Positions 1 to 32,000 are shown, numbered from the stretch's first letter. The stretch: DNA of 32,000 bases from Candidatus Saccharimonadota bacterium (GCF_002214165.1 NZ_CP019964.1:900001-932000), one strand, 5' to 3'. Made by a program: numbers and translations. The notes: generated by a model not told the origin, from the letters alone.

Positions 1-366
1 CCTCATTATAATATCGTTCTTGTTGGCACTTGTATGTATTACGACCAACTTTGTTTCGTCAAAACCTTTGTTTATCGCGTTTGCTACTGCTGAACTTAAG
101 ATGTTCTTCACGATCTTTGCGCACCTTTTGGGGTATCTCCCCTTATTTCCTCCAAGCTCGTGCCTTGAACCCATGCCCTTGTTGTGTTTCCTAAACCTTA
201 TAGGCTTATCCTCGTTTATTACATCGTTAAGGACTTTTAGGGCATAAGGTATGCTTTTGTACCTTATTGATTCGCATACTGCACCCAAGTCTTTGTAGCT
301 TGCATTAATGTCTGATCTACCTGCGAATGCGACCTTGTTTTTATCTCCATTATATGAAAAATTCAA
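1..366 (-). CDS. rpl22: 50S ribosomal protein uL22 (first 122 codons; 3' end runs off the window)
   Basis: Absent from the ORF track because it is open at the window edge. My minus-strand translation starts at a TTG at 366, preceded in frame by TAA. It reads ..NGDKNKVAFAGRSDINASYKDLGAVCESIRYKSIPYALKVLNDVINEDKPIRFRKHNKGMGSRHELGGNKGRYPKRCAKIVKNILSSAVANAINKGFDETKLVVIHTSANK.. This is the L22-like pattern (GRYPKR, NA..KG). It lies directly downstream of S19, as in the conserved operon. Confidence 0.8.
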   Translation of the reverse strand, partial: MNFSYNGDKNKVAFAGRSDINASYKDLGAVCESIRYKSIPYALKVLNDVINEDKPIRFRKHNKGMGSRHELGGNKGRYPKRCAKIVKNILSSAVANAINKGFDETKLVVIHTSANKNDIIMR

Positions 367-377
367 TTAAATCACCT

Positions 378-764
378 TTACTTCTGGGCCAAGAACTTGC
401 TTCCACGCGTTGCCCTTACTCCTGGAGCTGAGTGTACTACTCTTTTCGTTGTATATGCGAACTCTCCTAGTCTGTGGCCAAGCATGTTGGCAGTTATCTC
501 TAGGTTCTGGAAGTCTTTGCCTGTATAAACGGAAAATGTCAGCCCTACCCATGAAGGTAGTATTACCGCTTCCCTTAGGTGGGTGCGGATTGGTTTGCCG
601 TTCTTCCTGTGCTTTTTGACCTGTTCCATAATTTCCTTGAACTGCATCGAATTCCTCTTTATGAACCTTCTCTCCCTTGAATTGAGCATTTCCAAGTACT
701 GCTCATCGGTCAAACTCTTTGCTTGTTCTGACAATAATCCTCTATAAGCTACTCTTTCTACCAA
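378..764 (-). CDS. rps19: 30S ribosomal protein uS19
   Basis: 128-aa ORF with AYRG..., PIRTHLREAVILPSWVGLTFSVYTGKDF and GHRLGEFAYT motifs typical of S19. The TTG start at 764 lies 5 nt after the L2 stop. Its position between L2 and L22 fits. Confidence 0.9.
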   Translation of the reverse strand: MVERVAYRGLLSEQAKSLTDEQYLEMLNSRERRFIKRNSMQFKEIMEQVKKHRKNGKPIRTHLREAVILPSWVGLTFSVYTGKDFQNLEITANMLGHRLGEFAYTTKRVVHSAPGVRATRGSKFLAQK

Positions 765-768
765 TTAA

Positions 769-1476
769 TCACTTCTTCTTTCTTCCTGAACGCTTTGCAG
801 CCAAATTTCCAACCTTTCTTCCTGGTGGGGCATTTCTTGATGTCAAGCTACTCTTTCCTTTGTGGTGCTGCTTTCCACCGAAAGGATGGTCAACTGGGCT
901 CATCTTTACTCCACGGTTTACCGGCCAAAGGGCATTGATTGCATGCTTCATGTAATGGCTCTTTCCTGCTTTCATCAAAGGCTGGTCCTTCCTGCCTCCT
1001 CCTGCTATTACACCTATTTGTGCTTGGCAATTTTCGCTGAGCTCAATGTGAACTTTTGACGGCAGAGTCAATGATACCATGCCGTCTTTCCTTCCAGATA
1101 TAAATGCATATGAGCCTGCAGCTCTTACCATCTTTCCGCCGTCTCCTGGCTTAAACTCTATATTGTATATAGGCACCCCTTCAGGTATCTGTGAAAGAGG
1201 CATTATTGAACCTAATGAAAATGAATTCTCCTTGTTGAGATATATCTTGTCACCTATGCTAATCCCTTCCGGTGCTATCATATATCCAGTCTTAAAGTCT
1301 TCGTATACTATTTCCATCAGTGGGGCAGTATGCCCAGTATGGTTGAAGATATTTACAACTTCCGCTGCCTTGTCCTTTAAGCGTGGATAATTTACGCTGA
1401 TATCGAAAGTTCCTGGCAGCTTTGTATAAGCGCTGCTGCCTTTTCCTCTCCTTTGCTGCTTTAATTTTTTACCCAT
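769..1476 (-). CDS. rpl2: 50S ribosomal protein uL2
   Basis: MGKKLKQQRRGKGS..., GGGRKDQPLMKAGKSHY, WPVNRGVKMSPVDHPFGGKQHH are classic L2 motifs. I prefer the ATG at 1476, with GGTG 7 nt upstream. The ORF track starts at a GTG at 1485. Confidence 0.95.
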   Translation of the reverse strand: MGKKLKQQRRGKGSSAYTKLPGTFDISVNYPRLKDKAAEVVNIFNHTGHTAPLMEIVYEDFKTGYMIAPEGISIGDKIYLNKENSFSLGSIMPLSQIPEGVPIYNIEFKPGDGGKMVRAAGSYAFISGRKDGMVSLTLPSKVHIELSENCQAQIGVIAGGGRKDQPLMKAGKSHYMKHAINALWPVNRGVKMSPVDHPFGGKQHHKGKSSLTSRNAPPGRKVGNLAAKRSGRKKK

Positions 1477-1493
1477 TATTAACACCTATCAAT

Positions 1494-1745
1494 TTACACC
1501 AGTTTTAGCTTCATTGCTACGTCACTGGCATTAAACTCTTTTTTAAGCTTTATAAATGCATGCTTTTTGTTCTTTGGGGTATTTATTACCCGTACTTTGT
1601 CAACTTTGACATTGAACTGTTTCTCGAATTCCTTCTTTATCTCGTATTTTGTGGAGTCCAGATCAACTACATAAGTTATCATATTGTCTTTGCTTATCTC
1701 TGTTATCGCTTTTTCTGTTCCTATTGGATACATTAATATAGACAT
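1494..1745 (-). CDS. rpl23: 50S ribosomal protein uL23
   Basis: MSILMYPIGTEKAI...HAFIKLKKEFNASDVAMKL is L23-like, and the gene lies between L4 and L2. The ATG at 1745 follows a GAGGA. The alternative ATG at 1760 would overlap the L4 stop. Confidence 0.88.
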   Translation of the reverse strand: MSILMYPIGTEKAITEISKDNMITYVVDLDSTKYEIKKEFEKQFNVKVDKVRVINTPKNKKHAFIKLKKEFNASDVAMKLKLV

Positions 1746-1749
1746 ATTA

Positions 1750-2544
1750 TCATTCCTCATCTGCTGCCATCTGCCTTCCTACATCAAACTTTGCTATTGC
1801 ATTTGGCAGGTCTTTTATGGCGCTTTCACTAAATATTGCAACTTTTATCAAATCCCCTCCTGGAGCCAATTTATTTGCAGTAAGCTTTGATACTGAAGAT
1901 ATGTCCAATCCAGGTATGTTTCTTGCTGCTGTTAATATTGGTGATTTGTCCGAAACTACAAGTAAAGCAACATGTTTGTATTTCTTTTGTGTTGACAGTC
2001 TTCTCAGCCCTTTTCTTCTAGTAGGGCGTAATGCGGAGAATTTTTCTGAAAGTCCAAGCTTTGAAAGAAATTCTACTACGTCTTTAGTTTTTTCCAACTT
2101 GACTACTGCATCATCGATTACAATTGATTTGATTTCCTTTTCCCTGAGGATTCCAGATATTGCTGAATAGATTGCATTCTGGTATTCGTTTTTGTTTATA
2201 AGTTCTACTATCTTTTTCTCTATCTTATGTGGGTGTGCACGTCTTCCTTTGACAGAAGATGGTATACGCCTTACCTTTCCCTGTACCCCATCTCCTAATT
2301 TTTCCCTCGGCCTTATAGCTCTTCCCATGTGCCTTCCAGTTCTGTAAGAGCTGTATGCTCCATAGTATGCAGCAGTTGTCTGTATTCCTGCTAGGACTGA
2401 ATGTCCTTGTGGCTGCAATGTGTAAGTCTGTTCTGATATTACAGCACGTTTTATAAGCCAAGGCTTAAGCTTAATGCTAAAGGTCTCAGGCACATCTATC
2501 TCTTTCTCTTCCTTTCCATCTTTATCTAAAACAGGAACTTGCAT
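1750..2544 (-). CDS. rpl4: 50S ribosomal protein uL4
   Basis: MQVPVLDKDGKE..., SYRTGRHMGRAIRPR and RRAHPHK match the archaeal L4 pattern. I prefer the ATG at 2544. The track starts at a TTG at 2553, which overlaps the L3 stop. Confidence 0.9.
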   Translation of the reverse strand: MQVPVLDKDGKEEKEIDVPETFSIKLKPWLIKRAVISEQTYTLQPQGHSVLAGIQTTAAYYGAYSSYRTGRHMGRAIRPREKLGDGVQGKVRRIPSSVKGRRAHPHKIEKKIVELINKNEYQNAIYSAISGILREKEIKSIVIDDAVVKLEKTKDVVEFLSKLGLSEKFSALRPTRRKGLRRLSTQKKYKHVALLVVSDKSPILTAARNIPGLDISSVSKLTANKLAPGGDLIKVAIFSESAIKDLPNAIAKFDVGRQMAADEE

Positions 2545-2549
2545 AAAAA

Positions 2550-3509
2550 TCAACTTTGGCTACTTATATAATTCAAATTTACTTCCTTAATCCCTTTGCG
2601 CTTTCCGATCTGTGATTTTCTTACCCTGACTTCTCTTTTTGCAGTTCCGGGTATTGAACCACTTACCAGAAGATATTTGTTTTTTATCAAACCATAATTT
2701 TTAAATCCGGATTTTGGATTTATGTTGTCTACTGAGATATCTCCTATCTTCAATAACTCTTTATCTTTCTCTGTTCTATAATTGTAACCCATCTGACCTG
2801 CTCTTGGGACGGTGTAAAGTATTTTTCCAGGTGTGAATGCACCTAAAGTACCTACGTGACGGATTTTTTCTGTTGCCTTGTGGAATTGCCTCCTTATGCC
2901 TTTTCTCTTTATTTCTCCCTGCCATCCTTTCCCTTTGGTTATAGAAGCAAGATCTAAAAATTCACCTGCCTTAAATACCTCTTCGGGCTGGAGTTTCTTC
3001 CCTATAAGGCCTGATGCAAAATTGAAGTTCGATTCTATCGAACTGCCAATTATATAGCTTTCGTACTTTTGTATGTGGTTTTGGTCTGCTGATATTGATT
3101 TAGGATATGCAACGAGTAATAGAGAAACCTTGTGGTAATCTTTTATTTTGCTTTTGAAGTTTTCTATCGTGGATGTGTCATTTTTGACTTTTTTTAGGTT
3201 AATCTTTTCTGCTATCTTGCTATCATATATAGTTTCTGCTGCAACCACATATCTTGATTTAGGGTCTTTTTTATAAAGCCTTAATCCATAGACTTCAGTA
3301 TCTGGTATCTCAAGTACTGTAGCTCCTTTAAATGCTTCTACATTCAAAGCTGCTTTTGTATTTTCAATTAAGGTTACGCCTACCATGCCTGCCTTAAATG
3401 CCAACATACTTGAAAGGGCAGGACTGTCGTCTTTAGTTTTTATTTGCCCCCTTACTCTGGGTAACCGTCTTCTGGCTCTTCTACCGTTCCAAAATTGCAT
3501 TCCTGCCAT
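2550..3509 (-). CDS. rpl3: 50S ribosomal protein uL3
   Basis: 319-aa ORF with FKAGMVGVT, GKGWQGEIKRKGIRRQFHKATEKIRHVGTLGAFTPGKILYTVPRAGQMGYNYRTE, the L3 signature region. It is the first gene of the operon. Confidence 0.95.
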   Translation of the reverse strand: MAGMQFWNGRRARRRLPRVRGQIKTKDDSPALSSMLAFKAGMVGVTLIENTKAALNVEAFKGATVLEIPDTEVYGLRLYKKDPKSRYVVAAETIYDSKIAEKINLKKVKNDTSTIENFKSKIKDYHKVSLLLVAYPKSISADQNHIQKYESYIIGSSIESNFNFASGLIGKKLQPEEVFKAGEFLDLASITKGKGWQGEIKRKGIRRQFHKATEKIRHVGTLGAFTPGKILYTVPRAGQMGYNYRTEKDKELLKIGDISVDNINPKSGFKNYGLIKNKYLLVSGSIPGTAKREVRVRKSQIGKRKGIKEVNLNYISSQS

Positions 3510-3525
3510 ATTTATACGCCTAATG

Positions 3526-3536
3526 TTTTAAAAATT
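3526..3536 (-). promoter_or_regulatory. TATA-like box for the L3 operon, probably giving a leaderless or very short-leader mRNA
   Basis: The minus strand reads AATTTTTAAAA, centred about 22 nt upstream of the L3 ATG (3509), in the 94-bp gap after the Pcc1-like gene. Confidence 0.35.
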
Positions 3537-3603
3537 GTAAAGATAAACAGCTCTATGGTTTAATCTCTATCAATTTGAAACTATAAATTTATATATTTTT
3601 ACA

Positions 3604-3876
3604 TTATTTTGCTGCTTTGGATTGCAGCACCTTATTAGTCCCTTCTATTACTGAAAGGTCTCTTGTAATTGAATTGAATGATGCTCTCAGTGCGGATATG
3701 TCCGTGGCTGAAATATTTATCTGCAATAAATTTTCACTTTTTGATATATTAACTTTGGCACGGTCATAGCTTTCGAGATTGCCTTCAACCCTGCTTTCAG
3801 TTATGAATTTGTCATAAGGTATTGTAATTCTTGCATAGTACCTGAATTTGTTTTTATTGCTATTTTTAAATACCAT
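3604..3876 (-). CDS. KEOPS subunit Pcc1-like protein
   Basis: 90 aa. The C-terminal ...LLQINISATDISALRASFNSITRDLSVIE matches the Pcc1 hallmark (..AEDLSALRASLNSYLR.. in archaeal Pcc1, recalled from memory). Size and two-layer alpha/beta pattern fit. Confidence 0.55.
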   Translation of the reverse strand: MVFKNSNKNKFRYYARITIPYDKFITESRVEGNLESYDRAKVNISKSENLLQINISATDISALRASFNSITRDLSVIEGTNKVLQSKAAK

Positions 3877-3883
3877 AGAGTAT

Positions 3884-4393
3884 TCAGCTCTTTACCCTGT
3901 GGCGCTTTCCGCTGCTTGTAAGGCTGCGTTCGGCCCTGCCTTTCTGTTTGGCTATATCTTTGAATATAGGATCTTTTGTGATTACTGGATGTCCACTGTC
4001 AAGCAACATGACTTCGTAAAATTTATATGGACCTGTATCTCCTACATAGTAAGAATTCAGAACTTCGCAGTTCGAATATCTTTTGGTCGCACGAACTTCT
4101 GCTATTGATTGCATTGATGTTGCCCTCGAAAAGAATCTACCGTTCTTTGAAGGTTTTCTCCCTCCTCCAACCATCGCTCTTTTCTTCCTGCCTTTCTTGA
4201 CCTTTACCCTTACCACTATCAAGCCTTGCTTGTCTTTATAACCTAATTCTCTTGCACGTGGAAGATTGGTTGGTTTGTCAACTCTCATTATAGAGTTTTC
4301 TTTCCCCCATATAGCAAGCCTGTTTTTATATTCATCTGAACGTACTTTATATTCATTTATGAATGTGTTTCGGATATACTTGTATGCTCCCAT
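3884..4393 (-). CDS. rpl15e: 50S ribosomal protein eL15
   Basis: MGAYKYIRNTF...RVDKPTNLPRARELGYKDKQGLIVVRVKVKKGRKKR...YEVMLLDSGHPVI is an L15e pattern. Confidence 0.9.
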   Translation of the reverse strand: MGAYKYIRNTFINEYKVRSDEYKNRLAIWGKENSIMRVDKPTNLPRARELGYKDKQGLIVVRVKVKKGRKKRAMVGGGRKPSKNGRFFSRATSMQSIAEVRATKRYSNCEVLNSYYVGDTGPYKFYEVMLLDSGHPVITKDPIFKDIAKQKGRAERSLTSSGKRHRVKS

Positions 4394-4713
4394 TTAAATC
4401 ACAACTTATAGTTACTAAATTAGTAAAAAGCATTAGTTATTTTACACACAAATATAAAAATCTATACTATTTTTAAGGCTATAGCATATGCTTAGATTAA
4501 GATACTGAAAGGGTTTTTTGTTTTAATGTTTATGGTTTGCCCTTCTTTGAAAAATAATAGATAGGTACAATAAATTTTGTTCTCTGTGTTTCATAATTTT
4601 TAATAGAAATAGTGTAAAAATCGATAAAATTATGGGATAATTTTAGGTAAATCATTAACAAGATTTAAATAATATAAAAAGTAAAATAGTAATACTTTTA
4701 TAAGGTGTGTGCT

Positions 4714-5484
4714 ATGTCTAACAATATCAAAGTTCCAGGAAATGCAGGTAACAGAAAAAAAGTTAACCAAGTAAGCAAGAAAAAAGATATACTAAAAAAT
4801 AAAGTGTTGAATAAAGGGAAGGAAGTAAAAGTAATTCAGAAGTCTAATAAATTACCTTTGGTAAAGGATCCTTATAAAAGATTGGATAAAAAAGAGGCAA
4901 AGAAGAGCAAACCTGCCGATGCTAAAATGATAGAAAGTATTTATGGGACTACGGACATGCAGAAAAAGATAAGAGAAGTGATTCAAGATTTGGCAAGTAA
5001 TGAGGTTGTTACTACATATTTAAGCCAGAGAGTTAGCAAAAATTCGATTGATATAGTGAGAGAGTTGGTTAAGCCAAAGACTGATGACGAGATAGCTGAG
5101 GACTTGGATATGAAAATCAATTCAGTAAGGCGTATCGTCAATATATTACATACGTATGGATTAACTAATTACAGGAGAGAGAAGAATAAAGAGGGATGGG
5201 AATCATTTTATTGGTATATCAATATAAGAAAAATACCAGATTTTCTGAATTATGTGGTTTCTGTATCATCTACAAAACTGAACATAGATGAAAAATGTAA
5301 TGATTATTTTGTATGCAGTTATTGCTACAATGAGAACAGGATGATATTTAATTTTGATTCGGCATTTGAGGCTGACTTCAAATGTGTGAATTGTGGAGGG
5401 CCAATGATAAGGATAAGCAAACTGCAGGCTATAGATTTGGCCAAAAACAAGCTAAAGATAGAGGGGCTAAAGGTAAAGAAATGA
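4714..5484 (+). CDS. tfe: Transcription factor E (TFE alpha / TFIIE-alpha homologue) with a Lys-rich N-terminal extension
   Basis: Winged-helix region (..DDEIAEDLDMKINSVRRIVNILHTYGLTNYRREKNKEGWESFYWYIN..) followed by a zinc ribbon (CSYC...CVNCGGPM). The ATG at 4714 is preceded by AGGTG. The first ~85 aa are K-rich low complexity. Confidence 0.75.
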   Translation: MSNNIKVPGNAGNRKKVNQVSKKKDILKNKVLNKGKEVKVIQKSNKLPLVKDPYKRLDKKEAKKSKPADAKMIESIYGTTDMQKKIREVIQDLASNEVVTTYLSQRVSKNSIDIVRELVKPKTDDEIAEDLDMKINSVRRIVNILHTYGLTNYRREKNKEGWESFYWYINIRKIPDFLNYVVSVSSTKLNIDEKCNDYFVCSYCYNENRMIFNFDSAFEADFKCVNCGGPMIRISKLQAIDLAKNKLKIEGLKVKK

Positions 5485-5508
5485 CAGTTCTTTGCCAAAT
5501 TTCAGAAA

Positions 5509-5524
5509 CATTTAAATATTTGGA
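5509..5524 (+). promoter_or_regulatory. TATA-box-like element CATTTAAATATTTGGA upstream of tRNAi-Met
   Basis: AT-rich TTTAAATA core about 46 nt before the mature tRNA 5' end, which would give a short leader. The identical 16-mer recurs at 30378-30393, at promoter distance from another gene. Confidence 0.35.
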
Positions 5525-5560
5525 TTAAATAATTACTCAATAGTCTATTTGTAGTTTTGA

Positions 5561-5635
5561 AGCGAGGTAGGGTAGTCTGGAGTGCCCGCCGGGCTCATAA
5601 CCCGGAGGTCGATGGTTCAAATCCATCCCTCGCTA
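5561..5635 (+). tRNA. Initiator tRNA-Met (anticodon CAT), no intron
   Basis: Hand-folded cloverleaf:
- acceptor AGCGAGG/CCTCGCT
- D stem GGGT/GCCC
- anticodon stem CCGGG/CCCGG, loop CTCATAA
- T arm GATGG-TTCAAAT-CCATC
- discriminator A
The A1:U72 pair and three G:C pairs next to the anticodon loop are archaeal initiator hallmarks. Confidence 0.9.
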
Positions 5636-5690
5636 TAACATTTCTATTTTTCAATTAACAATTTTTATAAAAATAATTCGTAAAATTAAT

Positions 5691-5853
5691 ACCCCACACT
5701 TCCGGTATTCTGATTGCTTAAAAAAGAAACATTTAAAATAATAGAATTGTAATACTAAATTGCAATCAAAAGATAAAAATTATTTTATCTTTATATTTGT
5801 TTTTTTAATTGTATTATATATAATTAGTAAAGCTAATACCGGAAGTGTGGGGT
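5691..5853. repeat. 19-bp perfect inverted repeat (5691-5709 ACCCCACACTTCCGGTATT; 5835-5853 AATACCGGAAGTGTGGGGT) flanking a 125-bp spacer of ~15% G+C
   Basis: Checked base by base. The arms are exact reverse complements and the match stops on both sides. I counted 19 G/C in the 125-nt spacer. The right arm ends 7 nt before the Gins51-like ATG. Confidence 0.95.
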
Positions 5854-5859
5854 CTATGT

Positions 5860-6426
5860 ATGGAGGGTAAAATTGACTATTCGTCTATATGGAAATTAAG
5901 TGTACAGGAGGATCAGACTAATGAGCTCCAACCCTTAAGCAAAGATTTCTACGATAAATCAATTTCTTTAATAAATCAAATCAAAGATCCTGAAATGGGC
6001 CGCTCCCCAAAAGCAAATTCTCTTAAACTGTTAAATAAATTATTCGAAAAGCGTAAGCAAAAAATAACTATATACGCCGCTTATAATAAACCCCTTCCGA
6101 ACCCTATACCAAAAGAAGAGCAGGATCTTTATGTTGAACTAATAACATTGCTCAAAGGCGTAACACTGAATAAAAACCCTGCATCCGCTGAGTATCCTTA
6201 CACAAAAGAAGCATCAACTGAAAGAGGAGATGCGGAAAATGTAATTGAGCAACCGGAATACCTAAGTGAAGCAAAACAAGTCAAAGCTTTACAGGATATG
6301 CCAGAGCTATTACTACCATCCGGAAATAAAGTAGGCCCTGCGAATAAAGGCGACATAATAAAAATAAGCAACGAAAACGATATTAAATTCCTTATATCAA
6401 ATTCATTGTGCGAGTACAGCAGCTAA
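5860..6426 (+). CDS. GINS subunit, Gins51-like (A domain + C-terminal B domain)
   Basis: The pattern L..L.KDFYDK...LI..., LLNKLFEKRKQKI..YA and EEQDLYVELITLL resembles the GINS alpha-helical A domain. The C-terminal VKALQDMPELLLPSGNKVGPANKGDIIKISNENDIKFLISNSLCE resembles the Gins51 B domain. This is a recollection-based alignment. I prefer the ATG at 5860; the track starts at a GTG at 5845. Confidence 0.6.
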   Translation: MEGKIDYSSIWKLSVQEDQTNELQPLSKDFYDKSISLINQIKDPEMGRSPKANSLKLLNKLFEKRKQKITIYAAYNKPLPNPIPKEEQDLYVELITLLKGVTLNKNPASAEYPYTKEASTERGDAENVIEQPEYLSEAKQVKALQDMPELLLPSGNKVGPANKGDIIKISNENDIKFLISNSLCEYSS

Positions 6427-6662
6427 ATCTATAAAACCATTTATTATACAAAGTTTCTTTATTTAACCTCAAATTAACAAAAAGTATTTATAGATATATA
6501 TAGCTATATAAACAGGCATCATAACGTAAAGTTTAATAAGTTTTAACTTAAATTTTTACCAGGTTAAATTTTAAAACAAATGCTATCCAAGCTTTAATTA
6601 ACCAAGCTATAACAATTTATTTTTAAAATTAGCCTTATGTTTATCATTTAAATTGTGATAAT

Positions 6663-6944
6663 ATGAAAGTTCCAAAAGAAATCAATACCTACTGCCCAAA
6701 GTGTGACAAAGAGTCCACACATACCGTGAAGTTCTACACACAAAAACCTAGAGGAGGTCTTAGTGTAGGAACTAGAAGAAGCGAAAGAAAGAGAAAGGGA
6801 TACTTTGGAAAGGTAAAAGGACAAGCCACAGTAAAGAAAGTCTCAAAAAGACAGAAGGCAATATTAAAATGCAAGGTTTGCTCTTATTCTGTCGAAAGAG
6901 TTTTCGGAAACCGGACAAAAAAGAAACTAGAATATAAGATGTGA
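6663..6944 (+). CDS. rpl44e: 50S ribosomal protein eL42 (L44e)
   Basis: MKVPKEINTYCPKCDKESTHTV...GYFGK...KCKVCSY: zinc-ribbon L44e pattern, 93 aa. Confidence 0.9.
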   Translation: MKVPKEINTYCPKCDKESTHTVKFYTQKPRGGLSVGTRRSERKRKGYFGKVKGQATVKKVSKRQKAILKCKVCSYSVERVFGNRTKKKLEYKM

Positions 6945-6950
6945 TAATTG

Positions 6951-7745
6951 ATGGAAGAGCATACACCAAAATTTGGAGACCTTGTTATCGGAGAGATATC
7001 TAAGATTTCCCCTTTTGGTGCTTATTGCAAACTACTAGAATATAATAACCTAGAAACGTTCCTTCCTTTAAGGGAAATATCTTCTGGCTGGATAAAGAAC
7101 ATCCACGAATTTTTACATATTAACCAAAGGGTGGTTTGCAAAGTAATATACATAGATAAGTCAAAAGGGACTATAGATGTATCATTAAAGAAAGTCACTC
7201 CTAGAGATGCCAAAATAAAAATTAACAAATATACATTGGAGAAACGTTCAGAAGTCATAATCCAACAAGCCTTAAAAATGACCAATTTGGAGGGCAGAAA
7301 AGTTGAAATAATCAATTCAATATTGCAAGAGTTTCCAAACTATACCTCATTTTTATCAAAGCTGTCCGATTCCGGCGAACCCATTAAAGGATCTTCTGTA
7401 CCTGTTGCTTTACAAGAAGAAATATTAAGGTTGATTCAATCAAGCAGGAAAAAGAAAGAATATAAAGTATCATACATATTGACATTATCTACTTACGACC
7501 CTAAAAGCAGTATTGATAGCATCAAGCAGTCTTTGTCCGATGCAGAGTCTAAAACAGGGTGTGGTATATATTACATAAGCTCTCCAAGATATCACATATC
7601 TGCAGAAGCGGACAATTACCTTAATGCAGAAGAGAAAATAAAAAAAGCCTTGTCTATAATAAAAACAGAGCTTAAAGGTTTTGACATAGAGATGGAAAAA
7701 GAAAAAGTGAAGAAGGATAAGGAGGATATTATAAGCGAGCTTTAA
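6951..7745 (+). CDS. eif2a: Translation initiation factor aIF2 alpha subunit
   Basis: N-terminal S1 domain (GDLVIGEISKISPFGAYCKLLEYNNLETFLPLREISSGWIKNI...VVCKVIYIDKSKGTIDVSLKKV) followed by helical and alpha/beta domains. It lies beside L44e as in the conserved archaeal cluster. Confidence 0.9.
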   Translation: MEEHTPKFGDLVIGEISKISPFGAYCKLLEYNNLETFLPLREISSGWIKNIHEFLHINQRVVCKVIYIDKSKGTIDVSLKKVTPRDAKIKINKYTLEKRSEVIIQQALKMTNLEGRKVEIINSILQEFPNYTSFLSKLSDSGEPIKGSSVPVALQEEILRLIQSSRKKKEYKVSYILTLSTYDPKSSIDSIKQSLSDAESKTGCGIYYISSPRYHISAEADNYLNAEEKIKKALSIIKTELKGFDIEMEKEKVKKDKEDIISEL

Positions 7746-7771
7746 AGACCATATTTATTCGGGTGAATCTT

Positions 7772-8539
7772 ATGAAAAATACTTTTATAAAATATAAAAA
7801 AGGCGTAAAGCTGAAATCACCTATACTTATAGTTGGTTTGCCTGGAATAGGTGCGGTAGGAAAGCTTGTAGCTACCCAAATGATAAAGGAGTTTAAGGGC
7901 AAGAGGATAGCAACACTATATTCTTCACATCTTCCCCCAAGAGTAATAATGCTAAAAAATGGAAAGGTAAGATTGGTAAGCAACAGGTTTTATTTACTGA
8001 AAACAAAGACCAAAAATGACATCGTGATATTAACTGGAGAAGATCAAGCAGTAACCCCAGAAGGGCAATATACAGTCAACAACGAAATTGTAAGATTCTT
8101 CAAATCTGAGTTAAAAGGAAAAGAGATAATTACCGTTGGGGGTTATAACATATCTGGAAATTATACAGATTCACCTAGAGTGCTTGGCAATGCCTCATCA
8201 GATAAAGTAATAAAGGAGTTTAAGAAAGCAGGTGTTGTATTCGGTGAATCCAGAGGCACCATATTTGGCGCTGCAGGTTTAATAGTTGCATTCTCAAAGA
8301 TGCAAAAACTTGACAGCATCTGCATAATGGGAGAATCTTCATTGATAGATATGGATCCAAATGCAGCAAAAGCAGTGCTGAAAGTCCTTTCTAAAAAATT
8401 CAGCTTAAATATAGACATGAAGAAAATAGACTCAATGATTGAAGCAACCGCAAAGATGATTAAAGAGCTGGAAAGTCAAATGTCGTCAAATGCAGCACTG
8501 CCACCAGAATCGAAGGAAAATTCCTCATATATACGTTGA
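7772..8539 (+). CDS. PAC2-family protein (proteasome assembly chaperone-like, COG1938-type)
   Basis: SPILIVGLPGIGAVGKLVATQMI...ATLYSSHLPP...ILTGEDQA is a PAC2-family pattern. This family commonly follows aIF2alpha/Nop10 in archaea. ATG at 7772; the track starts at a GTG at 7763. Confidence 0.7.
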   Translation: MKNTFIKYKKGVKLKSPILIVGLPGIGAVGKLVATQMIKEFKGKRIATLYSSHLPPRVIMLKNGKVRLVSNRFYLLKTKTKNDIVILTGEDQAVTPEGQYTVNNEIVRFFKSELKGKEIITVGGYNISGNYTDSPRVLGNASSDKVIKEFKKAGVVFGESRGTIFGAAGLIVAFSKMQKLDSICIMGESSLIDMDPNAAKAVLKVLSKKFSLNIDMKKIDSMIEATAKMIKELESQMSSNAALPPESKENSSYIR

Positions 8540-8549
8540 ATCGGGAATG

Positions 8550-8559
8550 TTTTAATATT
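8550..8559 (+). promoter_or_regulatory. TATA-like box (TTTTAATATT) for tRNA-Gly
   Basis: Centred about 28 nt upstream of the tRNA 5' end. Confidence 0.4.
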
Positions 8560-8582
8560 TTTCTTGCAATGTTAGTACATAT

Positions 8583-8670
8583 GCGCTAGTAATCTAGCCT
8601 GGTAGGATACTGGCTTCCCATATTAATTTGAAAAAAGCCAGAGGCCCGGGTCCAAATCCCGGCTGGCGCA
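8583..8670 (+). tRNA. tRNA-Gly (anticodon CCC) with a 15-nt intron (8621-8635) at the canonical 37/38 position
   Basis: Hand fold:
- acceptor GCGCTAG/CTGGCGC (one G.U)
- D stem ATCT/GGAT
- anticodon stem CTGGC/GCCAG, mature loop TTCCCAA
- T arm CCGGG-TCCAAAT-CCCGG
- discriminator A
- C2:G71 and G3:C70 fit Gly identity
The bulge-helix-bulge is relaxed: 3 of 4 central pairs. Confidence 0.7.
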
Positions 8671-8690
8671 AATTGCAAAATAGAGAATTA

Positions 8691-8700
8691 ATTTAAATAT
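8691..8700 (+). promoter_or_regulatory. TATA-like box (ATTTAAATAT) for tRNA-Ile
   Basis: Centred about 32 nt upstream of the tRNA 5' end. It has the same core as the elements upstream of tRNA-Ser and tRNAi-Met. Confidence 0.4.
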
Positions 8701-8727
8701 TTTCTCATTAAATATACTGCATATTAT

Positions 8728-8815
8728 GGGCTTGTAGCTCAGCTTGGTCAGAGCGGCGGTCTTATAATACCAATAAGAAAGCCGTAGGTCGAGAGTTCAA
8801 ATCTCTCCAGGCCCA
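8728..8815 (+). tRNA. tRNA-Ile (anticodon TAT = UAU) with a 13-nt intron (8767-8779) at 37/38
   Basis: Hand fold:
- acceptor GGGCTTG/CAGGCCC
- D arm GCTC-AGCTTGGTCA-GAGC, typical of archaeal tRNA-Ile
- anticodon stem GCGGT/GCCGT, mature loop CTTATAA
- T arm GAGAG-TTCAAAT-CTCTC
- discriminator A
The bulge-helix-bulge is canonical. The 4-bp helix CTTA(8761-8764)/TAAG(8774-8777) is flanked by the 3-nt bulges TAA and AAA, which places both cuts exactly at 37/38. Confidence 0.8.
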
Positions 8816-8989
8816 TTAATAAAATTCCTCATCCTACTTATCCCAAATTCAAAGCAGTTCAAAACAGATGCACAATGGGCGTTATCTAAACACCTAAAAA
8901 TGGAAATTGCTTTAGAACAAGTAAATAAAAAATCCGTTAAAATTATAAATTAAATATCTAAATCTAAGTGACTTATCTAAGTGATAATT

Positions 8990-9985
8990 ATGTCAGAGAT
9001 GCCACAGATTATAAAAGAAAAGATGACACATCAAGGGTACCATTTTGTCGGAAAGCATTCCGCTGTAAAAATATGCGAGTATACCGCAAACGGGATAGAA
9101 GGAAAGACTTTGTGCTATAAATATACCTTTTACGGAATACATAGCTGGCAGTGCATACAGGCCACCCCTGCAATAGGTTGCGACTTAGGGTGCAAATTCT
9201 GCTGGAGGTTAATACCAGAGGAGATAGGGGTTAATTGGAATGAGCTGAATGCTGTAGACCATTGGGACGACCCAGATTCGATAGTCGATGGAATGATAAA
9301 GGAGCAGCTTAGGATAGTGAGTGGCTACAAATCAGGTGCAGATACCAACCTGAAAAAAAAGAGGTGGGAAGAATCAAGATACCCCAGACATGTTGCTCTG
9401 AGTCTTACAGGGGAGCCCACATTTTATCCTAAAATGAGCGGCCTCCTGAAAGCTTTCCACAAAAAAGGCATAAGCACATTCTTAGTTACAAACGGGACCC
9501 TCCCAGAAGCGATTGCAAAGATGGATCCTTTACCAACACAGCTTTATATATCCGTAGAAGCTCCAGACAAGGAAACTTACGTGAAAGTAACACGTCCTAA
9601 GATACCTGATGCATGGGATAGGTACATGAAGACCCTTTCAATGCTGAAAACGCTTAAAACCAGGACCGTGTTCAGAATGACTCTTGTAAAAGGCCTCAAT
9701 ATGGACAATATAGAGGGTTATGCGTCGCTTGTTAAATTTGCGATGCCTAATTATGTAGAAGTGAAAGGGTTTTCATTTATCGGAGGTGCAAGGAACGAAG
9801 CCCGTGGCCTTAACCTATCAAGCATGCCTTCACACGAAGAGATAAAGGAATATGCACACAAGCTTTCTGAATTAACTGGCTATAAAGAAGTTTCAGAGCA
9901 CAAGCCTAGCAGAATAATGCTTCTGTGCAGAGACGAAGAGTCTGCAAAAAGCAGGATAATTGACTTCAGCAAAATCACTGCTTAA
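8990..9985 (+). CDS. taw1: tRNA 4-demethylwyosine synthase Taw1/TYW1 (radical SAM)
   Basis: HSAVKICEYT...CYKYTFYGIHSWQCIQATPAIGCDLGCKFCWR carries the TYW1-type CxxxCxxC radical-SAM cluster and upstream Cys motif. The rest matches the archaeal Taw1 layout. Confidence 0.85.
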   Translation: MSEMPQIIKEKMTHQGYHFVGKHSAVKICEYTANGIEGKTLCYKYTFYGIHSWQCIQATPAIGCDLGCKFCWRLIPEEIGVNWNELNAVDHWDDPDSIVDGMIKEQLRIVSGYKSGADTNLKKKRWEESRYPRHVALSLTGEPTFYPKMSGLLKAFHKKGISTFLVTNGTLPEAIAKMDPLPTQLYISVEAPDKETYVKVTRPKIPDAWDRYMKTLSMLKTLKTRTVFRMTLVKGLNMDNIEGYASLVKFAMPNYVEVKGFSFIGGARNEARGLNLSSMPSHEEIKEYAHKLSELTGYKEVSEHKPSRIMLLCRDEESAKSRIIDFSKITA

Positions 9986-10292
9986 TGTCAGTTATAATAT
10001 GTTTCTTTGTCCCACACCGGTTGCATTTGTACAATATCTCTTTACCCTTTTTCAAAATTCTTACCTCTGCTGTCTCGCCAGGGACTAAAAGGCTATTGCA
10101 TTTTCTGCAGAACCTGTCTTTTACACTTCTGCTTAGCTTGATCCTATGATGAGAAGAAATCTTCCGCATCTCTGATATGCAATAAGCGGCATAATCACGA
10201 TTATCTTCATTCAACAATGCGGTGTCAAAGAGTATCCTAACCCTATCATTGGCTATCTTATTGATGTTTATGGAGCTTTTATGCTTGTGCAT
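9975..10292 (-). CDS. rnp4: RNase P protein component 4 (Rpp21/Rnp4)
   Basis: 105 aa. A helical N-terminus is followed by the zinc ribbon RFCRKCNSLLVPGETAEVRI....YKCNRCG, typical of Rpp21. Its 3' end overlaps the taw1 3' end by 11 nt (convergent). Confidence 0.8.
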   Translation of the reverse strand: MHKHKSSININKIANDRVRILFDTALLNEDNRDYAAYCISEMRKISSHHRIKLSRSVKDRFCRKCNSLLVPGETAEVRILKKGKEILYKCNRCGTKKHIITDIKQ

Positions 10293-10304
10293 GTAATTAC
10301 GCTT

Positions 10305-10829
10305 TTATTCAATGTTGAGCTTTTCCAATATGGTATCAAATAGCTCATTGCTTTTTGAAGAATCCTTGATAGTTATAAGATTTCCATCAAATTCCAGTTC
10401 TTTACGCGATGGCGTTCCATGGAATAGTTTCACGAACCTGGTTACTTCAGAGTCGCTTTCTATAGTGGCTATCTTCCTGTTGTTTATTACATTTGCCCTA
10501 GCGACCAAACCAACGGCATTACCAAAAGCGATTATCCATTTGTTTGAGTTATTAAAGAGCATTACAAGGTCAAGCAATGGCCTGAATTCATATAGCTTGT
10601 ATTCGTCTATGCCCTTCCCATCAACCAGTATTAACCCGTCAAAATTATCAGGATTTACCAAGTTGGTATTGAAATCGATGTCAACCACGTCGCCATGCAT
10701 GCCAACGCAGCTGTCCTTTGTATAACTGCTTATCTTATAATTGACATCCCATCTCTCAAAAAACATCTTGATTGATTTTAAGGTTTCATCCTTGAAATCT
10801 TTAGGCTCTATAAATACGAGAAACTTCAT
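10305..10829 (-). CDS. DJ-1/PfpI-fold protein lacking the nucleophile cysteine
   Basis: The layout matches DJ-1/PfpI (FDGLILVDGKG ~ YDALVLPGGxG; DGNLITIKD ~ DGNLITSRG). The nucleophile elbow AICHGP is replaced by IIAFGNA. Confidence 0.55.
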   Translation of the reverse strand: MKFLVFIEPKDFKDETLKSIKMFFERWDVNYKISSYTKDSCVGMHGDVVDIDFNTNLVNPDNFDGLILVDGKGIDEYKLYEFRPLLDLVMLFNNSNKWIIAFGNAVGLVARANVINNRKIATIESDSEVTRFVKLFHGTPSRKELEFDGNLITIKDSSKSNELFDTILEKLNIE

Positions 10830-10906
10830 GACTACACCAAATTTGCAATATTAAATTATTGGACTATAAATTTAATATATGCTTTCTTTAATTGCAATCT
10901 GGGATT

Positions 10907-11320
10907 TCAATTTATGCTTCTTGAAATGCGGGACAGCTTGTGCCCTTTGGCCTTGAGCTCTATCTCATAGAATCTGCCGAATGCCATCTTGTACACCTTG
11001 AAATTCCTTTGGGACAGCCTTTCTTCAAGCAGGTCAAGCATTTTGATTGCGTGGCCTGGGTCGGTCAAATCAGCAAACATATGGGCATATGGGTTCAAGA
11101 CCAGTGTATAGACACCAAGCTGCGAAGATATGCTCTGTATTTCATTTACGGCCTTGTCAATAATATTGACATAATCATCATTGTCGCTTTTTTCAAAGCT
11201 TATGAAGAAAAGCAGGGCATTTTTGACGTCCAAACTGCTTGAATCCCCAACTAATGTAGACCTGCCTTGATCTGCAGGTGTTGCCTTGAAGTAATCGACA
11301 TGCCACATCATGAACTTCAT
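10907..11320 (-). CDS. Free-standing homologue of the archaeal threonyl-tRNA synthetase N-terminal editing domain (tRNA-Thr_ED / DTD-like fold)
   Basis: 137 aa. MKFMMWHVDYF.., ALLFFISFEKSDND, LVLNPYAHMFADLTDPGHAI..L and FGRFYEIELKAKGHKLSRISRSI align motif by motif with the Pyrococcus ThrRS editing domain as I recall it (MRVLLIHSDYIEYE.., [53 protein letters not shown]). Confidence 0.7.
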   Translation of the reverse strand: MKFMMWHVDYFKATPADQGRSTLVGDSSSLDVKNALLFFISFEKSDNDDYVNIIDKAVNEIQSISSQLGVYTLVLNPYAHMFADLTDPGHAIKMLDLLEERLSQRNFKVYKMAFGRFYEIELKAKGHKLSRISRSIN

Positions 11321-11349
11321 AAAACCTCTACCTTATAAGAAATATAAAA

Positions 11350-12279
11350 TTATTTTTTAACTTCTGCTGCCTTGTCCTTGCTGTCCGCGTTTTCCTTGTC
11401 CTTAGCTTCATTATCCTCTTTCATTATCCTTGATATTGCCTTCAATGCGTATTCGCTGAGCTGGTCTTTGATCTTGGGCTCATCATCCAAATTGCCATCC
11501 GCGTATATGTCAACTCCAAATGCCAGCTGGGTTATATTCTTTATCTCTATAGAAACATTTTTGACCGTACTTTTGCTTACTCCTTCATTGAAGTAATCCC
11601 TAAACCTGCTGTAATCTATCTTTATGTCTACTTCAACATGGCTGAATACCCTGATCTTGCCAACTCTCTTCTTGTTGAATATAACCGCTTGGTTCATTAT
11701 GCTGTTTGGCACCACTATAGGAGTCCCGTTGTCCGCTACCATCTCAGTATACATGATCCCTATTTTACTTACAGTGCCTGTAAATCCTGGGACCATAACA
11801 TCGTGCTGGTATGTGGGTGCTATAAGGCCATACTGCCATGTTGATATTGTTACCTTCTCTCCTATGGAAAAGGGCTTCGAAGCCATAAGCTCAAATCCTG
11901 CTATAAGGTTGCCTATCGTGCTCTGTGCTGCCAATCCAAGGACTATGCCCAAGAATCCTGCACCTACCAGCAACCCCATCACATTGACTTGCAGCTCATT
12001 AAGTATTACTATTAAAAGTATGGTATATGCAACAACCTCAAAAAGATCTCCGACCACTTTCGTTTCGTTGTTCCTTGACTTTACTCTATCCTTTATGGTC
12101 CTGCCTACCATCTCTATTATTATTATTCCAGCAATACCTACTATCAATGCATGTATCCATATAAGGTCCACATGTGCATTGACGAAAAATTTAGAGTAAA
12201 CCCCAAGCAAATAGGAGACTATGAAAGCCAACACTATCACGAGCAATCCAACCATTAATAAGCGTCTGTAAATTCCCAA
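11350..12279 (-). CDS. Small-conductance mechanosensitive channel (MscS family)
   Basis: N-terminal TM helices are followed by GFLGIVLGLAAQSTIGNLIAGFELMASKPFSIGEKVTI, the MscS pore-helix/beta-domain signature. The C-terminal tail is Lys/Asp/Glu-rich. Confidence 0.85.
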   Translation of the reverse strand: MGIYRRLLMVGLLVIVLAFIVSYLLGVYSKFFVNAHVDLIWIHALIVGIAGIIIIEMVGRTIKDRVKSRNNETKVVGDLFEVVAYTILLIVILNELQVNVMGLLVGAGFLGIVLGLAAQSTIGNLIAGFELMASKPFSIGEKVTISTWQYGLIAPTYQHDVMVPGFTGTVSKIGIMYTEMVADNGTPIVVPNSIMNQAVIFNKKRVGKIRVFSHVEVDIKIDYSRFRDYFNEGVSKSTVKNVSIEIKNITQLAFGVDIYADGNLDDEPKIKDQLSEYALKAISRIMKEDNEAKDKENADSKDKAAEVKK

Positions 12280-12303
12280 AACATACCACCAAAAATGAAA
12301 AAT

Positions 12304-13119
12304 TCACTCCATATAAGGAGCAAGATAGTAAGAAACTTTAGCGTCCCCTATATTATAGTTCAGCCTTATAGGCTGGTCCGACTTCATCTCCAAGGTGATT
12401 GTTTCGCTGGATGGACAGGCGCTTATCATCCTGCTAAGGTAATCAAGGTTAAATGTTGCTGAAGAAGGTTTTTTAGTGTCGATCTTGTGTATTTGCTCAT
12501 TATCGCTTTTGAATTCTTCTTCAAGCTCTCCTGCATCTCCCTTTGCGGAAACTATAAGGGTATCCTCTTCAAGCTTGAAACCAACATAGGTTGACAGCTG
12601 TGCTGCATCTTTCAATATCCCTTTGAAATAGTCGCTCTTTATGCTTATTGATGAATCAAACTCTATCTTTGGTTCCGAGTCTGTAGATTTCTTCACATCT
12701 ATCATTGGCAGTATATAGCTCCTATGTCCATTGCTGCTCAGGAACTCCAGTATCATCTTGTTGTCCTTATCCTTCATTGATAGCTGCTCTCCACTCCTTG
12801 CGCTGTTCAAAAGCTTGCTGAAATTGCTTAAATTCAAGCCTATATAGTATCCTGAAGACTTCTCCTCCTTGTCCTTGCTTTCCTTTTCGCCATCAGAATC
12901 TGCAGATTTTGCCTTTGCTTCCGCTTTTGCGGACACATCAAATTTTGAAAATATCTTATTCGGGGCCTGGAATGACACCATACTTATTCCAGATGGATCC
13001 ATGGCCTTTAAATTGATGCCCTCTTTTGAAATGTAAAATGACCCTTCGTCAACCAAGCTGACAATCGAGTCTGTGCAGTTCTTCCAGTACTTTGCGTCAT
13101 CTATTTTTATTTCGAACAT
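12304..13119 (-). CDS. pcn: DNA polymerase sliding clamp PCNA, with a charged low-complexity insertion
   Basis: MFEIKIDDAKYWKNCTDSIVSLVDEGSFYISKEGINLKAMDPSGISMVSF... and C-terminal ..VSYYLAPYME are PCNA-like. There is a ~27-aa insertion (AKAEAKAKSADSDGEKESKDKEEKSSG) at aa 64-90. Confidence 0.9.
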   Translation of the reverse strand: MFEIKIDDAKYWKNCTDSIVSLVDEGSFYISKEGINLKAMDPSGISMVSFQAPNKIFSKFDVSAKAEAKAKSADSDGEKESKDKEEKSSGYYIGLNLSNFSKLLNSARSGEQLSMKDKDNKMILEFLSSNGHRSYILPMIDVKKSTDSEPKIEFDSSISIKSDYFKGILKDAAQLSTYVGFKLEEDTLIVSAKGDAGELEEEFKSDNEQIHKIDTKKPSSATFNLDYLSRMISACPSSETITLEMKSDQPIRLNYNIGDAKVSYYLAPYME

Positions 13120-13245
13120 ACTATCACCTATTAATTACCCCCAAATAACATTATAATGTTAAATATTAAAAGTATTTGTTTTTGACTAAACTCTATATAC
13201 TATCAGATTTGAAGTTTTCTGCAAATTAACCTAAAGATTTTTTAA

Positions 13246-14061
13246 ATGTGGAATTTATATATAAGCATGCAATTTTTCAAAGCGCTAACGTTGATGAAGA
13301 AGGACTTAAAAGAAACCTTCTCTAGCATATCAATATATGGGCCAATGCTCGGAATACCTATATTCTTTGCGATAATCCTTCCAGTAATGACATTTTACAT
13401 AACCTTGTATGCGGCACCTACAATAACTTCAAAGCTCCTTCCGACAACCATAAAGGTTTCGTCATCCGTTCTGTCAAGCAGCATAAGAAGCATAAAATTC
13501 ATGGAATTCTTCTCTGTCAACGTGCTAGGGCCGGTATTTTTGACAATGCCTATATTTACAGCATCTGTGATAGCGGCAGACAGCTTTGCAGGAGAAAAGG
13601 AAAGAGGCACTTCAGAATCATTGCTGTCCACACCAATCTCAAAATCCGAGCTCCTTTCAGGAAAGATATTGGCCTCTTTTGTGCCTACAATATTGTTGAC
13701 TCTTGCCATATTCGGAATATATGGAGCCGTTACCGATTACTTTTCAATAAGTGTTTTTCACTTTGCAATACTACCAACCATACCATGGCTTTTGATGCTT
13801 GGGACCGCACCGTTTCTGGCAACTGCCTCAATAGGTCTTGTCGTTCTGGTATCATCACACGTCAAAGGTGTTAAAGAAGCGCAGCAGATAAGCACACTGC
13901 TTGTACTGCCTATTCTGGTGCTCCCGTTTGCATCAATAATAGGGCTGGCAGTGCTTAATGTCGAATTCCTCGTGTCTGCAATTGTGATATTGGCAATATT
14001 GGATGCAATAATAATGTATCTTGGAATAAAAAGTTTCAGGAAAGAGTCTATCCTCCAATAG
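13246..14061 (+). CDS. ABC-2 type transporter permease (no adjacent ATPase gene)
   Basis: Six predicted TM segments and the motif ADSFAGEKERGTSESLLSTPISKSELLSGKILA, typical of NatB-like ABC-2 permeases. An alternative start is the ATG at 13267. Confidence 0.65.
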   Translation: MWNLYISMQFFKALTLMKKDLKETFSSISIYGPMLGIPIFFAIILPVMTFYITLYAAPTITSKLLPTTIKVSSSVLSSSIRSIKFMEFFSVNVLGPVFLTMPIFTASVIAADSFAGEKERGTSESLLSTPISKSELLSGKILASFVPTILLTLAIFGIYGAVTDYFSISVFHFAILPTIPWLLMLGTAPFLATASIGLVVLVSSHVKGVKEAQQISTLLVLPILVLPFASIIGLAVLNVEFLVSAIVILAILDAIIMYLGIKSFRKESILQ

Positions 14062-15790
14062 ATTTGATTATACTCTCTATAGCCTGAAGATTGCTTGAGG
14101 GCACAACATGCACATCATTTAGTTTTAAATAATCCCTGTAGTACTGGTAACTTTTTTCATGGACTACCACTATTACAGCAGAATAATGCTTTATCCTTTC
14201 TTCAATCATCCTTTTTGAAGATCCAAAATTCTTTTTGCCTGTCTCATATTCTACAGCAATCCTAAATCCATTATAATAAGCCACTATGTCCGGTTTTCCC
14301 CTTCCCGTTCCCTTGAAATTCCTTACCCTGACCAAATCTAAGTAATTCATTATTTCGTTTACGGATATTTCATGTTCGATGCTAAGGTTTGACTTATTGG
14401 CCATTATATAGAGTTTTCCTTTATAGAGGTATTTACTTATAATACCATTTTTAAGCCCGTAGGATATTGATTCCAATGGCAGGTGTGTGAGCAAAGAGTT
14501 TAATTCCACAGGATATTTTGCATATCTGTAAAGCAAATTGGCATAACCTGCAAAATCGCTGTTAAAAATACTCTTGGAAATTTCATTATAGCTCTTTCCC
14601 TTTACCTTGAAAAGCCCTTTTGAAACAGGGTCATGAATTATGAACTCGTTTGTATTTAGTGAGCTTAAGGCCGCTTTTATAACATTGTTTTTCTCATTTA
14701 TAGATCCGGAAAATATATTTGAAAGATAATTAAGTTCTGTGGGCTCCTTTGACTGGAATGACAGTGTTAAATTTGAATTGGCTATAATCTGTTTGTTCAA
14801 AGACGAAGATTCGTGTGTAACAGCTATGATGCCAAACCCATACTTCCTCCCTTCTTCAAAGAATTTTGATAGCACCTTCATGTAAATATCTTCATCAAGC
14901 AACGTGTCTGCTTCATCTATGACAATATACAGTTTGGTGCCTCCTTTCGATTCCAGAGAATGCATGTGCTGGTAAATTCTGCTGAAAAGTTCATGCAGGT
15001 ATATAAATCTCAAATTTTTATTGTTCAACTTTGCAAGGTTTATCCCATTGGTGCCTTTAAGCAAGGATTTAACATCAAACGATGAATCATTTAGCGAGCG
15101 CCTATTTATCAGCTCAAATTTGTTCTTCATATTTTCCAATGAGTAAGAGTCGGGCTTTGATCTAGAATTATCAATAAAAGTATTTATCTCCTTTAAAAGA
15201 TCATACATATTAGGGGTAGAGGGCAGCTCAGGAAGGTCAAAATTTACTACACCTTTATTTCTGTAAACATACCTAAGTATGCTATTTAGCCTATAAGATT
15301 GATGGCTACCCAAGTTTAACACAGTTGAAAAAAGGTAAAACAATTCCGATATCCTGTCATTAACGCTAATGCCATCAAGGCCAAACGGATTTATCCCACT
15401 GTAATCAGAATCTCTATAAGTGCCATTTAGAAGTTCTACAAGTTCCTTATGCTCTCCGTTTGGATCCAAGAGCAATATAGGAACCTTGTCCTTCATCTGT
15501 ATAAGCAGGTCCTTCAATAATGTACTTTTTCCAGAGCCGCTTGCCCCAGAAATTAAAATATTGAGGTTTTTCTGCTTTTCCATATCCAAAATCAAGGATC
15601 CGTCTGCATTCTTCCATCCATATTCATAAATCAAACTGCTTTTCCCATAAAAACTAAAAGCAACTTTTTCGTATCTGTGCAAAGTGCCAAGCTTTTTGCC
15701 AAAATCCAAGGCAAAAATGTTTTCTGATTTTGCAGAACGCTTCCTGCAAAGGCCAAACCCAAAAATTCGACGGAATTTTTTATATATCAT
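14048..15790 (-). CDS. HerA/FtsK-superfamily (DUF87/AAA_10-like) P-loop ATPase fused to a C-terminal winged-helix plus PD-(D/E)xK-like nuclease module
   Basis: 580 aa.
- Walker A: GASGSGKST (aa 82-90; I verified nt 15521-15547).
- Walker B: LYIVIDEAD (aa 287-295).
- RKYGFGIIAVTHES (aa 315-328).
- The C-terminal ~115 aa carry ..SIEHEIS..(18)..GKPDIVAYYNGFRIAVEYETGKK.., an E...PD...E.E..K arrangement.
- ~40 aa just before that look like a winged helix. Confidence 0.6.
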   Translation of the reverse strand: MIYKKFRRIFGFGLCRKRSAKSENIFALDFGKKLGTLHRYEKVAFSFYGKSSLIYEYGWKNADGSLILDMEKQKNLNILISGASGSGKSTLLKDLLIQMKDKVPILLLDPNGEHKELVELLNGTYRDSDYSGINPFGLDGISVNDRISELFYLFSTVLNLGSHQSYRLNSILRYVYRNKGVVNFDLPELPSTPNMYDLLKEINTFIDNSRSKPDSYSLENMKNKFELINRRSLNDSSFDVKSLLKGTNGINLAKLNNKNLRFIYLHELFSRIYQHMHSLESKGGTKLYIVIDEADTLLDEDIYMKVLSKFFEEGRKYGFGIIAVTHESSSLNKQIIANSNLTLSFQSKEPTELNYLSNIFSGSINEKNNVIKAALSSLNTNEFIIHDPVSKGLFKVKGKSYNEISKSIFNSDFAGYANLLYRYAKYPVELNSLLTHLPLESISYGLKNGIISKYLYKGKLYIMANKSNLSIEHEISVNEIMNYLDLVRVRNFKGTGRGKPDIVAYYNGFRIAVEYETGKKNFGSSKRMIEERIKHYSAVIVVVHEKSYQYYRDYLKLNDVHVVPSSNLQAIESIIKSIGG

Positions 15791-15810
15791 TCACTCATCA
15801 AAAAGTGTAT

Positions 15811-15819
15811 ATTTAAATA
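15811..15819 (+). promoter_or_regulatory. TATA-like box (ATTTAAATA) for tRNA-Ser
   Basis: Centred about 31 nt upstream of the tRNA 5' end, in the 55-bp gap after the divergent ATPase gene. Confidence 0.4.
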
Positions 15820-15845
15820 CTTTCTTTTTGAAAGATAGGTATGTT

Positions 15846-15971
15846 GCCAGGGTGGCGGAAACCGGTAACGCGCCGGTCTTGAGTTTTTAGGACATCAAGA
15901 GCTGATTAGTGATGCAAAACAGGCCAACCGGTGCCCGAAAGGGCTTTAGGGTTCAAATCCCTACCCTGGCG
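15846..15971 (+). tRNA. tRNA-Ser (anticodon TGA = UGA), class II, with a 42-nt intron (15884-15925) at 37/38
   Basis: Hand fold:
- acceptor GCCAGGG/CCCTGGC
- 3-bp D stem GCG/CGC
- anticodon stem CCGGT/ACCGG, loop CTTGAG|A
- long variable arm TGCCCGAAAGGGCTT
- T arm TAGGG-TTCAAAT-CCCTA
- discriminator G
The bulge-helix-bulge is canonical. The helix CTTG(15878-81)/CAGG(15920-23) is flanked by the 3-nt bulges AGT and CCA. Confidence 0.85.
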
Positions 15972-16119
15972 CACTTTAAATCTAAAATCTCAAAACTCTA
16001 TTACTTAATACCAACTCACTTAATATTGGGTTTAGTAAAATAAGTTAATTTAATAAATACGTCATAATTATAGATATTTAAATTTTAATATCTAAATTAT
16101 TTTAGTTTTAAGTGACAAA

Positions 16120-16689
16120 ATGTTATTAGATCTCCAGATATTCAATAAAATAATGCCTAAATTAGCTGATGAAACACCTATCGTAATTACTTGGATATAT
16201 AATACTATCAAAACTCTTGTTCCATCTAATAAAATATCTCCTCTTTTGCTGATTTTAGAAGAACCATACGTGTATTCATATACATCTATTGAGGAAATTA
16301 AGCCTGCCTTCCCTAAACCTAAAGATCCAACTAGAACAAAAAGTAAAAATAAAATAAAAGTAATAAAATTTGGTTTAATAACTAAAACAAATTTCTATCC
16401 ACTGAATAATAAAATTCAAGCACATAAAGAAGTACCAAAATTAAAAGATCAGATACCAAAACTTTTTGAAAAGAATTTTATCCTCTATTTTAAAAGAAAA
16501 CAAAACAAACATGATGTTTATTATATTTATTTTAATCTTAAGTCATTGGAAAAAGGAAAGGGTTCTAATAATTATATCGATACAATTTTAAGCTATTTTA
16601 AAAGTAAAGAACTTAAAAAGGTTTTAGATATATCTAATGACCAACTTGAAAAAATAAAGACTGCATTAGCCCAAAAAGTAACATCCTAA
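16120..16689 (+). CDS. Hypothetical Lys-rich protein (orphan; very low G+C)
   Basis: 189-aa ORF with no motif I recognise. Two 60-nt lines inside it gave 27% and 17% G+C. No competing ORF on the other strand. Confidence 0.4.
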   Translation: MLLDLQIFNKIMPKLADETPIVITWIYNTIKTLVPSNKISPLLLILEEPYVYSYTSIEEIKPAFPKPKDPTRTKSKNKIKVIKFGLITKTNFYPLNNKIQAHKEVPKLKDQIPKLFEKNFILYFKRKQNKHDVYYIYFNLKSLEKGKGSNNYIDTILSYFKSKELKKVLDISNDQLEKIKTALAQKVTS

Positions 16690-16838
16690 AAGTAATACTG
16701 TTAATATATGAAATAAGTATTTTAGGGTGTAAAGACCCAAATTACTATAACCCCTTTTATCATAAATAATATAAAGCAATAAGTTGACGGTAATTTAAAT
16801 GCTCTATTGTAAAGTACAGAGTGATTCGAGGTAATCTT

Positions 16839-17186
16839 ATGGATGGACAGATTAAGGATTCAAGCACGGGAATGCAGGCCTCTAAAATTGGAATGATAAG
16901 TGGCTTAAGTTTTGTGGTTATGATAATATTTGGCGCTATTGTAGGAGATATTGTATTCTATACATTTTTGAATAGCATACTTTTCTATTTTGTCGGTCCT
17001 TCTAGCATATTCCTTACTCTAGTCATAGGGATTGTAATAGTAATAATTTCTGCATCATTTATAAGCCAGTCCAATGAACCTTCGGGATTACTTTATGCAG
17101 CCATCTTTTTAGGTTGTATGGGAGTACCTCTTTTTGGAGGGGTGGAAATATACCGCGTAGCCAAAAAGCATAATCTTACCCGCTGA
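16839..17186 (+). CDS. Hypothetical small membrane protein (about 3 TM)
   Basis: Hydrophobic segments GLSFVVMIIFGAIVGDIVFYTFL, IFLTLVIGIVIVIISASFI and LLYAAIFLGCMGVPLFGG. ATG at 16839; the track starts at a GTG at 16821. Confidence 0.45.
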   Translation: MDGQIKDSSTGMQASKIGMISGLSFVVMIIFGAIVGDIVFYTFLNSILFYFVGPSSIFLTLVIGIVIVIISASFISQSNEPSGLLYAAIFLGCMGVPLFGGVEIYRVAKKHNLTR

Positions 17187-17375
17187 AAAACTTCCAATAC
17201 GCTGTAAAGTGCCTAGCACTTTACTTTCCAAAAATAATATCAGTTAATCTTTGCATTCTTATTCAATTATAAATTTCCTATGTGTAACTTTCCTATTTTG
17301 AAGCTGTACTCTAATTTGGTATAAGCTTAAGAAATCAAGCAGAAAAGAAAAGAAAGTTCACCTGATGCCATAAAA

Positions 17376-17939
17376 TCAAGGAGGTGAACTCAGATGCCCA
17401 ATGATTGCAGCTGTTCCTATGAACATTGCTGCCAGTACCACAAGAACTAGCAAGGCTGCCAAGAGATAATAAGCCTTCTTATTATTATTCTTGGACTTCA
17501 AGTAAACCAAAGGAGACAGGAAACCCGAAAGCCCTGAAACAAGATAAAATCCAAGGGCTGACAGCAGTTCAGCTCCTGCCTCTAAGTGGTAAGCAACCAT
17601 TCCATAGCTTTCTGCAAAAAGGTAAATGCCAAGAAAGAATCCTATTAACGATATGGGCCTTCCATCAGTATTCTTGTAAATTGCAAACCCTCCCGCAATC
17701 ATTATGATCCCAAGCATAAGCATAGGGTCTCCAAAAAGCATATTGTATGCCCCAGGAAGCGGCCAGAAGAAGCTCATGTAAAATCCACTCAGGAAGTCGA
17801 AAATTCCTAGCATAAATATAGGACCTGCCAAGCTGTCCATCTTTTTTCCTTTGGCTATCCCAACAAGATAATAAGCAATAAACGCAGCACTCATCGCTAC
17901 TGCCAGAAGCATCACTGCAAGCGAATCCACAAAAGCCAT
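17376..17939 (-). CDS. Polytopic membrane protein (about 6 TM), possibly DUF981-like
   Basis: 187 aa, hydrophobic throughout, with FWPLPGAYNMLFGDP between helices. The family assignment is a weak recollection only. Confidence 0.55.
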   Translation of the reverse strand: MAFVDSLAVMLLAVAMSAAFIAYYLVGIAKGKKMDSLAGPIFMLGIFDFLSGFYMSFFWPLPGAYNMLFGDPMLMLGIIMIAGGFAIYKNTDGRPISLIGFFLGIYLFAESYGMVAYHLEAGAELLSALGFYLVSGLSGFLSPLVYLKSKNNNKKAYYLLAALLVLVVLAAMFIGTAAIIGHLSSPP

Positions 17940-18078
17940 ACTATTACCTTTTTAAAGTAAACTAAACTAGATATCCTTTTACACTTTCCTATTTTGTTTA
18001 CAAAAGTTGGCATAGAACCCTACACACTTTAACAGTGGAATAAGTCAAACCAAATTATGCCCAAGCACCAAATACCTG

Positions 18079-18597
18079 TTATGCACTTCCATCATGTTTC
18101 GCATTTTTGTACTTTCTGTAAAGGTGTATCGATTCCCCTAAAAGCATCCCTGCACTGAAAGCAAGCAGTATATCAACCAACGAGTACCAAAAACCTATTC
18201 CCGAAAAAGCACTCGAAGCTGTAGTGGTAAGCGCCTGCAATCCTAAATCATCAGGAAGCATGAACTCTATAACTATCCTTGCCACAAATGCAGCAAGCCA
18301 TATTGCAAATATCTCATTTGAGCGCCTGTACATTATCTTTCCATTGGAATAGAATATGCTTGATTTAGACCCAAAAATAGTCCCAACCGCATAGCCGACC
18401 AATATAGCCAGCAAAGCAACCGCAAAAATAACTATATTAAATGCAGAGGCGACCAGAATCAGAGAAAGCACAATATAAATCGCAGGGTACCTGAATATCC
18501 TAGCCGTGCTTGCTTTATACCCTTTCTTTTGCCTCCTAAGCCTAAGCAGCATTATAAGCGCAATGAAGACAATCAAGTAAATATATTCCAATTCCAT
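18079..18597 (-). CDS. Hypothetical membrane protein (about 4 TM)
   Basis: 172 aa with four hydrophobic helices and basic loops (LRLRRQKKGYK). No catalytic motif recognised. Confidence 0.5.
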   Translation of the reverse strand: MELEYIYLIVFIALIMLLRLRRQKKGYKASTARIFRYPAIYIVLSLILVASAFNIVIFAVALLAILVGYAVGTIFGSKSSIFYSNGKIMYRRSNEIFAIWLAAFVARIVIEFMLPDDLGLQALTTTASSAFSGIGFWYSLVDILLAFSAGMLLGESIHLYRKYKNAKHDGSA

Positions 18598-18710
18598 TTA
18601 GCTGCCTTTGATTACAATTAAATACAAGCTTATTTTACAGCAAGAATTCTTAATCAATGCCTTTAATTCTGGTAATGGTAAATTATTTAATCCAGAACTG
18701 ATAAATTAAA

Positions 18711-19223
18711 ATGAGTCAAATGCCAAAATCCCAAAAAACTGCAAGCAACCAGTCAATATGGATTGCCGTTATAGTCATAATAATTATAATAGCAGTATTA
18801 GCTTTGGTAGGATTATCCTATGAAATTCCGTTAAATAAAACACAAGGAACTGCAAACATAATAGTTTATATAAAGACTCCAGACACATTCTTCTATTCTC
18901 TGGACCTGAACCTCTCAGGAGAGGGCATAACGAGGTCCGTAGGGATAAATCATCCATTTAACAGTTCCAATGAAAGTTATAAAGTGAATTCAACTACAAG
19001 CAACTCCACCACGATAATACAGATGACCCAAGAGTTCGAGGGATTAAAGCCATTTTCAGAATACAAAATAACCCTGCAAGGGGCTATGGGACCGAGGTGC
19101 TATCCAGGAGTACCATGCATATATGAGAAGCCCAACATACTTGAAATTATAAATGAAACTAGGACTGTGGAAACAGGTGCAGATAGGACTACAACCTATG
19201 TTACTATATTGAATCAATCGTAA
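18711..19223 (+). CDS. Hypothetical N-terminally anchored extracellular protein with many N-glycosylation sequons
   Basis: Signal-anchor IWIAVIVIIIIIAVLALVGL, followed by a beta-rich region with NxS/T sequons (NKT, NLS, NSS, NES, NST, NSTT, NET, NQS). Confidence 0.5.
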   Translation: MSQMPKSQKTASNQSIWIAVIVIIIIIAVLALVGLSYEIPLNKTQGTANIIVYIKTPDTFFYSLDLNLSGEGITRSVGINHPFNSSNESYKVNSTTSNSTTIIQMTQEFEGLKPFSEYKITLQGAMGPRCYPGVPCIYEKPNILEIINETRTVETGADRTTTYVTILNQS

Positions 19224-19253
19224 TTAAGCTTAACAATAATTAAAGGTGATATA

Positions 19254-20294
19254 ATGGAATTGAAATTTGCCAAAGACAATTTTAATATGGATAAAGCAGT
19301 AAAGGAAATGCTCGATAGAAAGGACCATATAATAAGCATTACGCATAGAGAAGATTTCGATGGAATAGGCTCCGCAGCAATAATAAAACACTACTTCAAC
19401 ATTCCTGACAGTAATCTTATGTTTGGAGACTATAAGAGTTCGACAATAAATGCAATAACTGAAAAGATAAAAGCGATGAACTTAAGCAAAATGTTCGTGA
19501 TAATAACGGATCTTGGTTTGGATGAACCATTGATACCTGCATATCAAAGCTTGATAAGCTATTTAAAAGATAAAGATTCCTATGTAATTTGGCTGGATCA
19601 TCATAACTGGAGCAATGAAACTGTAGAAAAAGTTGCAAAGATGTGTGATTTTGCTGTTGTGGGGGACAATGATAAGTTCTGCGGTGCTGAACTAACATTC
19701 AGAGAACTGATTAAGGGAAGGTTTGACGAGGGTTTTGGGGAGAAAATTGCAGCATTTACCCACAAGACTGATTTCAATCTCCCAAACCTAGAGGATTTCC
19801 TTCTAAATATAATAAAATACATAACTTACTCAAATTACCACGGTTCAGATAATGCCTTAGTAGAATTGGTGAACTTTGTATCTGAAGAAGATTTCAACAA
19901 CGAAAAAATAAATGAAACTGCTCAATTATACAACAAGGAGGAAAGCGAAAACCTTGAGAAGCTAAAAAGCATGGTTTTCGATTACAGCATAAACGAGGAT
20001 TATAAAATAGGTATTGGATTTGGAGGTAATATTAACAGCACAAAAGCCTGTTTGATAGTGAGCGACCTAACGAATTCAGATATATCAATTTTTGTTAATG
20101 TACCCATGGCAAAGATAAGTATAAGAGGAAAGGGAAAGCTCGATTGCATAAAGCTTGCAAACAAGATGGGTGGAAACGGCCACTTCAATGCAGCGGGCGC
20201 CCCACTTACGGAGAGCATTGAATTATCCGATAGAGAAAAGATTAAGGCAGAGGCAGACAAGATGGCCGCAATGGCAAAAGAAGTTTACTCTTAG
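19254..20294 (+). CDS. DHH/DHHA1-family phosphoesterase (NrnA/RecJ-like)
   Basis: Motif I HREDFDGIGSA, motif II ITDLG, motif III WLDHHNW, motif IV GGNGHFNAAGA (GGGH-type DHHA1). I cannot tell NrnA-like from GAN/RecJ-like without a search. Confidence 0.8.
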   Translation: MELKFAKDNFNMDKAVKEMLDRKDHIISITHREDFDGIGSAAIIKHYFNIPDSNLMFGDYKSSTINAITEKIKAMNLSKMFVIITDLGLDEPLIPAYQSLISYLKDKDSYVIWLDHHNWSNETVEKVAKMCDFAVVGDNDKFCGAELTFRELIKGRFDEGFGEKIAAFTHKTDFNLPNLEDFLLNIIKYITYSNYHGSDNALVELVNFVSEEDFNNEKINETAQLYNKEESENLEKLKSMVFDYSINEDYKIGIGFGGNINSTKACLIVSDLTNSDISIFVNVPMAKISIRGKGKLDCIKLANKMGGNGHFNAAGAPLTESIELSDREKIKAEADKMAAMAKEVYS

Positions 20295-20302
20295 GTGCCT
20301 CA

Positions 20303-20902
20303 TTGAAAAATTACTATAAGGAAGGGGAAGAGAAATTCGGTTTTCTATCGTCCGAACTTTACTTGCTTGCAGAAAAGGTGCCTTCCATGTCAAGGTTCTA
20401 CAGATTCGTAGAGCGAGACTTAAGCAATAAAAAATTCCAAAGTCTGCTCGATGTAGGGTTTGGTGTCGGAAGTGTAATATACCAACTTTCCAAAAGCAGA
20501 AAGTTCAACATCTACGGAGTGGATCCATCCAAATACATGGTAAAGATAGCTAATAATAGATTCAAAGGGAATCCAAATGTAAATCTTGCAGTGGGGAGCA
20601 GTACATATGTGCCCTTTGACAAGAAGTTTGATATAATTATCAGTTCACTGTCAATGCACCACTGGAACGACAAGAAAGGCTCCCTTAAATACCTGTCAAA
20701 GTTTTTGGCAGAGGGGGGCGAAATCGATATATACGAATTCCTGCTGTCAAAAGGAAAATCCTTGTCCGAGCATTTTGAGTACTGTGTTGCAAAGAGCCAC
20801 ATGGTTTCAAAGCAACAATTGGAGCAATATGGAGAAGAAGCAGGGCTTAAAGCCCAAATAAAGGTAAATGGGAATTTTATAAAAGCAACCTACAAGCCAT
20901 AA
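20303..20902 (+). CDS. Class I SAM-dependent methyltransferase
   Basis: Motif I LLDVGFGVGSV, followed by D (YGVDPS) and IIISSLSMHHW (post II/III), typical of the Methyltransf_11/25 type. TTG start 9 nt after the DHH gene stop. Confidence 0.7.
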   Translation: MKNYYKEGEEKFGFLSSELYLLAEKVPSMSRFYRFVERDLSNKKFQSLLDVGFGVGSVIYQLSKSRKFNIYGVDPSKYMVKIANNRFKGNPNVNLAVGSSTYVPFDKKFDIIISSLSMHHWNDKKGSLKYLSKFLAEGGEIDIYEFLLSKGKSLSEHFEYCVAKSHMVSKQQLEQYGEEAGLKAQIKVNGNFIKATYKP

Positions 20903-20908
20903 CAAGAA

Positions 20909-21400
20909 TCATAGTTTGTATCCGAATTTCCTAAGCATGTTGTACCTTGATTCCTTATCTTCATCAGTTTCTATGCCTTTAGAAGGCATACCATCAACAA
21001 TTCCCATTATCCCTCTTCCTTGGTGTGTTTTTGCGATTATTACCTGTACGGGATTTGCAGTGGCACAGTATATGCCAGACACTTCAGGAACCGCTTTTAT
21101 GTTGTTCACAACATTTATCGGAAATGCCTTTTTGAAGAATATTAGGAAGCAATGGCCCGCCCCTACATTAAGTGCATTTTCTTCCGCCAAATGCTTCAGT
21201 TCGTCATCGTTGCCTTCGCTTCTTACTAACTGCTTTCCACTGGCCTCACAGAATGCTAATCCAAACAATACCTCAGGAGTTGACGAAATTATAGCTTCAT
21301 ATAAATCTTCGACTGTTTTTATAAAACCCGCTTGCCCCAAAATGAATTCTATTTCTTCGTCCTTTTTAATATCAACCACTTCAAATTCGACCATATACAC
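20909..21400 (-). CDS. Adenosine-specific kinase family protein (PF04008/DUF355-like)
   Basis: ILGQAGFIKTVEDLYEAI, FGLAFCEASGKQLVRSEGND, VGAGHCFLIF, PINVVNNIKAVPEV, YCATANPVQVI and GRGIMGIVDG match this conserved archaeal family. Confidence 0.75.
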   Translation of the reverse strand: MYMVEFEVVDIKKDEEIEFILGQAGFIKTVEDLYEAIISSTPEVLFGLAFCEASGKQLVRSEGNDDELKHLAEENALNVGAGHCFLIFFKKAFPINVVNNIKAVPEVSGIYCATANPVQVIIAKTHQGRGIMGIVDGMPSKGIETDEDKESRYNMLRKFGYKL

Positions 21401-21440
21401 ACAATATTATTGTGGCAAAACAAATATTTAATATATAGGG

Positions 21441-21989
21441 TTACAAGCTAAATTTCAGGACCGCCAACTTCTCATAGAATAAATTTTTCTCGAAGACTTC
21501 GGCACTTAACTCTTTTGCATCCTTTTCATAAGAATTAAGGGAACTCTCCAATAGCAAAACCTGATTTTCCGTAAGCAGATGATTGCCTACAGAACTTAAA
21601 AATTTATCTATCACCTGCCTGCCATCAAATCCTCCATCAAGAGCTTTATCAACCAATTTATCCGATAAAAGGTAGGGGGGATTGAATATTATAGTATTGA
21701 ACTTTCCTTTAATCCCTGAAAACAAATCCGTCTCAACAAATTTGCCCTCTAAATGATTTAGTGCCACATTTTGCCTGGCGCATTCAAGTGCATTTGTGTC
21801 TATATCTGCGAATGTCACATCATCACCTTTGAGTGCCGCAATAATACCTAAATAGCCACTACCAGTACCTAAATCCAGAACCTTGCCAAAACTGTATTCC
21901 TCTACAATATCTCCAAGAAGAAATGAATCATCGCTCGGGCAATATACGCCGTTGCAGCATTCAATCCTGAATTTGCCAAAATCAATCAT
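21441..21989 (-). CDS. HemK/PrmC-related N5-glutamine methyltransferase (Mtq2-like)
   Basis: Motif I VLDLGTGSGYLG and catalytic IIFNPPYL (NPPY). ~180 aa, as for archaeal Mtq2. ATG at 21989; the track starts at a TTG at 21998. Confidence 0.75.
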   Translation of the reverse strand: MIDFGKFRIECCNGVYCPSDDSFLLGDIVEEYSFGKVLDLGTGSGYLGIIAALKGDDVTFADIDTNALECARQNVALNHLEGKFVETDLFSGIKGKFNTIIFNPPYLLSDKLVDKALDGGFDGRQVIDKFLSSVGNHLLTENQVLLLESSLNSYEKDAKELSAEVFEKNLFYEKLAVLKFSL

Positions 21990-22060
21990 AAGTGTCAACC
22001 AATTAACATAAAATTTGAAACCTATATTAATTATTGCCCTAATAATAAAATGGTGTTTAA

Positions 22061-22582
22061 ATGGATGCAGAGGAACTAAAGAATTACATAAGGAATGTGC
22101 CGGATTTTCCGAAGAGCGGTATAATGTTCAAGGATATAACCCCCTTACTAAAGGACAAATATGCTTTCTCGGCTTCAATAAAGCTTCTTGCCGACCACAT
22201 TAGGAATTTGGATTATGACTATATAGCAGGTATAGATTCACGAGGCTTTATAATCAGCGCGGCATTGGCAAACGAATTAAACTCCGGGTTGCTTCTAATT
22301 AGAAAAAAAGGAAAGTTGCCCTATCATACAGTCTCAATAGATTACCAATTGGAGTACGGAAGTGATTCTCTCGAAATGCATGAAGATTCAATAAAAAAAG
22401 GGGACAAGGTGATCATAGTCGATGATCTGTTGGCTACAGGTGGGACGTCAGGCGCAGCAGCAAAGTTGATCGAAAAGCTTGGAGGTCAAGTATCCGAGCT
22501 GACTTTCATGATAGAACTTTCAGACCTTAAAGGAAAAGACAAATTAAAAGATTACCCAATATATTCCCTGCTAAAATACTAA
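22061..22582 (+). CDS. apt: Adenine phosphoribosyltransferase
   Basis: IRNVPDFPKSGIMFKDITPLL, GIDSRGF, and the PRPP loop VIIVDDLLATGGT are classic Apt motifs. Confidence 0.9.
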   Translation: MDAEELKNYIRNVPDFPKSGIMFKDITPLLKDKYAFSASIKLLADHIRNLDYDYIAGIDSRGFIISAALANELNSGLLLIRKKGKLPYHTVSIDYQLEYGSDSLEMHEDSIKKGDKVIIVDDLLATGGTSGAAAKLIEKLGGQVSELTFMIELSDLKGKDKLKDYPIYSLLKY

Positions 22583-22600
22583 AAATAAAAAAAAATAAAT

Positions 22601-22876
22601 TCAACCCTTGGTCATTGATTTCAGCTTTATGGATTCCGCATTTATCTCCACAGTAGCAAGGTATGTTTCATCAACCATGCAGTTTTCAAGCAAAGCCTCA
22701 GAAAGCTTCTTTGACTCGACAAAGAGGTTTAACAGTTCGGCCATGCTTGCTGAAGTTGCCAAATCATTCACCTTTAGCTGCTTAGGATCCTTCAATGAAT
22801 CCATAGAGTATTCTTTGTTTTTCTTCTCCAGAAGAAAATTTACATTTTTCTTGATACTCTCGTCTGCTTCTGCCAT
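22601..22876 (-). CDS. Hypothetical acidic/helical protein
   Basis: The 91-aa ORF has a mirror ORF of equal length on the plus strand. I chose the minus frame because its composition (K/E/L-rich) looks protein-like, whereas the plus frame is S/F-rich like an antisense artefact. Confidence 0.35.
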   Translation of the reverse strand: MAEADESIKKNVNFLLEKKNKEYSMDSLKDPKQLKVNDLATSASMAELLNLFVESKKLSEALLENCMVDETYLATVEINAESIKLKSMTKG

Positions 22877-22879
22877 TCT

Positions 22880-23073
22880 CTAACCCTAGGATAAGATTCC
22901 TTTCACGACTTGCTTTGTATTGCGTTAAGTCAACGCATTACTCATTTGTTTATTTAAGTAAAATTATTTATACCTTGCTACATTAAGATATTTCACCACA
23001 AGTAAAACAAAAGGCATAGCTAAAATTTAAAAACCCCAAATCTTAATCAAATATGCATGCCTAACCCTAGGAT
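22880..23073. repeat. 14-bp direct repeat CTAACCCTAGGATA (22880-22893 and 23060-23073), exactly 180 bp apart
   Basis: Verified by position. The core CCTAGG is palindromic. The first copy ends 3 nt before the start codon (22876) of the minus-strand ORF. The second lies just beyond the ids operon stop. Confidence 0.9.
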
Positions 23074-23079
23074 ATGCAG

Positions 23080-23097
23080 ACCTGTGCAATTGCACAG
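23080..23097. repeat. 18-bp perfect palindrome CCTGTGCAATTGCACAGG, 11 nt downstream of the polyprenyl synthase stop (minus strand)
   Basis: Exact dyad checked by position. It could form a 7-9-bp hairpin in the transcript or act as a dimeric protein-binding site. Confidence 0.9.
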
Positions 23098-23108
23098 GCC
23101 TTACCGAT

Positions 23109-24149
23109 TCAATTTCTCCTATTTGCTGCATATCCAATGCTTTCTCTTGCCAATTCCTTTATGTGTGATTCTGGTATATCAGAAGTGTACTTGTTGAATT
23201 TTTCTACACTTTCATCAACCAATTTTTGCATATCCTCCTTTGATTTATCAATTGAATGCAACTCATTGAATTGATTAAGCACAAAACCAATCTCCTCCTT
23301 GCTTTTATCGACCGGCTTCTTTTTGTAAATTTCTGCAAGTTTGTTCAATACATCTTGGGATGCATCCTGAACCGCATGCCAAAGTATTATAGTCTTTACT
23401 CCATCCCTAACGTCAGTGCCTATAGATTTTCCTAGCTGATCCGTAGTTGAAGTGCAATCAAGTATATCATCCTTTATCTGAAAAGCCAAACCTGCCGGGG
23501 TTCCATACTCCTTTATTTCACCAATTACTTTTTCATCCGCATTTGCAACTATTGCACCTTGCTGCATTGGCCCATATACACTGTAATAAGCTGATTTTGC
23601 ATGTATGGAAGTGTAGTAATCCTCACGAGTAAACTTTGTTATATCTTTTATATCAGATGTAAGATGGATGTCCCTGTACTGGCCCTGGTGCGTTACGTTT
23701 ATCATATCATAGAATTTGTCAAAATACCTCTTCTCTCTTTCCGGTCCTAGCTTCTTGCAGGCATCATACACTATTTTCCAATTTATCGATTGCAAGTTGC
23801 TTGCTGCATTTATCGCATACCTGTCACCATAGATTAGGTGTGCTGAAGGGCCTCCCCTTCTCAGATTGTTGTCATCCATCCAATCGTCAATCATAAGCAG
23901 CCAGTCTTCTGAAACCTGTTGCGATGCAGCGGGAAGCATGGCTTCCTCAATATCGCCTCCATACAGCAAGCTCCACAACAGTACATAAGAAGGCCTTCTA
24001 TACTGACCTTTCCTATCTGTGTAGCACCGCACTGATTCAAAGTAAGCCGAAGGCTCGCCATTAGGAAGATATCCATCTATCAACCCGTATACCTTGTCCT
24101 TGTAAAGGGATATGAAATCCTTAAAACTTTTAGCGTCGTTTGCATCCAT
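23109..24149 (-). CDS. trans-Polyprenyl diphosphate synthase, paralogue 2 (bulky Trp at -5 of the first Asp-rich motif)
   Basis: FARM: LLMIDDWMDDNNLRRG. SARM: FQIKDDILD. Lies 8 nt downstream of paralogue 1. Confidence 0.85.
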   Translation of the reverse strand: MDANDAKSFKDFISLYKDKVYGLIDGYLPNGEPSAYFESVRCYTDRKGQYRRPSYVLLWSLLYGGDIEEAMLPAASQQVSEDWLLMIDDWMDDNNLRRGGPSAHLIYGDRYAINAASNLQSINWKIVYDACKKLGPEREKRYFDKFYDMINVTHQGQYRDIHLTSDIKDITKFTREDYYTSIHAKSAYYSVYGPMQQGAIVANADEKVIGEIKEYGTPAGLAFQIKDDILDCTSTTDQLGKSIGTDVRDGVKTIILWHAVQDASQDVLNKLAEIYKKKPVDKSKEEIGFVLNQFNELHSIDKSKEDMQKLVDESVEKFNKYTSDIPESHIKELARESIGYAANRRN

Positions 24150-24157
24150 ATAATCAC

Positions 24158-25234
24158 TCAGAAATTTCTGTTAAGTACAAAACCAACCATCTGCTTGATA
24201 AGCTCCTTCCCGTGTGAATCCGGGAACTCCTTATCCACTTCATTCCATACGTCATTTATCAATGAATCGGCTATCTTTTCAACATAGCCATCTGAGTTGT
24301 ATTTTATCAGTATGTTCGAAGCCTCTTCTTTTAACTTAGGGTCAGAGCTATGGGATTTCAGGATTTCAAGAAGCCTGCTTCTATCCTTTTCATCTGCTTC
24401 CTTAATCGCATGTGTCACCAGCAGAGTTATCTTCCCTTCTGTTATATCATCTCCTACTCCCCCTTTGCTCTCAGATACATTTGACTTTTCTATGTTTAGA
24501 AGGTCATCTTTTATCTGAAACACAACACCAACCGTCGCACCGAATTTCCCAAGCAGTTTTATCTGCCTGTCCGTTGCCCCTCCGATAACCGCACCAAGTT
24601 CTGCGGCAAATCCTAAAAGGGCGCCAGTTTTGTCAAATGCCATCCTCATGTAATTTTCTTCGCTTATATTGTTAGGGTTTATAAGGAAGTTATGCCATGC
24701 CAAATCCACTCCCTGTCCTATGCCAAGCTTTAGCATATCCTCAATGTAAAGCTGCATTATCTTGATCTTCTGCTCGTTCTCAAGCTTGCTGCTGTCTATA
24801 AGGGCTTTCATTGGGAAATAAAACATAAAGTCTCCCAAGTTAAGCGCTATATCCAATCCATATTTTATGTGTACACAGTCAACATTTCTCCTTTTGACTG
24901 ACCGGTCCTCTATGTCATCATGTATAAGTGTTGCTGTATGCAGGACCTCTGGTATTATGGAGAACTCTATGTAATCATCAGGATTCTTTTTGAAAAGGCT
25001 TATCACAAGCGATGTGAATACCGGTCTTAGCCTTTTGCCTCCTTGCGATATGAGGTACCATGCAGGATCCATGACGCTTTTCTCTATTGCGTCCGTATCG
25101 TAATCATAGCCCCCTCTTCCAAGAAGTTTCTCTATATTCTGATCAACATTCTTGTCACTAAGAACTTCCTCAAGAAGCTTGTTCACTCTGCTTCCTTGCT
25201 CCTTCATATATGATACAAAATTATCTTCAGCCAA
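24158..25234 (-). CDS. trans-Polyprenyl diphosphate synthase, paralogue 1 (small residues before the first Asp-rich motif)
   Basis: GGKRLRP, FARM TATLIHDDIEDRSVKRRN, SARM FQIKDDLLN. TTG start at 25234; alternative ATG at 25207. Confidence 0.85.
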   Translation of the reverse strand: MAEDNFVSYMKEQGSRVNKLLEEVLSDKNVDQNIEKLLGRGGYDYDTDAIEKSVMDPAWYLISQGGKRLRPVFTSLVISLFKKNPDDYIEFSIIPEVLHTATLIHDDIEDRSVKRRNVDCVHIKYGLDIALNLGDFMFYFPMKALIDSSKLENEQKIKIMQLYIEDMLKLGIGQGVDLAWHNFLINPNNISEENYMRMAFDKTGALLGFAAELGAVIGGATDRQIKLLGKFGATVGVVFQIKDDLLNIEKSNVSESKGGVGDDITEGKITLLVTHAIKEADEKDRSRLLEILKSHSSDPKLKEEASNILIKYNSDGYVEKIADSLINDVWNEVDKEFPDSHGKELIKQMVGFVLNRNF

Positions 25235-25306
25235 TCAATCACTAGGTAAATCATACTTATATGGAAGATAACCTTAAATGGTTTACAAAATTTACGTCAA
25301 AAGTCA

Positions 25307-25326
25307 AATTAAGGTTAACCTTAATT
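25307..25326. repeat. 20-bp perfect palindrome AATTAAGGTTAACCTTAATT upstream of the 5S rRNA promoter
   Basis: Exact dyad checked by position, centred about 60 nt upstream of the 5S 5' end and about 33 nt upstream of the TATA-like box. A half-site copy TAACCTTAA occurs at about 25269-25277. Confidence 0.9.
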
Positions 25327-25346
25327 ATATGAATTTGAGAGTAATG

Positions 25347-25353
25347 TTTATAA
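25347..25353 (+). promoter_or_regulatory. TATA-like box (TTTATAA) for 5S rRNA
   Basis: Centred 26 nt upstream of the inferred 5S 5' end. Confidence 0.45.
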
Positions 25354-25375
25354 GGTTTAGCATGTCAATATACAA

Positions 25376-25501
25376 TGTTAAACGGTAATAGGAGCATGGA
25401 AACGCCCGATCCCTTTCCGAACTCGGAAGCTAAGCATGCTAACGATATGTGTGTACTGCCTGCGGGTGGGAAAGCATATTGCTGTTTAGCATCTATATTA
25501 T
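25376..25501 (+). rRNA. rrf: 5S ribosomal RNA, not linked to 16S/23S genes in this window
   Basis: Contains the universal 5S core ...GCCCGATCCCTTTCCGAACTCGGAAGCTAAGC... Helix I is formed by 25376-25385 (TGTTAAACGG) with 25492-25501 (CTGTTTAGCA). End coordinates are accurate to within a few nt. Confidence 0.85.
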
Positions 25502-25512
25502 AAGGTGAACAA

Positions 25513-26925
25513 TTGGATTTAAAGTCCAAGAGCCTTTACGAAGGCGAAAGTCCTGATTTTCTTTTAGATTTAATCTCAAAGAAAACCGCAAAGTACGATT
25601 TTTCAGAAGTTTATTTATCAAGCGGCATTTCTAGCGCATTTGACATACATAATGGGATATTTGATGGAAATTTCAGCTCTTCCTCTAAAGGTGCAAGGAT
25701 AAGAATAATGGAGAATGGATTATTCTACAACATGTCAACCAATGATTTAAGTAAAAGCAGCTTAATGTCAGCCATAAGCAAAATAAAAGGGATGCCTAAG
25801 GGCAGCACAAAGCTGTCAAGCGAGAAGACAGTAAAAGGTAAATATAGAGTAACACCGAAAATATTGGACGAAAGAGAAGCTAGCAAGCTGGCATATGATT
25901 TAGATTACTATCTCAAAGGCTATAAAGAGGTAATTTACAGGGAGGTGTCATTAGGCTACGGAGAAGAAGAAACATTATTCGAGAACAGCGAAGGCTCTAG
26001 CATAATGTCATATTATCCTTCAGCGGGCCTATCAATATACCTTCTTATAAAAGGCAAAAAATCTACAAGAGAGCGGATACTTGAATTTGGAGGGGTTGGA
26101 GGCCTTGAGGTATTGGATTACGAAAGGATAACCAAAAGGATCAGCGAGGAGATAAAAGGCTTGAAGGCAGTTGCTGACAATGGTGCCTCACTGAGCGACG
26201 CTAAGATTAAATCAATAAAAAATGTGGTAATCTCCCCCGAAATATCAGGAATTGCAGTACATGAAAGCATAGGCCACCCCAATGAATCTGATAGGGTTTT
26301 TGGAAGGGAATTGGCCCAAGCAGGGTCAAGCTACATAAACAAGGATAATTTAGGCATGAGAATCGGAAGCGACAGTGTAAACATATTCGATTATCCATCG
26401 ATAAAAGGCACTTCAGGATTCTATTACTATGATGACGAAGGCGTAAAAGCCGCCAAAAAGCACATTATCAAGAACGGCATGCAGAATGAGCTTCTGCTGA
26501 ACAGAGAATATGCAGGCATGTTAAAGAGAAAGAGCAATGGCTCAGCAAGGTCAAGCAGCTATGATGCAGAGCCATTGGTAAGGATGTCAAACACTTATTT
26601 AGGTGCAGGAGACTCCTCCTTTGAAGAGTTAATTACCGAAGCAAAGGATGGGATTTATGTAAAAAGCTTCAACGGATGGAACATAGACGACACAAGGAGC
26701 TTTTCAATGTACCAAGGAAACGAAGCTTATCTTATAAAGAAAGGAGAGATAAGCTCACCTATACTTAATTATCGTTTGGAGAAGGGCACACTAGACCTTT
26801 GGAAGTCTGTATCTTTATTGTCGAAAAAGGTTGAACTTTTCAATGGAGAATGCGGAAAGGGGGAGCCATTGCAAGGTGTTCCAGTAACCATGGGAGGACC
26901 ATACGCATTGCTGCAGTTCAGGTGA
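25513..26925 (+). CDS. tldD: TldD-family metalloprotease
   Basis: 470 aa with the TldD zinc motif AVHESIGHPNESDR and C-terminal GxC..G.P pattern (GECGKGEPLQGVPVTMGGP). TTG start. Confidence 0.85.
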   Translation: MDLKSKSLYEGESPDFLLDLISKKTAKYDFSEVYLSSGISSAFDIHNGIFDGNFSSSSKGARIRIMENGLFYNMSTNDLSKSSLMSAISKIKGMPKGSTKLSSEKTVKGKYRVTPKILDEREASKLAYDLDYYLKGYKEVIYREVSLGYGEEETLFENSEGSSIMSYYPSAGLSIYLLIKGKKSTRERILEFGGVGGLEVLDYERITKRISEEIKGLKAVADNGASLSDAKIKSIKNVVISPEISGIAVHESIGHPNESDRVFGRELAQAGSSYINKDNLGMRIGSDSVNIFDYPSIKGTSGFYYYDDEGVKAAKKHIIKNGMQNELLLNREYAGMLKRKSNGSARSSSYDAEPLVRMSNTYLGAGDSSFEELITEAKDGIYVKSFNGWNIDDTRSFSMYQGNEAYLIKKGEISSPILNYRLEKGTLDLWKSVSLLSKKVELFNGECGKGEPLQGVPVTMGGPYALLQFR

Positions 26926-26933
26926 GTTAAGTG

Positions 26934-28274
26934 ATGCCAAAAGATATATTGTATTATTCAAACAAGCTGAAATTTGACGACATACTTGTAGATATCGTAT
27001 CTGGAGAAGCGACTTACTTGAAGATAGCAAACTCAAAGATTGATTCAGTAGTAAACGACAATTCCACAAATGGAAGCTTATTTCTGTCAAAATCCAAGAA
27101 ATTAATATCTGAGGATCTTCCAGACGTTTCAGATAAATCGGTAAAAAGCACCCTAAAAAAAGCTGCAAAAACCATAGGAAAGCTTTCTCCAAAGAATGAT
27201 TACTACGGGATAGCCGAAGGCCCATTCAATTATAAGGGAAGGGGAAAGCCCGATGCAAAAATTTCAGGGTTTCAAATAAAAGACGTGGTGGATGTAGCAG
27301 AGCAGATAATATCGGAATTGGATTATAAGGATGTCAAGGACATTGCAGGAATGGTAACCTTAGAGAAGCTGAAGGATTCATTGATGACAAACAAGGATGT
27401 CAATGCAAATAGCTCAACCGCTTATATCAAGGTCACGGCACATATTACTACAAAAGAGGGGTTTTCATACCAAGAGACTGCAGCATTTTCTAAATATAGC
27501 GAGATAAACATAAAGAAATTCTGTGATAATCTGTATTATACCGTGTCGCAGATAAAGACCAAAGGCAAAATAAAAAGCGATACATACGATTTAATATACA
27601 AGCCTTCTTCTGCATCGAATCTGCTCCAAGAGGTTACTGCAGCAGCCACTATGTCAGAGATAGAAAATGGCAGTTTTCTAAAAGGCAGATTAGAGCACAA
27701 GGTGGCAGATGAAAACGTATCTATAATAGATTCCGGAATAGCCAAAGGGATGATAAGCTCAAGCTGCTATGATGACGAAGGCTATCCAACGAAAGACAAC
27801 AGTGTCATAGAAAATGGAATTTTAAAAACATACCTGTACAACTGGTCCGAGGCAAAGAAGCACAATACGGAAAGCACAGGAAATGCAGGATTGATTGAAT
27901 CTGAGCCCAATACCTTAATATTCAAGCACAAGAATCCTAAAAAGTCATTGGATTCATTAATATCCGAAATAGATAAGGGAATCTTAGTTACAAATACATG
28001 GTATACAAGGTTTGACAACCACTCAACCGGTGATTTCTCAACCGTGCCAAGAGACCTGGCCATCTACATAGAAAAAGGGGAGCCCAAGTTCGCAATAAGC
28101 CAGATAAAAGGCACACAGACAGTAGGTATTAGGGTAAACGACAATATCATCAGGATGCTAAAGAATATAGAATCGGCTTCAAAATCTCCAGTACAAGCAA
28201 TCTCTTGGGATGCGGAAGAGCCTGCGCTAGTTCCTGACATACTTGTAAAAGATGTTAAAGTTACAACAGTATAA
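26934..28274 (+). CDS. pmbA: PmbA/TldE-family protein, partner of TldD
   Basis: ~446 aa and homologous in layout to the TldD/PmbA family (..YDDEGYPT..., ..ILVTNTWYTRF.., C-terminal beta-barrel region), but lacks HExxxH. Lies immediately downstream of tldD. Confidence 0.8.
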   Translation: MPKDILYYSNKLKFDDILVDIVSGEATYLKIANSKIDSVVNDNSTNGSLFLSKSKKLISEDLPDVSDKSVKSTLKKAAKTIGKLSPKNDYYGIAEGPFNYKGRGKPDAKISGFQIKDVVDVAEQIISELDYKDVKDIAGMVTLEKLKDSLMTNKDVNANSSTAYIKVTAHITTKEGFSYQETAAFSKYSEINIKKFCDNLYYTVSQIKTKGKIKSDTYDLIYKPSSASNLLQEVTAAATMSEIENGSFLKGRLEHKVADENVSIIDSGIAKGMISSSCYDDEGYPTKDNSVIENGILKTYLYNWSEAKKHNTESTGNAGLIESEPNTLIFKHKNPKKSLDSLISEIDKGILVTNTWYTRFDNHSTGDFSTVPRDLAIYIEKGEPKFAISQIKGTQTVGIRVNDNIIRMLKNIESASKSPVQAISWDAEEPALVPDILVKDVKVTTV

Positions 28275-28275
28275 A

Positions 28276-29274
28276 TTATTCACTTTTACCCTGTTTATTC
28301 TTTCCTTTCTTTGTTTTATCCTTATCCGAATCCTTGCTTTCAGATTCTGCCCTAACGTCAAAATCTATCAACCCTGACAGAAGCTCCTTCGCATTAGAGA
28401 ACTTAAGAGGTTTTGTGCCTTTGCTCTTTGCGTACTCTATCTGGTACCTTATGTATGTTTCATTTATCTTGGTATCTGGATTTACGGTTTTGCATTTTTC
28501 TATATAATCGGTTATTACTTTAAAGGCATCATCAACGCTGAGCCCTTTTATGTTTACTAAATAAGGTGCGAGTATCAAGTTTACAGTCCTGTGCCTTACA
28601 TCTGTTATGGGAGTTTCCAATAGTTTTTCAATCCAAGCGGTGTTATTCTTCCCTTTAATGACAACCTTTGTCTCGTCCCTTATGCCTTTTGAATAATCCA
28701 TAACTTCCTTCGGAAGCTTGACCTTTTCTTCGTAGTTGAAGCTTTCCTTTATTGTATTGTAAGATGCCCTCTCAAGCAAGCGCTTTAGCTTGTTGAAGCT
28801 TATTATTACCAACCCATTATGAAGCTGCTGGTTAGAGAGCGCAAAAAAAGGATCATTTGGTATATTGTGCAAATATACATTGAACTTTATAAGGAAATTG
28901 TCATTCTGGTCCTTGTGCAAGGTTATTCCCAACGAAGAAGAGAGCTTGAATATATCTTGCTCGGAATCTTTTTCCATCGCCTGAAGCGCCCTTTTTGATT
29001 CCGAAACCGAGAACTTTTCAACGTAATCAGGCCTTTTTAACGCCATGACCATCATCTTCGCGTATGCGTAGCTTATGATTTCATCGAGCTTTATGGAATC
29101 TATTAGTATATCATAATAGGGCAGGTCACCTTTTATGTCTGATATTGCCCTTTCCTTGCCAAGTTCAAGATACTTGAAATCTATGGATGTCAGATTAAGC
29201 GAGCTTATTATCTGCTTTGCAATATCCGTGAACGGGTACCTATAGGCAAAATTTAGGTCTTCTGAACTGTACAT
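28276..29274 (-). CDS. priL: DNA primase large subunit PriL-like, with no Fe-S cluster cysteines
   Basis: The N-terminal domain matches the PriL pattern (YRYPF.., DEIISYAYAKMMVMAL, KFSVSESKRAL, FLIKFNVYL, ALSNQQLHNGLVIISFNKLKRLLE). The C-terminal region keeps the helical H..R motif (TAWIEKLLETPITDVRHRTVNLILAPYLVNIKGLSVDD; YIRYQIEYAKSKGTKPLKFSNAKEL). The positions where I expect PPC.. and ..SC.. carry W and N. The whole protein has a single Cys. Confidence 0.65.
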   Translation of the reverse strand: MYSSEDLNFAYRYPFTDIAKQIISSLNLTSIDFKYLELGKERAISDIKGDLPYYDILIDSIKLDEIISYAYAKMMVMALKRPDYVEKFSVSESKRALQAMEKDSEQDIFKLSSSLGITLHKDQNDNFLIKFNVYLHNIPNDPFFALSNQQLHNGLVIISFNKLKRLLERASYNTIKESFNYEEKVKLPKEVMDYSKGIRDETKVVIKGKNNTAWIEKLLETPITDVRHRTVNLILAPYLVNIKGLSVDDAFKVITDYIEKCKTVNPDTKINETYIRYQIEYAKSKGTKPLKFSNAKELLSGLIDFDVRAESESKDSDKDKTKKGKNKQGKSE

Positions 29275-29326
29275 ACAGATATCTCTTCGCTTGATATATA
29301 TAAAAGAATTATCATGGCAGATTGTT

Positions 29327-29614
29327 TTAGCTTTTTAGCTGTTGCTTTTTCAAGTTTGCCTCTGCAGTTTTCTCTTCGACAATCTTGTTGATCTTTGATC
29401 TCAAGGCCAATATCAATACACCAATTATCATGAGCAGCAGCCCAAATGCTATATCCTCCCTGAAATTGCTGGATGTTATCCTGTCTAAGTATATCAGGTA
29501 TCCCGTGTAGATCATCACAATGCCTGCAGCTATCCATCCGAATCCAGCGATTAGCACAGGATTGCTTTTTGGCTTTGGTTTAACGGATTCCATAATAAAG
29601 ATAAGGCAATCCAT
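29327..29614 (-). CDS. Hypothetical small membrane protein (2 TM)
   Basis: NPVLIAGFGWIAAGIVMIYTGYLIYL and IAFGLLLMIIGVLILAL hydrophobic helices with a basic/coiled C-terminal tail. An alternative start is the ATG at 29593. Confidence 0.4.
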   Translation of the reverse strand: MDCLIFIMESVKPKPKSNPVLIAGFGWIAAGIVMIYTGYLIYLDRITSSNFREDIAFGLLLMIIGVLILALRSKINKIVEEKTAEANLKKQQLKS

Positions 29615-29658
29615 AAATTTATAAGTATCTTATTTTCAAATTAGTAATGCTTCTTTAA

Positions 29659-29731
29659 GGGGTTGTACGCTAACCTGGCAGACTGCTAGCTTCGGGAGCT
29701 AGTAATCCGAGTTCAAATCTCGGCAGCCCCA
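29659..29731 (+). tRNA. tRNA-Pro (anticodon CGG), no intron, with a poorly paired D stem
   Basis: Hand fold:
- acceptor GGGGTTG/CAGCCCC (one G.U)
- anticodon stem CTAGC/GCTAG, loop TTCGGGA
- T arm CCGAG-TTCAAAT-CTCGG
- discriminator A
The D stem CGCT/GACT gives only G11:C24 and U13.G22, with two mismatches. Confidence 0.6.
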
Positions 29732-29825
29732 TACCTTGATTAGGGTTATATATAAGAGGCACAAATGTCCCAATTTCCAATATAGTTTTAGCATGAAGAA
29801 GGGCTGAAGGAGAGGGATTTTCTAT

Positions 29826-30113
29826 CTAGGGAGGTATCATTATAAAGTCAATTAGAGAATCAGATCCAAAAGGCTCTAACCAAATAAATATTGAATCGAT
29901 AGCCATCAAAACAATGAATATAACCGATACTGTGTAAAAGGTATTTTCAAAACTCTGACCATTAAAGTAGTTTTGCACTCCTGCAAAGTAAGAATTAACT
30001 ACCTGAAGTCCATAGCTCACCACAGTAAAGATTACAATCCCACAAAATGCAACGAGGATATGTTTTCCTAATGTTTTGAGTTTTTCAATGTCCATTCTTT
30101 CACTTTGCTTCAA
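29826..30113 (-). CDS. Hypothetical small membrane protein (2 TM)
   Basis: HILVAFCGIVIFTVVSYGL and FYTVSVIFIVLMAIDSIFIWL hydrophobic helices. No recognised motif. Confidence 0.4.
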   Translation of the reverse strand: MKQSERMDIEKLKTLGKHILVAFCGIVIFTVVSYGLQVVNSYFAGVQNYFNGQSFENTFYTVSVIFIVLMAIDSIFIWLEPFGSDSLIDFIMIPP

Positions 30114-30377
30114 TTAACTTCTTTATCGTTTTCTTCAACCCAAACAACTGCCTTTTCGATAATCCTATACATCTAGCATCTTTTGTTATCATATTCTTGA
30201 CAATATCTGTTATATTTTGCTTAGTTTTTGTGATTAGTAAGTGGACTAAATGGTACAATGTCGGTATTTTTAGTATCAAACCATTTATCGCTAGCTTATT
30301 TAAAAAATAAAAACTATTTTTATTCTGACATTAAGCATCTAAAGTCCACTTAGCTAAATGACGGATGCTTAGTTTGT

Positions 30378-30393
30378 CATTTAAATATTTGGA
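30378..30393 (+). promoter_or_regulatory. TATA-box-like element CATTTAAATATTTGGA for the HAD hydrolase gene
   Basis: Centred about 30 nt upstream of the ATG at 30415, implying a leaderless or very short-leader mRNA. The 16-mer is identical to 5509-5524. Confidence 0.4.
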
Positions 30394-30414
30394 ATACAAC
30401 ATTTAATTGATAAA

Positions 30415-31020
30415 ATGTCATTTGTGGTTGTAGATTTCGATGGCTGCTTGGTTAACGATGTCAGTGAATCATTTAACAAGTACCTACGGTCTTCAGATTC
30501 AAAAATAGAAAATGCTTATAAAGAGGCGATATTTACCGTAATTGACAATGTGCCATTTGCTTTCTCCCGAGCGGCAAAGAAAATAGACTTTAAGAAGATG
30601 TTGAATCAAAATGTTATAAATGGCCTCAAAGAGCTCCAGGACAAAGGGATGGAAATAATAGTAAGGACCGCGAACACGAATCTTGGCAATGACGATATAA
30701 AAGAGATTGAAGATGAGCTTCAAAAAGATGGCCTTAAAGTCAAGATTGAAAGGGCAAAGGACAATGAAAAATGCAGGCTTGAAAACGGAGAGAAACCATC
30801 ATTGATAATTGATGACAACCCTAAGGTAATACTAAATGCGGTAAAGAACGGCATAAACTCAATAATAATATTGACCGACTACAATAAGATCGAAGCCAAG
30901 CTATTGTCAAAAATCAGCAAACATATAATAGTATCCGACCAAAACAAGCTTAAAGATAAATTAAAGGAGTATGACAAATTTAGTAGGCCATTGCCAAGCA
31001 GAAATGTATCTCCTTCTTGA
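30415..31020 (+). CDS. HAD-superfamily hydrolase, 5'(3')-nucleotidase (NT5C)-like
   Basis: Motif I VVDFDGCLVND (DxDG), motif II-like IVRTAN, motif IV LIIDDNP. Size is ~200 aa. Confidence 0.6.
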   Translation: MSFVVVDFDGCLVNDVSESFNKYLRSSDSKIENAYKEAIFTVIDNVPFAFSRAAKKIDFKKMLNQNVINGLKELQDKGMEIIVRTANTNLGNDDIKEIEDELQKDGLKVKIERAKDNEKCRLENGEKPSLIIDDNPKVILNAVKNGINSIIILTDYNKIEAKLLSKISKHIIVSDQNKLKDKLKEYDKFSRPLPSRNVSPS

Positions 31021-31167
31021 CCAATCCAAAATTCTAAATGGTGCTATAAGGCTAAACAAGCCCGAAATCCTGCATCTATAAGATTTCAATAACCTACAGA
31101 ATCTTCAAGTATACAAATTTCAAGTGCCAAAGCTAAAAACTTTGCAATCCTATATATAATTGATAAA

Positions 31168-31713
31168 ATGGACAATTGGAACTCAATAGACTATGAAAGG
31201 CTGAATTCAATGTCTGCGGGCCTGCTTCCTTTAATGAGCAAAATAACTGGAATAATAAAAGGCAAGGATATATTGGATGTGGCCGCAGGGGGTGGAGTAT
31301 TTGCGGCAGAATTGTCAAAGCATGCAAAAAGCGTAATTGCAGTAGACCAATCAGATTCGGCAATAGATACTATGAAAAAGGTCTTATCTGAATACAAAAA
31401 CATAAAGATAATAAAATCAACTGCAGAGTCAATACCATTGCCAGAAAAGAGTGTGGGAATTGTCTTTACGGCAAACGCACTGCATGATATAGGGCTGCAA
31501 TCGTTAACCAAGCTAATCGGCCTAATAAAGGATGGCGGATACTTCATAGACCTTGATTGGGACAAGGAAGATAAGGAATTTGCATATGGGCCTCCAATAA
31601 GCATACGATTAAGTGCATCCGATGTGACTGCTAGCTTGAAAAGCAAAGGGTTAGAGTTATCGGACAGATATGATTACAGATCCCATTACCTGTTGGTCTA
31701 TAAGAAGGGATGA
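31168..31713 (+). CDS. Class I SAM-dependent methyltransferase
   Basis: Motif I ILDVAAGGGVFAAEL, acidic residue in AVDQS, and FTANALHD (post-III). Confidence 0.7.
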   Translation: MDNWNSIDYERLNSMSAGLLPLMSKITGIIKGKDILDVAAGGGVFAAELSKHAKSVIAVDQSDSAIDTMKKVLSEYKNIKIIKSTAESIPLPEKSVGIVFTANALHDIGLQSLTKLIGLIKDGGYFIDLDWDKEDKEFAYGPPISIRLSASDVTASLKSKGLELSDRYDYRSHYLLVYKKG

Positions 31714-31717
31714 CGTT

Positions 31718-32000
31718 ATGAAATTAAAGAAGTTGGGAAATTCAATCACAAGCTTCTCAGAAATCGGATTAGGCACCTGGAAATTGATACCTGATTCCGT
31801 AGAAGTCCCAAAAGTTGCAGCTTACCTGTTTGAAAAAGGGGTAAACTTCATAGACACAGCAGAGATGTACCAAAACGAATCAGAATTGGGAAGCATGCTT
31901 AAGACAATAAAGCACGAGCCTTTTATAGCAACAAAAGTTTCACCAAATCATCTCCATTACAGTGATGTGATAAAATCCTGCAATGAGAGCCTGTCAAGGC
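31718..32000 (+). CDS. Aldo/keto reductase (N-terminal 94 codons; continues past the window)
   Basis: My translation from the ATG at 31718 reads MKLKKLGNSITSFSEIGLGTWKL...KGVNFIDTAEMYQNESELG...ATKV. These are the AKR motifs (LG.G.W, IDTAE.Y). Absent from the ORF track because it is open-ended. Confidence 0.75.
   Translation, partial: MKLKKLGNSITSFSEIGLGTWKLIPDSVEVPKVAAYLFEKGVNFIDTAEMYQNESELGSMLKTIKHEPFIATKVSPNHLHYSDVIKSCNESLSR

Follow-up and report, generated by a model that had tools for sequence, protein, structure and literature searches.

Does a gene that joins a DNA-motor ATPase to a nuclease on a single chain defend its carrier against foreign DNA, or does it belong to the carrier's own DNA-processing machinery? 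The question is raised by a minus-strand open reading frame in the 32,000-nt stretch of DNA analysed here (the window), which starts with ATG and encodes 580 aa followed by a stop codon. Its product is 100% identical to an "AAA ATPase" of Ca. Mancarchaeum acidiphilum, a tiny symbiotic archaeon that is the source of the gene; members of the family are annotated just as "AAA ATPase", "DUF87" or "DUF853". The original prediction, made from the sequence alone, read the protein as a HerA/FtsK ATPase followed by a winged helix and a PD-(D/E)xK nuclease, and regarded it as a compact defence module in an accessory locus. Profile matches to DUF87, AlphaFold2 (AF2) models and Foldseek searches bore out the domain composition, and the motifs quoted (GASGSGKST, YIVIDEAD, EGRK, EHE, PD and EYETGKK) were all found when their coordinates were checked (Table 1). 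The upstream region shared with a divergent tRNA gene contains a putative promoter element, the spacing of which would be compatible with a leaderless archaeal mRNA.

Table 1. Features of the ATPase-nuclease gene and its upstream region, in window coordinates.
Feature	Coordinates	Strand	Basis or remark
Whole gene, ATPase, winged helix and nuclease on one chain	14048..15790	-	ORF list
Long two-stranded beta-hairpin, aa 27-69	15584..15712	-	AF2: strands 27-45 and 51-69, pLDDT 62-90
P-loop ATPase domain, HerA/FtsK superfamily (DUF87/AAA_10/TraG-P-loop type), aa 70-400	14591..15583	-	Profiles and Foldseek
Walker A GASGSGKST, aa 82-90	15521..15547	-	Translation
Walker B YIVIDEAD, aa 288-295	14906..14929	-	Translation
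EGRK motif (YGFGIIAVTHES), aa 313-316	14843..14854	-	String runs downwards from 14854
Winged helix-turn-helix, aa 413-464, three helices and beta-hairpin wing	14399..14554	-	AF2
Predicted PD-(D/E)xK restriction-endonuclease-fold nuclease, aa 468-580	14051..14389	-	AF2 and Foldseek
E472-H473-E474, start of nuclease helix alpha1	14369..14377	-	
P500-D501 (PD), start of nuclease strand beta2	14288..14293	-	
E514-Y-E516-T-G-K-K520 (EYETGKK), on and after strand beta3	14231..14251	-	
Divergent intergenic region, common to ATPase-nuclease gene and tRNA-Ser	15791..15845	.	Direct sequence reading
TATA-like A/T-rich element TATATTTAAATAC (putative promoter element)	15808-15820		Direct sequence reading; 20-30 nt upstream of ATG

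The ATPase domain belongs to the HerA/FtsK superfamily: it passes the threshold of Pfam DUF87 (PF01935; 34.5 bits versus a cutoff of 23.2, 3e-8, aa 66-263) and carries both Walker motifs and a conserved Arg. Conservation was scored in two sets, 75 full-length relatives and 140 C-terminal domain sequences. In the former, G82, S84, G85, G87, K88 and S89 of Walker A, D292 and E293 of Walker B, and E313, R315 and K316 of the EGRK motif are each found in 75/75 proteins; by analogy with HerA/FtsK ATPases (PMC10853773), R315 is the probable arginine finger. As the original prediction had it, a HAS barrel is lacking: in the AF2 model of the full-length protein (pLDDT 82.4), its place ahead of the P-loop core is filled merely by a two-stranded hairpin, which is not a barrel.

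Within the superfamily, the domain is nearest to the C-terminal domains of DndH/DptH and VirB4 and to HerA, by profile as well as by structure. A PDB profile search returned DptH (1.8e-15), HerA (2e-13) and the packaging ATPase B204 of STIV (1.3e-10), while Foldseek returned DndH-C (1.3e-16), VirB4 (3e-15) and HerA (3e-15), each with a probability of 1.0. Further matches were to the PADLOC model mad8 (1.7e-21 over aa 71-397) and to PHROG phrog_2666, "terminase large subunit" (1.3e-15). The best NCBIfam matches were VirB4_CagE (TIGR00929; 6e-15), CedD (NF053655; 2.4e-14) and TraC, yet VirB4_CagE scored 54.4 bits against a cutoff of 643.1 and was covered at profile positions 439-693 only, and CedD scored 52.9 bits against 600, in the ATPase core only. 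Scores for the HerA equivalogs were likewise far below their cutoffs (NF040937, 31.1 versus 800; NF040819, 16.9 versus 970), and FtsK/SpoIIIE was rejected at 18.7 bits versus a threshold of 24, with a match confined to the P-loop region (PF01580).

These similarities bring up the possibility of a cytoplasmic, VirB4/Ced-like DNA-uptake motor, which would import DNA of the Thermoplasmatales host and fragment it for recombination or nucleotide salvage. CedD and CedB, which are HerA-clade ATPases, are needed for DNA import in Sulfolobales (PMC11868833), and the structural likeness to the VirB4 C-domain is considerable (TM 0.70-0.72, rmsd 3.7-4.2 A). In addition, the closest sequence outside the family (P0008) is a bacterial VirB4/TraC-like ATPase encoded in a T4SS-like cluster, and the distribution of the family is limited to a host-dependent DPANN phylum. 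We nevertheless consider an uptake motor improbable, given the scores far under the family cutoffs. CedD has a transmembrane segment and a VirB4-NTD-like N-domain (PMC11868833); the AF2 model of our protein shows neither a transmembrane segment nor a VirB4 N-domain, and the Micrarchaeota protein has a nuclease domain, which VirB4, CedB and CedD lack. Neither at the locus nor in a census of 142 immediate neighbours of family members do CedA/VirB6/pilin-like or T4SS-type genes recur beside the gene, and the ABC-2 permease next to it is convergent and in most loci not a conserved neighbour. On these grounds, both a VirB4/TraC conjugation ATPase and CedD itself were rejected as assignments.

By sequence profiles, the C-terminal part of the protein is nearly invisible. 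No Pfam or NCBIfam model matches the last 170 aa, a Pfam search of aa 381-580 at E<=10 gave nothing except a spurious Pox_RNA_pol match, and a PDB sequence-profile search of the C-terminus matched no chain. The AF2 model of this part, by contrast, is of high quality (pLDDT 96.6, pTM 0.89). It predicts a winged helix (H2-6, H13-16, H22-30, E34-39 and E42-47 in the numbering of the model), and the equivalent region of distant homologues matches MarR, IclR and ArsR HTH models of Pfam. Downstream, aa 471-543 are modelled as an alpha-beta-beta-beta-alpha-beta core, and Foldseek searches of the PDB with aa 413-580 returned restriction-fold nucleases almost exclusively, namely VC1899, FokI, HindIII, Cdn1, Bax1, Hjc/Hje, RecU and BspD6I, with probabilities of 0.9-1.0; FokI and VC1899 align over winged helix and nuclease together. 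Matches in BFVD were to VRR-NUC, Mrr and restriction endonucleases. The PD-(D/E)xK fold is thus assigned from core topology and structural neighbours, in agreement with the original prediction.

The candidate active site is strictly conserved. In helix alpha1, E472 is present in 73/75 full-length relatives, H473 in all 75 as well as in 139/140 domain sequences, and Glu or Asp occupies position 474 in 69/75; P500 and D501 occur in all 75 and in 137 and 140 of the 140 domain sequences, respectively. E514-Y-E516-T-G is found in 75/75 and K520 in 69/75 full-length relatives, the corresponding figures for the domain set being 140/140 for E514 and E516, 134/140 for T517, 139/140 for G518 and 108/140 for K520. 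Of the residues that had been predicted to form the site, the acidic ones are therefore conserved; the canonical Lys position of (D/E)xK, however, is an invariant Glu (E516), K519 is not conserved, and the near-invariant K520 follows in the loop. Its E-x-E signature makes the C-terminal domain the founder of a new family within the REase fold. The spacing E472...D501...E514-x-516 (29, 13 and 2 residues) is close to that of Sulfolobus Hjc, the active site of which is E12...D42...E55-x-K57, and the core is shared with Hjc/Hje, FokI and HindIII. As in FokI, winged-helix DNA binding precedes the nuclease. Unlike these enzymes, the Micrarchaeota protein has Glu for the Lys of ExK, an additional invariant His in helix alpha1 and a fused motor ATPase. 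Its likeness to Hjc is one of fold only: Hjc is a small homodimer that stands alone, and an assignment to PF01870 was rejected since neither Pfam (aa 381-580) nor the PDB sequence search gave a match.

With another residue in place of the catalytic Lys, the domain might bind DNA or metal without cleaving, which would make the protein a pure FtsK-like translocase or remodeller with a gamma-domain-like winged helix. The Glu at this position in all sequences is what such a reading would expect, and fusions of inactive REase (iREase) domains to ATPases exist (PMC10853773). Inactive domains usually lose their acidic residues, however, whereas D501, E514, E516 and H473 are retained here almost without exception. 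Moreover, BamHI has Glu at the canonical Lys position, and its E..D..ExE set is catalytically competent. We regard a non-cleaving domain as quite improbable and nuclease activity, with D501 and E514 invariant, as plausible, but with the canonical Lys missing this activity is a prediction.

How does such a protein compare with known systems? The archaeal end-resection complex HerA-NurA and the defence complexes Sir2-HerA and HerA-DUF4297 likewise pair a HerA/FtsK ring ATPase with a nuclease for the translocated DNA; DUF4297 is also a PD-(D/E)xK protein (judging from PDB titles), which NurA is not known to be. In these systems the nuclease is a separate subunit and HerA has a HAS barrel, whereas the Micrarchaeota protein carries its nuclease at the C-terminus, lacks the barrel and has no NurA, Sir2 or DUF4297 neighbour. 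NurA-like, Mre11 and Rad50 genes are lacking within +/-10 kb, as the original prediction had noted for NurA, and among the 142 immediate neighbours; together with the lack of a HAS barrel and the low equivalog scores, this led us to reject HerA sensu stricto. Sir2-HerA and HerA-DUF4297 systems were rejected as well, with no Sir2 or DUF4297 gene at the locus or among the top families of the 142 neighbours.

Polypeptides that unite a REase with a HerA/FtsK ATPase are already known from DndH and from the "HerA/FtsK capture" systems (PMC10853773). The compact covalent fusion proposed originally is real, but its novelty was overstated; what is new is a variant of a known theme. DndH/DptH, the C-domain of which is the best PDB match of our ATPase, combines REase, HTH and HerA/FtsK domains too, but is a protein of ~1700 aa and eight domains with DndF and DndG as partners (PMC10853773). 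In DndH the REase precedes the ATPase, whereas the 580-aa Micrarchaeota protein has the order ATPase-wHTH-REase and no partners; and DndH sits in mobile defence neighbourhoods, while the gene studied here is chromosomal and conserved in a single archaeal phylum. Since only the C-terminal ATPase domain is common and DndF/DndG neighbours are lacking, a DndFGH/DptFGH module was rejected.

These comparisons nonetheless suggest what a defence function could look like: a one-protein, ATP-dependent, restriction-like enzyme comparable to Type IV or "HerA/FtsK capture" systems. Its motor would intercept foreign DNA that enters or is being translocated, with the winged helix discriminating this DNA by, for example, its modification state and the REase cutting it. 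The nearest ATPases include defence types (DptH/DndH-C, mad8 and defence HerA), the wHTH-REase module resembles that of FokI and VC1899-type effectors, and combinations of REase, wHTH and HerA/FtsK ATPase are known as anti-invader systems (Krishnan et al. 2024, PMC10853773).

The distribution of the family speaks a different language. At least 108 species-representative genomes encode the same ATPase-wHTH-nuclease architecture, and among the best 80 of these, 78 are Micrarchaeota. Copies are mostly single per genome, and while overall identity is ~33%, both catalytic sites are invariant or nearly so. IMG/VR yielded no viral match to the family, and a plasmid search gave no full copies, just ATPase-only matches at 22-27% identity. 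In the relative with 79% identity, the gene again lies beside ABC-2 permease, PCNA and MscS genes, and relatives with 45% and 33% identity keep it within the same wider neighbourhood; synteny around family copies decays slowly, and the surroundings are housekeeping genes. The gene is vertically inherited and conserved throughout the Micrarchaeota rather than a mobile cassette for defence, as follows from its kept position, phylum-wide uniform architecture, host-like GC content and lack of viral or plasmid copies. The accessory-locus view of the original prediction is thus not supported: it had named synteny in relatives as evidence against itself, and this is largely what the survey of relatives found.

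The details of the locus that had suggested an accessory island look different in this light. As predicted, a tRNA-Ser gene is the divergent neighbour, an intron-containing tRNA-Ser(UGA) at 15846-15971 that Rfam detects and ARAGORN misses, and an AT-rich orphan ORF lies beyond it (16120-16689, 25% GC). The tRNA adjacency is restricted to the genus level, however, and the orphan block, which the 79% relative lacks, is a small insertion in its own right. The GC content of the gene is indeed lower than that of its immediate neighbours (35.6% versus 40-43%, with a window mean of 37.3%), albeit weakly so; the 49 orthologous loci compared show no systematic deficit (mean difference +0.8%), and gene GC follows that of each host over a range of 24% to 61%.

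Such phylum-wide retention of a mostly single-copy gene is unusual among defence genes, although constant exposure of episymbionts to host and viral DNA could explain it. One point in favour of defence is pace: the protein has diverged more quickly than the products of most neighbouring housekeeping genes (79% versus ~89%, 45% versus ~64%, and 33% versus 56% for PCNA in the three relatives). Another is a DNA methyltransferase inserted directly downstream of the gene in one lineage. The 142 immediate neighbours, however, revealed no recurrent methyltransferase or other defence partner; one of them matched Type II MTase models, one PDC-S01 and four mad2. For a MADS system, the observations are the mad8-like ATPase and these four mad2 matches, with no multi-gene mad cluster seen in the window or among the neighbours in the Pfam census. 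With no island behaviour and no viral or plasmid copies either, we consider a defence enzyme rather unlikely, though worth serious attention.

A domesticated virus or plasmid ATPase-nuclease for packaging or segregation, terminase-like and fixed at the base of the Micrarchaeota, strikes us as highly unlikely. Its present role would be mere persistence or tied to an unrecognised element. Large terminases and STIV B204 follow a similar motor-plus-nuclease logic, and both B204 and the PHROG terminase family resemble our ATPase; terminase nucleases, however, are RNase-H-like rather than PD-(D/E)xK proteins. Distant homologues of 744-790 aa do occur in co-directional, ORFan-dense, mobile-element-like arrays, which include an HJ-resolvase-like gene, a RecA/KaiC-like ATPase and SLFN_AlbA_2. 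Around the Micrarchaeota family, by contrast, viral context is lacking, with no capsid, integrase or other element genes at the locus or in the neighbour census and no match in IMG/VR, and strict purifying selection on both active sites throughout the phylum argues for a current cellular function.

Which function might this be? We favour, if tentatively, an ATP-driven DNA translocase and endonuclease that is inherited vertically and most likely serves the repair or processing of chromosomal DNA. Going by its family, the HerA/FtsK-type domain would form a hexameric ring that hydrolyses ATP and translocates along double-stranded DNA, the winged helix would hold or recognise DNA, and the Hjc/FokI-like domain would cut it, with E472/H473...D501...E514-x-E516 as the predicted metal-binding set. 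The protein may thereby serve repair or recombination of the cell's own DNA, in end resection or the processing of branched DNA, and would then be analogous, in a single protein, to HerA-NurA or to a motor combined with Hjc.

The neighbourhoods are consistent with a role in repair. In the Pfam census of the 142 immediate neighbours, AP_endonuc_2 is the commonest family (12 matches), a representative of which is deoxyribonuclease IV (TIGR00587, 228.6 bits versus a cutoff of 129.65). In 12 loci, this endonuclease IV gene (nfo) is encoded on the same strand as the ATPase-nuclease gene and separated from it by <=26 nt, and it is nearby in 24/82 loci; a ligase-associated-exonuclease-like beta-CASP gene belongs to the same co-directional cluster, and RecJ-like DHH genes (10 loci) and PCNA recur near the family as well. 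The nfo linkage, however, is confined to one subclade (median identity of 47% inside versus 33% overall) and absent in Mancarchaeum, so that this apparently operonic arrangement may be inherited synteny instead of a functional operon. Also counting against repair are the fast evolution, a pattern typical of conflict genes too, the defence and conjugation types (including VirB4) among the nearest ATPases, the distant homologues in mobile-element-like arrays and the missing Lys. Nevertheless, with the residues of both modules invariant, inheritance vertical and no recurrent defence partner, repair or recombination of the cell's own DNA is in our view the likeliest role and ranks above defence.

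A bolder version, about which we are doubtful, is a phylum-specific one-protein "motor plus scissors" that would replace a multi-protein end-resection or junction machine, or pull in and cut host DNA, and would represent a class of core DNA-maintenance enzyme. Its carriers would be the Micrarchaeota and perhaps a few other archaea, with a VirB4/DndH-like ring driving a Glu-for-Lys, invariant-His REase site.

Tiny genomes and host dependence mark DPANN archaea such as the Micrarchaeota, in which the maintenance, repair and acquisition of DNA are poorly understood. Here, a strongly conserved but uncharacterised enzyme found throughout such a phylum joins a predicted DNA pump to a predicted nuclease. 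Should it prove to be a machine for repair or resection, it would show how little suffices for work that is done elsewhere by HerA together with NurA, or by a motor together with Hjc; should it serve defence or DNA uptake, it would bear on the ways in which episymbionts deal with host DNA. If the "motor plus scissors" reading is true, the gene would encode a core DNA-maintenance enzyme of a class new to archaea and would not be a defence gene. Under any of these readings, it is a compact, testable protein.

The original prediction had described the gene as encoding an ATPase joined to a winged helix and a PD-(D/E)xK-fold nuclease, and profile searches, AF2 modeling, and Foldseek comparisons bear out all three domain calls. 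Each of the motifs quoted in its support was found in the gene, with coordinates verified by translation (see the table). The gene starts with ATG, and its 580-aa product is 100% identical to the database entry 'AAA ATPase [Candidatus Mancarchaeum acidiphilum]'; members of the family are named 'AAA ATPase', 'DUF87', or 'DUF853'. At its 3′ end the gene overlaps the 3′ end of a convergent ABC-2 permease gene, which is without an adjoining ABC ATPase partner gene.

Coordinates of the gene, its motifs, and other features in the window and in related loci (L004, L006, and L010 surround the homologues with 79%, 45%, and 33% identity)
Feature	Locus	Position	Strand	Remarks
ATPase-nuclease gene	window	14048-15790	-	ORF list
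GASGSGKST	window	15521-15547	-	translation check
YIVIDEAD	window	14906-14929	-	translation check
EGRK	window	14843-14854	-	translation check
EHE	window	14369-14377	-	translation check
PD	window	14288-14293	-	translation check
EYETGKK	window	14231-14251	-	translation check
ABC-2 permease gene	window	13246-14061
Overlap of gene and permease gene	window	14048-14061		14 nt
PCNA gene	window	12304-13119	-	271 aa (247 aa in L010); K/E/S/D-rich low-complexity insert (...KAEAKAKSADSDGEKESKDKEEKSSG...)
tRNA-Ser	window	15846-15971	+	126 nt, anticodon UGA; Rfam 44.1 bits
AT-rich block	window	15972-17375		1.4 kb, 28% GC; between tRNA-Ser 3′ side and DUF981 gene
ORFan	window	16120-16689		189 aa, 25% GC; within AT-rich block
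ORFan	window	16821-17186		121 aa, membrane-like; within AT-rich block
tRNA gene	window	8583-8670	+	88 nt
tRNA gene	window	8728-8815	+	88 nt, adjoining the former
5S rRNA gene	window	25378-25490	+	stand-alone; 76.4 bits
GIY-YIG, HTH_34, 182-aa ORF, PemK toxin	L004	7098-8776		between DUF1453 and DUF981 genes; missing in Mancarchaeum
Methyltransferase and 231-aa ORF	L006	11976-13593		ORF convergent
AAA_14/DUF4143 ATPase gene	L010	11944-13029		after the gene, same strand; PADLOC candidate PDC-S01, 1.8e-62
Co-directional cluster with endonuclease IV	L032	2831-6750
Split gene	L036	6737-8318		424-aa and 109-aa ORFs

The ATPase is a HerA/FtsK-superfamily motor domain, its sub-family being either the VirB4-like or the DndH-like branch. 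Pfam DUF87 ('Helicase HerA, central domain') matches aa 66 to 263 with 34.5 bits (cutoff, 23.2), and the NCBIfam models VirB4_CagE (6e-15), CedD (2.4e-14), TraC, and HerA match below threshold. When a six-homologue profile was run against PDB sequences, it retrieved the DptH/DndH C-domain (1.8e-15), defence HerAs (about 1e-13), Sulfolobus HerA (1.5e-12), the STIV B204 packaging ATPase (1.3e-10), and VirB4 (3e-5). Similarly, Foldseek comparison of the full-length AF2 model (pLDDT 82.4) returned DndH-C, the VirB4 C-domain, and HerA at 1e-15 to 1e-16, with a TM of 0.70-0.72 on the target for the VirB4 C-domain. Because the curated cutoffs were all missed by far, the protein is not an orthologue of HerA, VirB4, CedD, or FtsK; membership in CedD was rejected both on score versus cutoff and on the description of CedD in PMC11868833. 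With sub-threshold CedD and conjugation-type matches on one side and these missed cutoffs on the other, we regard a function in DNA uptake and processing as improbable. As had been suspected, the protein has no HAS barrel; aa 27 to 69 form a single long β-hairpin in the AF2 model.

The C-terminus gave no Pfam match at E≤10 and no match among PDB sequences (phmmer/hmmsearch). Since sequence profiles were empty, the last 163 aa served as the query of an exhaustive profile search covering 1.84 billion representative proteins. This search yielded 189 clusters at E≤1e-3, 105 of them at E≤1e-10, versus only 6 family members recovered by a word-indexed homologue search. These relatives are mostly 520-610 aa long and carry the domain at their C-terminus. 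DUF87, AAA_10, or TraG-P-loop ATPase domains also occur in the longer relatives scanned and in some shorter ones, apparently fragments, and in some scanned relatives the C-terminal domain follows a winged helix of the MarR/IclR type. The fold itself was resolved by structure prediction and Foldseek alone. The AF2 model of aa 418 to 580 (pLDDT 96.6, pTM 0.89; 43-sequence alignment) shows a three-helix winged helix with a β-hairpin wing, followed by an α-β-β-β-α-β core. Nearly all of its Foldseek matches in the PDB are restriction-endonuclease-fold proteins, led by VC1899 (1.8e-4), FokI (3.2e-4), and HindIII (6e-4) and including Cdn1, Bax1, many Hjc/Hje entries, RecU/PrfA, BspD6I, and YaeQ; among viral models, the matches were VRR-NUC, Mrr, and 'restriction endonuclease' proteins. 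On the strength of these matches, the modeled C-terminus is confirmed as a restriction-endonuclease fold.

Conservation was assessed in 140 domain sequences and in 75 full-length Micrarchaeota proteins, whose median pairwise identity is just 33%. D501, E514, and E516 are invariant in both sets (140/140 and 75/75). Four further residues, H473 (139/140), P500 (137/140), T517 (134/140), and G518 (139/140), are present in 75/75 full-length proteins, while E472 (102/140 and 73/75) and K520 (108/140 and 69/75) vary more. The same 75/75 holds for each of K88, D292, E293, E313, R315, and K316 in the ATPase, which lies outside the 140-sequence domain set. Both the ATPase and the nuclease motifs of this three-domain protein are intact and strictly conserved. 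In the AF2 models, β2 starts with D501 and β3 carries E514 and E516, and the residue spacings of 29, 13, and 2 come close to the pattern of Sulfolobus Hjc, E12...D42...E55-x-K57. The canonical Lys position of (D/E)xK is occupied by an invariant Glu, E516; BamHI (active site E77, D94, E111, E113), which is catalytically active, likewise has a Glu there. We infer that the domain is probably an active nuclease with a variant signature. That it is non-catalytic seems quite unlikely, and this question is orthogonal to the cellular role.

The gene had been read as a candidate defence module in an accessory locus, a reading against which synteny, housekeeping neighbours, host-tracking GC, and the lack of viral relatives all argue. 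In the 79% relative, the gene occupies the same place, with an intron-bearing tRNA-Ser upstream and ABC-2 permease, PCNA, MscS, ThrRS-editing-domain, DJ-1, Rpr2, and wyosine radical-SAM genes downstream. The gene block is recognizable and partly inverted in the 45% relative, and PCNA and DJ-1 remain near the gene in the 33% relative. When each GTDB species was represented by one genome and scanned with the motif [KRN][IVF]A[IV]EYETG, at least 108 loci were confirmed; the best 80 of 108 are labelled Micrarchaeota/Micrarchaeia/Micrarchaeaceae (78) or Marsarchaeota (2), and the ATPase-to-C-terminal-domain architecture is common to all those loci. Across 49 loci, the GC content of the gene tracks that of the genome from 24% to 61% with no systematic deficit. 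IMG/VR holds no relative of the gene, and plasmids in PLSDB match the ATPase domain only, at 22-27% identity; these results led us to reject viruses or plasmids as the source of the Micrarchaeota family. An accessory island or horizontal transfer was likewise rejected, on synteny, GC tracking, and the lack of att-like repeats beside the tRNA, and inheritance is vertical across the phylum.

Some loci depart from this layout. In the 45% relative and its companions (L006-L009), a 310-aa N6/N4 DNA methyltransferase gene and a convergent 231-aa ORF, the latter with no Pfam match, form an insertion that separates the ATPase-nuclease gene from the ABC-2 permease gene; the pair may be a small R-M cassette. 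The gene is split in one MAG (L036) by a frameshift, pseudogenisation, or an assembly error. A second family member of 762 aa lies about two genes upstream of position 6744 in locus L054, and two contigs of REEA81 (L023, L038) each carry a copy.

Three clues behind the accessory reading had a real basis that did not extend to mobility. The low GC of the gene is a small dip (35.6% versus a window mean of 37.3%) and no mobility signal. The divergent tRNA-Ser exists, but its adjacency is genus-level only, being kept in L004 and not in L006, and gives no sign that the gene moves. Its anticodon loop carries a 45-nt insertion and its variable arm is long; ARAGORN missed this tRNA. The AT-rich orphan ORF is real too, but belongs to a separate block, which the 79% relative lacks. 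This block gave neither Pfam nor PHROG matches, contains no att-like repeats, and resembles a small strain-specific insertion beside the tRNA. The toxin-containing segment of L004 lies on the same flank, which is a hotspot for small insertions. Elsewhere in the window, ARAGORN gave just one of two adjoining 88-nt tRNA genes, its anticodon unassigned ('tRNA-???'), so these may have non-canonical features as well. The 5S rRNA gene was the only rRNA gene detected in the window, and unlinked 5S genes are present in L006 and L010, too.

Clustering of neighbour ORFs revealed housekeeping genes whose synteny decays slowly. Among 142 immediate neighbours, the leading Pfam families were AP_endonuc_2 (12), DUF192 (9), AsnC-type HTH (5), molybdopterin oxidoreductase (4), DHH (4), and ribosomal protein S19e (3). 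A PADLOC scan of the same 142 (L001-L090) found no recurrent defence partner: mad2 was matched four times (best 4.3e-20), PDC-S07 twice, the Type II methyltransferase and PDC-S01 models by single neighbours, and mad8 once, by a protein that probably represents the gene itself, being the N-terminal half of a split copy. No mad2 match came from the AsnC-HTH cluster (c8), so that its candidacy as a MADS mad2 partner was rejected. Since the top PADLOC match of the protein is mad8 (1.7e-21), a restriction-like defence enzyme deserves mention; set against the missing partner and the housekeeping surroundings, we think it rather unlikely.

One gene family lies upstream on the same strand in 24/82 loci, in 12 of which the gap is ≤26 nt or the genes overlap. 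Its representative is deoxyribonuclease IV/endonuclease IV (TIGR00587, 228.6 bits; cutoff, 129.65), and the same co-directional cluster includes a β-CASP protein closest to ligase-associated DNA-damage-response exonuclease (110 bits, below cutoff). The order β-CASP exonuclease, two conserved unknowns (about 136 and 187 aa), endonuclease IV, ATPase-nuclease recurs in L032, L040, L053, L071, and L072, within one Micrarchaeota subclade, and a convergent DUF192 gene lies downstream. In addition, RecJ-like DHH/DHHA1 genes are adjacent neighbours in 10 loci, and PCNA is repeatedly found near the gene in the Mancarchaeum lineage. These four kinds of neighbour suggest that the protein acts in repair or processing of chromosomal DNA, a reading that we hold tentatively, at slightly less than an even chance.

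Several findings qualify this neighbour evidence. The nfo-linked loci form one subclade (median identity, 47% versus 33% overall), so the link may be inherited synteny. The protein also diverges faster than most neighbours (79% versus about 89%, 45% versus about 64%, and 33% versus 56%), and its ATPase most resembles those of defence and conjugation. Moreover, two distant homologues, 744 and 790 aa long, are found in co-directional, ORFan-dense arrays resembling mobile elements. These homologues share the ATPase-wHTH-nuclease C-terminus, and the loci concerned, L094 (a 21-kb contig) and L095/L096, look virus- or plasmid-like, being made up of small ORFans; in L094 these are joined by an HJ-resolvase-like ORF and a HIRAN protein, and in L095 by a RecA/KaiC-like ATPase and SLFN_AlbA_2. 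A domesticated mobile-element function would fit such arrays; weighed with the empty IMG/VR search, it appears very unlikely.

Judging from family knowledge, the ATPase would form a ring and translocate on double-stranded DNA, the winged helix would bind or position the DNA, and the nuclease would cut it, with cleavage coupled to ATP-driven translocation. The design principle of such an enzyme has precedents. A HerA/FtsK motor is paired with a nuclease in HerA-NurA, Sir2-HerA, and HerA-DUF4297 (the last seen in PDB titles), and 'HerA/FtsK capture' systems bring REase, wHTH, and HerA/FtsK together in one or several polypeptides (PMC10853773). No earlier account of exactly this fusion in Micrarchaeota or DPANN turned up in the literature searched. 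What distinguishes the gene product is its compact ATPase-wHTH-REase order, its E-x-E active-site variant with an invariant His, its lack of a HAS barrel and of partner genes, and the fact that a DPANN phylum conserves it as a chromosomal gene. The family represents uncharacterised, cleanly testable enzymes that bear on DPANN biology.
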